64,000 nt of DNA from Bacillota bacterium (GTDB lineage: Bacteria > Bacillota_I > Bacilli_A > Izemoplasmatales > Hujiaoplasmataceae). Shown here one piece after another: positions 1 through 64,000 of the stretch (position 1 is the stretch's first letter; each line of letters begins with the position of its first letter). Under the pieces are notes generated by a model. The model was not told where the DNA came from, did not search any database, and saw only the letters and a program-made list of their open reading frames with translations. The stretch lies in contig JAHIVB010000013.1 in NCBI GenBank assembly GCA_018816905.1, positions 108,880-172,879 on the forward strand, in the 5' to 3' direction. A program made the position numbers and the translations under genes.

Positions 1-124
1 TTTTGCTTATTGATGGTCTCGTTAATCATGATTTTCCTCCAAATTCATCAATTTTCATTATTATATCACAGATATTTGAATTTTTGATATAATGGAAACA
101 TAAATGTTTCTCAGGAGAGTACTC

Positions 125-1072
125 ATGATTGTGATTACAGGTTCAACTGGCCATATTGGGAATAACTTTGCTAGATTGTGTTTGAAAAAAAACATCCCTT
201 TCAAACTCCTTGCACGAAGAGACAGTGAAGCTATTTCAGACATGTTAGATTATTTGGTCCAGGGAGATATCTTCGACCCAGTTTTTTTAAAGAACGAAGT
301 TCATCAAGGCGATATATTGGTTCATTTTGCGGCGTTCATTGATATCTATGACAAGAATTTTGATGAATCGATGTATGTCAATGACTTTGGCACGAGAATC
401 ATCTTTGACTTTTGTAAAGAATTCAATATTCGCCTGCTCTACGCGAGTAGCGTTGATGTCATCACGAGAACAGCGACGCAAATGCATATTTGCGAACCGG
501 TGTCCATTCACCCAGAGCTACAGAGTTCGAACTATGCTTTTACGAAAGCTTCTTCTACCAAAGTACTCATGGATCTGATTGAACGAGGAGAAATTCAAGC
601 CTCGATTGTATATCCGACAGCAGTGATTGGGACGCACGACTATAAACCGTCCAGAGCCGGAGAAGAGATACTTACCTGCCTCAACCGACATGTTTTCTTT
701 TATGTCGACGGAGGCTATAATTTCATCGATGTCGAAGATGTATCCGCATTTTGCCTTGAAATCGTCCAAAAGTCATTATTCAATTCCTATATCCTCGGTG
801 GTCATAACATCAAAGTTCTTGATTTCTACCGCTTGATCAATAAAATCCGAAATAAAAAGGGAATTTACATTAAAATCCCCAAGTGGCTTGCTTTTCTTGT
901 CGGAACCCTGTCTAAAAAGTATTCTAAAGTCATGATGCAAGCGGTATACGATAATTATCATTACGATCTATCAAAGATGGAAAAGACGTTTACACATCAA
1001 TTAACACCCTTTGAAGACACCGTTTCTAATACCATCGATTGGTTCAAAAGAACTCCAATAAAGAAAAAATGA
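125..1072 (+). CDS. NAD-dependent epimerase/dehydratase family (SDR-type) oxidoreductase
   Basis: Rossmann motif ITGSTGHIGNNF at the N-terminus. The ORF-track start at 104 was moved to M8 at 125, which is preceded by RBS GGAGAG (113-118). A TGaTATAAT extended -10 lies at 85-93. Confidence 0.75.
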   Translation: MIVITGSTGHIGNNFARLCLKKNIPFKLLARRDSEAISDMLDYLVQGDIFDPVFLKNEVHQGDILVHFAAFIDIYDKNFDESMYVNDFGTRIIFDFCKEFNIRLLYASSVDVITRTATQMHICEPVSIHPELQSSNYAFTKASSTKVLMDLIERGEIQASIVYPTAVIGTHDYKPSRAGEEILTCLNRHVFFYVDGGYNFIDVEDVSAFCLEIVQKSLFNSYILGGHNIKVLDFYRLINKIRNKKGIYIKIPKWLAFLVGTLSKKYSKVMMQAVYDNYHYDLSKMEKTFTHQLTPFEDTVSNTIDWFKRTPIKKK

Positions 1073-1096
1073 GAATTTAAACATTCTCATTTTTTA
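1064..1096. terminator. bidirectional intrinsic terminator between convergent genes
   Basis: Perfect hairpin TGAGAAT-ttaaac-ATTCTCA (1070-1089) flanked by an A-run and a T-run. It overlaps both stop codons. Confidence 0.7.
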
Positions 1097-1703
1097 ATGC
1101 ATTAAATTTGTTTTCGATTGTTTTTACGATCCGAGCGAACTCGACTTCGTCTTCCATATCTTCAATTGGTAACCATAATATTTTTGATTCTGGCACTTTA
1201 TATGTCTTAAAAATTCTTCTTAAGACATCATAATAGTTCGCATAATGAAATGTCAGGTAATCATGTTGGTCTTGTTCAATTTCACGACCTCTTCTTCTAA
1301 CATTTTCGAATAGTTGTTCTGTCCTTCTCATGATGACGATATGGATGTCAACATCAGGAATTCTTTTCAAATGCTCATCCGCTATCGCATAAGTCAGGGC
1401 GACTTCCATCGCCGTCATGATCCCTTCAAGCCTCAAAAGTTCAGTGAAGACCAAGTTAGAAAATAAAGTAGAATCGCATACGACGTTCTCTAGTTCTTTC
1501 GTTCTCCACATCAGAAGAAACAATGAAGAATAAAAAGCATTTTGAGACAGGAGTGCAAAGGTTTCTTTATCCTTGTAAAACAAGGGCAAGTACTCGTTTT
1601 TTGCGACAGGCTCTTCGACGAGCGTCGATTTGTAGTAATCCGCTAGTTTTTGTGACAGTGTCGATTTCCCACATCCGATGGGTCCGATGATTCCGATTCT
1701 CAT
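1077..1703 (-). CDS. deoxynucleoside kinase (dAK/dGK/dCK family)
   Basis: MRIGIIGPIGCGKST P-loop at the extreme N-terminus. Size (208 aa) and overall pattern fit the dNK family. Confidence 0.8.
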   Translation of the reverse strand: MRIGIIGPIGCGKSTLSQKLADYYKSTLVEEPVAKNEYLPLFYKDKETFALLSQNAFYSSLFLLMWRTKELENVVCDSTLFSNLVFTELLRLEGIMTAMEVALTYAIADEHLKRIPDVDIHIVIMRRTEQLFENVRRRGREIEQDQHDYLTFHYANYYDVLRRIFKTYKVPESKILWLPIEDMEDEVEFARIVKTIENKFNALKNENV

Positions 1704-1841
1704 TTAGTTCCCCCTCTGAAACAATTATGTATATTATAAAATAGATATAGTTCAATGTCAAAGCTTTTAAAGAACAAATCCCGTGTTTTTGACAAGTGAA
1801 TCTTCAATCCAATCAATGCATTCCATCATAGATAAATGGCT

Positions 1842-2420
1842 TTAGTTTCCCTTGATTGATTGAACCAATTCATGAGTGATGCCATGAAGTAAATGCAATG
1901 CTTCTTCGAGTGAGAGAATCGATCCATCCAAATATGGAAAATGAATCAATTGACAAAAGCCATTTCTCTTACTTTGAAAGACATGATTCAACCCTAGATA
2001 GTAGACAAGATTACATACATAAGTTCCTGCATGATAGGTTACTTCAAGCTTGGGAGAACGAAGATTTGATACGATCCCTTCTAAATCAAACTTAGAAGCG
2101 TATGCCAATTCTTCATTTTCAAGGATCGACTCTCCAGACATCATCAGACCAGAATTATCAGGTATTTTAGCACTCATGATATTTAAAGCCACTTTTTCCA
2201 AAGAAACCTTCGTTCGATTTCCAGCCTCTCCCATGATTACGATTAAATCAACCTCTTGATGTTTTTCAAATATTCTTAAATAAACGCTTCGATTATATAC
2301 AACAGGAAGGACTTCCTTTTCTATTTCATATTCTTTCGAAACGAAATTGTGAAGCAATTCCAAAGAAGCATTTGTCGTTCTTCCACCAAAAGGTTCAAAT
2401 CCGGTTAAAAGAATTCTCAT
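1842..2420 (-). CDS. pcp: pyroglutamyl-peptidase I (pyrrolidone-carboxylate peptidase)
   Basis: N-terminus MRILLTGFEPFGG and 192 aa length are characteristic of the peptidase C15 family. Confidence 0.85.
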   Translation of the reverse strand: MRILLTGFEPFGGRTTNASLELLHNFVSKEYEIEKEVLPVVYNRSVYLRIFEKHQEVDLIVIMGEAGNRTKVSLEKVALNIMSAKIPDNSGLMMSGESILENEELAYASKFDLEGIVSNLRSPKLEVTYHAGTYVCNLVYYLGLNHVFQSKRNGFCQLIHFPYLDGSILSLEEALHLLHGITHELVQSIKGN

Positions 2421-3136
2421 TATTTCACCTCTTTAAAATGAAGGATGTATTCATATAAGTCTTCCATTGAACCATGTTTATATTGTAAGGTGTCTATCGA
2501 AAACTCATTGTTAAGACAATCGGTCAAAAGAAAAGTATCGAATCCCAAAGATCCTGAAATCATGTCTTCAAAAGCATCGTTTCCTACCATCAATACTTCT
2601 TCCGCCAATAAATTTGTCTTTTGAAGCAACGATTGATAGTAGTCTGGATTAGGTTTTGAGTAACAATGAGATTCATACGTTGTGATGATTTCAAAATCAT
2701 CCGGGTTCAATCCTGCCCAACCCATTCGCTTGAGAGTCGCTATTCTTGGAAACAGAGGATTCGTCGCTAACACTAGCCGGTACCCCATTTTCTTCAAATG
2801 AGAGATGATCTTCGCTGGTATTTTGGAAGGCATCGTCGAATGGATGACCTGGTCAAAATCTACCGTATAAAAATCTAAAAATGTCGATTCGAAAAAAGCA
2901 TGGTCTCCATCAACCAATTGCTCGAAGACCGGCCAAAAAGCTTCTTCATTTGTTTTTGAACCGTCATTCTCACGCATTGCTTTGGTTCCAGCCCAAACCG
3001 CTTTTATGATTTGATCGGGATGGTATCCAAATCCAGAAAATTTCTTTCCTAAGTTCCCAAAATAATATTGTAAAAATTCTTTCTCCCTCAGTGGCAACAA
3101 TGTACCATCAAGGTCAAAAAACACTGCTCGAATCAT
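2420..3136 (-). CDS. HAD-superfamily hydrolase
   Basis: Motif I FFDLDGTLL at the N-terminus. Confidence 0.75.
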   Translation of the reverse strand: MIRAVFFDLDGTLLPLREKEFLQYYFGNLGKKFSGFGYHPDQIIKAVWAGTKAMRENDGSKTNEEAFWPVFEQLVDGDHAFFESTFLDFYTVDFDQVIHSTMPSKIPAKIISHLKKMGYRLVLATNPLFPRIATLKRMGWAGLNPDDFEIITTYESHCYSKPNPDYYQSLLQKTNLLAEEVLMVGNDAFEDMISGSLGFDTFLLTDCLNNEFSIDTLQYKHGSMEDLYEYILHFKEVK

Positions 3137-3186
3137 CTGTACCTCCTATGAACGCAAGTCTCTATGATATAAGGAAAAGGCGCAAA

Positions 3187-4212
3187 TTAAATTGTGCCTT
3201 TCTTCTTTGTTGAATCTCGAAGTACCAGTTCGACCGGTATTTTCTTGACGATGTCTCTTCGGTTTGTTTTCCGTTCAATCGATGCAATCAATATTTTTGC
3301 GGCTCGAATCGCGATTTCTTCTTTGTTCTGACGAATCGTGGTCAAAGACGGCGTATAACGCTCCGCAAAATGAATGTCGTCAAACCCAATCACTGAAATG
3401 TCTTCTGGAACTTTGAATCCCTTCGATTCGATGGCTCGAATCACTCCAAAAGCCAAATCGTCTGAAAAAGCCAAGATGCATTGTGGAATCTCCTTCACTC
3501 GTTCTAATAGGCGAATCGTCGAATTGAATCCACCGTTATAACCAAAGGATTCGGATTCCTGAAAGTAATGTTCTCTTAAAGTAAGCCCCAGCTTGCGATG
3601 TATTTGATCGTATGCCATCAAACGTTCCGAAAACGCTCTGGTTGTCAAAGGACCGGTGATACATGCAATTCTCTCTAATCCTACGGAAAGTGAATAATTG
3701 ATTGCGAGTTCAATCCCCATATAGTCATCGGATAAGACCGAATTTAAATGAGGCATGATGATGTCGGTCGAAACCGATGGGATGTCACTTTCAACCAATT
3801 CAATGATATTCTTTCTGGTCACGTTTCCTGATACAATCAAGACGCCGTCGACTTTCTTATTTTTGCACCAACCGAGATAAGTCATCTCATTTTGCCCTAG
3901 TTTGTTGACAATGAAAATGATTTCGTACCCTTGTGCTTCAACGTAATTTTTGAACTGCTGAATAACGCTAGCAAAAAATGGATGCTCTAAACCGATTAAG
4001 GAGATATCCGCAAAGATGACTCCAATAATCCAACTTTTCTTTGATTTTAAAATTCTCGCATTCGTATCAGCAACGTATCCAACTTCCTTGATGTATTCAA
4101 GTACTCGTTGTTTCGTTTTTTCAGAGACATTTCCGTTATTATGGATGATCTTTGAAATTGTTCCTGGAGAAAGACACATTGCACGTGCAACATCATAGAT
4201 TGTCGTTTTCAT
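3187..4212 (-). CDS. LacI-family transcriptional regulator
   Basis: N-terminal HTH TIYDVARAMCLSPGTISKI followed by a periplasmic-binding-protein-like sugar-binding core; 341 aa. Confidence 0.85.
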   Translation of the reverse strand: MKTTIYDVARAMCLSPGTISKIIHNNGNVSEKTKQRVLEYIKEVGYVADTNARILKSKKSWIIGVIFADISLIGLEHPFFASVIQQFKNYVEAQGYEIIFIVNKLGQNEMTYLGWCKNKKVDGVLIVSGNVTRKNIIELVESDIPSVSTDIIMPHLNSVLSDDYMGIELAINYSLSVGLERIACITGPLTTRAFSERLMAYDQIHRKLGLTLREHYFQESESFGYNGGFNSTIRLLERVKEIPQCILAFSDDLAFGVIRAIESKGFKVPEDISVIGFDDIHFAERYTPSLTTIRQNKEEIAIRAAKILIASIERKTNRRDIVKKIPVELVLRDSTKKKGTI

Positions 4213-4286
4213 CCATACTCACCTCTTTAATACTAAATTGAATTATACACTACCTGGTTCTGCTTTTCAACAGTATCTAGAGTAAT

Positions 4287-4312
4287 CAAGGCGAGCGTTG
4301 TCGCTCGCCTTG
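4287..4312 (-). terminator. GC-rich hairpin downstream of the giant surface-protein gene
   Basis: Perfect stem GGCGAGCG-ttgt-CGCTCGCC lies 27 nt after the stop at 4339. A U-tract is weak. Confidence 0.5.
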
Positions 4313-4338
4313 AAGTCTAGATGAAATCAACCCAATTG

Positions 4339-7300
4339 TTAACTAACGGTTACGGTCCGAACAATAACAACTACATTACCGGATTGATCTGTCAAAGTAT
4401 AAGTAATGGTGAAGATTCCTGTAGCGGAAGAGTCAAATGTATAAACGCCTTCTACTAATGTAATTTGGTCTCCTGTAAGAACGATGTCGCTTACAAATAA
4501 TTGTCCATCGTAAACATCATAAACAAGAATTCCAGCCAAAGGATCTAGTACGGCGCTCTGTGCAATTGACACATCGTTTGCGCCAACGATAAACGGTTCT
4601 GAATCGTCTACGACATTGCCAATAGCTTCAATCGTAACGTCATCTAGGTAGACTGTAGTTGCAACGGATGTGGTGCCTACAAGTCCCATGAAGAACGCAA
4701 ATTTACCATTGACGAAGGTTGCAGATTTAGGTAAGCATACATAAGTCGTATAAGTTTCCCAGTCTGTAGAAACATTAAATATTTGATCCCAAAGACGGGT
4801 TGTTGTAGAAGCTCCACCTTCCACAGCGAGCTGAATCGGTCTTGCGATGTCTGCTTTTGCCATGAAAGTAATCTTGTACATTGTACCGGATTCAAGCGTT
4901 CTACTTTGTTGATAGAATTGAACACCCCATGCGACGGTTCCTAGAGCGGTCACATCAATGGCTGCGACACCATCAGAAATGTCAACCGTAAAGGTACCTG
5001 CTCCATGCCATCCCCAACCGTCGATTGCAGGTTGAGCGTATGGTACGGATTGGTCTACTTCAAAGTCACCGTTGACGATGGTGAATGAAGAATCAAGCAC
5101 TGAAGCGACAACTTCAACATTTCTAGTATAAGTTCCGACATTGCCGGATGCATCCCTAACGGAATAAGTTAAGACATAAGTTCCTAATGTCGATGTATCG
5201 ACTTCTCCTGAAACAGAAATATGAGTCGATAGTAAAGTCTTGTCTAGTGCGTCCCAAACACTAACGCCTAACATTGGGTTGAATGTTTCGTTTTGTGTAA
5301 ATACTGCATCAGCGATTCCATAAATAACTGGTGCTTGATTATCAACGACAGCCGAAACGATTTCACAAGTAATATCGTCAATGAAAATCTGTGTTGGTAC
5401 GGAATCGTTCAGAACGGCACCCATGAAGAATGCAAATTTAGCATTGGTAATCGATGGACCAGTGTACTCTACATAAGCCGTGTACGTTGTCCATTCTGTA
5501 GTCAAATAAACGTCAACGTCTAATAATCTAACGTAAGATGCGTTTTCAATAACCATTTTGATTGGTCTTGGATCATTTGCTTTTGCAGCAAAAGTAATCT
5601 TATAGATTGTTCCTGAAACCATGGAACGGTTGAGTAGATTGAACTGCACTCCGTGAGGAACTAGTCCAACGTTTGTAACGTCTACTTCTACTTGACCATT
5701 GACGATGGCTAATGTAAACGCACCGCCTGTGGAAGTCTTCCATGTCCATTCGCCGTCAATGCCTGTTACAGCTTGATCGACTGCGAAATCAGAGTTTGGT
5801 ATCACGAATGTATTGACTGGTGCAGCGTCTTGAACCGTGATGGTTCTGACAATGACCGTTTCGTTTCCTGATTGATCAGTCAACGTATAGGTGACATCAT
5901 AAACGCCAGCAACGGTTGTATCAAGTGTATAAACGCCTAAAGTATCAATGACTTGTGCGCCAGTAATGGCGATATCAGCAACGGTAAGTTCTTTGTCATA
6001 AATATCGAACATTGAGATTCCGGTCATCAAATCTAGAACGTCATTTGTTAATACTGTCGTGTTAGTTGCACCTAAGATGGTTGGAGCTTCAGTATCGTTA
6101 ACATATCCTATCATTTCGATGACTACATCATCTAGATAGATGGTCGTTGCGACAGAAGTTGTTCCCACTAGTCCCATAAAGAATGCAAATTTACCATTTG
6201 TGAATCCAAATACTTGTGGGAACGTAACCGTTGTGGTATAAGTTTCCCAATCAGTAGTTAGATCAAAGATTTCATCATATAGTCTTGTTGTAGAAGATGC
6301 ACTTCCTTCGATAGCCATTTGAATTGGACGAGCGATGTCAGCTTTGGCTTTAAATGAAATCTTATAGATTGCTCCAGATTCTAAAGTTCTGTTTTGTTGG
6401 AAGAATTGTACTCCATAAGTGGCTGTTCCAAGGCTTGTAACATTTACTGTTGCAACTCCGCCTGAAACGGATGCTGTGAATGCACCTGTTCCACTAGTTT
6501 TCCAATACCATCCATTTTCAGTTACGCTTGCAAGTTGTTCAGTTTCAAAATCTGCATTTACTAAAACAAATGAAGATCCAAATTCTGTAGCAGCGACAAC
6601 TGTGATAGTTCTTGTAACTTCCAAAACATTTCCGGAAGCGTCTGTTAATGAATACGTTAATACATAGTCTCCAGGTGTAGCCGTGTCCACTGTACCTGTA
6701 ACGACAACGTCAGTTGTTGATAATACTTTGTCGTTGAAGTCCCAAACTTTGACTCCGAACATTGGATCAAATGTATTGTTTTGAACGATAACTGTATCAT
6801 CGACTCCGATTAACATCGGTGCTAATGTATCATTCACAGCTGCTGCTGTAACGATTTGTAGATCGTCAATATAAATCGTCGTTGGTACACTTGTGCCTAG
6901 TACGGCTCCTAAGAAGAATCCGAACTTCGCATTGGTGATACCATCAAGAGTATAATTGTATTCGATTGTATAAGTAACCCATTCGTCAGTAATGAATACG
7001 TCATAATCTAATAATCTAGCATAAGTAGAACCGTTTTCCATGATCAATTTGATTGGTCTTGGTGTATCTGCTTTTGCTTTGAATGAAATGATATAAATCG
7101 TATCCTTCACTGTAACTCTGTTCGTTTGATAGAATTGAACACCATGAGGAACAAGTCCAGGATTGGTTACGTTGATTTGTGCAACACCATTGTCGATGGT
7201 AGCTGTAAATGCGCCACCGGTGCTTGTCTTCCAATACCATCCGTCTGAAGTAACAGGAACGAATTGGTCTTTATTGAAATCGGCATTGGCAAGAATAAGT

Positions 7301-9195
7301 GTTGATGGAGCAAGTCCTGATGTAACGGTAACGACTCTGGTTACTGTTACACTGTTTCCGGATGCATCGGTAATGGAATAAGTAATCGTGTATTCACCTA
7401 CGGTATCAACATCGATTAACTCTTCTCCCGTAATTTCGATATCTACGACTCTAAGTGAGGAGTCTCTGTTGTCAGTTACATCGATTCCGAATAAAGGATC
7501 GAAACTGTCGCCAAGACTAATCGTGATATCATCTGCACCGGTAATCATTGGTGCTTCTGTATCAACAGCTGTTGGAATAGCTTCTACTACGATATTGTCT
7601 AAATACATGGTAGTTGGTACACTTGTCGTTCCGACGAGTCCCATGAAGAAAGCAAATTTTCCTGCTGTTAAAGTGGATGCTGAATGATAATAATCAAATG
7701 TAAATGTGGTCCATCCTGTTGTTACATCAAAATCATGATCAAATTGACGTACATAAGATGCATTTTCTAAGACAACTTTTATAGGTCTAGCTAAATCAGC
7801 TTTCGCATCAAATGAAATTCGGTAAGTTCTACCTTGTTCCAAAACGCGTCCCAATAGATAGAATTGAACACCATGAGCTACTGTTCCGATTGCGGTAATG
7901 TTAAATACTGCTTCTCCGCCTACGATTTCAGCCGTGAATGCTCCGGTGTTTCCTCCGTCAGTCTTCCAAATCCAATCTCCGTCACCTGTTCCAGTTACAT
8001 TAGATGTTGTTTGAACAACTGAGAAATCAGCATTCGATACAACAAATGTAGATGGTGGTGGAGTCGTAGAAACGGTAATGACTCTATTGACGTAAGCCGT
8101 ATTTCCAGACTCATCCGTAATTGTGTAAGTCAGTGTATAGTCTCCTGCTGTAGTAATATCTACAGTTCCTGTAATGATAATGTCATTGACTGAAATAGTC
8201 AAATCATAGTCATCCGTAACTGCAACACCTTGTAAAGGATTAAACGGAATGCCTAGTTCAGAGATATAAGCGCCAACTCCAGTCATTACAGGAGCGGTGT
8301 GATCTCCAGGAAGTTCTTCGAGTTCTGTCACAACTACATCGTCAAGATATACTTTCGTTGCGACGGAAGTCGTTCCAATGTTTCCTAAGAAGAATCCAAG
8401 TTTTCCGGTCGTAATCGAAGCTAGTGTAACTTCGAAAGCAAACTCATAAGTAACCCAATCAGTAGTTAAGTCAACTGTTGTACCCCAATACTTCACATAA
8501 TTGGTTCTGTTTTCAAGTTGAACAATCATCGGTCTCGCAAGATCGGCTTTTGCTCTAAAGCTAACTTGATAAATTTTGCCAGATTCAACGATTCTATCAA
8601 CTTGAGAAAATTGATTAGAGTAAGTTAAATTTCCTACTGAAGTAACATTGTATTCAAGAACGCCATCTACGATTGTTGCCGTACTGGCTCCGCCTTCACC
8701 GGCCCAATGTCCCCAAGGTTCTTCTAGTACATCCGAGAAATCTCCGTTAACGATATAGAATGTATTAAGAACGGCTTCTCTGACGCGTAATTCGCGAACC
8801 TCATAATAGGAGTTTCCTGCAGTATCGGTAATCGTATACGTAATGTAATACGTTCCCGGTGTTGTAATGTCGTATTCTCCTGAAACGACAATATTAGCAG
8901 TAATATTACCGTCAACGTTATCTTGAGCAGTAATTCCTGCATTTACGTCGAATGAATCACCGACAAAGATAACAACATCAGTTACACCTAAAAGTAAAGG
9001 TGCAGTTACATCTGGAGCAGTCGTCGTTGTCGTTGTTGTTTGAGTCGAAGTAGTCGTCGTTGTGGTTGTTGACGTGGTTGATGTGGATGTGGTTGCGGTC
9101 GTCGTTGTCGTTGTGGTAGCTGAAGTGTCAGTAACACAGGCAATGACTCCGAAAGCGACAAACGCCATCAAACCTAATAAGAAAAGTTTTTTCAT
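4339..9195 (-). CDS. giant surface lipoprotein with six tandem (Ig-like DUF5011-type + CBM4/9-like carbohydrate-binding) modules
   Basis: True start is MKKLFLLGLMAFVAFGVIAC (ATG ending 9195, RBS AGGAGG). The ORF-track extension to 9303 overlaps the upstream gene. There is a lipobox VIAC and a Thr/Ser-rich linker. Six repeats of about 245 aa follow, each with an Ig-like block (..ITGxVDTxTxGxYxLTYxxTDxSGN..) and a jelly-roll block (NADF..W.WKT..FKAKADxARPI..KFAFFMGLVGTTSV). Confidence 0.8.
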   Translation of the reverse strand: MKKLFLLGLMAFVAFGVIACVTDTSATTTTTTTATTSTSTTSTTTTTTTSTQTTTTTTTAPDVTAPLLLGVTDVVIFVGDSFDVNAGITAQDNVDGNITANIVVSGEYDITTPGTYYITYTITDTAGNSYYEVRELRVREAVLNTFYIVNGDFSDVLEEPWGHWAGEGGASTATIVDGVLEYNVTSVGNLTYSNQFSQVDRIVESGKIYQVSFRAKADLARPMIVQLENRTNYVKYWGTTVDLTTDWVTYEFAFEVTLASITTGKLGFFLGNIGTTSVATKVYLDDVVVTELEELPGDHTAPVMTGVGAYISELGIPFNPLQGVAVTDDYDLTISVNDIIITGTVDITTAGDYTLTYTITDESGNTAYVNRVITVSTTPPPSTFVVSNADFSVVQTTSNVTGTGDGDWIWKTDGGNTGAFTAEIVGGEAVFNITAIGTVAHGVQFYLLGRVLEQGRTYRISFDAKADLARPIKVVLENASYVRQFDHDFDVTTGWTTFTFDYYHSASTLTAGKFAFFMGLVGTTSVPTTMYLDNIVVEAIPTAVDTEAPMITGADDITISLGDSFDPLFGIDVTDNRDSSLRVVDIEITGEELIDVDTVGEYTITYSITDASGNSVTVTRVVTVTSGLAPSTLILANADFNKDQFVPVTSDGWYWKTSTGGAFTATIDNGVAQINVTNPGLVPHGVQFYQTNRVTVKDTIYIISFKAKADTPRPIKLIMENGSTYARLLDYDVFITDEWVTYTIEYNYTLDGITNAKFGFFLGAVLGTSVPTTIYIDDLQIVTAAAVNDTLAPMLIGVDDTVIVQNNTFDPMFGVKVWDFNDKVLSTTDVVVTGTVDTATPGDYVLTYSLTDASGNVLEVTRTITVVAATEFGSSFVLVNADFETEQLASVTENGWYWKTSGTGAFTASVSGGVATVNVTSLGTATYGVQFFQQNRTLESGAIYKISFKAKADIARPIQMAIEGSASSTTRLYDEIFDLTTDWETYTTTVTFPQVFGFTNGKFAFFMGLVGTTSVATTIYLDDVVIEMIGYVNDTEAPTILGATNTTVLTNDVLDLMTGISMFDIYDKELTVADIAITGAQVIDTLGVYTLDTTVAGVYDVTYTLTDQSGNETVIVRTITVQDAAPVNTFVIPNSDFAVDQAVTGIDGEWTWKTSTGGAFTLAIVNGQVEVDVTNVGLVPHGVQFNLLNRSMVSGTIYKITFAAKANDPRPIKMVIENASYVRLLDVDVYLTTEWTTYTAYVEYTGPSITNAKFAFFMGAVLNDSVPTQIFIDDITCEIVSAVVDNQAPVIYGIADAVFTQNETFNPMLGVSVWDALDKTLLSTHISVSGEVDTSTLGTYVLTYSVRDASGNVGTYTRNVEVVASVLDSSFTIVNGDFEVDQSVPYAQPAIDGWGWHGAGTFTVDISDGVAAIDVTALGTVAWGVQFYQQSRTLESGTMYKITFMAKADIARPIQLAVEGGASTTTRLWDQIFNVSTDWETYTTYVCLPKSATFVNGKFAFFMGLVGTTSVATTVYLDDVTIEAIGNVVDDSEPFIVGANDVSIAQSAVLDPLAGILVYDVYDGQLFVSDIVLTGDQITLVEGVYTFDSSATGIFTITYTLTDQSGNVVVIVRTVTVS
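4380..8960 (-). repeat. six tandem ~735-bp coding modules with alternating subtype pattern
   Basis: The protein motif FKAKAD.ARPI recurs at about 245-aa spacing. Modules 3 and 5 are more alike, and modules 4 and 6 are more alike, implying a two-module higher-order duplication. Confidence 0.7.
8990..9125 (-). repeat. low-complexity Thr/Ser codon tract (linker)
   Basis: ACN/TCN-rich DNA encodes TTTTTTATTSTSTTSTTTTTTTSTQTTTTTTTAP. This is a likely O-glycosylated or extended stalk. Confidence 0.65.
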
Positions 9196-9220
9196 AATTC
9201 CTCCTTTTAATCTTCTATAA

Positions 9221-12064
9221 TTATATTTTTGGTTTCCTAAAGAAACGTAAGCCCAAGAATATTGCTCCGGAAAGGAAAGCGACTCCGCCGGTAATTCCAC
9301 CAATAATCCTTCCTACTACCGAGGTGGGTTCATCAGGATCGTCGATTGGGTCGACAATTGGATCGTCGTCTGGATCATCGTCAGGATCATCGTCCGGATC
9401 ATCGATTGGATCGACAATTGGATCATCTGGTGTTGTATCAACGATTGACACATGAATCAGTTCGGAAAACATGGTGTATGATTGTCCGTTTGGTAAAATG
9501 GTATTAAATGATGCTAATAAATACTCATCCCCCACAGACTCATAGGAAGTGATATTGCTCAGTTCATCTAATGTCAAGTTTGTACTTCCGTCACCAATTC
9601 TCATGATTTCAGGAACAATGTCATAAGTTAAACCAAGTTGAGTTTCAATTTGACCCCTGATAGAGAAAGACTGAGGTTGATATATATCAAGTTCAATTTC
9701 TGTTGTATTCGCTGTCAATCTGTTAAATGTATTTTTTAAGAAATCGCTGTAATTCGTCGTTAGTCCACCAACTCCATACATATAATACTCGTAGAAATCA
9801 GCGCTTGAATTCATTGTCCAAGGCCAAACAGAAAGTCCTCTATAGTTCATTTGAAGAATAAATTCGTCTGTGAGTTGAGAGAATTCTGGATTGATGGTTG
9901 TTTGCATTGGTACAACGGCATTCAGTGTGGCACGAATGCTCGCTTCCAAATTGTCCGCACTCAATAATGCGGTTGATAAATATCCAGCTGATATTTCAGG
10001 TAATACCAAATTCATCTCAGCAATTTGATTAGCGATAAAAGTAATTACAACGATCTGGCTTGAGACTTCATATTCATCAATCAGTTCTTTCAAACGCGTT
10101 ACAATCGCTGTTTGAGAACTTTTGATTTCAATGAACAAAATCGTGTTTGTACCTTGAATGTTTTCAAAATACTCATTCAAAGTCGGAATTCTCATCGTTT
10201 CTTCAATCTCATAATTGTCCAGTAATTCAAGTGCCCTCAACTGAGCCAAAGTAGATTCTTCTACTATCAAAGAACCATTGGCAGTTCTTGTTGTTGAAGA
10301 GTCATGAATAACAACAATTTCATTATCGGTTGTTAAGTGAATGTCAAGTTCTACGACATCTGCATTGGCTTCCATCGCAAACTGCATGCTTGGTAAAGAG
10401 TTTTCCGGTGCAAGGTAAGGCAACCCACGGTGTCCTATTGACAAAGGTCTTCTAAGTAGAGTGTTTTCCGGGAACATCATCAACAAATCATAATAACTTG
10501 TCAAATCATCCAATACCATCCCGTTTACCCCTGAAACCAATGCTTGAACGACACTTGAATATTCTTCGTTTGCAACATCAGACCAAACACTGACAAGTCT
10601 TTTTTGAAGATAAAATACATTTGTTTTATTTGTATATTCAATTGGTAACATCGCCACAATAGCACCTGAAGCGTTGGTTTCATCACGAATCAAGAGTAAG
10701 TCTTCCTCAGTTAATACTGGTTTTGAAGAATCATAAGTAATTTCATAGACGCCACGAATCATATTGTATTCACTTCTTGCATCACGAATCGCATTGTCGT
10801 TAGGTGAAATCATAAAAGAGTCACGAACACCATATCCTTTTAGTAAAGTCGCAACCGCGACTGCCGTATCCGTAAACTTTGTATAGAAAGCAGGAATGAC
10901 TCTCGCACCAACATATTCAAAGATATCTTGGATTTCCATGAAAGGTAATCCGCTAGAATCGGTTACTTGAAGGTTTGCATTGATTCTAAAGACGGCGGTT
11001 TGAGGTCTTATTTCTTCTGCCAATGCTTCAAGGTCCTCTAAAGAGTTCATCATTTTGACTGCGCCTGCAGGCATGATGACGTTAGACTCAGGTACATAAA
11101 GACTTGGAATTGCAGAATAATCTGTCGTCGTGTTATCAATATAAGATTCAGGCATCGTCACAACGATGTTGTTGAAGATGGCTTTTGAACCACTGGATTG
11201 AAATCCGATTAATCCATTGGAATAATCATTCGCATTCTCGTAAGTAATTAATAATTCGTCGTTGATATATTCATTGACGACGGAACCGAAAAGATCGATT
11301 TTTAATCTATAAATCGATGCAGGATTGATGGATTCGCTGTAAGCTGTTGTGACTGGAACATTCCAGTTGCCGTTGATTGCTTTTGCAAATTCAACGCCGT
11401 TTGTCGCAGTCGCGCCTTGTCTAATAGCCATTTGGAAATAATTGTTTGGGCTGAATCGATACATGACGGAAGCCCATCTTGTCGATTCAACGGTAGAAAG
11501 AATCGTAAAGTCTGTTTCTATGATATAGTTTTTGAAACCTTGAAGATAGTTTGGCAAAGTGACTTGAGTAGGCGATCCCGTCGCAGGTGAATCCAAATAG
11601 AGGTATCCACTCTCAATCCCCGCTGAACCTTTGACAAGATTATAATCAGCAGGAATGTCTCCGTCAGCTACAGATGTAAAACTAGCCTCATATATAATGT
11701 AATCCGTTTCCAAAGAATCTTTTGCAAAAACGTAAATGACTACAGTTTCAGTACCTAATGTCAATCTAAAAGTATGAATTCCTTTTTGACTAACCAAAAG
11801 AATTCCTTCTGTAATCGTTAAAAAAGCAGAAGGGTCAGAAAACGTTCCTTCTGTCAATGCGACTTTTCCCATCAAGGAATTGTACTGTATTTCACTTAGA
11901 TCAACAGACTCCCCTTGATTAACGAAAAGATAAGGCCTTAGCTCGTATAGTAGAGTCACTTCCTCTTCTCCTTCCGCATATACTATGACGTTTGTATTTT
12001 GAATGAATGAAAATGCTGAAAAAGCTAATAGTGCAAATATGAAAATCAATTGAATCCTTTTCAT
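9221..12064 (-). CDS. secreted, membrane-anchored glycerophosphodiester phosphodiesterase with N-terminal LamG-like jelly-roll domain and C-terminal acidic DP-repeat
   Basis: Start is MKRIQLIFIFALLAFSAFS (RBS GGAGG; ATG ending 12064). GDPD catalytic motif is HRG..ENS..E.D...T.D at IGHRGLPYLAPENSLPSMQFAMEANADVVELDIHLTTDNEIVVIHD. The C-terminus has the DDPIVDPIDDPDDDPDDDPDDD repeat followed by a hydrophobic anchor. Confidence 0.8.
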   Translation of the reverse strand: MKRIQLIFIFALLAFSAFSFIQNTNVIVYAEGEEEVTLLYELRPYLFVNQGESVDLSEIQYNSLMGKVALTEGTFSDPSAFLTITEGILLVSQKGIHTFRLTLGTETVVIYVFAKDSLETDYIIYEASFTSVADGDIPADYNLVKGSAGIESGYLYLDSPATGSPTQVTLPNYLQGFKNYIIETDFTILSTVESTRWASVMYRFSPNNYFQMAIRQGATATNGVEFAKAINGNWNVPVTTAYSESINPASIYRLKIDLFGSVVNEYINDELLITYENANDYSNGLIGFQSSGSKAIFNNIVVTMPESYIDNTTTDYSAIPSLYVPESNVIMPAGAVKMMNSLEDLEALAEEIRPQTAVFRINANLQVTDSSGLPFMEIQDIFEYVGARVIPAFYTKFTDTAVAVATLLKGYGVRDSFMISPNDNAIRDARSEYNMIRGVYEITYDSSKPVLTEEDLLLIRDETNASGAIVAMLPIEYTNKTNVFYLQKRLVSVWSDVANEEYSSVVQALVSGVNGMVLDDLTSYYDLLMMFPENTLLRRPLSIGHRGLPYLAPENSLPSMQFAMEANADVVELDIHLTTDNEIVVIHDSSTTRTANGSLIVEESTLAQLRALELLDNYEIEETMRIPTLNEYFENIQGTNTILFIEIKSSQTAIVTRLKELIDEYEVSSQIVVITFIANQIAEMNLVLPEISAGYLSTALLSADNLEASIRATLNAVVPMQTTINPEFSQLTDEFILQMNYRGLSVWPWTMNSSADFYEYYMYGVGGLTTNYSDFLKNTFNRLTANTTEIELDIYQPQSFSIRGQIETQLGLTYDIVPEIMRIGDGSTNLTLDELSNITSYESVGDEYLLASFNTILPNGQSYTMFSELIHVSIVDTTPDDPIVDPIDDPDDDPDDDPDDDPIVDPIDDPDEPTSVVGRIIGGITGGVAFLSGAIFLGLRFFRKPKI
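9336..9432 (-). repeat. near-perfect tandem DNA repeats encoding acidic (D-P/I-V-D-P) repeat
   Basis: GGATCGTCGATTGGGTCGACAATTGGATC-like units are repeated directly. This region is a candidate for slipped-strand length variation. Confidence 0.7.
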
Positions 12065-12086
12065 ATAAACCTCCAATGAAATTAAT

Positions 12087-12106
12087 TTAGGAAACCGATT
12101 TCCTAA
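12087..12106 (-). promoter_or_regulatory. perfect palindrome TTAGGAAAccgaTTTCCTAA in 5' UTR of the surface operon
   Basis: Lies between the -10 element and the RBS. It is a candidate operator or RNA hairpin. Confidence 0.3.
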
Positions 12107-12110
12107 TTAC

Positions 12111-12140
12111 ATTATAATTAAAACACCAGTAAAATGTCAA
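12111..12140 (-). promoter_or_regulatory. consensus sigma-A promoter for the GDPD/giant-lipoprotein operon
   Basis: Minus-strand TTGACA (12140-12135), an 18-nt spacer, then TATAAT (12116-12111). Confidence 0.65.
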
Positions 12141-12158
12141 GTGGTTTCTTCAAAAATC

Positions 12159-12172
12159 TGAAAACGTTTTCC
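12159..12172 (-). promoter_or_regulatory. cre-like / LacI-family operator palindrome TGAAAACGTTTTCC
   Basis: Matches TGWAANCGNTNWCA at 13 of 14 positions and lies about 20 nt upstream of the -35. A LacI-family regulator gene sits directly downstream of the operon. Confidence 0.35.
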
Positions 12173-12232
12173 ACTTTTCAATAATAATAAAAATTGCTCA
12201 CATAAGATGCAAGCAATTGTATTACTCTTTCA

Positions 12233-12964
12233 TTAATCAATGATGGCTAGAACTGGGTAATGATCGGACAAACAGATAGGATCTGTGGTGCTTTGGTCTA
12301 TGAATACTTGATGAAAACGAATTTTTTTTCTACCGTAGATGAAATCAATCGGTGATCCTGTCGTATTTTTGGTGAATGCATGAAAAGAGGCTTGTTTATT
12401 GATTGTCTCATCGTAAGGAAGAATCCATCCATTTTCTCTAAGAAATAAATCCACAATACTATGAGGAGGACAGTTGAAATCACCCATCAATACAGATGAA
12501 TCCGATAGGTTGTTTAATTCATTCACTAAGACTTTCATTTGCTTGAATGCAACCTCTACTGATAGATAGTCTAAATGAGTATTGATGAAATCATATGTTT
12601 TTCCCTGAATTTCAAAACGACCCATGGTGGCAATTCTAGGAAAGGCAGATTCTTGAAATTTAGATGTTCTTCTTGGAGTATCCGATAGCCAAATCGTATC
12701 GGTTTTCAAGCATTTAGCTTTTGTCTTCAAATATAAAATGGCCGAATACTCTGTCCCTTCTTCTCTAGGCAGTCCGATGAATTGATACATTGGCAAAAAA
12801 GACATCAACTCATCTAACATGTGTTGATTCGCTTCTTGAATACCTAAAACGACGGGCAATTCTTTCTTGATGTATTCTGATATTGCCTGTTTTCGATAAG
12901 GCCACCCGTTTTCTTTGTCGACGGGAACATCGATTCTTACATTAAAAGTCATAATTTTAAACAT
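12233..12964 (-). CDS. endonuclease/exonuclease/phosphatase (EEP) family protein
   Basis: The N-terminal MTFNVR motif and scattered D/H/E catalytic residues are typical of EEP hydrolases; 243 aa. Confidence 0.65.
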   Translation of the reverse strand: MFKIMTFNVRIDVPVDKENGWPYRKQAISEYIKKELPVVLGIQEANQHMLDELMSFLPMYQFIGLPREEGTEYSAILYLKTKAKCLKTDTIWLSDTPRRTSKFQESAFPRIATMGRFEIQGKTYDFINTHLDYLSVEVAFKQMKVLVNELNNLSDSSVLMGDFNCPPHSIVDLFLRENGWILPYDETINKQASFHAFTKNTTGSPIDFIYGRKKIRFHQVFIDQSTTDPICLSDHYPVLAIID

Positions 12965-12984
12965 AGGCTCTCCTCTTCTTTTTT

Positions 12985-13013
12985 TGAAAGAAAAACCTCA
13001 AAAATGAGGTTTT
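12985..13013 (-). terminator. intrinsic terminator at end of buk operon
   Basis: AACCTCA-aaaa-TGAGGTT hairpin followed on the minus strand by a T-rich run. It overlaps the buk stop. Confidence 0.65.
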
Positions 13014-14082
13014 AATAGACTTGAAGTTTTTCTTGTTTTTGTAGAACCGAAAGAGTTCCTTCAGCCAAAGCACGCATTTCATCTTCACCGGGATAAACGG
13101 TAATCGGTTTGATTGGATCGATGGCATCTTTTAAATACTGAATGAACCTTTTACTATATGCAAGACCTCCGGTAATTAGAATTCCATCAATTTTACCCTC
13201 AGCCGCAAAATAAAGGCTTCCGATTTCCTTGATGACATTATAAGCCATCGCATGAAAATAGAATTCTGCTTTTTCGTCTCCGTTTTTAATTCTATTTTCA
13301 ATCTCTTGACCATTCGAAGTATCAAGATAGGATACAAGTCCACCTTTTCCAACTAACATTTTTTGAATTTCTGATTTGTTGAAATCGTTTGAAAAACATA
13401 AATCGATGAGTGGATAGGTTGGAAGCTGGCCGCATCTCTCAGGTGAGAAAGGACCATCGCCACCTAAAGCATTGTTGACATCGACGACTTTTCCTTTTTT
13501 ATGGAGTCCGACACTGATTCCGCCACCGAGGTGACAAACAATCAAATTCAAGTCTTCATAATTTTTGTTCAATACCTTTGCATGCCTTCTGGCAATCGCT
13601 TTTTGGTTGAGAACGTGGAAAATGCTTACTCGATCAATACCACCCAGTCCAGACACTTTGGCAATGTCTTCCATTTCGTCAACACATACCGGATTAACGA
13701 TATAAGCGGGTCGGTTCAGCGGAGAAGCAAGTTCATGGGCAATCAATGCGCCTAAATTTGATGCATGTTCTCCATACCTAGCACTTCGAAGATCATCCAA
13801 CATTTCCTTGTTGACAAGATACGTTCCTCCTTGTTTTAAAGAACGCAACATTCCGCCTCTGCCGATGAATACATCAATGTTTTCCGGAACGTAGTGATGA
13901 AGTTCTAGAAATTCAATGATGATTCTTTTTCTGAATTCAAGTTGGTCAGCGACCGATTTATATTTACTTAATTCTTTCACACTATGTTTTAAGACTGAAT
14001 CCTGAATCAATTTGTCGTTGATAAAGACTGCAACTTTTGTTGAAGTCGATCCGGGATTAATGACTAGAAGCAAGTAATCCAT
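13012..14082 (-). CDS. buk: butyrate kinase (branched-chain fatty acid kinase)
   Basis: N-terminus LLLVINPGSTSTKVAVF, an ASKHP-fold acetate/butyrate kinase signature; 356 aa. Confidence 0.9.
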   Translation of the reverse strand: MDYLLLVINPGSTSTKVAVFINDKLIQDSVLKHSVKELSKYKSVADQLEFRKRIIIEFLELHHYVPENIDVFIGRGGMLRSLKQGGTYLVNKEMLDDLRSARYGEHASNLGALIAHELASPLNRPAYIVNPVCVDEMEDIAKVSGLGGIDRVSIFHVLNQKAIARRHAKVLNKNYEDLNLIVCHLGGGISVGLHKKGKVVDVNNALGGDGPFSPERCGQLPTYPLIDLCFSNDFNKSEIQKMLVGKGGLVSYLDTSNGQEIENRIKNGDEKAEFYFHAMAYNVIKEIGSLYFAAEGKIDGILITGGLAYSKRFIQYLKDAIDPIKPITVYPGEDEMRALAEGTLSVLQKQEKLQVY

Positions 14083-14968
14083 CTTGATTCACCACCGCTA
14101 ATAGAATTGAGTTGAGTTTTGCTTCCATGTTGTCCGCTCTTGAAGTAACAACGATTGGAACTTTTGCACCGATGATGAGTCCAGCTGATTTTCCTTGAGC
14201 AAGAAACACACAGGTTTTATAAAATATGTTGCCTCCGTCCAGGTTAGGAAATACCAGAATGTCGGCCTTCCCAGCGACTGGACTATGAATTCCTTTATGA
14301 ATCACTGATTCCATGGATACTAAATTATCGACTGCAAAGGGACCATCAATTTCAAAGTCGATTTCTTGATTTTTGAAGTGTTCAAGAATCGCTTCAGCAT
14401 CCAAGGTTGACGCAATCTTTGGATTCACTTTTTCAACACTCGAGACAATTCCGACCAAAGGTCTTTGATAACCAAGTGTATGAGAAAGACCTACTGCATT
14501 TTCGACAATCGCTATTTTTTCTTCAACAGAAGGTTGGATCATCATCGCACCGTCTGTCGCAAATAATATTCGATCAAATCCAGGGATTTCTACGATTCCG
14601 ACATGTGTCAGATATTTTTTGCTTTTAATTCCATATTCATTGTTAACGACGCCTTTCAAAAGATATTTAGTGTCAATCAAACCTTTCATGACAATATCTG
14701 CTTTTCCAGCATTAACTAGATCCATCGCAATTTTGGTCGCTTTTGTCGGATCCAATTCGTCGATTACTTTAAAGTTTTTTAAATTGTATTCTTGACACAT
14801 CTGCTCAATCAATGGACCGTCACCAATCAAAATCGGGTCAATGCATTTCCATGACTCAGTTTGAGAAATGGCATCGATGACGACATTGTCATGGGCAAAA
14901 ACGACAACCATTTTGAAGGTCTTACCTTTTTGCAGCAATTGCCTTAAGTCACTGATTTTTTTAAGCAT
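14057..14968 (-). CDS. ptb: phosphate butyryltransferase (phosphotransacylase)
   Basis: PTA/PTB family, 303 aa. It overlaps buk by 26 nt and sits in the classic ptb-buk arrangement. Confidence 0.85.
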   Translation of the reverse strand: MLKKISDLRQLLQKGKTFKMVVVFAHDNVVIDAISQTESWKCIDPILIGDGPLIEQMCQEYNLKNFKVIDELDPTKATKIAMDLVNAGKADIVMKGLIDTKYLLKGVVNNEYGIKSKKYLTHVGIVEIPGFDRILFATDGAMMIQPSVEEKIAIVENAVGLSHTLGYQRPLVGIVSSVEKVNPKIASTLDAEAILEHFKNQEIDFEIDGPFAVDNLVSMESVIHKGIHSPVAGKADILVFPNLDGGNIFYKTCVFLAQGKSAGLIIGAKVPIVVTSRADNMEAKLNSILLAVVNQDGLLASSH

Positions 14969-15554
14969 AGGTCACTCCTGCTTCTAAGACATACTCCCTA
15001 CCTTTACGCAAGGCTTCCATATTGATGTCAAGCATATGAGCTTTCTTCTCACCTAAATACTTGATGAGGACTTTTTCAATTGTCGATTCCACAAATAGAT
15101 TCGTCAATTCAAGATAGGCCCCCATCATGACAATATTGGAGACTTGAATAGAACCAAGGTCGGTTGCGATATCATTGATAGGTATGCCAATGCAAATTGC
15201 TTTGTCCGATGTTACTTGGTCCTTAATGAGTGAAGAATTGTATAAGATAAGCCCTCCATCTTTCATTTTGTCATGGAACTTTTGTAAAGAAGGCAGATTG
15301 AATGCAATTAAATGATTTGCACTCTGAAAAACTGGTGAATTGATCTGTTTTTTTGAAACGATGACACTACAATTCGCTGTTCCACCGCGAGTCTCTGGGC
15401 CATAAGAAGGAAACCAAAGACCGAATAGTTCTTCATATGCAGCACTATATGCGATTAGCTGACCAAACATCATCACGCCTTGTCCGCCAAATCCAGCTAC
15501 TTTAATATTCACATGATCAAACATTTTTTTCACCTGCATCTTTGAAGACGCCAA
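14961..15554 (-). CDS. 2-oxoacid:ferredoxin oxidoreductase gamma subunit
   Basis: GFGGQGV motif and about 197 aa. Start overlaps ptb end. Confidence 0.8.
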   Translation of the reverse strand: MASSKMQVKKMFDHVNIKVAGFGGQGVMMFGQLIAYSAAYEELFGLWFPSYGPETRGGTANCSVIVSKKQINSPVFQSANHLIAFNLPSLQKFHDKMKDGGLILYNSSLIKDQVTSDKAICIGIPINDIATDLGSIQVSNIVMMGAYLELTNLFVESTIEKVLIKYLGEKKAHMLDINMEALRKGREYVLEAGVTYA

Positions 15555-16266
15555 GCGGAAATACTGGAACCATGTTAGACTCTACCCATTTCAAAGCATC
15601 CACTGGAGTCATTCCCCAGTTTACAGGACAAGTCGATAATACTTCGATTAGTGTAAATCCTCGTTTTTCCTTTTGATAGGTAAATGCTTTTTTGATTGCT
15701 TTCTTTGCTTTTATCAATTGTTTTGGGTTGGTAACACTAACTCTTTCAAGATAAGCTACACCGTCAATTTGAGAGAATATTTCACTGATTTTTATCGGGC
15801 TTCCAGTTAAAACTTGGTTTCTGCCATCTTGAGAAGTCGTTGTTCTTTGTCCAATCAAAGTCGTAGGTGCCATTTGGCCACCGGTCATTCCATAAATTGC
15901 ATTATTGATAAATATGACGGTAATGTTTTCGCCACGGTTTGCCGCGTGAATTGTTTCCGCAATCCCTATTGAGGCCAAATCCCCATCTCCTTGGTATGTG
16001 AAAACAATGTTATCCGGACGCACTCTTTTAATTCCAGTTGCTTCTGCACAGGCACGACCATGAGGCGCTTGTTGCATGTCACAATTAAAGAATTCATAGG
16101 AGAATACAGAACATCCAACGCTTGCAACTCCAATTGCATCTCCAATCATTCCAAGTTCTTCTAAAGTTTCTCCGACAAGTTTATGTACGATACCGTGTGT
16201 ACATCCTGGACAATAAGAAAGTTTTTTGTCTGTCAAGCCTTTTGTTTTTTGGTATTTGACTTCCAT
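15517..16266 (-). CDS. 2-oxoacid:ferredoxin oxidoreductase beta subunit (TPP-binding)
   Basis: CPGCTHG Fe-S/TPP motif and GDGD TPP-binding fingerprint. Confidence 0.85.
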   Translation of the reverse strand: MEVKYQKTKGLTDKKLSYCPGCTHGIVHKLVGETLEELGMIGDAIGVASVGCSVFSYEFFNCDMQQAPHGRACAEATGIKRVRPDNIVFTYQGDGDLASIGIAETIHAANRGENITVIFINNAIYGMTGGQMAPTTLIGQRTTTSQDGRNQVLTGSPIKISEIFSQIDGVAYLERVSVTNPKQLIKAKKAIKKAFTYQKEKRGFTLIEVLSTCPVNWGMTPVDALKWVESNMVPVFPLGVFKDAGEKNV

Positions 16267-16267
16267 A

Positions 16268-17335
16268 TTACTTCACCACCTTGTCTTTGAAATTTTTGAT
16301 TGCGTCAACGATTTCCTCTGGTTCTGGAACCATTCCGCCGACACGACCGTAAAATCCAATTTCATGGCGACCTTTATCGGATATCATGACGTCATCGAGC
16401 ATTTGTCCCATGCTCATTTCTGCACATAGAATTCCTTTGACACCACTAGGTATTTCATTGAAAGCTGCTTTTGGATAGGGCCATAAGGAGATTGGACGAA
16501 TCATACCGACTTCGATGCCTTCTTCTTTTAGCGATTCAATTGCTGATCTACAAATTCGAGACATGGTTCCATAAGCAACAATCACATATTCCGGGTTTTC
16601 CATGTTAATCATTTCATATTTTGTTTCATTATTTTTTATTTGTTGATACTTCTTTTGAAGTTGTAAGTTGTGTTGTTCAAGCTCAACTGGATCTAAAAAT
16701 AATGAATTGACGATATTTCTTCCAGGGTGGTTCGCTGTACCTGTCGTCGCATAATCTTTTGCAGGAATGAATCTCTTTTTTACAGGTTTTTCAAAATCAA
16801 CGGTTTCCATCATTTGGCCAATCAGTCCATCAACCAAAACAAGGACTGGATTTCTATAATAATCTGCAATGTCAAAAGACTCTTTCATGATGTCAATCGT
16901 CTCTTGAATGGTTTCAGGGGCATACACAATTAATTGATAATCCCCGTTTCCTCCACCTCTAGTTGCTTGATAGTAATCAGCTTGAGATGGTTGAATTCCT
17001 CCAAGTCCCGGGCCTCCACGCATAACCGAAACGATGACACACGGAAGTTCAGCTCCAGCAATATAAGAAATTCCTTCTTGTTTTAGTGCAATACCAGGTG
17101 AAGATGAAGAGGTCATGACTCTTGCCCCAGCACCAGCAGCTCCATACACCATGTTGATTGCCGCGACTTCAGACTCCGCTTGAACGAAGACTTTCCCTGC
17201 CGCAAGTAGATGTTTCGATAAATACTCAGGTATTTCGTTTTGTGGTGTAATTGGATATCCGAAGAATGCGTCGACTCCCCCTTTGAGAGCAGCTACTGCT
17301 ATTGCTTCGTTTCCTTTCATCAATACTTTAGCCAT
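16268..17335 (-). CDS. 2-oxoacid:ferredoxin oxidoreductase alpha subunit
   Basis: 355 aa with POR/VOR alpha-like domains. Immediately follows the delta-subunit gene. Confidence 0.85.
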   Translation of the reverse strand: MAKVLMKGNEAIAVAALKGGVDAFFGYPITPQNEIPEYLSKHLLAAGKVFVQAESEVAAINMVYGAAGAGARVMTSSSSPGIALKQEGISYIAGAELPCVIVSVMRGGPGLGGIQPSQADYYQATRGGGNGDYQLIVYAPETIQETIDIMKESFDIADYYRNPVLVLVDGLIGQMMETVDFEKPVKKRFIPAKDYATTGTANHPGRNIVNSLFLDPVELEQHNLQLQKKYQQIKNNETKYEMINMENPEYVIVAYGTMSRICRSAIESLKEEGIEVGMIRPISLWPYPKAAFNEIPSGVKGILCAEMSMGQMLDDVMISDKGRHEIGFYGRVGGMVPEPEEIVDAIKNFKDKVVK

Positions 17336-17553
17336 TATTTGTCCACCTCCACTTTGATGACTGAATCAGGACACATCATTGCACAGAAAGCGCATCCGAT
17401 GCACTTTTCCGGTTCGCTCACTCTAATGATGTTATATCCAGATTTGTTAATCGTAGTCTTGTCCTGATATAAAATGTGTTGTGGACAAAACGAAACGCAA
17501 AGAGAACATCCTTTGCACATGTCTTCTTCAAAATAAACTTTACCTTTTGGCAT
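17335..17553 (-). CDS. 2-oxoacid:ferredoxin oxidoreductase delta subunit (2x[4Fe-4S] ferredoxin)
   Basis: Two CxxCxxCxxxCP motifs in 72 aa. Confidence 0.8.
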   Translation of the reverse strand: MPKGKVYFEEDMCKGCSLCVSFCPQHILYQDKTTINKSGYNIIRVSEPEKCIGCAFCAMMCPDSVIKVEVDK

Positions 17554-17563
17554 GTCTTCCTCC

Positions 17564-18211
17564 TTAAAACCATTTTTTTCTTAAATAGATTTGAAGAGGT
17601 AGTAACTCCCCTTCAAATCCATGCTGCTCGCCTACAAGTCTTTGTGAAATGCAGGTATATACGATCGGAAGATTCAATTCATTTGAAACTTCCTTGAGAA
17701 TTAATTCGCCTTCATAAACGTATTGAATCGTCGTTTCTTTGAGAAGATTAGAATTATTGATTAATCCGGTGACATCTCTTCCACTCGAAACTTGAATCTT
17801 TTTTATCAAAGAAATGATTTCTTCTTTGGTCTGTGTTTCTGGTCGAAACACGTTGACCACAAGATATAAATCAATCTCATTCTCGTATTCTTCAAACTGT
17901 CTTAATAATTTGGCTCCTAGATCGTTTCCTCCAAGATCGTAAATTGCCCTGACGTCTTCCTTTTGAAAAGGTAGAAAGACGCGGCCGGATATGTAGGGAA
18001 GATCTGTGAATTTACTATGCTCTTTATCGCTTGAAATGACGTCAATGTTGTTTGTTTTCAGAAGCTCCTCTGATTCTCTGCTTCTAAAATAAGGATTGAT
18101 CACATCCAAGTCGACGACATAGTCCACTTTTTCTTTGATTGCCAGATTAAGAGCAATCTCAGTTTTCCCCGATCCGTAGTATCCTGTCAAAAACAATAAT
18201 CTTTTCATCAT
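17564..18211 (-). CDS. uncharacterised P-loop NTPase embedded in the BCAA-fermentation operon
   Basis: Walker A motif GYYGSGKT. No recognisable catalytic family. It is tightly packed between the ldh and vor genes. Confidence 0.55.
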   Translation of the reverse strand: MMKRLLFLTGYYGSGKTEIALNLAIKEKVDYVVDLDVINPYFRSRESEELLKTNNIDVISSDKEHSKFTDLPYISGRVFLPFQKEDVRAIYDLGGNDLGAKLLRQFEEYENEIDLYLVVNVFRPETQTKEEIISLIKKIQVSSGRDVTGLINNSNLLKETTIQYVYEGELILKEVSNELNLPIVYTCISQRLVGEQHGFEGELLPLQIYLRKKWF

Positions 18212-19281
18212 TACCTTTTGATGTAGTTTGAATGGAGCTTGTTGATGGTTTCGATTCTGTTCTTTGCGAATACTTTTGCAGCGGCGTGGGTCGAGATGTT
18301 TTCTTCTTTGGCAATTCGGTAGATATCTAGTAAACGATCATAGATTTTTTCAATGTCTCTGACGGCTTTATCTTTGATGTATGTCTGCAATTCATGATAT
18401 ACATTGATAAGTCCACCAGCATTGATGACAAAGTCAGGCGCGTATAAAATACCTTTTTCTTTAATCATCATTCCGTGTTTCTCTTCATCCATTAAAACGT
18501 TATTTGCGGATCCTGCGATGATTTTAGCTCTGATTTGAGGGATGGTTTCATCATTTAACTGTGCCCCGAGTGCACAAGGACTGAATACATCAACATTTAA
18601 TCCAAAGATTTGATCAGGTTCCACGTACTCAACCATCGGCAGTTCTTTTTGCATTCTCTTGATGTGAGAAGGGTTGATTTCAGTAAAATATACTTTTTTT
18701 GCTTTTGCTTCTATTAAATATTTAACAAGATAATACCCCGTTTGACCAGCACCTTGAACAGCGAAACTGTATTTAGAAATATCGTCGTCTCCAAATGTCT
18801 CATGTAGAGAGGCACGAATACCATGAAATACGCCAAGTGCGGTTAATGGAGAAGGATTTCCACTCTTCCCTTCCAAACCCACAACATAATCTGTTTCCAT
18901 ATGGACATAATCCATGTCTTTCGTTGAGGTGTTGACGTCTTCCGCTGTGATGTATCTTCCGTTTAAACTTTGAACGTAACGACCTAGTGCTCTAAAATAG
19001 GCTTCACTTTTCACTTTTGAAGCGTCGCCGATTAATACTGTTTTCCCGCCTCCTAAATTCAATCCTGCTGCTGCTGCTTTGTATGTCATGCCACGAGCTA
19101 ATCGGAGTGCATCTAGAACTGCGTCGTCTTCAGAATCATAATTCCAAAGTCTTGTTCCGCCAAGCGCAGGTCCCAGTGTAGTATTGTGTATGCAAGTTAC
19201 TCCTTTCAGTCCAGTTGTTTTGTCATAAAAATAAACAATTTGTTCATAGCCATGCTTTTCCATGTAGTCAAACTTATTCAT
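18211..19281 (-). CDS. leucine (branched-chain amino acid) dehydrogenase
   Basis: Glu/Leu/Phe/Val dehydrogenase signature GLKGVTCIHNTTLGPALGGTRLW. 356 aa. Preceded by RBS GGAGGAAAATAA. Confidence 0.9.
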   Translation of the reverse strand: MNKFDYMEKHGYEQIVYFYDKTTGLKGVTCIHNTTLGPALGGTRLWNYDSEDDAVLDALRLARGMTYKAAAAGLNLGGGKTVLIGDASKVKSEAYFRALGRYVQSLNGRYITAEDVNTSTKDMDYVHMETDYVVGLEGKSGNPSPLTALGVFHGIRASLHETFGDDDISKYSFAVQGAGQTGYYLVKYLIEAKAKKVYFTEINPSHIKRMQKELPMVEYVEPDQIFGLNVDVFSPCALGAQLNDETIPQIRAKIIAGSANNVLMDEEKHGMMIKEKGILYAPDFVINAGGLINVYHELQTYIKDKAVRDIEKIYDRLLDIYRIAKEENISTHAAAKVFAKNRIETINKLHSNYIKR

Positions 19282-19320
19282 TTATTTTCCTCCGTTTTCT
19301 TCGGTTTCCGATTTTATTTT

Positions 19321-19334
19321 CGAAAACGCTTACA
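19321..19334 (-). promoter_or_regulatory. candidate CcpA cre site TGTAAGCGTTTTCG overlapping transcription start of ldh operon
   Basis: Matches 13 of 14 positions of TGWAANCGNTNWCA. It lies immediately downstream of the extended -10 TGTTATAAT (19340-19348). Confidence 0.45.
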
Positions 19335-19339
19335 CAAAT

Positions 19340-19348
19340 ATTATAACA
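19340..19348 (-). promoter_or_regulatory. extended -10 promoter element (TGTTATAAT) of ldh-vor-ptb-buk operon
   Basis: Minus-strand GGTGTTATAAT lies about 55 nt upstream of the ldh ATG. Confidence 0.55.
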
Positions 19349-19398
19349 CCTGACGCTTGAAAATAAAAGAAAAATCTCTTGATAATTGATAAAATAAA

Positions 19399-19430
19399 AA
19401 AGGTCATCCATCTTGAGATTTAGACCTTTT
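19399..19430 (-). terminator. intrinsic terminator after proline-cluster last gene
   Basis: AAAGGTC-17nt-GACCTTT hairpin followed by TTTTATTTT on the minus strand. Confidence 0.6.
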
Positions 19431-19467
19431 TACGCTTTATCACATTAAAATGATATCTACCAAAAAG

Positions 19468-20481
19468 TTAGGCTTTCTTTTTGTATGAAATACCCTTCAA
19501 AGGAATTCTGAATCGACAGAGCTTGCCACCTTCCAAAACGTTTTCGAGGGATTCTACTTTTAGTTTTTGATCGAGAATGACTTCAAATGGAAATTTAGCA
19601 AACCCACCTGAACAGTAACACCAAATCGGTGAAATGTCATGACTTTCTTGTAATACCGCTTCTCTTGCAAATGCACAGTGACATGCGTAGTAATGCATTT
19701 CTTTATCAGTGGTTGCTGATAAATATTTTTCTGTGTCATAAGGTATTTTAGTAATGTAAAGGAAATCGTCACGAATGACTCCGGATAAAACTTCTGGATT
19801 CTTTGATACAAAATCAATGACTTCATCAGTAATCGCTTGTTCAAACCAGACTTTACCTGCTTCTTTGTATTTAATCAATTCTTCCACTTTTCTACGGTGT
19901 AGACCTTCTAAATATTCTTCAAAAGAATTTGAGTTTTCGTATTCAACTTTCTCCGGTAGCATCGCTTCTTTCGACATTCCATGATTGTTTCCGGCTAATA
20001 CTTTTTTCACTTCTTCTTCAGGTAAGGCAGCATGCAGTCTTCTCATAAATTCTGCTGTAAACAAAGGAATTTGTTTCGGGCTCATTCCTAGACTTGGGAT
20101 ATCAAGATCTTTTGTGACCAATTCTAAAATCTCTTGTCCATGCAGTTGTTTGAGTTTTAATAGAATATTATCGACGACATCGAGTATTCCGGTATATTTT
20201 GTTAGTTCAATGAAGCAGTCGTTCTTTTTCAGTATCCTCATATATCGCATTAAAACGATGAATTCATCCAAAGAAGATCTTTTTTCGCTGTAGAGAAAAG
20301 CAATGAAATCATTGATGTCATCGGTCGTCATTTCGGATACAGAAGGCACTTTGTGCTTCAGACCCATAAAATTCCAAAATTCAATAATCAGTGCTTTTGC
20401 GAACTGAAATTCTTTTGTTCCTAAATTGTTTGATAAATATAAATGTTCTAGCTTTTCTAGAACCATTAAATCTTCTTTCAT
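19468..20481 (-). CDS. hypothetical protein with C-terminal Cys-rich motif (CHC...WCYCSGG...C)
   Basis: 337 aa with no recognisable family. Likely translationally coupled, with its start 3 nt after the P5C dehydrogenase stop. Confidence 0.55.
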   Translation of the reverse strand: MKEDLMVLEKLEHLYLSNNLGTKEFQFAKALIIEFWNFMGLKHKVPSVSEMTTDDINDFIAFLYSEKRSSLDEFIVLMRYMRILKKNDCFIELTKYTGILDVVDNILLKLKQLHGQEILELVTKDLDIPSLGMSPKQIPLFTAEFMRRLHAALPEEEVKKVLAGNNHGMSKEAMLPEKVEYENSNSFEEYLEGLHRRKVEELIKYKEAGKVWFEQAITDEVIDFVSKNPEVLSGVIRDDFLYITKIPYDTEKYLSATTDKEMHYYACHCAFAREAVLQESHDISPIWCYCSGGFAKFPFEVILDQKLKVESLENVLEGGKLCRFRIPLKGISYKKKA

Positions 20482-20484
20482 AAT

Positions 20485-22041
20485 TTATAAGGCTTCACTG
20501 ACGGATTTGCCTTGCATATGAAGAACTAAGTAATCGGGTCCTCCCGCCTTTGAATCGGTTCCACTCATGTTGAATCCGCCAAAGGGTTGATAACCTACGA
20601 TTGCGCCAGTGCACTTTCTATTAAGATAGAGGTTCCCAACATGAAAGTCTTCTCTAGCTTTTTCAAGGTGGAAACGGTCATTTGAAATGATTGCTCCTGT
20701 AAGTCCGAATTGGGTATTATTAACAACGTCCAATCCCTCTTCAAATGAAGTTACTTTTGTGACTGAAAGCACAGGTCCAAAGATTTCTTCCTGCATCATT
20801 CTTGAAGATGGATCTAAATCAGTAAATACGGTTGGCTCGATGAACCATCCGGTTTCATCATGGGCGTTGCCACCGACTAAAAGCTTCCCTTCTTGCTTTC
20901 CAATTTCAATATATCCAAGTATGGACCGATAGGCTAAATGATCGTTGACAGGTCCCATGTTATTGATGAAAGAACGAGGGTCACCCATAGAAATCTTTTC
21001 CGTTAGCTCTTTGATGTATTTTATCACATCGTCGTAAACATTCTCATGAATGATTGCTCTGGAACAAGCACTGCATTTTTGACCACTGAACCCAAAAGCA
21101 CTTTTCACGATTGCATCAGCTGCCATAAATGGATCTATTCCATCATCAACCAAGATTGCGTCTTTACCGCCCATTTCAGCTATGACTCTTTTGAGCCATA
21201 TTTGACCAGGCTGCACTTTTGCTGCATTCTCGTAGATTGCCTGCCCAACTTCTTTTGATCCAGTGAAAGAGACAAATCTGGTCTTTGGATGTTTGACGAC
21301 GTAATCACCTATTTCAGAACCTCTTCCAGGCATGAAATTGACGACCCCATTGGGAAGCCCCGCTTCCTGCAGAAGTTCAACAAATTTATATGCAATGACT
21401 TGTGTTGTCATCGCCGGTTTTAATAATACTGTATTTCCACAGACAATGGCGGCTGATGTCATTCCCGTCAAAATAGCCAGAGGAAAATTCCATGGAGTGA
21501 TTATCGCCCCTACTCCAAGCGGGATATAAAAGTATTCATTTCTTTCAAGGTTTGGTCTGCTTAGAACAACATCGTCAATCCGGGATAAAGATAGCATTTG
21601 TCTTCCATAGTATTCCAAAAAGTCAATTGCTTCTGCTGTATCCGCATCCGCTTCTGCCCATGGCTTCCCAGCTTCAATCGTCATCAGAGCACTGAATTCA
21701 AATTTCCTTCTCCTTAGAATATTAGCCGCTTTGAATAAAACGTCGCTACGAATTTTGGGATTCACTTTCTTCCAAGTCTTGAAAGCTTCCAAGGCAGAAT
21801 TCATCGCGAGGTTTGCCTCATCTAATCCTGCTTGAGAAATTCTTCCAACGATTTGATCTTTCTTGGCAGGGTTCACTGAAGTATACATTTTGTCAGTAAA
21901 AATCAACTTTCCGTTGATAATCAAAGGATAATCTTTTCCTAGAGATGCTTCTACTTTGTTTAGTGCTTCAGTGTATAACTTTCTGTTGTGTTCTAGTCCA
22001 AAATCTGTTAATGGTTCTGTTACGTAAGGATAAATTGCCAT
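20485..22041 (-). CDS. rocA: 1-pyrroline-5-carboxylate (L-glutamate gamma-semialdehyde) dehydrogenase
   Basis: 518 aa ALDH. The N-terminus ([27 protein letters not shown]) is typical of RocA/PruA-type enzymes. Confidence 0.85.
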
Positions 22042-22068
22042 AATAAATCATTCCTTTCATTTATTAAT

Positions 22069-23214
22069 TTATACGACCGATTGCTCGACTGCATTTAATT
22101 CTTTTTCACTGAATCGATTCAGTTTAAATAGATCTGGAGAAATCTCATTCTTCCGATTTAAAATCATATTGGAAATGATTTCACCTGTCATTGGTGAAAA
22201 CATGAATCCATGTCCAGAAAAACCACAAGCAATGTAAAATCCCTTTAAATTCTCAGCCTCGGCAATAATCGGTTGCTTATCAGGAGAAACATTATAAGAC
22301 CCACCCCATTGACGTATGACTCGCAATTCTCCGATTTTAGGTGCGATGTGACAAATCGTTTTTGCCATTTCATCAAGAAAAGACCAACTGGATGAAATGT
22401 CATGCGAATGCACTTGGTTAGGGGTAGACCTACCCATCAAAAAACTACCATGAGGTACTTGCTGGCAATAAAAATTTTGTGTGAAAGACATCAGCATCGG
22501 TCCTTGGATTTTCTCAATCGGTTCGGTCACGAGAATCTCATGATTTTCAGAGAAAACCGGAATGTCGATTCCAACCATATCACCTATTTCTTTCGCAAAT
22601 CCGCCGGCTGCATTAACGACCACCGAAGTATCGATTTCATGTTTATCAGTGATTACTTTTGTGATTTTGTTGTTTTCAACTATAATCTCTTTCACTTCTT
22701 CGAAAAAGAAGAATTGAACACCTAATCGCTTCGCTGCCAAATAGAATGCTTCTGTCATTTTGAAAGGATTTAAATGTCCGTCGGTTTGGCAGAAAGTGGC
22801 ACCTACAAAAGCGGATGTATTTAAATAAGGTACGATTTTCAATGATTCTTCAACCGAAAGAAGTTTTGCAGGTATTCCAAGACTGTTCTGTAATTTAACA
22901 TTCTTTGAAAAACGATCCAATTCCGGTTTGTCTGTAGCTAGAATCAAATATCCTTCTTGTTTAAATTCAATATCTCCTTCATACTCGAGTTCTTCTTTTG
23001 CGGTTTCAAAAAACTCGATGCTTTTCTTAGCCAATATACAATTGGCTTCTGTTCCCCATTGTTGACGTATTCCTGCGCCACATCGTCCCGTTGCACCGCT
23101 TGTCAAATAAGACTTGTCCACAACAACGATGTTTTTCATTCCTTTTTTTGCCAAATGATATGCAATGCTACAACCTGAGATGCCTGCTCCGATGATGACT
23201 TGATTAGCTTTCAT
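22069..23214 (-). CDS. FAD-dependent oxidoreductase (DAO family; sarcosine-oxidase-beta/HcnC/OoxB-like)
   Basis: GAGISG dinucleotide-binding motif at the N-terminus; 381 aa. Confidence 0.8.
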   Translation of the reverse strand: MKANQVIIGAGISGCSIAYHLAKKGMKNIVVVDKSYLTSGATGRCGAGIRQQWGTEANCILAKKSIEFFETAKEELEYEGDIEFKQEGYLILATDKPELDRFSKNVKLQNSLGIPAKLLSVEESLKIVPYLNTSAFVGATFCQTDGHLNPFKMTEAFYLAAKRLGVQFFFFEEVKEIIVENNKITKVITDKHEIDTSVVVNAAGGFAKEIGDMVGIDIPVFSENHEILVTEPIEKIQGPMLMSFTQNFYCQQVPHGSFLMGRSTPNQVHSHDISSSWSFLDEMAKTICHIAPKIGELRVIRQWGGSYNVSPDKQPIIAEAENLKGFYIACGFSGHGFMFSPMTGEIISNMILNRKNEISPDLFKLNRFSEKELNAVEQSVV

Positions 23215-23485
23215 CTATTGCACCATCCTTGATTGCTCTTAATTCAACCCCAATAATCAGAGGTCTTGTTTTCTGAATCGGAACATCTTTCATTGCTTTG
23301 TGAGTGAATTTCGCTATTTCTCTTTGAATCAAGGCAGAACATGTTTGCCCTTGGCATGGCCCCATTCCAACTCTTAATTGCCTTTTCAAATCTTCAAAAT
23401 TAGTATATCCTTCTTCAAGACATCGCTTGACATCTGCGAGTGTGACGTCTTCACATCTGCAAATGATGATTTTGTCATCTCTCAT
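23204..23485 (-). CDS. BFD-like [2Fe-2S]-binding small subunit
   Basis: CRCE...C.GQTC pattern in 93 aa. Overlaps the neighbouring genes. Confidence 0.7.
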   Translation of the reverse strand: MRDDKIIICRCEDVTLADVKRCLEEGYTNFEDLKRQLRVGMGPCQGQTCSALIQREIAKFTHKAMKDVPIQKTRPLIIGVELRAIKDGAIDES

Positions 23486-23960
23486 CTGGGCACCCTATCG
23501 TAATGAAATCATAAAGATATTCTTTACTTACTTCTACTGTAATCAGTTTCGTTTTTTCCTGTTTTCGACTATCAAGAACAGAAAGAATCTTTCCTTTAGA
23601 AATGATGTTTCCTTCACGGTTCAGTGCGTTCCAATTTTCATCTTTTTTTGGTGACGGTAAGAACTCATAAGGAATTTTGAAAATTGCTTTGTCATTCAAG
23701 ATACTAGCAACAATAATTGCTAGACCAGGACACTTTGTAACACATATTCCACACCCCGTACATAATGAAGTATCGACGATGGGTCTCGTATTGATGTCTA
23801 CACCAATCTTGATTGCATCAAAAGGGCAAGATGTTTCACATGGGTTGCATGGGATTTCTTGGTAACACTCAATGATGGCTTTTGGCTTCACTAATATCGA
23901 AGATTCAGGAAAACAAGAGATTACTTGTTCCTTCGAAGGAACACCGTTTTTTTCTAACAT
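23475..23960 (-). CDS. 4Fe-4S dicluster ferredoxin-domain subunit
   Basis: CNPCETSCP and CTGCGICVTKCP motifs; 161 aa. Confidence 0.7.
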   Translation of the reverse strand: MLEKNGVPSKEQVISCFPESSILVKPKAIIECYQEIPCNPCETSCPFDAIKIGVDINTRPIVDTSLCTGCGICVTKCPGLAIIVASILNDKAIFKIPYEFLPSPKKDENWNALNREGNIISKGKILSVLDSRKQEKTKLITVEVSKEYLYDFITIGCPDER

Positions 23961-25045
23961 TGTCCTTCCTCCTTCATTTGAAGAAGACCTTCTCTGGTTT
24001 TCTTACCAAAAGGACCGCTTCTTAATCCTTCTAGTTGAGATATCAAATCTTGATGAATGGATTCGTCATTATCAATCGTTCCTAACAATCTTCTTGCGGC
24101 AAAAAGACCTGTCAGTCGTCCTTCAACCATGGCTGAACTCGCCTCTTCCACACCGGAGAGATCTCCACAAGCAAAGATGTTATCTACGGATGTTTCATGA
24201 CATTCAGAAACCTTAGGAACCCATCCTCCTAGTTCAGGAATAAACAGGATTCTAGCTCCAACCATCGACAGTAATTGATGCATTGGAGAAAGTCCAACTG
24301 AAACGCATACAGCATCGACTTCAACGGTTTCTTCCGTTCCAGGAATAGGATTCCAGGAATCATCTAAATCTGCGATGACGATACTCTCTACACAAGCACT
24401 GCCGTTCGCTTTTAATATGGATTTTGATGTATGGATTGGAACACCAAGTCTTCTCAATTTAGAGGCATGAACCAAATACCCGCCAATCAGAGGGGCCGCT
24501 TCAAGTACGCTCACGACTTTCACGCCTGCTTGCATCAACTGGTATGATACAATCAGTCCAATGTTTCCAGATCCAACCATAACTATTTTATTTCCTGGCA
24601 AAACACCATATTGATTCATCAGTGTTTGAACTGCCCCTGCACCATAGATGCCAGGTAAATCATTGTTTTCAAAAGCGATGAATTTTTCGCTTGCGCCTGT
24701 AGCAACCACGATGACTTCTGATTTAATTTTATAATATCGACCGTTTTGAACGATCGTGCATACTTTGTCAGGATATAATCCTGTGACAGTAGCATCGAGA
24801 ACGACCTCGATCAAATCTTTATATTTTTCATATTCTTGAATTAGTAATTCCGCTATCTTGAATCCACGAACACTTGCATATTGTTTTTCAGAACCAAAAA
24901 ACTTATGGGTTTGTTTTACGAGTTGTCCGCCAAGTGAATGACTACGCTCGACGATCGTAACGGATTGTCCGAGACTAGCAGCTTGAATCGCACAGGAAAG
25001 CCCTGCAGGACCTCCCCCAATGATGAGCATAGGTGTCTTTTTCAT
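23954..25045 (-). CDS. NAD(P)/FAD-binding pyridine-nucleotide-disulfide-type oxidoreductase (sarcosine-oxidase-alpha/HcnB/OoxA-like)
   Basis: N-terminal GGGPAG motif and a second Rossmann motif GSGNIG; 363 aa. Confidence 0.8.
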   Translation of the reverse strand: MKKTPMLIIGGGPAGLSCAIQAASLGQSVTIVERSHSLGGQLVKQTHKFFGSEKQYASVRGFKIAELLIQEYEKYKDLIEVVLDATVTGLYPDKVCTIVQNGRYYKIKSEVIVVATGASEKFIAFENNDLPGIYGAGAVQTLMNQYGVLPGNKIVMVGSGNIGLIVSYQLMQAGVKVVSVLEAAPLIGGYLVHASKLRRLGVPIHTSKSILKANGSACVESIVIADLDDSWNPIPGTEETVEVDAVCVSVGLSPMHQLLSMVGARILFIPELGGWVPKVSECHETSVDNIFACGDLSGVEEASSAMVEGRLTGLFAARRLLGTIDNDESIHQDLISQLEGLRSGPFGKKTREGLLQMKEEGQC

Positions 25046-25347
25046 ATAAGTTCACCTTTTCCGGGTTGACTAAACACTCTCATTCCTTGTTCAATTTTTG
25101 TCATGCAAGTTCTGACATTTGGAACATCATTGACGGTCATATTACATGAACCGCAGTTCCCAATTGCACAATAAAATCCTCGACTCCTTTTATAGTGAAT
25201 GCTTTTGCTTAACTCCTTGATTCCAAGTGCATGCAATGCGCTTGCAATCGTGTCGCCTTCTCTACCAAGGACTTCTTTTCCGTTATAGAAGAAAGCAATT
25301 TCTTGATGATTCGAAAACTCTAGTATTGGATGTTTTTCAATCCTCAT
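25042..25347 (-). CDS. [2Fe-2S]-binding subunit (sarcosine-oxidase-alpha N-terminal-like)
   Basis: C.IGNCGSC...C pattern; 101 aa. This is the first gene of the cluster. Confidence 0.7.
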   Translation of the reverse strand: MRIEKHPILEFSNHQEIAFFYNGKEVLGREGDTIASALHALGIKELSKSIHYKRSRGFYCAIGNCGSCNMTVNDVPNVRTCMTKIEQGMRVFSQPGKGELI

Positions 25348-25379
25348 GTTCTCACCACTTTCACAACTACTATGATATC

Positions 25380-25393
25380 ATAAAGCGCTTACA
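25380..25393 (-). promoter_or_regulatory. candidate cre site TGTAAGCGCTTTAT upstream of proline-catabolic cluster
   Basis: Matches 12 of 14 positions of the cre consensus. It shares the core TTGTGTAAGCG with the ldh site and lies about 35-50 nt upstream of the first ATG. Confidence 0.4.
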
Positions 25394-25458
25394 CAATAAA
25401 CCCCCAATTTATGAAAAAAGGACCGAAGTCCTTTCATTCATTTTCATTCAATTATCTT

Positions 25459-26262
25459 TTAAACAGTAAATTCTCTTTTTTGAAAACGCCAGTACGCTGC
25501 GACAGTTAACAAAATTGATAATCCAGTAAAAACTACAAAACTAATCCACTCAAAATCGGCACCCAGTTTCAAGATGTCAACTGGATTAGCAAAAGTGAAA
25601 GGTGTCACATGTTTTAATAACTCTAGTGTTTCGTTATTGGTTACAGAAGAGATAACGCTAATGATGTAAAACACAAACGGGAAGGCGATAGCCCCCATAC
25701 TTTTCTGAGTTGGTTTCATGAAAACAACTAAAACAAACCCAAGAATCGCAAGCATTAAAAACATGATTGTGTTATAGACATTGAACAGTAAAAAGTCTCC
25801 TCCGTCATAACTTTCTCCAATGACTAAAAACGACAGTATGCTCATGAAGTAGACAACGATAGAAAATACTAAGACATTGACGATAACTTTAACAAGTTTG
25901 GTCGTTAAAATCGCTGTTCTTGAATAAGGAAGCTGATAGATACATTCAACTGTTTTTTCCTTGTCATCTCGGTTCAGGGCATTATATCCTTCCAGTGCTG
26001 CAAATATCCCACCAAACAATTGAAGCATCATGACGCCTTCCGTTGCATAGTACTCAACAACATTATGAGGAACACCGCCAAAAGCGTCCAAGAATGCTTG
26101 ATATTCCGCAGGTATTGCACTATAGATGTCAATGACCATTGGATAGAGAACAATAACGAAAACCATCGTCAGTCCAATGCTCAAGGACCAAGTGATTAGG
26201 CTCTTTAAACTACGAGTAAACTCAAGTTTGAACAATCGGCTAGAGAACATCATTGGTTGCAC
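25459..26262 (-). CDS. ABC-2 type transporter permease
   Basis: 267 aa with about 6 TM helices. Its start overlaps the ATPase gene stop. Confidence 0.7.
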   Translation of the reverse strand: MQPMMFSSRLFKLEFTRSLKSLITWSLSIGLTMVFVIVLYPMVIDIYSAIPAEYQAFLDAFGGVPHNVVEYYATEGVMMLQLFGGIFAALEGYNALNRDDKEKTVECIYQLPYSRTAILTTKLVKVIVNVLVFSIVVYFMSILSFLVIGESYDGGDFLLFNVYNTIMFLMLAILGFVLVVFMKPTQKSMGAIAFPFVFYIISVISSVTNNETLELLKHVTPFTFANPVDILKLGADFEWISFVVFTGLSILLTVAAYWRFQKREFTV

Positions 26263-27127
26263 CTTCTTTCTGATAATATTGAATAAAGATTTCTTCTAAA
26301 GAAGCATCTCTAATATTACATTTTTCAAAGGTTTGACCTGACAGACGTTTGAGAAGAGAATTAATGTCTCCGATATATGAATAGTGTGATAACCCGTCTT
26401 CTTCTTTCAAAAAGGTCATCCCATCCGGAAGTTCTCCTTCTAAACTTGGGAACAGGGATACTTTCTTGTTTTCGAGTTGAGCGATGTCATTCATCTCGAA
26501 AACTTGGTAGATGATGCCGTCTCGTATTAACGCGACTCGATCACAGACTTTTTCAACTTCCGATAAAATGTGACTGGATAAAAATACTGTGACTCCCTTT
26601 TTTTTCTCCTCGACTAGTAAATCAAGGAATATTTGTTGCATCAAAGGATCTAGTCCGGTTGTGGGTTCATCCAAAATCAATAATTTTGGGTTATGTAAAA
26701 GCGCGACGACAATTCCGACTTTCTTCTTGTTTCCAAAAGAAAGTTGGTCCATCGTTTTGTTCATATCGATATCAAATCTTTTTACAAGTTCAACTATTCT
26801 TGAATCATCTACTTTTCTCATCTCTTGAAAGAATCGAAAAACGTCTTTTACCTTCATCTCCGGAAAGAAAAAAGCTTCACTTGGAAGATACCCAATCTGA
26901 CGGTTTAGTAGGACGCTTGCTTTTGTCACATCCTGGTCGAATATTTTGGCTTCTCCTGAGGTAGAATGAATCAATCCAAGTAATATTCTAGTGAGTGTCG
27001 TTTTTCCAGAACCGTTGGGACCAACAAATCCATAAATTTCTCCCTCTTTGACGTCCAATGATGCATTTTCCAGCCCTCTGGTCTTTCCGTAATATTTTTT
27101 TAGTGAGGTAATTGAAATTGCGTACAA
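26240..27127 (-). CDS. ABC transporter ATP-binding protein
   Basis: Walker A motif GPNGSGKTT, signature LSFGNKKK and Walker B ILDEP. The start is probably TTG at 27127 (RBS AAGGAAGGAG 8 nt upstream) rather than the track's GTG at 27136. Confidence 0.8.
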   Translation of the reverse strand: MYAISITSLKKYYGKTRGLENASLDVKEGEIYGFVGPNGSGKTTLTRILLGLIHSTSGEAKIFDQDVTKASVLLNRQIGYLPSEAFFFPEMKVKDVFRFFQEMRKVDDSRIVELVKRFDIDMNKTMDQLSFGNKKKVGIVVALLHNPKLLILDEPTTGLDPLMQQIFLDLLVEEKKKGVTVFLSSHILSEVEKVCDRVALIRDGIIYQVFEMNDIAQLENKKVSLFPSLEGELPDGMTFLKEEDGLSHYSYIGDINSLLKRLSGQTFEKCNIRDASLEEIFIQYYQKEGATNDVL

Positions 27128-27198
27128 TAGTCTCACTCCTTCCTTCGGTGTCTAAATTCATTATATCATTAAATCCGTTTGTTGTTTCAGCGTTTTTT

Positions 27199-27708
27199 TT
27201 ACAGTTCGATCCAATACCTTAAAACATAGTGGTCAATGTCGTATATTTTATTTTCCAGTCTTCCTCCACAAGCCTCAATCGATCTTTTACTTCCAAGGTT
27301 ATCTTCATTACAAGTCATCAATACTGCAGCAAATCCCATTTCTTTCGCTATTTCGAGTGCTTTGGATAGCATTAAATTCGAATATCCTTTTTTTCGTTCA
27401 CTTGGTCTTATGCCTCCGCCAATGTGACCACCAAGTGCAAAAAGTCGATCATTCAGCCTATGACGGATGTTCACACATCCAAGAACTCTCTCCCCTTCGA
27501 TAAGAAAATAAGTGGAAGAAGGAACGTAGTTTTCCGGTCGAGTTTCTTCAAATTCGTCTCTTCGTTTTTCTTCCATCCATTCTTCATATGTCTTGTCAAA
27601 CATTCTTCCTGCGTACGGAATTATTTTTTCGTCATTCCATTCCTCACAAAAATCTAAATAAGCATTTTTTAGTTCAATGGATGGTTTAATTAATTTTATT
27701 TCTTGCAT
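27199..27708 (-). CDS. GNAT-family N-acetyltransferase
   Basis: 169 aa; acetyl-CoA-binding region R.ERKKGY. Confidence 0.7.
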   Translation of the reverse strand: MQEIKLIKPSIELKNAYLDFCEEWNDEKIIPYAGRMFDKTYEEWMEEKRRDEFEETRPENYVPSSTYFLIEGERVLGCVNIRHRLNDRLFALGGHIGGGIRPSERKKGYSNLMLSKALEIAKEMGFAAVLMTCNEDNLGSKRSIEACGGRLENKIYDIDHYVLRYWIEL

Positions 27709-29104
27709 TTTTCCAAGCCCTTTCGAATCGTTTTACAATCTCTTTGAATTCTTCGATTTTTACACTTCCATATCCAATTACGAATGTGGTTACAGGACGA
27801 TCTTCAGAAACAAATCTGAATTCTTCCATTCCATAGATTTTCAAATCTTGCTTTTTTGCATAATCAATCATTTGCAATTCATCGGTTTCATCTAGAAAAC
27901 TGAGGGTAAAATGCAGACCCGCTTCTTCGCCTTCGATTTTGATGACGGATCCGAATGCGGATCTTTTCAGGAGTTCGATGAACAAATCCCGTTTTTCCTT
28001 GTATATGAGTTTCATTCGATTCAAATGTCTTTCAAACCCTTTGGATTTCAAAAACAATGAAAGGGCGACTTGATCGTGGATTGGAACTGGGTTAGCATAA
28101 AAAGAATACCGATCCAAAAGTATCGTTGCGAGTGGTTTGGGTAAAACCATATAGCTGATTCTTAAAGTTGGAGACAAACTTTTGGAAAAACTGTTAAGAT
28201 AAATGACTTTATCAAACGAATCAAGACCCTTGAGTGCTGGAATTGGATTCCCTGAAAATCTGAATTCACTGTCATAATCATCTTCTATGATATATCTTGT
28301 TTTGGATTCGTTCGCCCAACTCAAAAGTTCCATTCTCCTTTTGATTGGCATTACAATTCCTGTCGGAAATTGATGACTTGGAGAGATATGCAGAATATTG
28401 CTCGTTGTTTTATTGATTTCTTCGATATCCATCCCTGATTCATCCAACGAGATGAAATCAAGTTTTACGCCAAAAGCCTCATATAGTTTCTTGCTTTTGG
28501 GATAGCCCGGAGTCTCAATTGCGTATCTTTGGTTCTTACCTAGTAAAAACAAAATCATCTGAATCATATGCTCACTTCCTGAACATATGAGTATTTGATC
28601 TATATTTGTTTTGATTCCTCGATAAGCTAGTAGATAAGTTTGAATCTCTTCTCTCAATTCTTTGAATCCAAGTAGTTCAGAATCGTTAATTCGTTGATTA
28701 AAGCCATCTAGATAAGAATCACGATTGAATTTAGCCATTAATTCATAAGGAAAAGACAGTTCGTCGACTTTGCTTGTTTTCAAATCGTAGTGGTACGTTT
28801 TTACTTTCGCTTTTATGGTTTGGTTTTCCATTTCTTCAGTTCTCTGAGGGATGGTTAGTTTTGTAAATGGCTCAACAAAATATCCGGATTTTTCAACACT
28901 TCGAATATATCCTTCCGCTTTTAATTGAGCATAAGCTGTTTCAACTGTAATTTGAGATATTTCAAGATGATGAGCTAATCGTCTTTTCGAAGGTAGTTTT
29001 TCATTCGCAATCAATTTATTATCCTGAATCATATCCTTGATTTGCGTGTATAGTTGCTCATATTTTGGAATTCCTGACTCTATATCAAAAAAGATTGTAA
29101 TCAT
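27686..29104 (-). CDS. pdxR: MocR/GabR-type PLP-dependent transcriptional regulator, probable PdxR
   Basis: N-terminal GntR wHTH (PSKRRLAHHLEISQITVETAY) fused to an aminotransferase-fold domain. It is transcribed divergently from pdxST. Confidence 0.75.
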   Translation of the reverse strand: MITIFFDIESGIPKYEQLYTQIKDMIQDNKLIANEKLPSKRRLAHHLEISQITVETAYAQLKAEGYIRSVEKSGYFVEPFTKLTIPQRTEEMENQTIKAKVKTYHYDLKTSKVDELSFPYELMAKFNRDSYLDGFNQRINDSELLGFKELREEIQTYLLAYRGIKTNIDQILICSGSEHMIQMILFLLGKNQRYAIETPGYPKSKKLYEAFGVKLDFISLDESGMDIEEINKTTSNILHISPSHQFPTGIVMPIKRRMELLSWANESKTRYIIEDDYDSEFRFSGNPIPALKGLDSFDKVIYLNSFSKSLSPTLRISYMVLPKPLATILLDRYSFYANPVPIHDQVALSLFLKSKGFERHLNRMKLIYKEKRDLFIELLKRSAFGSVIKIEGEEAGLHFTLSFLDETDELQMIDYAKKQDLKIYGMEEFRFVSEDRPVTTFVIGYGSVKIEEFKEIVKRFERAWKNARNKIN

Positions 29105-29217
29105 CGTATCACCATCTGACCTTATGTATTTTTACTAATCTGATTATTTAATTAATACCAGAATCAGTTATAATATATATTGGAAATCAGTATTTGTCAA
29201 TATAAAGGAGAAAACAG

Positions 29218-30093
29218 ATGGATAAAACAAGATATGAACTCAATAAAGAGTTAGCACAAATGTTAAAAGGTGGCGTTATTATGGACGTTACCAATGCAGA
29301 ACAAGCGAAAATCGCTGAAGCTGCAGGGGCTTGTGCCGTTATGGCATTGGAAAGGATTCCTGCAGACATACGTAAAGTAGGCGGAGTTTCAAGAATGAGT
29401 GATCCAAGACTCATTAAAGAAATTCAAGCTGCCGTAACAATTCCCGTGATGGCTAAAGTCAGAATCGGACATTTTGTCGAAGCAGAGATTCTAGAAGCAC
29501 TTGAAATTGATTATATCGACGAATCTGAGGTCTTATCTCCTGCAGATGATATCTACCATATCGATAAGGCGAACTTCAAAGTTCCTTTTGTATGTGGAGC
29601 TAAAAACCTAGGAGAAGCTTTGAGAAGAATTGCTGAGGGTGCATCGATGATTCGAACCAAAGGTGAGCCTGGAACCGGAGATATCATTCAAGCAGTCAGA
29701 CATATGAGACTGATTCAATCCGAAATCAGAAGAGTGTCTTCGATGAGGGAAGATGAACTTTACGAAGCCGCAAAACAATTCCAAGTACCTTTAGATTTAT
29801 TAAAACAAGTTCATGAACTAGGAAAACTTCCAGTCGTGAATTTCGCAGCCGGAGGAGTCGCAACACCTGCCGATGCCGCATTAATGATGAAACTTGGCGC
29901 AGAAGGTGTATTTGTTGGATCTGGAATATTTAAATCTGGAGACCCTGCAAAACGTGCCGCTGCGATTGTACAAGCCGTCACCAATTTCAATGATTCAGCC
30001 TTACTAGCCAAAATTTCTGAAAACCTAGGTGAGGCAATGGTCGGTATCAATGAAGAGGAAATAAACTTATTAATGGCACAACGTGGAGAATAA
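29218..30093 (+). CDS. pdxS: pyridoxal 5'-phosphate synthase lyase subunit PdxS
   Basis: Highly conserved sequence GGVIMDV..EQA.IAE.AGA.AVMALER.PADIR..GGV.RM. 291 aa; RBS AAGGAG. Confidence 0.95.
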
Positions 30094-30097
30094 TTTC

Positions 30098-30664
30098 ATG
30101 ACAATCGGTTTACTTGCATTACAAGGCGCATTCATAGAACATGAAAAAGTATTGCAAAGTCTTGGCGTCGACTACTTTGAAATTAGACAATTAAGTGACT
30201 TATCAAAAAAAATGGATGGCTTGATTCTCCCTGGAGGGGAATCCACAGCCATGGGTAAATTACTGAAAGATTTAGAGTTGTTTTCCCCACTTAGAAAAAT
30301 GATTGAAGATGGATTACCCGTTTTCGGGACTTGTGCAGGATTGATACTTCTCGCAAAAACCCTTGAAAATGATTCAAGAATCTTTTTTCAAACGATGGAC
30401 ATAACCGTTAAAAGAAATGCTTTTGGTAGACAACTTGCGAGTTTTATGAAACTTGATTTCTTTGGAGACAAGGAAATCCCAATGATATTCATCCGTGCTC
30501 CCTACATCCATTCCGTCGGAGCGAATGTTCAAGTGTTATCTTCTTTTGACGGTCTGATTCTTGCGGCTAGAGAAAAAAATATGCTCGTAACTGCATACCA
30601 TCCTGAACTGACAAAAGATACGACGGTACATCAATATTTTCTAGAAATGATTAAGAACAGATAA
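30098..30664 (+). CDS. pdxT: pyridoxal 5'-phosphate synthase glutaminase subunit PdxT
   Basis: Start is MTIGLLALQGAF (RBS GGAG 9 nt upstream). Triad region contains GTCAG. Confidence 0.9.
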   Translation: MTIGLLALQGAFIEHEKVLQSLGVDYFEIRQLSDLSKKMDGLILPGGESTAMGKLLKDLELFSPLRKMIEDGLPVFGTCAGLILLAKTLENDSRIFFQTMDITVKRNAFGRQLASFMKLDFFGDKEIPMIFIRAPYIHSVGANVQVLSSFDGLILAAREKNMLVTAYHPELTKDTTVHQYFLEMIKNR

Positions 30665-30675
30665 ACAAAAAAAGA

Positions 30676-30712
30676 CTAAAGCCAATGCTTCAGTCTTTTT
30701 TTCTTTTTTTGA
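30676..30712. terminator. hairpin plus T-runs between convergent pdxT and methyltransferase genes
   Basis: GACTAAAGC-caat-GCTTCAGTC followed by TTTTTTTCTTTTTTT. Confidence 0.5.
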
Positions 30713-31340
30713 AAACAATGATTCTCAAATGATCAGTAAATTCAATTTCTAATCCGAACTTATCGGCAATCCATTCAAAGGTACGTTCTGAGAAAAATAT
30801 CACATGGGTGCGATCTCTGATATACCACCAATCAAAGAATTCTTGATTAGAGGACGGATGAAACAAGGTCATAATCGATATGATTCCATTCTCTTTCAAC
30901 AAGGTAAGCCATTCTTTGAATATCTCCATAGGGTTGGCGATGTGCTCAAGAACTTCCGTACATGAAATCACGTCGTAACAATGTTCAAGGTATTGCTTGT
31001 CTTTTTCAAAATGCTTATCGAATTTTTCAACTTCGAACTGATATCGATGTTTTAATATATGTGATAAAACAGGGGTTGGCCCAGATCCAAATTCAAGAAG
31101 CTTATATCCTCGATGATATGGAAGAATCGCTTTATGAATGAAATCAACGAGATAATCAACATAGTCTTTTTGACCAAGTGAGTTTTGATGTTTTGAATAG
31201 ACATCAAGCTCCGTTTCGTTGGAAGGAAACATCGATTCGTCTTTCACGTAGCAATCACAATTCTGACAATAATGAAACAAGTTATTTGTTTTAGGATGGA
31301 TGAGTTCGGTCGATTCTTCCCCACAGATGATACATTGCAT
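30690..31340 (-). CDS. class I SAM-dependent methyltransferase with N-terminal Cys4 zinc-ribbon
   Basis: Start is MQCIICGEES (RBS AGGAGG 8 nt upstream; the track start at 31376 has no RBS). Features are CxxC...CxxCxC followed by methyltransferase motif I LLEFGSGPT. Confidence 0.7.
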   Translation of the reverse strand: MQCIICGEESTELIHPKTNNLFHYCQNCDCYVKDESMFPSNETELDVYSKHQNSLGQKDYVDYLVDFIHKAILPYHRGYKLLEFGSGPTPVLSHILKHRYQFEVEKFDKHFEKDKQYLEHCYDVISCTEVLEHIANPMEIFKEWLTLLKENGIISIMTLFHPSSNQEFFDWWYIRDRTHVIFFSERTFEWIADKFGLEIEFTDHLRIIVFKKRKKD

Positions 31341-31417
31341 CAACGGTTCCTCCTTTTTTAAAAAATCAAATATCAAAAAAGAATAGGCGTATCACCGATA
31401 CGCCCATTCATCATTTC

Positions 31418-31759
31418 TTAGTCTCTCAGAGGCTTTCCTTCGCCATCTTCGGCAATCGAGCCAGTTAAAATCATGATACCCTCAATGAGAGCCCATATTC
31501 CTGAGATGATGGGTCCAACAATAATGACCCAACCTACCACGGTTAAAAGCAATTGAACCCAAGCTTTGGTAGTGTAACCCAAATAGAAATTATGAATTCC
31601 TAACGATCCAACAAAGATTGCAAGTAAACCAGCAGCCAGTTTGGATTTTAAAGTCATATCTTGGGTATTGACGTTTTTATAATGATTGGTCGGAACTCCG
31701 CAATGAATGCAGATAGCCGCTTTATCGTCGATTTCTTTTCCACAGTTCGAGCAATACAT
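31418..31759 (-). CDS. zinc-ribbon + TM2-domain membrane protein
   Basis: N-terminal CSNCG...CIHCG ribbon followed by two TM helices. Confidence 0.65.
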   Translation of the reverse strand: MYCSNCGKEIDDKAAICIHCGVPTNHYKNVNTQDMTLKSKLAAGLLAIFVGSLGIHNFYLGYTTKAWVQLLLTVVGWVIIVGPIISGIWALIEGIMILTGSIAEDGEGKPLRD

Positions 31760-31784
31760 GATCTAGTCTCCTATTTATTCAAAC

Positions 31785-33239
31785 CTATTTGGTTTGTTTT
31801 TCAACCGTTTTTGAAACGGGTTCTTTTTTTTCTACTTCAATCTCAACATTACTGCTTGGTGCAGAAGTTTTACCTAAATAACTTGGTAAATCCATTCCAG
31901 CCATATTGAATAATTCATTCATCGGAGGAACGCTCTTCATCAATGAAGAAAGAAAATTAGCTGTGGATGTCGTTCCGTCTTTGCTACTTCCGCTATCCCA
32001 AACCGTTACTTTATCAATCTTCAAGTTCTTAATCGCTTCAACTTGAATTTGGACCAATGTCTCAAGTTTATCTGCAATTAACATCTTAATGGCTTCATTT
32101 GGTTCTCCGCCTGCAGCTTCAACCATTTTGAGGAAACCTTCCGCTTGTTTGGAAAGAATCTGGAAGGTACCACGAGCTTCTGCTTCCATCTTTGCATAGA
32201 TGGCATCGGCTTCACCTTGTGCTTTTTCACGGGTTTGTTCTGCGATTGCCTGAGCTTCGATGACCAAACGTTGTTTTTCAATTTGAGTTTTGACGATAAC
32301 GTCAGCTTCTAGCGTTGCTTGTTCTCTTGCGGCACGTGCCAACTCGGCTGCTTGTTCTGCTTTATAAGAATCCTCTAAAGCTTTCGCTTCAGCGATTTTT
32401 TCAGCTGCAGTTGCTCTTCTTAACGATTCAGCTTGAATTTCACGTCTTGTCGCATCAGATTGAGAAATTTTACCTAAAGAATCATTTTCACCGGCAACCG
32501 CTGTTTGGTTTGCGACTGCAACCTGGATTCTTTGGTCTCTCACGGCATTGGCTTCACCAATCGATCCGTCTCTGTTCTTTTCCGCTACCGTTTTCTTCGC
32601 GTCATTGATTGCTTTAGATGCTGCTTCTTTTCCTAAAGCTTGAATATATCCGCTTTCGTCATTGATGTCAGTAACGTTAACGTTGATGAGTCTTAATCCG
32701 ATTTTTTTTAGTTCACTTTCAACGTTTCCAGATACTGCTTCAAGGAATTTGTCTCTATCGGTATTGATCTCTTCAATGTCCATCGTAGCGACGACCAAGC
32801 GAAGTTGACCAAAAATGATGTCTTTTGCTAATTCTTGGATTTCTGTTAATTTGAGTCCAAGTAATCTTTCAGCGGCATTTTGCATGACGCCTGCTTCTGT
32901 AGAAATACCAACTGTAAATCTTGAAGGAACATCAATACGAATGTTCTGTCTTGAAAGAGCACTTGTCAAATCTACACTAATCGAGAGTGGTGTTAAATCA
33001 AGAAATTGATAAGATTGTATAAATGGGTAGATGAATTTTGCTCCACCATGAATACAATTCGCAGATCTTTGTGTTCCGTCTGCATTGTCTTTCACTTTAC
33101 CATAAATGACCAAAATCTTGTCGGATGGACATTTTTTGATTCTGGATACTACAAAAACCAAAAACGTAAATACGATTACAACGATTGTAATAATCAACCC
33201 TAGTGCGGTTGATGGTGTTGCCAGAAATACATTGTTCAT
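31785..33239 (-). CDS. floT: flotillin-like SPFH/band-7 protein
   Basis: N-terminal TM segment, an SPFH domain, then a long Ala/Glu-rich coiled-coil (EAKALEDSYKAEQAAELARAAREQATLEA). 484 aa. Confidence 0.8.
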   Translation of the reverse strand: MNNVFLATPSTALGLIITIVVIVFTFLVFVVSRIKKCPSDKILVIYGKVKDNADGTQRSANCIHGGAKFIYPFIQSYQFLDLTPLSISVDLTSALSRQNIRIDVPSRFTVGISTEAGVMQNAAERLLGLKLTEIQELAKDIIFGQLRLVVATMDIEEINTDRDKFLEAVSGNVESELKKIGLRLINVNVTDINDESGYIQALGKEAASKAINDAKKTVAEKNRDGSIGEANAVRDQRIQVAVANQTAVAGENDSLGKISQSDATRREIQAESLRRATAAEKIAEAKALEDSYKAEQAAELARAAREQATLEADVIVKTQIEKQRLVIEAQAIAEQTREKAQGEADAIYAKMEAEARGTFQILSKQAEGFLKMVEAAGGEPNEAIKMLIADKLETLVQIQVEAIKNLKIDKVTVWDSGSSKDGTTSTANFLSSLMKSVPPMNELFNMAGMDLPSYLGKTSAPSSNVEIEVEKKEPVSKTVEKQTK

Positions 33240-33356
33240 AGTTGTTCTCCTTTATAGTTAATTTAATGAATTACTGAATAATTGATATTATAAGATAAAA
33301 ATGTGTTTGTTTCGTTAAGAAAGTGATTACAAGTATTAAAATGTAAAACTATATCC

Positions 33357-33992
33357 TTACGAATCTTTCTTGACAATTAAAGTTGTTTCGTCTTTTAGAC
33401 CAGTCACAATGACTGAAGTCCCAGGTTTCAAATCGGATTCATCATTTGTCATAGCATCCACTTCAACAAAACGTTCTTGAAGTGTCAAATTGATTTTCCC
33501 TTTTCCAGCAAAATTAGCTGGTATTTTGATGTAAACGGAGCCTTTTTTTCCAATCGCGTTGACATATTGAACATTCCCGACACTTTCCAGTCTCATTGCC
33601 TGTTTAAATGCTAAAGCAAGTAGAAAACTTGCGGTTGCACCTGAAAGAATACCAACAAAAATCGACCAAAAGATGCCTGCGCTTGTATTCATCAATAAAG
33701 CAACCCATCCACCAACACTTAGAAATGCGAGGATTCCTCGAAGCGTAAGTAACCTTAATCCTGAAAAAGCAGACAAAGGTTCGTCATTAAAGAGGTCGCC
33801 TTGACCACTAGCATCTAAATCATCACCACTGAGGTCATGATCAAAACTGGAGACATCGGCACCATCAAATTCTTCTCCATGAATTCCGAAAAGCATCAAA
33901 ATCAAAAAGATAATCATAATGATTGTCGCCGTTGAGGCGATAATAAACATCACTTGCTGGAAAGCAGTATAACTTCCCCACCATTCTGCCAT
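33357..33992 (-). CDS. NfeD-like membrane protein (flotillin-associated)
   Basis: Start is MAEWWG (RBS AGGAGG 7 nt upstream). It has multiple TM helices and a C-terminal beta-rich soluble domain, and is positioned as in yuaF-floT-type operons. Confidence 0.55.
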   Translation of the reverse strand: MAEWWGSYTAFQQVMFIIASTATIIMIIFLILMLFGIHGEEFDGADVSSFDHDLSGDDLDASGQGDLFNDEPLSAFSGLRLLTLRGILAFLSVGGWVALLMNTSAGIFWSIFVGILSGATASFLLALAFKQAMRLESVGNVQYVNAIGKKGSVYIKIPANFAGKGKINLTLQERFVEVDAMTNDESDLKPGTSVIVTGLKDETTLIVKKDS

Positions 33993-34109
33993 ATAGTTTC
34001 CTCCTTGTACATATAACTTTATTGTATCATTTTTTTCATAAAATACAATCATATTTTCAATGAATTCATTATAGAAAAACGAGAAGGATTCTCCCTCTCG
34101 TTACAATAA

Positions 34110-34622
34110 TTAAAATAAATTGAGATCAAGTTTCTCCAAAAATACTTTCAACACTTCGTCAAGAGAATAATCAATCGCAGATATTTTTTTCATGGACGTT
34201 GCCCGCTCGGTTTGAAAAACGACCTGATTGACATTCAAACCGATTCCTAATATGAGTGACGTTCTTCTCTCCATCTCATATTTCGTTTCAATCAGCATTC
34301 CAGCGATTTTATCTTTTCCAACCAAAATATCGTTTGGTAGTTTAAATGAAGCCTCAATTTCAAAATGATGAAGTGTTTCGATTAAGGACAAAACAGCGAT
34401 ATGACTAATCGTCTGAGAAGGAATCTCCTCTTTGAACAATATAGAGAACAATAGATTTTTTCCTGTATCAGATTCCCAGGTCCTTTCATACTGTCCTCTT
34501 CCTTTTCTTTGATGTTTTGCGACGACAACCGCATGATTTTCTAATTCATCGAGATGATCCCTTGCAAAATCATTGGTCGAATCAAGTTCATCAAATTGAA
34601 TCAGACTTTTAAAGGCATTCAT
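34110..34622 (-). CDS. birA: biotin--[acetyl-CoA-carboxylase] ligase, catalytic domain only (group I, short)
   Basis: The KHQRKGRGQYERTWES motif (GRGRxGRxW-type) is present. At only 170 aa it has no DNA-binding domain, and the C-terminal cap seems absent. Confidence 0.75.
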   Translation of the reverse strand: MNAFKSLIQFDELDSTNDFARDHLDELENHAVVVAKHQRKGRGQYERTWESDTGKNLLFSILFKEEIPSQTISHIAVLSLIETLHHFEIEASFKLPNDILVGKDKIAGMLIETKYEMERRTSLILGIGLNVNQVVFQTERATSMKKISAIDYSLDEVLKVFLEKLDLNLF

Positions 34623-34623
34623 T

Positions 34624-35049
34624 TTATGAATTTAGAACGAAAGAGAATTCTGCTTCACAAGCGGTTTCGTTTCCAACATAGGCTATCCCTTTTCCAATTC
34701 CAAATTTAGCTTTGAATTTAGTGATTTCAACTTCGATTCTCAGTACGTCCCCCGGAATGACTTTTCGTCTGAATTTCGCATAATTAACACCAGCGAAATA
34801 GACGATTTTCCCTGCGTATTCTTCTTTGGATAACAATGTAACTGCGCCAACTTGGGCGATGGCTTCAATGATTAACACACCGGGCATCACATGTTCTTGC
34901 GGAAAATGGCCTTGAAAGAATGGTTCATTGACAGTGACACACTTTTCGCCTGTCGCACTTACACCTGGATTGATTTCCAATATTTTGTCAATCATCAAAA
35001 ATGGATAACGATGGGGAATAATCTCTTGAATTTGATTACTTGTCAACAT
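34624..35049 (-). CDS. fabZ: 3-hydroxyacyl-ACP dehydratase FabZ
   Basis: Hotdog-fold sequence PHRYPFLMIDKI...HFP..HVMPGVL. Start moved to MLTSNQ (RBS GGGAGGG). Confidence 0.9.
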   Translation of the reverse strand: MLTSNQIQEIIPHRYPFLMIDKILEINPGVSATGEKCVTVNEPFFQGHFPQEHVMPGVLIIEAIAQVGAVTLLSKEEYAGKIVYFAGVNYAKFRRKVIPGDVLRIEVEITKFKAKFGIGKGIAYVGNETACEAEFSFVLNS

Positions 35050-35050
35050 T

Positions 35051-36292
35051 TTACTTTCCCTCCCATTTTTTAAATATAATCGACGCGTTTTGACCGCCAA
35101 ATCCTAGTCCATTCGACATCGCATAACGAACCACTCTTTTGACTGCGTGATTCGGTGTATAATTCAAATCGCATTCTGGATCCTTTTCCACGTAATTGAT
35201 GGTTGGTGGAATGATATCTTCTTCAACTGCTTTCACAGTAATCACTGCTTCAATTCCACCGACAGCTCCTAAGGAATGAGCATGCATTGATTTCGTTGCG
35301 CCGATATTAATTTGATAAGCATAGTCACCAAAACATTTTTTGATTCCCAATGTTTCCAATTTGTCATTATAGAAGGTTGAAGTTCCATGAGGATTGATGT
35401 AATCGATCCAAGTCGGGTCCACATTTCCGTCATCTAGTGCATTTTCCATACACTTTGTAATTCCTTCCGCCGTTTCATCCGGTTGAGTGATGTGATAGGC
35501 ATCGCAAGTCGTTGAGTATCCGACGATTTCTGCATATATTTTTGCGTTTCTTTTTAATGCGTGCTCTAGTTCTTCCAGTATCAATACACCTGCGCCTTCA
35601 CCCATAACAAACCCTGATCTTCTCGCATCGAAGGGAATAGAGGCTTCATTTACATTATTAGAAAAATTCAATGCTTTCATGCTAGTAAATCCCGCGACAC
35701 CCAATTCGTTCAGTGGTGCTTCCGCTCCCCCTGAAAAAGCAATATCCGTATATCCATCTCTGATGTAACGGAAGGCTTCTCCAATTGAATTGGTTGCGGA
35801 GGAACAAGCTGTCACTACCGGAAGCGCAGGTCCTTTTGCTTGAAAACGGATGGCAATGTTTCCACCTACCAAATTAATAATCGCATTGGGAATAAAGAAA
35901 GGAGAGACTCTATCCGGTCCTTTTTCATGGCATTTCCTCGCTTCTTCATTAATGGTCCATAATCCACCGATACCGCTTGATACAAAGGTTCCAAAACGGT
36001 CATGATCGATCTTTTCCAAGTCCAATTTAGAATCATTGAAGGCCTGAATGGCTGCGACAAGACCTAATGCAATGGTTCTGTCCAATCTTTTTGCTTCTCT
36101 CGGTTCCAAATACTCCAAGAAGTCTATATTTTTGACTTCTGCGGCGATTTGTACCTTCATATGTGATGCGTCAAATAGTGTGATAGGCGCAATTCCATTC
36201 ACACCGGCAATAATGTTTTTCCAAGTTGTTTCGACATCGTTTCCTACTGGAGATACGACACCCATTCCTGTGACTACGACTCTTCTTTTCAT
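35051..36292 (-). CDS. fabF: 3-oxoacyl-ACP synthase II FabF
   Basis: KAS II, 413 aa. Active-site C (ACSSATNS) and the HGTST motif are present. Confidence 0.9.
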   Translation of the reverse strand: MKRRVVVTGMGVVSPVGNDVETTWKNIIAGVNGIAPITLFDASHMKVQIAAEVKNIDFLEYLEPREAKRLDRTIALGLVAAIQAFNDSKLDLEKIDHDRFGTFVSSGIGGLWTINEEARKCHEKGPDRVSPFFIPNAIINLVGGNIAIRFQAKGPALPVVTACSSATNSIGEAFRYIRDGYTDIAFSGGAEAPLNELGVAGFTSMKALNFSNNVNEASIPFDARRSGFVMGEGAGVLILEELEHALKRNAKIYAEIVGYSTTCDAYHITQPDETAEGITKCMENALDDGNVDPTWIDYINPHGTSTFYNDKLETLGIKKCFGDYAYQINIGATKSMHAHSLGAVGGIEAVITVKAVEEDIIPPTINYVEKDPECDLNYTPNHAVKRVVRYAMSNGLGFGGQNASIIFKKWEGK

Positions 36293-36294
36293 GT

Positions 36295-37041
36295 TTACCC
36301 CATAACCAATCCGCCATCGACACGGATGACTTGTCCTGTAATATATTTTGAATAATCTGAAACCAAGAATAAAACGGTTGAAGCAATGTCTTTCACTTCT
36401 CCAAGTCTTGAAAGCGGGATGTTTTCAAGGTATTTAGAGACAACCTCTTCAGGAAGTTTTCCTGTCATTGCAGTTTCAATGAATCCTGGGGCAATGGCAT
36501 TGACATTGATGTTTCTTTTCGCGAGTTCTTTCGCTAGTGACATGGTTAAGCCCACCAAACCAGCTTTCGATGCAGAATAGTTCGTTTGACCAGCATTTCC
36601 AACGAGACCCGATACGGAGGTAATGTTGACAATTTTACCAGAGCGTTGTTTTGTCATATATCGACTGACAAGTTTTGACATGTTCCAAGCACCTTTTAAA
36701 TTCGTCTCAATGACCTGATCAAAATCATCTTCTGTCATTCTCATGATGAGATTGTCTTTCGTAATCCCTGCATTATTCACCAAAATATCAACGTGGCCGA
36801 AATGCGAAATGGCAGCTTCTACCAAAGAGTTACATTGTTCCAAAGAACCAATATTTGCTTGAACAATCAAACATTCATTTCCTAATTCTTTAATTTCATC
36901 TTGTAAGGAAACCGCCAAATTCTCGCTTGAATTGTAATTTACTACGACTTTTGCGCCATGCTCAGACAAGGCAAGACTAATCGCTCTTCCAATTCCATTT
37001 GCGCCACCTGTGACAATCGCTACTTTTCCTTCTAAATTCAT
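36295..37041 (-). CDS. fabG: 3-oxoacyl-ACP reductase FabG
   Basis: SDR with TGGANGIG and YSASKAG motifs. Confidence 0.9.
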   Translation of the reverse strand: MNLEGKVAIVTGGANGIGRAISLALSEHGAKVVVNYNSSENLAVSLQDEIKELGNECLIVQANIGSLEQCNSLVEAAISHFGHVDILVNNAGITKDNLIMRMTEDDFDQVIETNLKGAWNMSKLVSRYMTKQRSGKIVNITSVSGLVGNAGQTNYSASKAGLVGLTMSLAKELAKRNINVNAIAPGFIETAMTGKLPEEVVSKYLENIPLSRLGEVKDIASTVLFLVSDYSKYITGQVIRVDGGLVMG

Positions 37042-37967
37042 AAAATTCCCTCCAATTTGTACAAATCTTCGTATTCATTAATTGAAATCGTTTGGACATC
37101 AGGATTGATTTTTTTAACGAGACCCGTCAATACTTTTCCTGGTCCGATTTCTATAAACAAATCAATCCCTGAGTCAATTAAGAACCGGATTGATTCTTCA
37201 AAATGGACCGGAGATTCCATCTGCTCTCTGATGTTTTCAATTGCGGATGCATCTTCCAAATAGGTTGCCTTCGCATTTGAAACAATTGGAATCTTAGGCA
37301 TTTTGTGTTTCATTGTTCTAAAATATTCCCTCATTCTAATTGCGGCTTCATGCATAAACGGTGTATGAAAAGCCCCACTAACATTTAGTCTTACAAACCG
37401 CTTTGCGCCAGTTTGAGAATAATGATTTTCTAAGTAATCAATGGCTTCTACACTTCCGGATAGCACTTTTTGAACTGGAGAATTGTAATTTGCAATTTGA
37501 AGATAGCCAATCTTTTCAGTCACTTCTTTTGTGAACTTCTCAATGTCAGGAAGTTCACCACCAACAATTGCAGCCATGCCTCCTGGATGAGCAATCGTAG
37601 CTTCTTCCATCCATTTTGATCTTGCATCGATTAACTTAAGCATATTTTCAAAGCAAATCATTCCGCTTGCATACATCGCAGTATACTCGCCCAAACTAAA
37701 ACCAATCAAGGCAGATGGAAGAATTCCAACTTTATTTCGAAAGGCTTCATAGATAGCTGCAGACGTGACAAAAATGGCCTTTTGGGCATATTCTGTCCGA
37801 TTCATAAGGTCATTTTCTTCAAAGCATAATTGTTTCATGTCACTACCAAGGTTTTTAGTTGCCTTTAAATAAATTTGATTGGAATCTAGATCGTTATCAG
37901 CAAAAGACTGACCCATTCCAACAAATTGTGCTCCCTGTCCGGGAAACATTAATGCGTATTTTTTCAT
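37038..37967 (-). CDS. fabD: malonyl-CoA:ACP transacylase FabD
   Basis: Nucleophile motif GFSLGEY; 309 aa. Confidence 0.9.
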   Translation of the reverse strand: MKKYALMFPGQGAQFVGMGQSFADNDLDSNQIYLKATKNLGSDMKQLCFEENDLMNRTEYAQKAIFVTSAAIYEAFRNKVGILPSALIGFSLGEYTAMYASGMICFENMLKLIDARSKWMEEATIAHPGGMAAIVGGELPDIEKFTKEVTEKIGYLQIANYNSPVQKVLSGSVEAIDYLENHYSQTGAKRFVRLNVSGAFHTPFMHEAAIRMREYFRTMKHKMPKIPIVSNAKATYLEDASAIENIREQMESPVHFEESIRFLIDSGIDLFIEIGPGKVLTGLVKKINPDVQTISINEYEDLYKLEGIL

Positions 37968-38896
37968 AACACCTTTAGTTGATCTTTATAGTCTGCGACA
38001 GGTTCAAACAAGGATTCTATGACATCTTTCACACTTCTCATTTCATGAACCATTCCGCTGACTTGACCAGCCATGAATGAGCCTCTTTCAATGTCACCGT
38101 CAAAGACGGCCCTTCTTAAAGAACCTAGAGTCAATTTCTCCAATTCTTCCAGTGAAACGTTTTGTTTCGTCAATGCCATATATTCTCTTGCCATTGGGTT
38201 TTTAAGCACTCGAACCGGAGCACCGGTTTGTCTTCCGGTTACGATGGTATCGATGTCTCTTGCTTTTATGACCATATCTTTATAATTTTGATGGATTGGA
38301 CACTCAAATGTCGCAAGTAAAACAGTGCCGACCTGTACTCCTTTCGCTCCTAAAGCGAAAGCAGCAAGGACTTGTCTGTAATCCGCAATTCCTCCGGCAG
38401 CAATGACTGGAATGCTGACGTGATCTGCGACTTGAGGCACCAAAGCCATCGTTGTCAGTTCACCGATATGTCCTCCAGACTCCGTTCCTTCAGCAATCAC
38501 TGCGTCTGCACCAGCTCGTTCCATTCTTTGTGCAAGTGCAACACTAGGCACAACAGGAACAACCTTAATTCCCGCATTTTTCCAGGCTTCCATGTATTTT
38601 CCAGGATTGCCTGCGCCTGTTGTCACGACATCTACTTTTTCTTCAATAACCATTTGTGCAATGGCATCGACATGGGGATTCATCAGCATGATATTCACAC
38701 CAAATGGTTTATCAGTCAACCCTTTGCATAAGCGGATCTTTTCTCTAATGATTTCTGCATTGTCTCCACCGGAAGCAATTAAACCGAGACCTCCAGCGTT
38801 ACTGACTGCGGAGGCAAGTAAGTGGTTGGCAACGTTGGCCATTCCACCTTGGATGATTGGATACTTGATTCCAAATAACTCTGCTATGTTTTTCAT
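37964..38896 (-). CDS. fabK: enoyl-ACP reductase II FabK (FMN-dependent NPD family)
   Basis: N-terminal sequence YPIIQGGMANVAN...GGLG. 310 aa. Positioned within the fab operon. Confidence 0.85.
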   Translation of the reverse strand: MKNIAELFGIKYPIIQGGMANVANHLLASAVSNAGGLGLIASGGDNAEIIREKIRLCKGLTDKPFGVNIMLMNPHVDAIAQMVIEEKVDVVTTGAGNPGKYMEAWKNAGIKVVPVVPSVALAQRMERAGADAVIAEGTESGGHIGELTTMALVPQVADHVSIPVIAAGGIADYRQVLAAFALGAKGVQVGTVLLATFECPIHQNYKDMVIKARDIDTIVTGRQTGAPVRVLKNPMAREYMALTKQNVSLEELEKLTLGSLRRAVFDGDIERGSFMAGQVSGMVHEMRSVKDVIESLFEPVADYKDQLKVL

Positions 38897-38904
38897 GGGC
38901 TCTC

Positions 38905-39846
38905 CTAAAGTGTAATTCGAGCGGCTCCCCAGGTCAACCCGGCGCCGAATCCGACTAATATCAATGTTCTTTCTTCTTCACTTTTGTACAAATCCAAGTA
39001 CTCATCTAGCGCAATCGCAATCGACGCTGCCGAGGTATTTCCGTATTTATGTAAATCAACAAAGAAATGATCGATTGGCAATCCGAGTGATTTCGAAGCA
39101 CTTTGGATAATTCTTATATTGGCTTGATGAGGAATGATTGCCGCAAGGTCTTGGGGCTTCATTCCATCGAAATCAAGCAAGAGTCGAATGCTGGAATCTA
39201 TGGCTTTGGATGCAAACTGATATACTTTTTGTCCATCCATATGAACATATTCGTCGACATAGAGAATCAAGTCTTGATCTCCTCTGGAAGCGGTAAAGAA
39301 CAACCATGGTTTTGCATTTTTTGTTGGTTCTAAAATAACGGCACCTGCGCCGTCTCCGAAGAGTACGCAAGTGTTTCTATCTGTATAATCCGTGACTTTT
39401 GATATTTTTTCGCTTCCAATGACCAAAGCACTTTGATAATTTCCGGAAGAAAGCATCTGTGCAGCCACGTTTAAAGCATAGATGAATCCCGTACAAGCAG
39501 CATTGATGTCGAAAGCTGTTATCGGACGATCGTTCAGTCCTAGTTTTGCTTGAACGAAATTAGCCACATTTGGAGATTTATAATCGGGTGTAAACGTTGC
39601 GACAATGATCAAATCTATTTTTTTAATGTCATAATTCGCTTTTTCAATCGCGGCTAAAGCCGCTTTGGTTGCCAAATCTGAATTAGCTTCATTTTCTGCA
39701 ATTCTTCTTTCTTTGATTCCCGTTCTAGTCGTGATCCACTCATCCGAGGTATCGACGATTTTTTCAAGATCTGCATTGGTCAAGATTTTTGGTGGAGCAT
39801 AATGCCCTGTAGAGACCAAACGGATCTGATTTTGTTTAACGTCCAT
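38905..39846 (-). CDS. fabH: 3-oxoacyl-ACP synthase III FabH
   Basis: Contains DTSDEWITTRTGI and active-site cysteine motif INAACTGF. 313 aa. Confidence 0.9.
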   Translation of the reverse strand: MDVKQNQIRLVSTGHYAPPKILTNADLEKIVDTSDEWITTRTGIKERRIAENEANSDLATKAALAAIEKANYDIKKIDLIIVATFTPDYKSPNVANFVQAKLGLNDRPITAFDINAACTGFIYALNVAAQMLSSGNYQSALVIGSEKISKVTDYTDRNTCVLFGDGAGAVILEPTKNAKPWLFFTASRGDQDLILYVDEYVHMDGQKVYQFASKAIDSSIRLLLDFDGMKPQDLAAIIPHQANIRIIQSASKSLGLPIDHFFVDLHKYGNTSAASIAIALDEYLDLYKSEEERTLILVGFGAGLTWGAARITL

Positions 39847-39873
39847 ATGAACCTTCCTTTTCGTAGTTGAATT

Positions 39874-40677
39874 TTACCCCTGATATTGGCCGAATTTACG
39901 ATATCTTTGATACCTTTTTTCCAATAATTCTTCGATTTGTATTTGCCGAAGTTTCTCGATTTCAGTCGACAATTCCGTTTTAAGCAATTCAAAAGTAGCA
40001 AGATAGCTTGTGTGAAGTCCTTCTTCAGGTTCTTCAATGATTTTATCAATCATTCCAAATTTCAAAAGATCTTTTGAAGTCAGTTTCATGTCTTCAGCAG
40101 CTTCTTTGGCAAGCGATGCGTTTTTATATAATATCGACGCAAACCCTTCTGGAGATAAAATCGAGTAGGTTGCATTTTCAAACATCCATACTTGATCAGC
40201 AATTCCAATCGCCAGTGCTCCTCCTGATCCGCCTTCACTCAAAATGACGCTGATAATCGGCGTTTTGAGGTCAAAGTAAGATTGAATGGATTTTGCAATG
40301 GCATTTGCTTGTCCTCGTTCTTCCGCTCCGATTCCGGGATAAGCTCCTGGGGTATCGATGAAGAATAAAACTGGGCGATGAAATTTCTCCGCTTGTTTTG
40401 CCAGTCTTAATGCTTTATGATAACCTTCGGGATGGGGCATCCCGAAGTTATGTTTTATTTTTTCTTCCGTCGTTCTTCCTTTTTCTTGATAGATGACCGT
40501 GACTGGTATCGAATTGAGAGAGGCAATTCCTCCCACAATCGATGGGTCGTCCTTAAAATGCTGATCACCATGAAGTTCAAGAAAATCCGGGAAAACGGAT
40601 TGAACCAGGAGTTGACAGGTCGGTCTTTTAGGATGCCTTGCAAGTTGAACCTGTTCCCATGCCGTTCTTGTCTTCAT
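39874..40677 (-). CDS. accA: acetyl-CoA carboxylase carboxyltransferase alpha AccA
   Basis: Carboxyltransferase alpha signature FIDTPGAYPG..AEERGQ. Confidence 0.9.
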   Translation of the reverse strand: MKTRTAWEQVQLARHPKRPTCQLLVQSVFPDFLELHGDQHFKDDPSIVGGIASLNSIPVTVIYQEKGRTTEEKIKHNFGMPHPEGYHKALRLAKQAEKFHRPVLFFIDTPGAYPGIGAEERGQANAIAKSIQSYFDLKTPIISVILSEGGSGGALAIGIADQVWMFENATYSILSPEGFASILYKNASLAKEAAEDMKLTSKDLLKFGMIDKIIEEPEEGLHTSYLATFELLKTELSTEIEKLRQIQIEELLEKRYQRYRKFGQYQG

Positions 40678-40679
40678 CG

Positions 40680-41549
40680 CTAGCTCCTTGAATGGAAATG
40701 AAGAAGCTTCACAATTGTTTTTTTCATTTCTTTTCTTTTCACTACTAAATCAAGCATTCCTTTTTCTAGTTGAAATTCTGCCGTTTGAAAGCCAGCGGGT
40801 AAGTCTTGGCCTATCGTTTGTTTAATGACTCTCTGCCCTGCAAAACCAATCAAAGCGCCTTCTTCTGCGATGTTGATATCTCCTAACGTCGCAAAGCTAG
40901 CCGCAACACCACCCGTTGTAGGATGGGTCAAAACACTAATGTATAATAGTCCTGCTTGATTGTGTCTGCTCAATGCAGCACTCGTTTTCGCCATTTGCAT
41001 CAAAGAAAATATTCCTTCTTGCATCCGGGCTCCGCCTGAAGCGCTATAGATGATTAAGGGTAGTTTGTATTTGGTCGCAAACTCGACAAGTCTCGTTACT
41101 TTTTCGCCAACGACGCTTCCCATCGAGCCCATCATGAAATGACTGTTCAGAGCACCGATTGCGACTTTATGGTTGTAAATCGTCGCAGTTCCAGACACAA
41201 AAGCTTCCAACTCGTTGCTTTCATCTTGATACTTCTTGATCTTCTCGTTGTATCCATCAAAAGAAAGCGGATTGGAAGTCATCAAGAAAGCGTCTAATTC
41301 TTGAAAAGTACCTTCATCGATTGTCATCTCAATTCTCTTTCGAGCGGTCAATGTGAAATAATGTCCACATTGCGGACATACATAATATGAAGATTCTAAA
41401 TCTTTTGTATATATCAACTCATTACATCCATCACACTTGACAAACAAGTGATCGGGAATGCTTATTTTAATTGATAAATCCGATTTGTTTCTGTACGTTT
41501 CCTTGAAGGATTCTCTTTTCAGTCGATGTTGTTCAAAAAAATTATCCAT
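40680..41549 (-). CDS. accD: acetyl-CoA carboxylase carboxyltransferase beta AccD
   Basis: N-terminal Zn ribbon CDGC...CPQCGHY followed by the carboxyltransferase beta domain. Confidence 0.9.
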   Translation of the reverse strand: MDNFFEQHRLKRESFKETYRNKSDLSIKISIPDHLFVKCDGCNELIYTKDLESSYYVCPQCGHYFTLTARKRIEMTIDEGTFQELDAFLMTSNPLSFDGYNEKIKKYQDESNELEAFVSGTATIYNHKVAIGALNSHFMMGSMGSVVGEKVTRLVEFATKYKLPLIIYSASGGARMQEGIFSLMQMAKTSAALSRHNQAGLLYISVLTHPTTGGVAASFATLGDINIAEEGALIGFAGQRVIKQTIGQDLPAGFQTAEFQLEKGMLDLVVKRKEMKKTIVKLLHFHSRS

Positions 41550-42897
41550 TTTGTTCCTCCTCTACGACTTTCTGAATAAATTTGGTGTCATAGATCCCTT
41601 TGACAAATTCTGCGTTATGCATTAGGACGTATAAAAAATCTATGTTTGTCACAATTCCGTCGATGATGAACTGTTCTAGAGCTACTCTCATTTTCCTGAT
41701 GGCTTCTTTTCTCGTTGGTGCATGTACAATCAACTTCGCAAGCATCGAATCATAGAACGGAGGTACAATGTATCCCCCATAAATATGAGTGTCAAGACGA
41801 ACGCCGTTTCCACCCGGGAATACGATGTTTTTGATTTTGCCTGGAGAGGGTCTGAAGTTTGCGGTTGGGTCTTCCGCGTTGATTCTACATTCGATCGTAT
41901 GTCCCTCGAAAACAACTTCTCTTTGTTTAAAAGATAGTTCGTTTCCATAAGCCACTTTTATTTGTTCCTTGACAAGATCGATTCCGGTTTGAAGTTCCGT
42001 TACCGGGTGTTCCACTTGTATTCTGGTATTCATTTCAATGAAATAGAACTTTCCTTCAGGATCAACCACAAATTCAACGGTTCCCGCATTGGTGTAGCCT
42101 ACCCCTTTTGCAAGGCGAATTGCGGCTTGACCCATTGCTCTACGAAGCAAAGGAGTCATCACAGGTGATGGCGATTCTTCAATCACTTTCTGGTTTCTTC
42201 TTTGCATCGAGCAATCTCTTTCACCAAGATGTACGACGTTTCCGAAAGAATCTCCGATCACTTGTATTTCAATATGTCTTGCACTTTCGATAAACCGTTC
42301 CAAATAAACGGAATCATCCCCAAAGTTTGCCTTCGCTTCCATTTGGGTCTGATGATAGGCTTTTGCAAAGTCTTCGGACTTCTTGACAATCATCATTCCC
42401 TTACCGCCACCGCCACTCATCGCTTTAATCAACACGGGGTATCCGATTTTATCCGCAATCCTTTGACCTTCATCGACCGACTGGATAATTCCTTCAGAGC
42501 CTTCGATGATTGGGATATGAAATTGTTTTGCCATTTTTCTTGCGGTTGATTTGTTTCCAAGAAGGGCGATAACATCACTTTTCGGTCCAATGAAATGGAT
42601 GTTACATTCTTCAATGATTTTTGCAAATTTCTCATTTTCTGACAAAAAACCGTATCCTGGATGAATCGCATTGCATCCCGTGGAGATAGCCGCGCTCAGA
42701 ATTCGGTTGATATTTAAGTATGATTCATAGCTCCGGTCTCCACCTATGCAAATCGACTCATCTGCAAATTTGACTTGCAGACTGTCAGTGTCTGCTTTTG
42801 AATAGACCGCGACTGTTTTAATTCCGAGTTCCTTGCAAGCCCTGATGATTCTTAATGCAATTTCGCCGCGGTTGGCGATTAATACTTTATTCTGCAT
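41542..42897 (-). CDS. accC: biotin carboxylase AccC
   Basis: Start MQNKVLIANRGEIALRIIRAC. ATP-grasp fold. 451 aa. Confidence 0.95.
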   Translation of the reverse strand: MQNKVLIANRGEIALRIIRACKELGIKTVAVYSKADTDSLQVKFADESICIGGDRSYESYLNINRILSAAISTGCNAIHPGYGFLSENEKFAKIIEECNIHFIGPKSDVIALLGNKSTARKMAKQFHIPIIEGSEGIIQSVDEGQRIADKIGYPVLIKAMSGGGGKGMMIVKKSEDFAKAYHQTQMEAKANFGDDSVYLERFIESARHIEIQVIGDSFGNVVHLGERDCSMQRRNQKVIEESPSPVMTPLLRRAMGQAAIRLAKGVGYTNAGTVEFVVDPEGKFYFIEMNTRIQVEHPVTELQTGIDLVKEQIKVAYGNELSFKQREVVFEGHTIECRINAEDPTANFRPSPGKIKNIVFPGGNGVRLDTHIYGGYIVPPFYDSMLAKLIVHAPTRKEAIRKMRVALEQFIIDGIVTNIDFLYVLMHNAEFVKGIYDTKFIQKVVEEEQNG

Positions 42898-43321
42898 CGT
42901 CGATGGTTACCAATACCTGATCAAATCCAATCGCGTCTCCATTTTTGGCTTTAATTGCCAAAATCGTACCTGAAACGGGAGCGGTAATCTCATTCATGAT
43001 TTTCATCGCTTCGATGATACAAAGTGTATCTCCTTTTTTCACTGCGTCACCCACTCTGATAAATGGTTCTGCGTCGGGACTGGATGCGGAGAAAAAAGTG
43101 CCTACCAAAGGACTTTTGACGTCATGACCTTTAATCGGTTCAACCTTTTGAGTTTCCATAAATGGATCTTGAATGTATTCGGGCTTGGAATAGACTGGTG
43201 TCTGTTTGTGTGGAACTTCTTTTGACATTTTGACTTTGATGTCTTCAATTTCAAGTTCCAGAGACGTCAGTGAAGATGCTTCAAAGTCTTTGATGATTTG
43301 AAGTACGTCTTGATATTTCAT
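42887..43321 (-). CDS. accB: biotin carboxyl carrier protein AccB
   Basis: Biotinyl-lysine motif IEAMKIMNEI near the C-terminus. Confidence 0.9.
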   Translation of the reverse strand: MKYQDVLQIIKDFEASSLTSLELEIEDIKVKMSKEVPHKQTPVYSKPEYIQDPFMETQKVEPIKGHDVKSPLVGTFFSASSPDAEPFIRVGDAVKKGDTLCIIEAMKIMNEITAPVSGTILAIKAKNGDAIGFDQVLVTIDDAE

Positions 43322-43390
43322 CTGAGTTCTCCTATTCTATGTGTGGATTTATAAAAAATAGACGACTGCATCGTCTATTTTTAGGTGCAA

Positions 43391-43615
43391 TTAAAGATTG
43401 TTTTCTAAGAAATTCATAATGTCGCCAACTGTTCTCAAGTTCGATGCGACATCTTCAGGAATGGTTACGCTGAATTCTTCTTCAATCGTCATTACTAATT
43501 CTACAGCGTCAAGGGAATCAGCTCCCAAATCGTCTTGTAGGTGTGTTTCTCTTTTGATAGCTGCTTTTGATACACTGAGTTCATTCGCGATTAAATCTTG
43601 TAATTTTTCAAACAT
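43391..43615 (-). CDS. acpP: acyl carrier protein
   Basis: DLGADSLDAVELVM with the phosphopantetheine-attachment Ser; 74 aa. Confidence 0.9.
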   Translation of the reverse strand: MFEKLQDLIANELSVSKAAIKRETHLQDDLGADSLDAVELVMTIEEEFSVTIPEDVASNLRTVGDIMNFLENNL

Positions 43616-43823
43616 TGTTGCCTCCTATGAGTTCTTAAGCTGAATATTTGATTATTTTGGATGTTTCATTTCTCCTATTCTTTTGAATAGTTTGAAGTTC
43701 AAATAATCTATCAACTAGTTTATCACACACTACCTATTTGTCAATCATCTACCCATGATTTTTACAGAAATTTCACGTGATAGCGGTTTCAAAAATGATT
43801 ATTTAAGTATTAACCGTTTAGTG

Positions 43824-43837
43824 AATGAACGTTCATT
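43824..43837. promoter_or_regulatory. perfect palindrome AATGAACGTTCATT upstream of acpP/fab-acc operon
   Basis: The 14-bp inverted repeat lies about 200 nt upstream of acpP in a 390-bp AT-rich leader. It is a candidate operator for an unlinked fatty-acid regulator. Confidence 0.3.
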
Positions 43838-44007
43838 TTTATTACTTTAGTAATATCTACAAATGTTAATTGTTTGTTCTGTTATAAAATCGATTTTTTA
43901 ATTAGCGGATATCACTTAATAATGCTTGATTGAATCGTATTCTTGTTTTTTAAAATCATTGTAAAAAAAAGACAAAATATCTCATTGACATTTCGTCTTC
44001 CATAAAC

Positions 44008-45720
44008 TTATACTTTCCAATGTTTCTTTAGAAAATGAGCAATCATTTTTGGTTGACGTTCTCTTGTAAAAACGCCTTTCTTATTTCCTATAAAACGTGT
44101 CAATCCTTGTTTCGTCATAAAATCCGCAAAGTTCCACACATGTTCTCCTATCACAAAATCAAGACTGGATACGACTTTTGTGTATTCTTCGATGAAATCA
44201 ACCTGGAATTCTTCTGAAAAAGCGAGGCTTGGTAAAGTATGAACACCCGCAATCGTGTCAGCGCCAAATTCACTTAATAGAATCGGCTTATGAAAGCGAT
44301 CATGGTAATCTGTAAGCACTTTTTTTAGTTGTGAAGATATGACGGACAAATCTGCGAAATCCGTATACCATCCAATATATCGATTCACTCCGATGACATC
44401 GACAAGAGATGCCACTAAATTATCATTTGCGCCTACCCATTCAACGATGGTTAGCGGTAATTTTGTTAGAAGTCGTGTATACTCAACCAAGGACTTAAAA
44501 TAGGGATAAGCGCCTTCTTCGTGTGTATTGGCTTCATTTGCAAGTGAAATCATGATGACCGATGGATGAAAACGATCTCGTTCAATTAAAGCTTTCACTT
44601 CTCTTTTATGCTCTTCCAAAGTCAGATCATTAGCGACATCAATTGAATATACTTTTCTAGAACTCCAAAAATTGAAACCAACCGCAGGGACTTCATCGAT
44701 AATCAAAACCCCATATCGATCCGCCAAATCATAAATTTCTTCCGCATAGGGATAGTGACTTGTCCTGAATGAATTAGCGTTAATCCACTTCATTAATTCA
44801 AAGTCACGAAGATTGACGGATGATTGATTCGCTTTTCCTGATAGAAAGAAATCTTCGTGTTTTCCAAACCCTTTCAAGAATATCCTTTCGCCGTTCAAAA
44901 GGAAATGATCCTCTTTTACTTCAACTGTTCGAAGCCCAATCGAGACGGTATATTCATCTGTCTGAGTCTGTATTTTCAAGCGATACATTTGTCCTTTGCC
45001 AATCCCCCAAAGAAGTGGATTTTCAACGTATAATATTTCGTTTAATACCGTTGATTCAGACACGATTTGACCGAAAGGATCGGTTAAAGTCGCGTTTACA
45101 AAAACACCTTGAGTTTGTAATGTATACTGGATTTGAGCTCTATCATGAAAGATTTGATAGTCTACGAAGATATCCTCAATCGGATTGATTGGAAGCGTAT
45201 AGAGTAGTACATCTCTATGGATACCCGCATAATTGTAAAAGTCGTAATTGATGATTTGCTTATCCACTCCATTATGCTTGATGATTTCACCCATTGGTAA
45301 GGATTGAAAATCAAGTCGGTTGTCAACCAAAATCGTTATTCGAATTTGTTTTTCCAATTTTAAATTCTCAGGAACCAGAAAATCCATCGGAAGAAAACCG
45401 CCCTTGTGCGTTCCAATCCATTGGCCATTGCAAAATACCCTTGTTTGATGGCTCGCACTTCCAATCCGTAGACGGATGGTTTCGTTCTTGATCATATCAG
45501 GAACGTTGATTATTTTTTCATAAGCGACAACGCCCACATAGTCTCTAAAATCAGTGGTAACTCCAATATCGTTATAACTTGAAGGAACTGCCATCAATAG
45601 CGGTTCTTTGAGCGGTTCTGTCGGTTGATATTCCTCATGGACAAATGCGAAATTCCATATTCCGTTTAACGATATGACCGTTCTGAATTGATTCATCATC
45701 GGATATAGCAAAGTAATCAC
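44008..45720 (-). CDS. glycoside hydrolase family 2 beta-glucuronidase/beta-galactosidase-like
   Basis: 570 aa with GH2 sugar-binding, Ig-like and TIM-barrel regions. The acid/base region NEANTHEEG matches NEP/NEA of UidA-like enzymes. Confidence 0.75.
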   Translation of the reverse strand: MITLLYPMMNQFRTVISLNGIWNFAFVHEEYQPTEPLKEPLLMAVPSSYNDIGVTTDFRDYVGVVAYEKIINVPDMIKNETIRLRIGSASHQTRVFCNGQWIGTHKGGFLPMDFLVPENLKLEKQIRITILVDNRLDFQSLPMGEIIKHNGVDKQIINYDFYNYAGIHRDVLLYTLPINPIEDIFVDYQIFHDRAQIQYTLQTQGVFVNATLTDPFGQIVSESTVLNEILYVENPLLWGIGKGQMYRLKIQTQTDEYTVSIGLRTVEVKEDHFLLNGERIFLKGFGKHEDFFLSGKANQSSVNLRDFELMKWINANSFRTSHYPYAEEIYDLADRYGVLIIDEVPAVGFNFWSSRKVYSIDVANDLTLEEHKREVKALIERDRFHPSVIMISLANEANTHEEGAYPYFKSLVEYTRLLTKLPLTIVEWVGANDNLVASLVDVIGVNRYIGWYTDFADLSVISSQLKKVLTDYHDRFHKPILLSEFGADTIAGVHTLPSLAFSEEFQVDFIEEYTKVVSSLDFVIGEHVWNFADFMTKQGLTRFIGNKKGVFTRERQPKMIAHFLKKHWKV

Positions 45721-45823
45721 TCCTTATGAAGATTCATGATAATACAAGTATACCTTAAATTGAGTTTATAGTAAACAAACTGATTGGAAAGAAAAAAGCA
45801 CTGAACGAGTCAGTGCTTGATTA

Positions 45824-47056
45824 CTAAATGACAAAATTACCGTTTTCAAATACTTTAACGAGTGTTCCGTCTTTCATTTTTCCTACAATCGTCATGTCAG
45901 AACTTCCAAACATAAAATCCGTATGTGACATGGAATAATTGTATCCAAGTGCTTTAAGTTCATCGAGCGACAAATCATTTCCGTTTTTAACATTCATTGG
46001 AAACGCCATTCCGAGCGCTAGATGGCAAGATGCATTTTCATCAAAAAGCGTATTCAAAAACAATATATTCATATTCGAAATCGGAGATTGATGCGAAATC
46101 AAGGCAACTTCACCGAGGTAACAACTTCCTTCATCAAAATCGATCAGACTTTTCAGTGCGTCTTCTTCTTTTTTTGCGCCATATTCAACGACTTTTCCGT
46201 CTTTGAATATCATCCAGAAATCATCAATCAATTTTCCTTGGTAATTCAAGGGTTTCGTAGAAACGACTTTCCCTTGTGTACCGAATTTATAAGGCATTGT
46301 GAATGTTTCTTCGGTCGGGATGTTTGGATTGAAATAAACACCAGAAGGTGTGGTTTCTCCCCCGCCTGCCCAAACATGGTTTTCAACGAGTTGAACAATC
46401 AAATCCGTCCCGAGACTGTTTGTAAAATGAAGCGACTCAAATTGCATTTCGTTCAGTATCTTATTATGCGTAGTGAAGGTTTTATTATGATTGTTCCACT
46501 CTTCAAGAGGATCTGTGTCTTCATTCACTCTACACGCCATAAAGATTGCGTCCCACATTTTTTTTATCGCATCTGCTTCATCCAAATCTGGAAAGACTTG
46601 TTTTGCCCAATAAGCATTCGGATAAGCGATGATGGTCCATTGAGCTTTGTTTCCCATCATGTAATTACGGTAGAAAACAAGTTCTTTTTGAACTGCGATT
46701 TGTGCCCTTTGCATTTTCGATGCGTCGATGTCTTTATTTAACCCTGGAATGGGTGAAGAGATATTGATAAAACAAGCCCCTTGATCGACGAACATATGAT
46801 ACTCTTCGATAAACCATGAAGGAACGGTTTCAAGTGTTTCTAAGCTCATGTGTTTATACCCCGATTTAGATACGAAGTCATCACTCCACTCCACTTGAAC
46901 TCTTTTCGCGCCAGCAAGATAGGCCTCTTCGACAATCAGTCTCACAAGTTCCTTCGTTTCAGTCGAGGCTCTAACGACAACCAATTGGTCTTTTTGAACG
47001 TTCGCTCCACTGACGACAGCCAATTTTGCATATTTCTGTAATAAGTTTAGATTCAT
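45824..47056 (-). CDS. M29-family aminopeptidase (AmpS/PepS-like)
   Basis: Start moved to MNLNLLQKYAKL (RBS AAGGAGAG); thermophilic-metalloprotease (M29) family. Confidence 0.8.
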   Translation of the reverse strand: MNLNLLQKYAKLAVVSGANVQKDQLVVVRASTETKELVRLIVEEAYLAGAKRVQVEWSDDFVSKSGYKHMSLETLETVPSWFIEEYHMFVDQGACFINISSPIPGLNKDIDASKMQRAQIAVQKELVFYRNYMMGNKAQWTIIAYPNAYWAKQVFPDLDEADAIKKMWDAIFMACRVNEDTDPLEEWNNHNKTFTTHNKILNEMQFESLHFTNSLGTDLIVQLVENHVWAGGGETTPSGVYFNPNIPTEETFTMPYKFGTQGKVVSTKPLNYQGKLIDDFWMIFKDGKVVEYGAKKEEDALKSLIDFDEGSCYLGEVALISHQSPISNMNILFLNTLFDENASCHLALGMAFPMNVKNGNDLSLDELKALGYNYSMSHTDFMFGSSDMTIVGKMKDGTLVKVFENGNFVI

Positions 47057-47097
47057 TCCATTCACTCTCCTTAAAATCAATTCTAACATAGGGTTGT

Positions 47098-48453
47098 TTA
47101 TTCCGCAATTGCCAAATTCTTAACCCAATGCTCTTTTTTGTATCTTGATACAGCGAAAAACATCTTGGGAATGTCCATCAGCTGTACAATCAGGAATAAT
47201 AATGTAATCGGAAGACTGGTCAGTCGAGATAACAAGATTGCGATTGGGACGGAGACAACCCACATATATCCTGCATCCATCATTAAAGTGCTTCTGGTAT
47301 CTCCTCCAGAACGAAGGGTAAAATACATCGCAACGTTAAAAGAATACACGGGTATGAAAATACCGTTGATTCGAATCACGAACTTCGCTATTTGTTTTGT
47401 TTCTTCGGTGACATCATAAATTCCCAGAATGAAGAAACTTAAGACGATTAAAATAATCCCGGTTAAAAATGCAAATATAACTGCAAACGTGACGAGTTTC
47501 ATCGCATTCTCTTTTGCTTCTTTTAATTCATTTCGACCGAGAGTGTTACCAACCATGACGGCGACGGCGGTTCCGATTCCTCCAAAGGTAATGAATACAA
47601 GTTGAGAAATCGCACCGGCTATGTTCATTGCGGCCAGTGCATTTTCGCCTCTTGTTGAATAAGCTTGTAAAAACATGGCTTGTCCGGTAGACCACAAGGT
47701 TTCATTTAATGTAAGGGGAATGGCCATTAATACAATGGCCCATAACACAGTTTTATCTATTTTGAACAAGGATGTTATTTTTGTCGAAAAATGTTGACCT
47801 CTTTTCAGTAATAACAAAAACATTAATCCAAATTCAACAAATCGTGAAATCAAAGTCGCAATCGCCGCTCCAGTAATTCCAAGTTCTGGTGCGCCAAATT
47901 TACCAAAAATCAAAATGTAGTTAAGGACTGTATTTGTAATAATCGCAACGATTGAAATAGTAAGCAAAGGCTTGGTGATTCCTGTCTCGCGGAATGAGTT
48001 TGAAATGGCGACCGAGATTGCCCAAGGAAACATACTCCACTTGATGATACTATAGTAATCGACACCATATGAAATAATTTGAGGGTTGGTGGTAAACTGA
48101 GCCATAAGTAATTTACCTAAGAATGTAAAAACAAGAAAACTGAACAATGCAATTGAAAGTCCAATCAATAATTTGAAACGAAAAGTTTGTTTTAATTTTG
48201 GATAATCTTTCGATCCGAAGTATTGAGCGGTATAAACACCTGCACCACCCATTGCACCAAAGGTAATCAATATCACCACAAAAAACAGTTGATTGACAAC
48301 TGATACACTTCCGATTGCCAACTCACCTAGTTTACCTACCATCACATTGTCTACCAGTTGTACTGATGATGTAATGAGTTGTTGGACAACGATTGGAGCG
48401 GCGACGATAAAAAGATTCTTATAAAATGCTTTGTCTCCGAATAGTCTTTTCAT
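47098..48453 (-). CDS. MATE-family multidrug/oligosaccharidyl-lipid efflux transporter
   Basis: 12-TM profile. Start moved to MKRLFGDKAF (RBS AGAGGA). Confidence 0.8.
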   Translation of the reverse strand: MKRLFGDKAFYKNLFIVAAPIVVQQLITSSVQLVDNVMVGKLGELAIGSVSVVNQLFFVVILITFGAMGGAGVYTAQYFGSKDYPKLKQTFRFKLLIGLSIALFSFLVFTFLGKLLMAQFTTNPQIISYGVDYYSIIKWSMFPWAISVAISNSFRETGITKPLLTISIVAIITNTVLNYILIFGKFGAPELGITGAAIATLISRFVEFGLMFLLLLKRGQHFSTKITSLFKIDKTVLWAIVLMAIPLTLNETLWSTGQAMFLQAYSTRGENALAAMNIAGAISQLVFITFGGIGTAVAVMVGNTLGRNELKEAKENAMKLVTFAVIFAFLTGIILIVLSFFILGIYDVTEETKQIAKFVIRINGIFIPVYSFNVAMYFTLRSGGDTRSTLMMDAGYMWVVSVPIAILLSRLTSLPITLLFLIVQLMDIPKMFFAVSRYKKEHWVKNLAIAE

Positions 48454-48730
48454 GAAGAATGTCCTCTTAAAAAAAATACCGGGTTCAGTGATGCAACTCG
48501 GCATTTACTCTTTAATGATATTGTACTCTAAAGTGGGGATAAACTCAACCAAAATCGCTTATAATCTAATAAAGTATATACTCAAGTTTTTTTATGCAAA
48601 ATGAACAAAAAATGTTCGAATTGTGTCTATTTTATTGATAATTTAAGGATTTTTCATGAATTGTCTTTTCTTCATAAAGAAAATATGCTATTTTATTTTT
48701 ATATATTACAAATTTTGGAGGATAATAAAA

Positions 48731-49471
48731 TTGAAAAAACTACTTGATCAAGCGATGTTGCTTAAGAAAGAACAACCCCTATTCTTTTTCCTGACAGCTA
48801 CAAAATATGCGGTAAGTTTCTTGTTTTTCATTTCACTCTTAATTCCGTTTTACAGCGCTAGCGGCCTTGGAATCACCGTCAGATTCACACTCTTCAATAT
48901 GAACGCGTGGTTCATCTACTTCATCATTTTTTTAGGAATTGGAATTGCTTATCTTTTTTTGGTTTTAACCAATAAAAGAGGCTTGGCGAACAAGATATTT
49001 CTTGTCAACTTCATCTTGGCAGTTTTACTTATCTTGCTTTTCTTGCTTGCATTAGCATCAGACAAATCTCAAACACCAAGTTACGTTACTTTTAGCATCG
49101 GTCTTGGATTCTTCCTCGATTTAATCTTTATTGCAGCTATGGCAATTCTTCAATTCAAACCTTCGATTGCGGAGAAAGTACTTGTGAAATTGTTCAAGAT
49201 TAACCCAGTGGTTGCTGAAACAGTTGAAGTTCCGGCAGAACCTGTTGTTGAGCCTGTTGTTGAAGAACTTCCTAAAGAAGAACCCGCTCCTGCAGTAGAA
49301 CCCGAAAAAGCACCTGAAGTTGAAGAACCTGTTCCTGCAGTTGAATTAGAAAAAGCTCCCGAGGTTGAAGTTGCTACGGAACCAGAACCTGAAGCTGAAG
49401 TTGCTACGGAACCAGAACCTGAAGCTGAAGTTGCTGTCGAAGAGACTCCAGAAGAGAAAAAAACAGAATAA
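48731..49471 (+). CDS. membrane protein with C-terminal acidic Pro/Glu/Val-rich repeat tail
   Basis: The probable start is TTG at 48731, 7-8 nt after GGAGGA. The upstream track extension lacks an RBS. There are about 4 TM helices followed by (PEVE/EPEA)-rich low-complexity sequence. Confidence 0.5.
   Translation: MKKLLDQAMLLKKEQPLFFFLTATKYAVSFLFFISLLIPFYSASGLGITVRFTLFNMNAWFIYFIIFLGIGIAYLFLVLTNKRGLANKIFLVNFILAVLLILLFLLALASDKSQTPSYVTFSIGLGFFLDLIFIAAMAILQFKPSIAEKVLVKLFKINPVVAETVEVPAEPVVEPVVEELPKEEPAPAVEPEKAPEVEEPVPAVELEKAPEVEVATEPEPEAEVATEPEPEAEVAVEETPEEKKTE
49367..49426 (+). repeat. perfect 2 x 30-bp tandem repeat (GAAGTTGCTACGGAACCAGAACCTGAAGCT)
   Basis: Encodes EVATEPEPEA twice. Identity at the nucleotide level indicates a recent duplication. 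Confidence 0.85.
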
Positions 49472-49483
49472 CAAATGAAAAAT

Positions 49484-49520
49484 AAAACTGTGTTCTCAGT
49501 CTTCGAACACAGTTTTTTTT
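49484..49520. terminator. bidirectional intrinsic terminator
   Basis: Perfect hairpin CTGTGTTC-tcagtcttc-GAACACAG with A-run and T-run flanks. Sits between convergent genes. Confidence 0.8.
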
Positions 49521-49526
49521 ATGATA

Positions 49527-50372
49527 TTATACTCTTCTAGCAACGTATGCAAACAATTCAGGCCCTGTGTGAACTCCAAGCACAGGCGTGAGTTGCTGTA
49601 AGCAAACATTCCTGATGTTTAGAACGGTTTTTAGCTTGTTGCCTAAATCTTCTGCTGAAACTGGATCGTCTCCATAATGAACGATTAAATCAATCAAATC
49701 GTTTCCAAACTTTTCAATGAGGATGTTTTTCATCGAAATCAATGATCTTTGCAATCCAAACGCTTTTGATAAAGTGACGTAGACACCGTCCTCATTGACA
49801 GTGATGACCGGCTTGATGTGAAGAATGTTTCCGATGGTTCCTTCTACTTTTCCAATTCTTCCACCTTTTTTAAGATATTTAAGTGTATTAATGGTGTAAA
49901 AAGCAAACGAATCGTTGAATCTCATTTGATCAAGCAATGGAACAAATGTTTCAAAGTCAGTTCCCTTCTCAATCAATTCCAAAGCGTATTCAACAAGAAA
50001 GCCAAGACCTCCTCCAAGAGTTTTAGAATCGTAATGGATTACAGTCAGGTCCTTGACGTTTTGGAGCGCAAGTCTAAATGAATTGAATGTTCCACTAAGT
50101 CCTGATGAAATGTTGATAACGATTAAATGAGTAAATCCTTTTTTCTTGATGTTTTTCAAAACATCTTCAATGTCGCTAGCGATTGGTAGACTTGTCAAAA
50201 TCGTATGTGTGTCTAATTTCTCATAAACTTCTTGAGCCGAAATCTCAACTTGATCACGGAAACTGTCGTCATCGATATTGATGACAAGGGGAACCGAAAA
50301 CAAATTTGGATGTTTTGCGATAAACTCTTTGCTGATGTTTGATGCTGAATCAGTCAATACTGCTATTTTCAT
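49527..50372 (-). CDS. DegV-family fatty-acid-binding protein
   Basis: MKIAVLTDSASNIS N-terminus and the DegV fold pattern; 281 aa. Confidence 0.85.
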   Translation of the reverse strand: MKIAVLTDSASNISKEFIAKHPNLFSVPLVINIDDDSFRDQVEISAQEVYEKLDTHTILTSLPIASDIEDVLKNIKKKGFTHLIVINISSGLSGTFNSFRLALQNVKDLTVIHYDSKTLGGGLGFLVEYALELIEKGTDFETFVPLLDQMRFNDSFAFYTINTLKYLKKGGRIGKVEGTIGNILHIKPVITVNEDGVYVTLSKAFGLQRSLISMKNILIEKFGNDLIDLIVHYGDDPVSAEDLGNKLKTVLNIRNVCLQQLTPVLGVHTGPELFAYVARRV

Positions 50373-50602
50373 AATTTTAATCTCCTATTTCTTTTCTTTT
50401 TTTAATTTTCATGGTTTTTCAAAAGTACTCTGCCACATATAGTAGTTTACCAAAAAGTACTATGTCTGTCAATGTAATTGAAATGATTTTTTTGTGATGT
50501 TTTGTTTTAATGAAATTTAGGCCATTAAATCTATTTTTTGATTCTATCAGTAATCAAATATGTCGAATGGTCTCTTAATGTAGAATCCATTGAAATTCAA
50601 TT

Positions 50603-50629
50603 AAAAAAACCGGAATTTTCCGGTTTTTA
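50603..50629. terminator. intrinsic terminator AAAAACCGGAAttTTCCGGTTTTT
   Basis: Perfect 6-bp GC-containing stem with A and T flanks, downstream of the 50681..51055 gene. Confidence 0.7.
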
Positions 50630-50680
50630 TCGACTATATCAATTATCATTTGATGTTCTTCTTATTCTACTATTCGTTTG

Positions 50681-51055
50681 TTACTTTGGATCTTCCGGAA
50701 TGACTTCCTCCCAGAGAGCAATAAACACCATGACGTTTCTTTCTCCGCACCAGTAATGTCCTGATACAATCACATCAAATTCTACAGGGTTCGTTTCAAT
50801 GGTTTGTTCACTCCACCCTAAAAATGCAAATCCTTCTTTCGATGGATTGGCTACTTCATCTTGGGTAATCATCTCTCCGTTTTTTTTAGATAATACAAGA
50901 TAAGGATTATTTGAATCCAATCCTGGCGTTGCCGTATCTTCATCTAGGTAGAAGTAACAAAATACTGTGGGATTTTGAACACAAGAGGTAGGGAAAGCAA
51001 CGACGTCGAGAATGACAAAAAAGAATAAAAAAATCTTTAGTCCTATAAGTTTCAT
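50681..51055 (-). CDS. small secreted protein with a single Listeria-Bacteroides (Flg_new)-like repeat motif
   Basis: Signal peptide MKLIGLKIFLFFFVILDVVAF; the motif EGFAFLGWSE resembles the GYxFxGW repeat core. Confidence 0.45.
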   Translation of the reverse strand: MKLIGLKIFLFFFVILDVVAFPTSCVQNPTVFCYFYLDEDTATPGLDSNNPYLVLSKKNGEMITQDEVANPSKEGFAFLGWSEQTIETNPVEFDVIVSGHYWCGERNVMVFIALWEEVIPEDPK

Positions 51056-51122
51056 CCGTATTCTCCTTCATATTGAATCTATAATAATGGATTTCTAAAC
51101 AGAATCCTTCACAAAACTAGGA

Positions 51123-52031
51123 TTATTTCACCAAATAGATACCTATAATCGTTGAAAGAATAATCGCAACATAATAATACACGGGTCTCTTTTTGACATA
51201 AACATAACATAACGCCAATATTGGAAGTAAATAGGAAAGGAATACGCCTTGAAAATGTGGGTAATTTTCCATCCCGATTTGAGAACTTCCTGCAATCCAG
51301 ATGACTATCGAAGGAATCAAGATTCCGGCTTTTAGTGGCGTGAGAATCTTTTTTCTTTCATTGACTAAAAACAAAAATGTGATCATCAAAGAGTATGTTA
51401 GGGAAATGATCCAGTCAGGAACCGGAGAATGGATCTCTCTTAGTAACAAATCAATCAGTGCAAAGAAAACATATGCTAACCCAAAAAAGACTAAACCTGA
51501 AAATACGACAACAATCATATTTCCAACTGCTGAATCAAAGAATTTTTTGGAAGATGATTTTGAGTCGATTGAATCCGTGATTTCTTTCTTTTCTTTGGCT
51601 GGAACGACGCTGTCGATAGTACTCCTTTTTCTTGCATACATGAACTCGAAAGCCAGAGAATATAAAGTCAAAATGACTGCGATTGCAACTGCAAATACCA
51701 TCATAGGAGTTAAATAGTCTTCACAAAAACCATCTTCAGGACAAGGTAAATAACCTTTTTGAATAATCCATATGACAAACAAAAATATCGATATTGCAAT
51801 AAATGGAAAGGAAGGGATGAAACTAATCCAGGTTCCTCTTTTTTTTACCTGTAATCTACCCCCAAAACAGATGCCAATGAAAACAAAATAACCAAGAATG
51901 TAAAGGCTGAAAGAATCAAATGCCATCCGATATCCGAATATTGATCTAAAAAAAACTAAAAATGTAAGAAACAGAATGATACCGGTAATTAAAATAAAGG
52001 TTCTTCTACTGTTCATTTCATCCTCCATCAC
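51123..52031 (-). CDS. polytopic integral membrane protein of unknown function
   Basis: 302 aa with about 8 predicted TM segments and no recognisable motifs. Confidence 0.5.
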   Translation of the reverse strand: MMEDEMNSRRTFILITGIILFLTFLVFFRSIFGYRMAFDSFSLYILGYFVFIGICFGGRLQVKKRGTWISFIPSFPFIAISIFLFVIWIIQKGYLPCPEDGFCEDYLTPMMVFAVAIAVILTLYSLAFEFMYARKRSTIDSVVPAKEKKEITDSIDSKSSSKKFFDSAVGNMIVVVFSGLVFFGLAYVFFALIDLLLREIHSPVPDWIISLTYSLMITFLFLVNERKKILTPLKAGILIPSIVIWIAGSSQIGMENYPHFQGVFLSYLLPILALCYVYVKKRPVYYYVAIILSTIIGIYLVK

Positions 52032-52089
52032 TCATTATTTGCATGTCTCTAATCTCTGGATGCTTATTCACATAAGCAAAAAGAACACT

Positions 52090-52605
52090 TTAAGAAACCC
52101 AAACGGTGTTCGTGGATATAACCCAGGCTCCATTTGAATAAACGGCAGTGAAAGTTGACCCGAATGCAGAGAGATTTCCTTTCCACATCGACAATTCGGT
52201 TACCAATCTGTTTTCCTCGACAGAAACCGGAGTGATCTCGAATAACACGCCATTTGAAAATCCTAAAGGCATTGGTATTTCGTTCATCGAGTCAGAAAAT
52301 TCAATATACCCTAGTTCTATCAAATCAGCCATTGTCGCTTCTAAGTACGTATACCCTTCTTCTTCCGTAAATTCCTTCACAAGATCTTTAAGGGTATCAA
52401 GTCCTTCAAAATCAAGATTCGAGAAATCGAAGGCAAGGATCGTGCTACTTGAGGTTATCGAAGGATAAGATAGATATAAAGATTTAATTGATTCAAAATA
52501 GCCAGAAGAAACCGCATCCGGCTCCGTGGTAATCTTATGGTTGGTACATCCGACTAGAAAAGCTAATGAAATAAGAGAAAAAAGAATCAACGAACGTTTC
52601 AACAT
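52090..52605 (-). CDS. lipoprotein of unknown function
   Basis: Signal peptide with lipobox LVGC (MLKRSLILFSLISLAFLVGC). Confidence 0.55.
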   Translation of the reverse strand: MLKRSLILFSLISLAFLVGCTNHKITTEPDAVSSGYFESIKSLYLSYPSITSSSTILAFDFSNLDFEGLDTLKDLVKEFTEEEGYTYLEATMADLIELGYIEFSDSMNEIPMPLGFSNGVLFEITPVSVEENRLVTELSMWKGNLSAFGSTFTAVYSNGAWVISTNTVWVS

Positions 52606-52688
52606 AAATTACTCCTAAAATATGTGTATACTCAAATTTACTAATCATATTTTATCACATTATTTTGACAAAGGTGTGACAATTTCTT

Positions 52689-52724
52689 AAAAAAAAGTTT
52701 ATTCCGTGATGAAATAAACTTTTA
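52689..52724 (-). terminator. intrinsic terminator after nox/cdr gene
   Basis: AAGTTTATT-ccgtgatg-AAATAAACTT followed on the minus strand by T8. Confidence 0.75.
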
Positions 52725-52749
52725 GAATCATGAAATCTACTTGAATCAA

Positions 52750-54081
52750 TTAATCGATCTTAATCTGGTTCGTTGCCACTTGCAAAGGATCCCATACCGT
52801 TGAAAACGGTGGTGAATATGCCAAATCAAGCTGCGAAAACTCTTTTGCGGTCAAACCTTGAGTAATGGCTAAAGCGATGATGTTGATACGATCGGAAACC
52901 CCTTTTTCCCCAACCATTTGAGCCCCTCGTAAAATTCCTGTCAGTGGTTCGTAAACCACCCTAATGAAAATCTCTTTCGCACCGGGATAATAGCCGGATT
53001 GATTCTTTGAAGTCACATCGACGAATTCGTATCCCAAATCAAGTTTTCTTGCTTCATCCATACCAATTCCAGTTTTTGCAAATGTTAAATTGACGACTTT
53101 TAAAACATTTGAACCGATGACACCTGCGAATGAAGTGGGGTTTCCAGCGATGTTTTCCGCCACAATCTTTCCAGATTTATTCGCATGAGTTCCCAAAGGC
53201 AAAAACACATTTTCTTTTTTTAAGAGATGATAATAGGCGGCACAATCGCCTGCAGCATAAATATCTTTAATTGACGTTTCCATATAATCGTTGACGACGA
53301 TGGCCCCATTACGTAACATATTCAACCCTGTGTTTTGTAAAAACTCCGTATTGGGTTTGACACCGATGCTTTCAATTACTAGATCCACATCAACCTCTAG
53401 ATTCTCAGTTAGAACTTTCGTTGAAAGTCCGTTTAACTCGTAATATTTCACTCTTTCATTAACCAAAACCTGAACTCCGACTTCTTTCAAAGCTTCTTCT
53501 GCCTTTTTAGCGACATCCAAATCAAATGTTGGTAACAGCTGAGGCATTTGTTCAATCAAAACTACTTTTAAACCCCGATGAGCCAAGTTTTCAGCTACTT
53601 CAACACCAATATAACCCCCACCTACAATACAAACGCTTTGAACGTCTTCTAGCGCGTATTTAAGTTCTCTTGCATCACTTAATTGGTTGAGAACATAGAC
53701 CTTGACGATATCGCTTCCTGGAACATTGGTTCTAATCGCTTTCGTCCCTGTTGCGATGACTAATTTATCATAAGTATCCGAAACGGTTTCATTGGTGGTT
53801 TTATTGATAGCTCTGATGGTTTTCCGATCAGGAATCACTTCAATGACTTCATGATGAACAAATACTTGAATGTTCTCTCGTTCGAAATCATCTTTTGTTC
53901 TTGCGACTAATCTATCGATATCCGTGATGACATCTCCGAGGTAATAAGGCATTCCGCAACCGCCATAACTAAGATCCATGCCTTTTTCATAGACATGGAT
54001 GGTTGCTTCTCTATCTAAACGTCTTAATTTCGCAGCCGCAGACATTCCAGCTGCAACTCCTCCGATGATGATGGTTTTCAT
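52750..54081 (-). CDS. NADH oxidase / CoA-disulfide reductase-type FAD-dependent pyridine nucleotide-disulfide oxidoreductase
   Basis: Single redox-active Cys motif SYGGCGMPY near the N-terminus. FAD and NAD Rossmann motifs GGVAAG and GGGYIGVE are present. 443 aa. Confidence 0.8.
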   Translation of the reverse strand: MKTIIIGGVAAGMSAAAKLRRLDREATIHVYEKGMDLSYGGCGMPYYLGDVITDIDRLVARTKDDFERENIQVFVHHEVIEVIPDRKTIRAINKTTNETVSDTYDKLVIATGTKAIRTNVPGSDIVKVYVLNQLSDARELKYALEDVQSVCIVGGGYIGVEVAENLAHRGLKVVLIEQMPQLLPTFDLDVAKKAEEALKEVGVQVLVNERVKYYELNGLSTKVLTENLEVDVDLVIESIGVKPNTEFLQNTGLNMLRNGAIVVNDYMETSIKDIYAAGDCAAYYHLLKKENVFLPLGTHANKSGKIVAENIAGNPTSFAGVIGSNVLKVVNLTFAKTGIGMDEARKLDLGYEFVDVTSKNQSGYYPGAKEIFIRVVYEPLTGILRGAQMVGEKGVSDRINIIALAITQGLTAKEFSQLDLAYSPPFSTVWDPLQVATNQIKID

Positions 54082-54200
54082 GTTTTATATCCTCCTAAAA
54101 ATAGTACTTTGAAAATCGCATAAAATCTATGATTCTTCAAATATTATTATAACACCTCAAAGAACAAACCAAAAGGTGAATGCTGAATGAAAATACAAAT

Positions 54201-54230
54201 GGCGCTCTTTCTCATAGAAAAAGAACGCCC
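54201..54230 (-). terminator. imperfect hairpin terminator after small basic ORF
   Basis: GGGCGTTCTTTTTCT-atg-AGAAAGAGCGCC on the minus strand, followed by a U-rich stretch. Confidence 0.4.
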
Positions 54231-54251
54231 TGATTGAAGTATGTGAAAAGA

Positions 54252-54404
54252 TTATGAATATGTTTTTTTGTTTTTTGAATTGCTTGTGGTTGGTGTTGCG
54301 GTCGGACTACCAGCAATTTGAGGAGTCTTAATTTTCGGGTTATTTTTGTCAGCTTTTTTCTTTTTATTGCTCTTGTCGTTGTGCTTCTTGTCGTTTTTAT
54401 CCAC
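54252..54404 (-). CDS. unannotated 50-aa lysine-rich, highly basic, low-complexity small protein
   Basis: GTG start at 54404, 7 nt after a strong RBS AAGAGGAGG. Translation is MDKNDKKHNDKSNKKKKADKNNPKIKTPQIAGSPTATPTTSNSKNKKTYS. It is missing from the ORF track because it is under 60 aa. Confidence 0.45.
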   Translation of the reverse strand: MDKNDKKHNDKSNKKKKADKNNPKIKTPQIAGSPTATPTTSNSKNKKTYS

Positions 54405-54647
54405 TTCGGTTCCTCCTCTTAATTGATTGAATGGGTGATGGAAAATGAGTAGCGATTTCAGTGTGACCTCACTACAAGTTATATTATATATCGTTTTGGA
54501 TTAAGTGGTATTGAAATTGAGAAAATAATTCATAAATCTGTTCAAAAGAGGATATTATTCATTAAACCTAATAAGTTGGGTTAATCGTGATAATGGAGAT
54601 ACTACTATACTATTATATCAAAAGAAAAAAGGATAACAGTAGAATAC

Positions 54648-56024
54648 CTAAGCAGGATTTACAGAAATTTTGCTTGCATATGAACTCCAAATATACGCGA
54701 TATCGTATGCATTCTTTGTTTCTAAATCAGGCACATAAATGGCTAAATATGATTTGGTATTGGTAAACATAAATAATCCACCAGTGATAACGCCTTGCGA
54801 ACTGGTCTTATCAATGATGATTGTACTCAAACTAGTACAATCATAAAACGCTCCATATCCTATATACTCGATATTAGAAGGAATCGTAATCGTTTGAAGA
54901 CTACTACATTGATTAAATACATAGGCATCTATTCCAGTCAATCCTGAACCGATTGTCACCTCAAGAAGACCAACACAATTACGAAACGCATAGAGCTCAA
55001 TCGTAGTGACTTGGTCAGGAATTATGATACTTGTTAATTCCCAACAATTATAAAATGCATGGGTTTTAATGATTGTAACCTGATTTCCAATTGTTACATT
55101 TGTCAGATACATACTTTTCGTAAACGCGTATGGTTCAATAGATAAAACGTTGTTGTTGATGATATAGCTTGTATCTGATTTTGCAGAGGGATAAGTTATC
55201 AATAACTCTTCTGAAATACTAAAAAGAACACCCTCGATGGACTTATAAAAAAGATTATTAGAATCCACATTGATGGCTTCTAGTTTTGAACATCCCATGA
55301 ATAGTGCAGTCCCAACTTCTGTAATATACTGTGAAATCGTATACTCTGTTAATTCTTCACATCCCATAAATGCATAAATTCCGATTGAATTGATATTGGG
55401 TGAATATACAATTTCTGTTACACTGTAGCAACCACCGAATCCATAATCAGCAATTTTCGTTACTGGCTTACCTTCATGATATTTTGGAATTTGAATGGAT
55501 AACAAATCTTCCGCATCCTGAAGGCTAACTTCATATTCCAAATCATCATTGATTAGAGTAAATACAAGATCTTCGGTTGCCCAATCTGCATATAATACCA
55601 TGTCATTTGATGGCATCAGATCAAACTCATAAAGGTCGACTGATTCAATATCCAGATACCAACCAGAAAACACATATCCTTCTCTTGTTGGACTAGCTGG
55701 TTCTACAATTACCGTAGATTCTGCTTGCACAATTGGTTCAACTTGAGTTCCACCATTTGACTCAAAAGATATCGTATGGATTGCACTTGTAGTTGTAGTA
55801 GTCGTAGCTGGTAATGTAGTAATCGGTTGAGTCGTTGTTGTATCCGTCGTGTTTGTTATTGAAGTTGTGGATATCGATGTTGTATCAGTAACAGTGGTAG
55901 GTTGTGTCGTTTCGGTCGTTTCTAAAGTCGTAACTGATTCTGATGTTGTTTTTGAAAATAAATCGCATCCGTTGAGAAACAATACAAAACATGAAATAAT
56001 TATCAAAAATAATGCTTTTTTCAT
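54648..56024 (-). CDS. surface lipoprotein with Flg_new (Listeria-Bacteroides) repeat and BspA-type leucine-rich repeats
   Basis: Start is MKKALFLII (RBS GGAGGA 7 nt upstream), with a Cys lipobox and a Thr-rich linker. The Flg_new motif is EGYVFSGWYLD...W. BspA-like LRR units YAFRNC..L..VTIG and IGYGAFYDCTSLSTI recur. Confidence 0.75.
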   Translation of the reverse strand: MKKALFLIIISCFVLFLNGCDLFSKTTSESVTTLETTETTQPTTVTDTTSISTTSITNTTDTTTTQPITTLPATTTTTTSAIHTISFESNGGTQVEPIVQAESTVIVEPASPTREGYVFSGWYLDIESVDLYEFDLMPSNDMVLYADWATEDLVFTLINDDLEYEVSLQDAEDLLSIQIPKYHEGKPVTKIADYGFGGCYSVTEIVYSPNINSIGIYAFMGCEELTEYTISQYITEVGTALFMGCSKLEAINVDSNNLFYKSIEGVLFSISEELLITYPSAKSDTSYIINNNVLSIEPYAFTKSMYLTNVTIGNQVTIIKTHAFYNCWELTSIIIPDQVTTIELYAFRNCVGLLEVTIGSGLTGIDAYVFNQCSSLQTITIPSNIEYIGYGAFYDCTSLSTIIIDKTSSQGVITGGLFMFTNTKSYLAIYVPDLETKNAYDIAYIWSSYASKISVNPA

Positions 56025-56579
56025 AACAAAATCCTCCAATTAAGTAGTATTAAATAATATCAAATCGATTTTTATAAAACGAAATCACTCAATCATTAAA
56101 AATATTGAAAAAACCGAACTTACTGCTCTGTTACGAAATAGCAGGAAACAACCCCCCTTTATGCAAAACAAAGAGGATACTTACATTATCATAATTAAAT
56201 ATATTATATCAAATGTTTATCTTGTTGTATAGGAGCTATTAAGTATTTATTTGATACTGTTTATTATTCTATATTCGACAAAACTTAAGCAACCTAAATT
56301 CCAAGACATTGTATTTGTATTAAAGTAATTAACGTATACTTCAATAGCTGCCCAAGGGTCTTTGAAGTCATGAATTCTTAAATTCTCATTTTTATAATCT
56401 GCTTTTATCCCCCGTAAGTCTCTGATGCATGACTACTTGATTTTCCTTTATTACCTGCTCTTCACAAATCTTCATTTTCTGATTTAGGGTTAATCTCACA
56501 ATTAAAAATAGCTCCCTTTATCAGAGAGGTATTTTGTGTATACCATTTCTCCAACTTATGAGAGCAATTTCATTGTGAT

Positions 56580-56740
56580 ATGTCTTGTCATTACCAAGTT
56601 TATCTTGTTTTGCATCATAAAAATAGCTTGTTTTACTCTGGCGTTGTACCAAGTTTTCTTTCTGTGCAATAGAAGCTTTCAACTTGAAGCACAATCGCAC
56701 AAAATGCAAAAATTCTTCATGACAAGTTATTATCAATATA
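56580..56740. repeat. dispersed repeat, D-type copy 1
   Basis: TGTCTTGTCATTACCAAGTTTATC...AAAAATAG...ACCAAGTTT.CTTTCTGTGCA.TAGAAGCTT...AAGCACAATCGCA. About 75% identical to the copies at 57706 and 63668. Confidence 0.7.
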
Positions 56741-56827
56741 TTTATTTAAATCTGTTTTTATAACCCTTTTCTATTCATACTAACAACAAGTACTCACTAT
56801 TAAAATTCCATACCAATCCAATAGATA

Positions 56828-57613
56828 TTAATCCATTTTTTGACATAAAAACATCAATATATCATTTTTCGTGAAATCCTTATTACCTACCGTATCTGAA
56901 TAATAATCCACTATTCTAAATCCCTGTTTATTCATATAAGTTTGCATTTCTTTATAATTATAATGTTGATCCCAGTTATAAAGTTCTATCGTTCTTATAC
57001 CTACTGCTTTATCATATGAAAGAGAAATTTTTCTATCAGTAAATTTAATCAATCGTGATTCAACAACTGCATTTCCGGGCAAAAAAAAGCCGTCTTTATC
57101 TTCATATCTAACTGATGACTCTTCTAATGAATCAAAACGTTTATCGGAAAAGACATCAAAGATGAAAAAACCATTTGGATTTAACACTTTTTTAAGATTA
57201 TTTAGAAACTGTTTTCTATCGTTAGGTGATAATGCTCCAAAATCACAATAAATCATCATGGCATTATCTATTTTCTGCGGAAGAGTTTCAGATACATAGT
57301 TCATATTTAAATAAATTACATTAGAATTTTGTTTTCTAGCATATTCTAACGAATTCTCAGATATATCCACACCGATAACTTGATATCCCATTTGCTGTAA
57401 ATAATTTCCATACAAGCCAGGTCCGCACCCAAAATCGCAGATTGTAGACCCTCTCGTAAATGTATTTAGGAGAAATTTGCAACTCTCTTTTATTGTATCT
57501 AATTTCCTTGATGCAATATCACTTTCGAAATTAAGATGATATTTTAACATCTGCTTGGAAATATATGGATCAGTCCACATATCAATTGTTGTAATTTTTC
57601 CATAGGGTTTCAT
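56828..57613 (-). CDS. class I SAM-dependent methyltransferase (small-molecule/protein type, not DNA MTase)
   Basis: Motif I DFGCGPGLYG. No DPPY/NPPY or C5-methyltransferase motifs. RBS AAGGAG 8 nt upstream. Confidence 0.75.
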   Translation of the reverse strand: MKPYGKITTIDMWTDPYISKQMLKYHLNFESDIASRKLDTIKESCKFLLNTFTRGSTICDFGCGPGLYGNYLQQMGYQVIGVDISENSLEYARKQNSNVIYLNMNYVSETLPQKIDNAMMIYCDFGALSPNDRKQFLNNLKKVLNPNGFFIFDVFSDKRFDSLEESSVRYEDKDGFFLPGNAVVESRLIKFTDRKISLSYDKAVGIRTIELYNWDQHYNYKEMQTYMNKQGFRIVDYYSDTVGNKDFTKNDILMFLCQKMD

Positions 57614-57705
57614 TAAGATATCTCCTTATGCATCATGCGGTGAATTTTTATTGTTTTTGTGCCCAATTCTCATCAATAGTAATTTGAAACTCAGATGCAA
57701 GAAGT

Positions 57706-57840
57706 GTCCTGCTATTACAAAGTTTATCATATTTTTCACTAAATAAATAGTGTATTTTCTCTGGAGTTATTTCAAGTTTACTTTCTGTGTACTAGAAGAT
57801 TACATCTATTAGAATAATCGTTTCAAAATGTGATTTACCT
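57706..57840. repeat. dispersed repeat, D-type copy 2
   Basis: TGTCCTGCTATTACAAAGTTTATC...AAATAAATAG...TTTCAAGTTTACTTTCTGTGTACTAGAAG. Confidence 0.65.
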
Positions 57841-57892
57841 CTTAACAGAAATTATTGTGTTTCATCCCCTATTTTGATGCAATTACGTACCC

Positions 57893-57995
57893 CTGATATG
57901 ATTTCACAAACCACTGCTAAAAGTTGCGAACCTCTGCTATTTCTTTGCATATGATATCACAACCCACTGTTCAAAAACCATACCAAGCCAATATA
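57893..57995. repeat. A-type repeat: degenerate half-copy plus solo IS3 left-end fragment
   Basis: GCATATGATATCACAACCCACTGTTCAAAAACCATACCAAGCCAAT matches the IS3 left terminus (63271-63315) at about 90%. It is preceded by a degenerate partial duplicate, TGATATGATTTCACAAACCACTGCTAAAAG. Confidence 0.7.
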
Positions 57996-58042
57996 AGGTA
58001 TGCATTTATTAAATGTGCATACTTTTTTTGTAATCTTGTTTT

Positions 58043-58348
58043 TTAACTTAATCGTCTAATTCTCTTAATATTAAAGATGATTCCAAATATTGTGGCAGCA
58101 ATTGTTAAGATAAGTAAGAGTATATAGGCAGCAATGTTGTTTGGATTATCAGTGTTCATTATATTGATTATTTGTTTAACGCACAAAATTAAACCAATTG
58201 GAATCCAAACAAATAGTATAACGTATGATATCCTTATTTCTAAAAGACCTCTATCTGTTACCTTTCTTGATTTTTCTTTGAATAGTGATTCCAAATCCAA
58301 CTTTACTTCAGTTTCAAATTCACTTATTTCTTTTTTATCTTCTATCAT
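58043..58348 (-). CDS. small two-TM membrane protein of unknown function
   Basis: 101 aa; RBS GGAGG 7 nt upstream; charged N-terminus followed by two hydrophobic helices. Confidence 0.5.
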   Translation of the reverse strand: MIEDKKEISEFETEVKLDLESLFKEKSRKVTDRGLLEIRISYVILFVWIPIGLILCVKQIINIMNTDNPNNIAAYILLLILTIAATIFGIIFNIKRIRRLS

Positions 58349-58714
58349 CCTTTTACCTCCATAATTAGATATTATTTATACTACTTTTTTTCAAGAATAT
58401 AATTATACTAAATTTATAGTTTGTTCAAACTCTTATTGATGTTATCCATTGCAGATAATAGTCCAATTAAAAATAAAACAGCTCCAAATACTACTAAGAC
58501 TCTTTGATTAAGACAGATTAACATTATTATACCTTCACTCTAACTTTTTGGAGTCACTTCATTCTTCTATGTGTAAACCACCTTGTTTTGATACAAATAG
58601 GCACAATACGATTACCTTTCGGCCCACCATAATAAGGATTATACTCAATCTCCTTTCAATGAACCTATTCCAATCGTATAGGATTCTTGATAATATAATA
58701 CCCAAAAATGATAG

Positions 58715-59221
58715 CTAAACGACTAATTTGATGAATATTGGAAGTTTTTCATCTGGATCGATTAAGTGACTATCAATGAATCCTACAGATTCCCAAAAAG
58801 GAAGTCCAGTGACTTCGTCTGGAGTCAAATAAATATGGTTTGCACCATCAGCTTTTAAGACATTTTCGATATGTTGGAAAAACATCCTCCCATATCCTAG
58901 TCTTCGTCTATCTTTCGCAATATATAATCCCATGATATAACCATATCCTTTGTCGATAAGTCCCTTGATTCCTCCTAAATCGATTGCAAAGTTACATATT
59001 CCAATACATTCGTCATTAACATACATAAGTTCAAAATGCATCGTATCGCGTAATCTTTGTATTCCAATTCTTTTCATCAAGTTATCAGTAACTTGGGTGA
59101 CATCGTAGTGTTCGTCTCTGTGCTCCTTCATTTCGGCTGTAAATGGCAACCAAAGAGATTTAGCATCTTGGATATGCTTTTCGTTTTCCTTTTGAATTTG
59201 AATATAGTATATTGTATTCAT
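58715..59221 (-). CDS. GNAT-family N-acetyltransferase
   Basis: 168 aa; acetyl-CoA motif region IAKDRRRLGYGRMFFQ. Confidence 0.7.
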   Translation of the reverse strand: MNTIYYIQIQKENEKHIQDAKSLWLPFTAEMKEHRDEHYDVTQVTDNLMKRIGIQRLRDTMHFELMYVNDECIGICNFAIDLGGIKGLIDKGYGYIMGLYIAKDRRRLGYGRMFFQHIENVLKADGANHIYLTPDEVTGLPFWESVGFIDSHLIDPDEKLPIFIKLVV

Positions 59222-59462
59222 TTTCCCTTCTTTCGTTTCCTCAATAAAATGTGTTATGGCAATATTATAGCATTTTTATGAAAAAAACTATGACTCAATG
59301 GTATTTATTTTTAGTAATCGTGTTTTTATTTAGACTTAATGGTTACAATTGACAAATATGACCAACTTACTCTTTTAGTTTACGTAACTATGATGGTGAA
59401 AAGACTTTATTAAGGCGCAAAAAAAAGGACTGATAAATAGTATCAATCCTGGTCTTGTTATA

Positions 59463-59606
59463 TGTCTTGTCATTCGCAAGTTTATCATGAAAATAGGGCA
59501 ATCCACTCAAGTTGCTCTATATGACATTATCAAGTTGCTTTTTTTGAAGAAACTCGTATGCATATGATATCACAACCCACTGTTCAAAAACCATACCAAT
59601 CCAATT
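59463..59606. repeat. composite repeat: short D-type copy 3 + solo IS3 left-end fragment (A-type)
   Basis: TGTCTTGTCATTCGCAAGTTTATC...is followed, after about 70 nt, by GCATATGATATCACAACCCACTGTTCAAAAACCATACCAATCCAAT. The distal part overlaps the 3' end of the HTH ORF. Confidence 0.65.
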
Positions 59607-59914
59607 CTTGTACTTCGTTCAGCTGCGATGATCTCCGGATTGAATTTCTTTGGATTGAGCGAAATCTTCCTGGAAGAGGTACGCCACTCCCTGGTAAAAA
59701 AATCCTGGGTCCGTTCAGATGTCCGTTCATTCAAATCAAGATCATCAAAGAACTTCAGATATTTCTCGACAGTAGATTCCGGGATATCAGTTTTAGCAGA
59801 GATGTCTTTATTTGATACTGTTACATGATAGTTATTTACACATTCGTTGTAGATCCAAGATATTAGCTTCAGTTGATTTCGATTGAGTTGAGACAAAATA
59901 TCATTCGTTAACAC
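59570..59914 (-). CDS. putative helix-turn-helix DNA-binding protein
   Basis: Probable GTG start at 59914 (RBS GGAGGTGA 4 nt upstream). The track's TTG at 59935 is unlikely. The last roughly 12 codons read into the IS-end repeat, so the native C-terminus may be altered. Confidence 0.4.
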   Translation of the reverse strand: MLTNDILSQLNRNQLKLISWIYNECVNNYHVTVSNKDISAKTDIPESTVEKYLKFFDDLDLNERTSERTQDFFTREWRTSSRKISLNPKKFNPEIIAAERSTRIGLVWFLNSGL

Positions 59915-59994
59915 GTTTTCACCTCCAAAACGCAAAAAAAGGCGTGATTTCTCACACCTTTGAATGTAGTTATACTTATATTTTGCCGTCTTTT

Positions 59995-60023
59995 ATTATA
60001 TCAAAGATATAATAAATTGTCAA
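59995..60023 (-). promoter_or_regulatory. perfect consensus sigma-A promoter (TTGACA-17-TATAAT)
   Basis: Minus-strand TTGACA (60023-60018), a 17-nt spacer, then TATAAT (60000-59995). Lies about 80 nt upstream of the HTH gene and just downstream of the candidate immunity gene. Confidence 0.6.
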
Positions 60024-60073
60024 TATTTCTATTAAATATTCATTGGTAGGCCAAATACTCGTATTTGGTACAT

Positions 60074-61075
60074 TTACTTTAATTTATTTACTTTTTTCAT
60101 TACGTCGATTAAATCCATTGAAGTAACTCGTCTTTGAAAATCTGATCCATAAATTTTGTTCATTCGAAGATTGTAGTTTTTATATAGCATGATTAATTGA
60201 TTATATAAACGCATCCACAGATAAAAAGTTGTCTCTTTTCCATCATTATGAATATATTCATTTGCAGGTAAAACTGGTTGAGGGAAGTTGCTCAAATAAT
60301 GCAGCTTTGTTGGGTAATTTTTTTTGATTTTCCATATTGCAATCCTATAGATTGGAAGATATCCAAATTCATCTGTAGGATAGTACTTCGTTTCTTTCTC
60401 TTTCAATTGTTCAACAATACTTTTTCTTCCATCAAACGGAAATAATCTTTCGTCATAAAAATTACTGAATACTTGAATATACTCAAGTTTATTATATTCC
60501 TCAATCGTCGTAGGTATGCTGGAAGAATCACATATTTTTGAATATACAACCGGTAATATATCATTAAGAAATGGAAACTCATCCACTTTTTGAAAAAGAA
60601 TCCACTTTCCATAATATTGCTCATCATCTACAAGTTCTTGATCCAATTCAATACAATATACATCCCACTTGTTCCAAGAGTTATTCGTTAACACGAATGG
60701 TTTAAGTTTTGAAGGATTGGAATTCGATTCAGATAAAATATACTTAATCTCATTCTTTATTTCATCAACACAGTCAGATAAGTCTAGAGATTCAGTAACT
60801 ATACACTTATGCATATCAAAGTGAAGAACTTGATCTTTTAGAACAGAAAGAAAGGACTCAAATTGAATGTTATATTTCCATAGAGTATAAGAGATACCTA
60901 TCCAAGATAGATACCATAGACACTCATTTGATTTTGCATTCATATCAATCTTTGTAGAAACCAAATTGAATAATTCCTTTTGATTCATACCCCTGTTGTA
61001 ATCGTGCAAACACACTTCACAAATATCAGTTATTACAGGAATTTTGGTAATCATTTGAAGATTTTTCAGTTTCAT
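60074..61075 (-). CDS. hypothetical protein, candidate immunity protein for the adjacent GIY-YIG RHS toxin module
   Basis: 333 aa with no recognisable family. Starts 34 nt after the toxin-module stop (RBS GGAG). Very AT-rich. Position immediately downstream of the toxin C-terminal domain fits the usual toxin/immunity arrangement. Confidence 0.5.
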   Translation of the reverse strand: MKLKNLQMITKIPVITDICEVCLHDYNRGMNQKELFNLVSTKIDMNAKSNECLWYLSWIGISYTLWKYNIQFESFLSVLKDQVLHFDMHKCIVTESLDLSDCVDEIKNEIKYILSESNSNPSKLKPFVLTNNSWNKWDVYCIELDQELVDDEQYYGKWILFQKVDEFPFLNDILPVVYSKICDSSSIPTTIEEYNKLEYIQVFSNFYDERLFPFDGRKSIVEQLKEKETKYYPTDEFGYLPIYRIAIWKIKKNYPTKLHYLSNFPQPVLPANEYIHNDGKETTFYLWMRLYNQLIMLYKNYNLRMNKIYGSDFQRRVTSMDLIDVMKKVNKLK

Positions 61076-61108
61076 ATTTTACATCTCCGATTTCTATCTT
61101 CTTGTTAA

Positions 61109-61954
61109 CTAATATGGAATTCCGGCCATATCTAGTAAGAGTAAACAATCGCTCTCCATCGCATTCATTAATAGTTCAGAATTATATCTTATATTTGATA
61201 TGCTTAAAATTCTATTCTCTAAAGGTGGCAGACCCAATATCAATATATATTCAGTCTCATATACTCTCGCTTCAGCTAGAGATATGTTTCCAATAATAAT
61301 ACTGTCGGCAGTTATCCTCTCACCATACCTTTTTCGATGGGCAGCCAATCTCCTAGGGTAGTTATTTGTGATTCCAACGTAGAAGACCCCGTCTTTATCA
61401 AATAATGCATAAACACAGTATCCACTCGAATGCGCTTGGGTGTATGCGGTTGCTGTAGCGATTGCTATTGCTATTACAGAAAATTTAAATTCTGTGCTTA
61501 CTTTATCGGCTAAATTAATCAGTTTGTCTACTAGATTATTAATTCCTCCTAAAAGTCCATTATATAATGAATCCGCACCGGGAATACCAATTTCCGTGGC
61601 AACGTATAGTATGAGTAATACAAATAAAGCAGCCAGAATTCCAATTGAAACAAGGGTAAATGTGGTTGGCTCGTAGCCGTTGTAATCAATGTAACTGGAT
61701 GGATTATTTAAGCAATACGCGTACATATTTGTTGAAGTAATATCCCCCGCTTTTCCGAGTAACCCATCAGAATTAATAAATCTACCAATTTCAGGATAAT
61801 AATATCTACTATTTAAGTAATAGAGTCCTGTTTCTTGATCAAATCTATATCCTCGATATCTATATGAGTTTTTCACTGCGAGACCGATTCCTGAATTGTC
61901 GGTTACCTCAGTAATATTCCCCCAGGCGTCATACTCGTATTCAACAACGATCAC
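61109..61954 (-). CDS. 5'-truncated/orphan RHS-repeat C-terminal module carrying a GIY-YIG nuclease toxin domain
   Basis: Begins directly inside RHS core-end sequence (YDAWGNIT...YRYRGYRFDQETGLYYLNSRYYYPEIGRFINSDGL). A hydrophobic segment follows, then GIY-YIG motifs GYCVYALFDKDGVFYVGITNNYPRRLAAHRKRYG. A GTG start and an in-frame stop 2 codons upstream show there is no upstream RHS body. Confidence 0.75.
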   Translation of the reverse strand: MIVVEYEYDAWGNITEVTDNSGIGLAVKNSYRYRGYRFDQETGLYYLNSRYYYPEIGRFINSDGLLGKAGDITSTNMYAYCLNNPSSYIDYNGYEPTTFTLVSIGILAALFVLLILYVATEIGIPGADSLYNGLLGGINNLVDKLINLADKVSTEFKFSVIAIAIATATAYTQAHSSGYCVYALFDKDGVFYVGITNNYPRRLAAHRKRYGERITADSIIIGNISLAEARVYETEYILILGLPPLENRILSISNIRYNSELLMNAMESDCLLLLDMAGIPY

Positions 61955-62018
61955 ACTGGATTAAGTGCTTTTTAAACAGTATTTAATAATAAACTCATAT
62001 ACATACAAATCATATCAT

Positions 62019-63020
62019 TTAAGAGGCTGATATGCAAGCCTGATTTTGAATTCTGTAACTAATTGGTGTCATGTAATTCAGAGTAGAATGCATTCTCTTT
62101 CTGTTGTAGAATATTTCAATATATTGAAATAAATCGTTTTCGACTTCAGAGGAATTTTCATAAGATCTTCGGTAGATGCATTCTTTTTGAAGACAAGCAA
62201 AAAAGCTCTCCATACAAGAGTTGTCGTAAGGGCATCCTCCGCGACTCATACTTTGAACCTTCCCATAGTCATCAAGGATATTCTTGAATCCTGCACTTGC
62301 GTACTGGCTACCTCTATCACTGTGAAAAACGGTTCCTTGAACTTCAGGATACCTGGCTATTGCATTAGAGATAGCTTGTTTCACTAATTCCGTGTCGATA
62401 TTCTTACTAGTTGAATAACCAATGACCTCACGGTTATAAAGATCCATAACAGCAGCTAAGTAATACCAACCTAGACCGGTTTTAATATAAGTAATATCAC
62501 TTACCCATATTTTGTTTGGTTCTTCTACACTAAACTTTCTATCAACGATATTGTCTGCATATCTTGATAGAATCTTTTTATATGAATAGGGTCTGAATTT
62601 CTTTTGGGTGATAGAATATAATCCGTTTTCCCGCATGATTCTGCGGACTTTCCATTCACTTAATCGTGTTCCTTCTGTTTCTAATTGTCTTTGTATTTTC
62701 CGGACTCCGTAGATTTCTTTACTGTCTGAAAACACTTTATTCACGGATTGAACCAGCGATCGTTCTGATTCCTTCCTTATATTTCTTCTCTTTTCTTGTT
62801 TTTTCCATTGGTAAAATGCTCGCTCTGGGATTTCAAGGACTCTGCACATCTTCCTCACGCTGTGTTGCGAGCATAGCCTATACATGGCTTCACATTTCAT
62901 GCGCGCTGTTCCATGAAGATGTGCAGGGATTATTTTAGGATCTCTACCTTTTCTCTTTCTTCTTCCAATAATCTGTTTTTTTGTTTTAGTTCTTTTTCTA
63001 ATTCCTTCACTTTGATCCAA
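62019..63020 (-). CDS. IS3-family transposase OrfB (DDE integrase core), expressed as OrfAB fusion by -1 frameshift
   Basis: DDE/rve-type motifs (..SDITY.., ..HSDRGSQY..). It overlaps orfA by 91 nt in the -1 frame. Confidence 0.85.
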   Translation of the reverse strand: MDQSEGIRKRTKTKKQIIGRRKRKGRDPKIIPAHLHGTARMKCEAMYRLCSQHSVRKMCRVLEIPERAFYQWKKQEKRRNIRKESERSLVQSVNKVFSDSKEIYGVRKIQRQLETEGTRLSEWKVRRIMRENGLYSITQKKFRPYSYKKILSRYADNIVDRKFSVEEPNKIWVSDITYIKTGLGWYYLAAVMDLYNREVIGYSTSKNIDTELVKQAISNAIARYPEVQGTVFHSDRGSQYASAGFKNILDDYGKVQSMSRGGCPYDNSCMESFFACLQKECIYRRSYENSSEVENDLFQYIEIFYNRKRMHSTLNYMTPISYRIQNQACISAS

Positions 63021-63241
63021 TTTTCATCTTTACTCACTCTTGGACCTTTTACAATTCCCTTTTCGTCTGAGTAAGTTGGCATTTTATTCTTTCTTCTAAA
63101 ATCTCTTACCCACCGACATACTGTGTTAATGTCAATTCCTAATTCTTCTGCGACTGAAGTAGCTGATCTTCCTGAATCGATGATGAACTTTGAGGTTCTT
63201 TCTCTCATTTCATCTGAGTATTTACTATTATTGCTTGGCAT
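62930..63241 (-). CDS. IS3-family transposase OrfA (HTH)
   Basis: MPSNNSKYSDEMRERTSKFII...ATSVAEELGIDINTVCRWV HTH, with a leucine-zipper-like C-terminus. Start probably ATG at 63241 or 63259, not 63271. Confidence 0.8.
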   Translation of the reverse strand: MPSNNSKYSDEMRERTSKFIIDSGRSATSVAEELGIDINTVCRWVRDFRRKNKMPTYSDEKGIVKGPRVSKDENWIKVKELEKELKQKNRLLEEEREKVEILK

Positions 63242-63548
63242 GGGGTTTATACCTTTCATTTTTCTATGCATATGATATCACAACCCACTGTTCTAAAACC
63301 ATACCAGTCCAAATTGAATTTAACAACATGTCTTCCCTTGCGCATTTGCATTATTTACGATTACATTCTTTGCTTCAACTTGGATTTAAGAAGGATTCAG
63401 AAATTGAAGCTGCCAAATGTATTGCTAGTGCAATAGCAAAAGGGAACACAGAAGAAAAAAAGTTTTTTTAAAAGAGCTTGAATTCGATCATAAGATTAAT
63501 CCAATTGATTTATTGAAGCGTCATCAAGACTCGATATAGAAAGTAAAA

Positions 63549-63582
63549 ATGCAGGCAACATTAAGTTGTCTGCATTTTTTTG
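63549..63582 (+). terminator. intrinsic terminator ATGCAGGCAAC-attaa-GTTGTCTGCAT + T7
   Basis: 10-bp stem with one mismatch, followed by TTTTTTT on the plus strand. Confidence 0.6.
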
Positions 63583-63667
63583 GGTTTTCACATAGAAAGA
63601 ATTGCCTTTTTCGGTAACGAATATTTAAACTGACTGTCTTCATCGTCAGTGCAGTTTTCATTTATAG

Positions 63668-63830
63668 TGTCTTGTCATTACTAAGTTTATCGCGTTTTTT
63701 AACAGAAAAATAGCGTGTTTCACTCTCTTACCATACCAAGTTTACTGTTTTTGCACTAGAAGCTTATAGCTTTAAGCACAATCGTCATAAAAAGTGTTTT
63801 ATCTCTTGACATATATTTGATATGATTTCA
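63668..63830. repeat. dispersed repeat, D-type copy 4 plus partial A-type half
   Basis: TGTCTTGTCATTACTAAGTTTATC...AAAAATAG...CCATACCAAGTTTACTGTTTTTGCACTAGAAGCTT...AAGCACAATCGTCA...TGATATGATTTCAATCAATTCAT. Confidence 0.65.
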
Positions 63831-64000
63831 ATCAATTCATTTATTTTTTAATCTTACATATATACCATATGTCATTTCCTTCAAATCCACAATCAGTATA
63901 TAATTTTATTGGATTAGATATATTTTCCAATCTACCTGAAACTGTGATAAAATCAGCTATTTTTGACAGTCTATTTATTAATGCATTTACAATTAACTTC

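Follow-up and report, generated by a model that had tools for sequence, protein, structure and literature searches.

Gene content and organization of the locus

The locus lies on the minus strand of the window (the whole stretch of 64,000 nucleotides that was analyzed) and is composed of an open reading frame (ORF) of 281 amino acids, the gene of a 333-amino-acid protein that follows it, and an insertion sequence of the IS3 family that adjoins its 5′ end. The features were located as follows:

61955..63312, minus strand: complete IS3-family insertion sequence, from transposase profiles and terminal inverted-repeat alignment; orfA (63271–62930) and orfB (63020–62019) overlap, with an A-run
~63265–63312 and ~61955–62005: left (IRL) and right (IRR) inverted repeats of this element, imperfect, from alignment
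61109..61954, minus strand: ORF of 281 amino acids with a GTG start and its stop at 61111–61109, read as a 3′ rhs remnant (RHS core end, hydrophobic linker, GIY-YIG toxin domain)
61676..61933, minus strand: RHS repeat-associated core domain (residues 8–93; TIGR03696), containing ...YRYRGYRFDQETGLYYLNSRYYYPEIGRFINSDGL and then NMYAYCLNNPSSYIDYNG
61439..61669, minus strand: hydrophobic Gly/Ala-rich linker (residues 96–172), from hydropathy
61112..61438, minus strand: GIY-YIG (URI) nuclease domain (residues 173–281; PF01541)
61085..61088, minus strand: GGAG resembling a Shine-Dalgarno sequence, located 9 nt before the start codon (ATG) of the 333-amino-acid gene, from reading of the sequence
60074..61075, minus strand: candidate immunity gene of 333 amino acids with an ATG start, 33 nt after the toxin stop; predicted N-terminal all-alpha domain (~1–115) and C-terminal alpha/beta domain (~130–333)
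59543..59605, minus strand: solo copy of the IS3 left end, 96–98% identical to 63265–63312

As an earlier reading made from the sequence alone had stated, the 281-amino-acid ORF begins two codons after a stop, the in-frame TAA being located at 61963–61961 and the GTG at 61954. A protein identical to it (P0001) is annotated at NCBI as 'GIY-YIG nuclease family protein [Firmicutes bacterium]'. The RHS core ending that this reading had recognized was recovered by TIGR03696 (Rhs_assc_core) over residues 8–93 with 75.3 bits (cutoff 32.5; E=3.9e-21), covering profile positions 1–75 of 76. The match to the RHS_core model NF041261 reached 36.9 bits (cutoff 2000) and was confined to the last ~80 profile positions, and a single partial YD repeat was found (PF05593, 21.3 bits, below the threshold of 22; TIGR01643, 18.9 bits, above 15.8). 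The ORF contains neither the long YD-repeat shell nor the N-terminal secretion/delivery region of a full-length RHS/YD-repeat protein. Its core end aligns with RHS proteins from Izemoplasmatales, Acholeplasmataceae, and Bacilli metagenome-assembled genomes (MAGs), and a scan of GTDB genomes with the toxin as query returned 49 RHS-core relatives. The canonical motif of RHS C-terminal autoproteolysis is of the DPxGL type. In the alignment, the corresponding motif reads INSDGL in our ORF and NADGL, NADGI, or NPDAI in its relatives, and the proline of the canonical motif is missing from the clade of the 281-amino-acid ORF.

The hydrophobic segment noted earlier is also present, with a Kyte–Doolittle mean over 19 residues that peaks at 2.87 (window centers at residues 104–119). 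Hydropathy places one strong transmembrane-like helix at ~97–120 and a second, weaker one at ~158–170, and a linker of this kind, about 80 residues long, is common to all related GIY-YIG RHS C-termini. The nuclease domain that follows was likewise borne out by PF01541 (26.0 bits, gathering score 22.6; E=1.2e-5; residues 179–216), in a match that spans profile positions 2–40 of 78, i.e., the first half of the Pfam profile. The motifs VYAL, FYVGIT, R(RLAAH), AR-x-x-E, and E-N-R were found in the domain, the motifs carrying catalytic residues are in place (V-Y-AL, F-Y-VG, P-R-R, AR-VY-E, LE-N-R), and the alignment of seven partner toxins keeps Y, G, T, R, R-x-x-E, and N without exception. When a profile of seven related toxin C-termini was compared with the PDB, the matches corresponded to GIY-YIG proteins only (UvrC, EndoII, SLX1, I-TevI, and UPF0213), each of them non-significant (E from 0.02 to 1). 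The Pfam scan of the ORF at E≤10 returned PF01541 and PF05593 only, with no match to Tox-URI2 (PF15653). At the level of sequence profiles, the identities of both domains, the RHS core end and the GIY-YIG nuclease, are thus established, and the latter is predicted to act as a DNase.

Among known systems, the closest counterpart is Tox-URI1, a toxin domain of GIY-YIG/URI fold found at the C-terminus of polymorphic toxins (Zhang, de Souza, Anantharaman, Iyer & Aravind 2012, PMC3482391). Our domain shares with it the residue pattern Y, YxG, R, [RK]xxE, N, the attachment to RHS, the occurrence in Firmicutes, and the immunity gene next to it, an assignment read from alignments and compared with Table 2 of that paper. 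Unlike Tox-URI1, the nuclease is preceded here by a conserved hydrophobic linker of ~80 residues, and the 333-amino-acid partner belongs to none of the immunity families listed there. Candidate type VI secretion system (T6SS) effectors in which an RHS protein likewise ends in a GIY-YIG nuclease domain, considered DNases by bioinformatic prediction, are described in the accessible parts of two reports, as PAAR-RhsA-GIY-YIG in Salmonella (PMC11669294) and as Rhs-Ct GIY-YIG in Stenotrophomonas (bioRxiv 10.64898/2026.07.13.738213). As presented in those parts, which report no biochemical characterization, these effectors differ from our ORF in being full-length, T6SS-linked, Gram-negative, and accompanied by other predicted immunity proteins.

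Truncation of the RHS gene at the IS3 element

The insertion sequence was identified by the match of its orfB to NF033516 (316 bits, cutoff 160) and by Pfam matches to rve, HTH_21, and HTH_Tnp_1. Its right inverted repeat ends at 61955, flush against the GTG at 61954, and the placement of the element's end is uncertain by a few bases. The sequence-only reading had put the IS3 end 11 nt away; the adjoining element is indeed there, while the gap measures 0–11 nt according to the position chosen for the end of the element. No target-site duplication of the 3–4 bp expected for the IS3 type could be recognized at the flanks (...CAATT versus GTGATCG...). The solo left-end copy is situated 470 nt downstream of the 333-amino-acid gene, where it truncates a 121-amino-acid HTH-like ORF. 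A metagenome scan for other copies of the element recovered only short solo left-end remnants and no 5′ half of an rhs gene.

The claim that no RHS body exists upstream held when tblastn was run with four RHS proteins over the window and a 1.86-kb extension beyond its end, in which only the segment 61960–61187 was matched. According to tblastn and the repeat alignment, RHS homology begins at 61960–61948, up against the right inverted repeat ending at 61955. The two largest ORFs of the window, considered as candidates for the RHS body, were rejected, as their products are unrelated proteins of the Ig-like/CBM surface and GDPD types. Rfam gave no match in the window. The junction between the insertion sequence and the toxin ORF, together with its flanks, is 100% identical in three independent assemblies, including the ENA contig k141_1164480 and Logan contigs from SRR35108208 and SRR10604397, one of which reaches 1.86 kb further; it is therefore not an assembly artifact. 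In none of the three is a full-length rhs gene contiguous with this locus, an arrangement that would have spoken against the earlier reading. The rhs sequence is thus truncated at the IS end, with no RHS body nearby and a reproducible junction. Because no target-site duplication was seen and the end of the element can be placed only to within a few bases, the history of the locus is something that we infer, and it may have consisted of an insertion and a deletion or of a recombination between IS copies.

The earlier description of the ORF as a displaced or orphan tip stands in part. It is an orphan fragment, but since the RHS homology reaches precisely to the right end of IS3 and no further, and no target-site duplication was found, the description of a 3′ remnant left after a rearrangement involving the insertion sequence suits the cassette better than that of a classical orphan displaced to a place behind a main rhs gene.

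The 333-amino-acid partner and its pairing with GIY-YIG toxins

The gene following the toxin ORF is AT-rich, as had been noted, with a GC content of 29.5%, whereas the toxin gene has 36.6% and the window as a whole 37.6%. Its product is large for an immunity protein, and with a pI of 6.0 it is not acidic, so DNA mimicry is not suggested. The sequence-only reading had assigned it to no recognizable family. This is correct for the curated libraries, as Pfam (E≤10), NCBIfam, and PADLOC gave no match, but at least 209 relatives (50% clustering) were recovered by an exhaustive HMMER search, 85 of them at E≤1e-10. The family was visible solely to this exhaustive search, whereas a word-indexed homologue search found two relatives by sequence and five by profile. 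PADLOC returned no match for the toxin either, and an anti-phage defense reading was dropped on account of these empty results for both proteins.

Over the N-terminal ~100 residues, most family members share a consensus of the form MGxWG...D..A.DV...FW.ALADTQW. This start resembles DUF4259 (PF14078), which matched 5 of 41 relatives (best E=3.4e-5); the 333-amino-acid protein itself gave no match and has lost the MGxWG motif. In contrast to DUF4259, the conserved toxin-linked part of the family is the C-terminal domain, which lies outside that model. For the 333-amino-acid protein, AlphaFold2 with a 96-sequence alignment produced a confident two-domain model (pLDDT 93), while a single-sequence run gave a pLDDT of 34. 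No convincing match to the model was found in the PDB or BFVD, and the sole PDB match of the family sequence profile was 35 residues of a designed helical protein. The immunity families reported with Tox-URI toxins (Imm9, Imm12, Imm14, Imm26, Imm39, Imm44, Imm51, and Imm54) occupy the same genomic position and have the same presumed role; our protein differs from them in its larger size, its two domains, and the absence of a match in a Pfam HMM scan. The Pfam Imm models matched neither the 333-amino-acid protein (E≤10) nor any of 41 relatives (E≤0.01).

The proposal that this gene encodes the immunity protein gained support from conserved synteny. A family member directly follows a GIY-YIG toxin C-terminus in all seven distinct loci with readable upstream sequence, a small sample composed of the window, L005, L049, L055, L056-59, L060, and L063-65. 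The upstream toxins of L005, L055, L056, L057, L059, and L060 match PF01541 with E values from 5e-7 to 6e-4, those of L005, L059, and L060 above the gathering score. At L056, the toxin is a 678-amino-acid RHS-GIY-YIG protein and the partner a 193-amino-acid homologue that consists of the C-terminal domain only, while L005 and L065 are orphan arrays with further toxin fragments downstream. Pairwise divergence of the toxin C-terminus and of the partner was correlated (Mantel r=0.56, a value reached by 93 of 5040 permutations; n=7 loci), although this could partly reflect shared host phylogeny. In one related GIY-YIG RHS toxin (P0052), the next gene encodes a 156-amino-acid protein unrelated to the family, the pattern expected if immunity genes can be swapped. 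The partner gene is therefore located where a cognate immunity gene is expected, directly 3′ of the toxin C-terminus, and the pairing is kept across divergent loci. As family members consistently follow GIY-YIG toxin C-termini, the immunity assignment is more than a positional guess, and gene order and co-divergence together point to 333 amino acids of putative immunity protein.

Proposed origin and function of the cassette

We consider it probable that the locus represents the 3′ terminal part of a polymorphic-toxin gene of the rhs (YD-repeat) type, cut from its body by the IS3-family element, together with the cognate immunity gene. In the ancestral full-length protein, the C-terminal region would have been enclosed by the RHS shell, and autoproteolysis at the core-end motif (...GRFINSDGL|L...) may have freed a fragment composed of the hydrophobic, glycine-zipper-like linker and the ~100-residue GIY-YIG nuclease of putative Tox-URI1 type. 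The linker could aid this fragment in inserting into or crossing the membrane of a target cell, where the nuclease would then cut DNA. Inside the producer cell, the nuclease would be neutralized by the 333-amino-acid protein, probably through binding by its C-terminal alpha/beta domain, the sole part retained by the 193-amino-acid homologue after the 678-amino-acid RHS-GIY-YIG gene. Today, the toxin fragment may persist as a pseudogene or serve as a reservoir for recombination, while the immunity gene, with its Shine-Dalgarno sequence retained, could still guard against the same toxin from neighboring cells.

The expression signals bear on what the remnant can still do. No Shine-Dalgarno sequence precedes the toxin GTG or any internal start that would spare the whole nuclease domain; the sole internal start with a Shine-Dalgarno-like site, TTG203, would delete the first GIY-YIG motifs. 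For the 333-amino-acid gene no promoter could be assigned, since a scan gave about as many matches as chance alone would (21 against 21.5 expected). Given that the fragment is without a delivery part, an RHS shell, and a ribosome-binding site, it is probably silent. The two genes might nevertheless form an intracellular toxin-antitoxin-like module, in which translation starting at the GTG, or read-through from IS3, yields a truncated toxin that is active inside the producer, with the 333-amino-acid protein as antitoxin. Orphan Rhs in Salmonella is reported to behave in a toxin-antitoxin-like manner within the cell (PMC7043789), the ORF studied here is uninterrupted and keeps every catalytic residue, and transcripts from IS3 could read through, as no terminator was detected on the minus strand between the orfB stop and the toxin GTG. 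Against these points, Met77 is no better placed than the GTG with respect to a Shine-Dalgarno sequence, stops intervene between orfB and the toxin, whose reading frames differ, and the membrane-type linker on the fragment is suited to delivery, which leaves us with a low opinion of this explanation.

A somewhat stronger rival, yet still an unlikely one, is a classical displaced orphan, i.e., a cassette already 5′-truncated behind a main rhs gene, whose 5′ edge was later reached by IS3 or whose main gene was later removed by it, and which could be re-fused by recombination elsewhere in the genome. Orphan rhs-CT/rhsI modules of Enterobacteria reportedly keep a conserved stretch of the core, as Poole et al. 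in 2011 and Koskiniemi et al. in 2014 are said to have found, and our locus resembles them as a promoter-less 3′ fragment with a core stretch (~95 conserved residues), a toxin domain, and an immunity gene. Relatives of both genes were also found in true orphan arrays (L005 and L065), and short proteins (~200–500 amino acids) make up most of the RHS-core relatives in these lineages; many of these short proteins are located on short contigs, however, so their length is no evidence of orphan status. In contrast to such modules, there is no main rhs gene upstream within 64 kb plus 1.86 kb, the 5′ limit is set by IS3, with RHS homology extending to the IS end and not to a preceding immunity gene, and the host is a low-GC Bacillota/Mycoplasmatota-like MAG instead of a T6SS-bearing proteobacterium. 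That the 333-amino-acid protein is not an immunity protein at all, but an accessory factor of GIY-YIG toxins (a chaperone, adaptor, or activator) or an unrelated hitch-hiker, would fit its unusual size, two domains, and non-acidic character, its lack of similarity to any described Imm family, and the resemblance of its N-terminal domain to DUF4259, a family without known function. We judge this improbable, since the partner is always directly downstream of the toxin C-terminus on the same strand, also in orphan cassettes, where normally only toxin–immunity pairs persist, and since it co-diverges with the toxin and is replaced by an unrelated gene after P0052, as swappable immunity genes would be. 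An assembly chimera at the IS3–toxin junction could be suspected 2 kb from a contig end in a region rich in insertion sequences and repeats, but the identity of junction and flanks in three independently assembled data sets makes it extremely improbable.

Returning to the IS3-truncated toxin gene with its immunity gene, the system is of an ordinary kind, a remnant of an RHS/Tox-URI1-type polymorphic toxin, whose immunity family is apparently undescribed. More tentatively, and with slightly less than even confidence, we propose that the family of at least 209 members is a new and fairly widespread immunity family, with a C-terminal fold that has no solved relative, acting as a specific inhibitor of GIY-YIG (URI) nucleases, and that the toxin linker is a self-translocation device for Gram-positive or wall-less targets. 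To our knowledge, there is no structural description of any GIY-YIG nuclease inhibitor, and our searches of the literature and the PDB found no such inhibitor.

Polymorphic toxins, RHS proteins included, count among the chief means by which bacteria compete, and the immunity proteins that accompany them offer specific inhibitors of enzymes. In this locus, the toxin portion is of a known type, and an orphan RHS-GIY-YIG tip beside an insertion sequence is unremarkable; the point worth keeping is the partner, an uncurated two-domain family consistently linked to GIY-YIG toxin domains. If the 333-amino-acid protein binds and blocks the nuclease, it would be a protein inhibitor of the GIY-YIG fold, and the family would provide a handle by which several hundred genes labeled 'hypothetical' could be annotated as encoding immunity proteins. 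The locus is also an example, from little-studied Bacilli/Mycoplasmatota-like MAGs of gut or digester environments, of toxin genes being dismantled by insertion sequences and of an immunity gene that outlasts this process.

The toxin fragment and its junction with an IS3 element

Both open reading frames named in the sequence-only reading were present as described in the ORF listing, and an IS3-family element is situated upstream of the 281-aa ORF on the same strand:

61109..61954, minus: 281-aa ORF (toxin fragment), GTG start
60074..61075, minus: 333-aa ORF (partner, candidate immunity protein), ATG start
63271-62930, minus: IS3 orfA
63020-62019, minus: IS3 orfB (Pfam rve, HTH_21, rve_2/3)

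The 281-aa ORF had been read as an RHS end joined to a GIY-YIG nuclease, and the corresponding profiles, TIGR03696 and Pfam GIY-YIG, both matched above cutoff. Residues 8-93 correspond to the RHS repeat-associated core TIGR03696 (75.3 bits, cutoff 32.5, E=3.9e-21), with a single partial YD repeat N-terminal to it in HMM scans, and the full-length RHS model NF041261 matched through its last ~80 positions only (36.9 bits vs. a cutoff of 2000). The core-end motifs (...GRFINSDGL and NMYAYCLNNPSSYIDYNG) are followed by a hydrophobic stretch of ~77 residues, and the linker comprises a strong TM-like helix at ~97-120 (Kyte-Doolittle mean up to 2.87) and a weaker second helix. Pfam GIY-YIG matched the last ~110 residues (26.0 bits vs. 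a gathering score of 22.6, E=1.2e-5). Residues conserved in the alignment with related toxin ends, namely the Tyr of 'GIY', the Tyr-x-Gly of 'YIG', an Arg, R-x-x-E, and an Asn, are those of the Tox-URI1 signature, which Zhang et al. 2012 (PMC3482391) gave for the URI-fold toxins found in RHS proteins and further polymorphic toxins. A PDB search with a profile of seven related toxin C-termini returned GIY-YIG proteins only, each weakly (E 0.02-1): UvrC 1yd6, T4 EndoII 2wsh, SLX1, I-TevI, UPF0213 proteins, and the GRXS16 GIY-YIG domain. We consider these domain assignments sound.

The orfB product matched NCBIfam NF033516 'IS3 family transposase' at 316 bits (cutoff 160), and alignment of both element ends revealed imperfect terminal inverted repeats (63308-63265 vs. 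61955-62005). Since this alignment ends at 61955, the right end of the element abuts the GTG at 61954, which lies two codons downstream of an in-frame TAA at 61963-61961. No target-site duplication was recognised at the element flanks.

An RHS body had been reported as missing upstream, and none was found by tblastn, among the window ORFs, or in an overlapping contig. With four RHS proteins as tblastn queries, RHS-like coding was confined to 61960-61187, so RHS homology begins at the IS3 end; of the two largest window ORFs, one encodes a surface protein of Ig-like/CBM type and the other a GDPD protein. ENA contig ERZ27247128:k141_1164480 (172,849 bp) terminates at window base 64000, and the window makes up its end portion. 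Logan contig L002 (SRR35108208_228), 100% identical to window 59986-64000, runs 1.86 kb further, and in this extension tblastn detected no rhs coding, the genes there being a methyltransferase and a GNAT. A third assembly, L003 (SRR10604397_211), is identical to the window over 59986-63697. The possibility raised earlier, that a full-length rhs gene contiguous with the 281-aa ORF in other assemblies would reveal an assembly or IS artefact, found no support, as such a gene was absent from every assembly covering the junction; being identical in separate assemblies, the IS-toxin junction is reproducible and not an assembly artefact. Because RHS homology ends at the IS, the sequence on its other flank is unrelated, and no target duplication can be seen around the element, we infer that an IS-associated rearrangement left behind the 3' end of an rhs gene here. 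This remnant could have arisen by IS3 insertion followed by an adjacent deletion, or by recombination between IS copies, and a main rhs gene may lie elsewhere in the source genome.

The toxin fragment is probably silent, because sequence inspection found no Shine-Dalgarno-like sequence before its GTG or Met77, IS3 orfB is in a different frame with stops between, and the fragment bears neither a secretion signal nor an RHS shell. The sole internal start with a Shine-Dalgarno-like sequence, TTG203, would drop the first GIY-YIG motifs. The toxin stop and the 333-aa gene start are 33 nt apart, with GGAG 9 nt before the ATG; promoter-like matches in the region occurred at the chance rate (21 vs. 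21.5 expected), and none was assigned to the 333-aa gene.

The partner family and its pairing with GIY-YIG toxins

The 333-aa protein had been described as having no recognisable family, which holds for Pfam (even at E<=10), NCBIfam, and PADLOC but not overall. A word-indexed search returned only the protein itself and one 48%-identical protein, and when 1.84 billion cluster representatives were searched exhaustively with HMMER, 209 relatives reached E<=1e-3 and 85 of them E<=1e-10, most being 290-340 aa long. The family consensus starts with MGxWG..LY.ND...DV...FW.ALADTQW, of which the 333-aa protein itself has lost the MGxWG motif. DUF4259, for which no functional literature was found, was weakly matched by 5 of 41 members (best E=3.4e-5). 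The C-terminal part is best conserved, with W134, D138, P175, K180, P188, G262, P270, E273, and Y298 each at >=90%. AlphaFold2, with a 96-sequence alignment, gave a confident model (pLDDT 93.0, pTM 0.85) with predicted all-alpha (~1-115) and alpha/beta (~130-333) domains; Foldseek detected no relative of this model in the PDB (best E=0.52, TM<=0.14) or BFVD (best E=0.014, TM 0.15).

The upstream gene was inspected for every family member with obtainable DNA:

L005, member P0122: 203-aa orphan GIY-YIG C-terminus; a further toxin fragment after the partner
L060, member P0123: 118-aa GIY-YIG ORF
L049 (Bacilli MAG), 295-aa member: 95-aa GIY-YIG fragment
L055, member P0271: RHS-core, Ala/Gly-rich linker, and GIY-YIG end
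L056-59, member P0272 (193 aa, with the C-terminal domain alone): RHS protein of 678 aa with a GIY-YIG end
L063-65, member P0164: RHS-core, linker, and GIY-YIG end

A GIY-YIG toxin end directly precedes the partner in all seven informative loci, the window included and two contigs too short to judge left out. The toxin C-termini form two subgroups ('...SISNIRY..EL...' and '...NGISP...EILYWTGN'), each pairing with one partner subgroup, and pairwise identity among toxin C-termini correlates with that among partner C-domains (Mantel r=0.56; 93/5040 permutations as high). This synteny and correlated divergence support the immunity candidate proposed earlier. As comparative evidence they are good: the 333-aa protein would be the cognate immunity protein, with the C-terminal domain as its putative toxin-specific part. 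The more distant RHS-GIY-YIG toxin P0052 has an unrelated 156-aa gene downstream instead, which fits the known pairing of Tox-URI toxins with several different immunity families (PMC3482391). With a pI of 6.0 the 333-aa protein is not acidic, and DNA mimicry is therefore not proposed; by default, it would act by directly occluding the nuclease.

After family members, new toxin fragments open the next cassettes in L005 (1763-2212) and L065 (1107-2027), which are thus genuine orphan toxin-immunity arrays; in one fragment, '...YCANTPVMYSDITG' leads into a hydrophobic region rich in Gly/Ala, and the other has RHS repeats.

Mobile-element remnants and flanking genes

Solo IS3 left ends, consisting of the inverted repeat and first orfA codons, were located at 57930-57992 and 59543-59605, and in three unrelated metagenome contigs (L066 2254-2313, L067 2416-2516, L068 4603-4677). 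They are 92-100% identical and share a common outer boundary, the left 50-100 nt being the part that repeatedly survives. L066 and L067, the two contigs with ORFs listed, lack a transposase gene beside the remnant, which in L067 adjoins a serine recombinase gene. An intergenic repeat of 150-170 nt (71-78% identical; 56568-56730, 57703-57853, 63656-63817, and a partial copy at 59455-59489) is restricted, within the window, to this 8-kb stretch. Its copies lie upstream, on the gene strand, of an LRR lipoprotein, a methyltransferase, a GNAT, and a 45-aa ORF with a hairpin behind it. The repeat had no match in Rfam and could be a duplicated promoter/leader or a MITE-like element. The L002 genes past window base 64000, upstream of IS3 (475-2020; methyltransferase, 263 aa, and GNAT acetyltransferase, 207 aa), mirror the pair downstream of the toxin module (56828-57613, 58715-59221), and a segmental duplication may flank the IS/toxin region.

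Just past the 333-aa gene (59938-60023, minus), a perfect extended -10 promoter (TTGACA-17-TATAAT after TG) is followed ~27 nt later by a terminator-like hairpin, then by GGAGG, after which begins an HTH-like ORF of 115-121 aa that extends into the solo IS end at 59605. At 59986, between this -10 box and the hairpin, both Logan contigs stop, suggesting that the boundary there varies between strains or is repeated. A predicted membrane protein of 101 aa (58043-58348, minus) showed only faint matches to the Mycoplasma 'MAG0920/MAG1210' families (E ~0.01-0.05); taken with the RHS-core relatives found in Izemoplasmatales and Acholeplasmataceae, these matches hint at a Mycoplasmatota-like Bacilli MAG as the source. 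In another genome (L004 6148-17227), the related RHS-GIY-YIG fragment P0052 (408 aa) is likewise situated among IS fragments (HTH_38, IS3, IS66, DDE_Tnp_1_6) and another RHS fragment. Erosion of rhs loci by IS elements seems to be a frequent event in these lineages.

Relation to known toxin-immunity modules

Orphan rhs-CT/rhsI modules of enterobacteria are located behind the main rhs gene; our locus resembles them but is not so placed. Judged from sequence, it is functionally an RHS/Tox-URI1-type polymorphic-toxin C-terminus with a putative immunity gene (PMC3482391). GIY-YIG-ending RHS proteins are also catalogued for Salmonella (PMC11669294) and Stenotrophomonas (bioRxiv 10.64898/2026.07.13.738213). 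The toxin side is ordinary, and the earlier interpretation is supported. By HMM search, the partner appears to fall outside every immunity family listed for URI toxins, and its predicted structure is confident, without a detectable solved relative. What is new is the membership of this 'no family' partner in an uncurated two-domain family of considerable size, whose members show tight linkage to GIY-YIG toxin domains.
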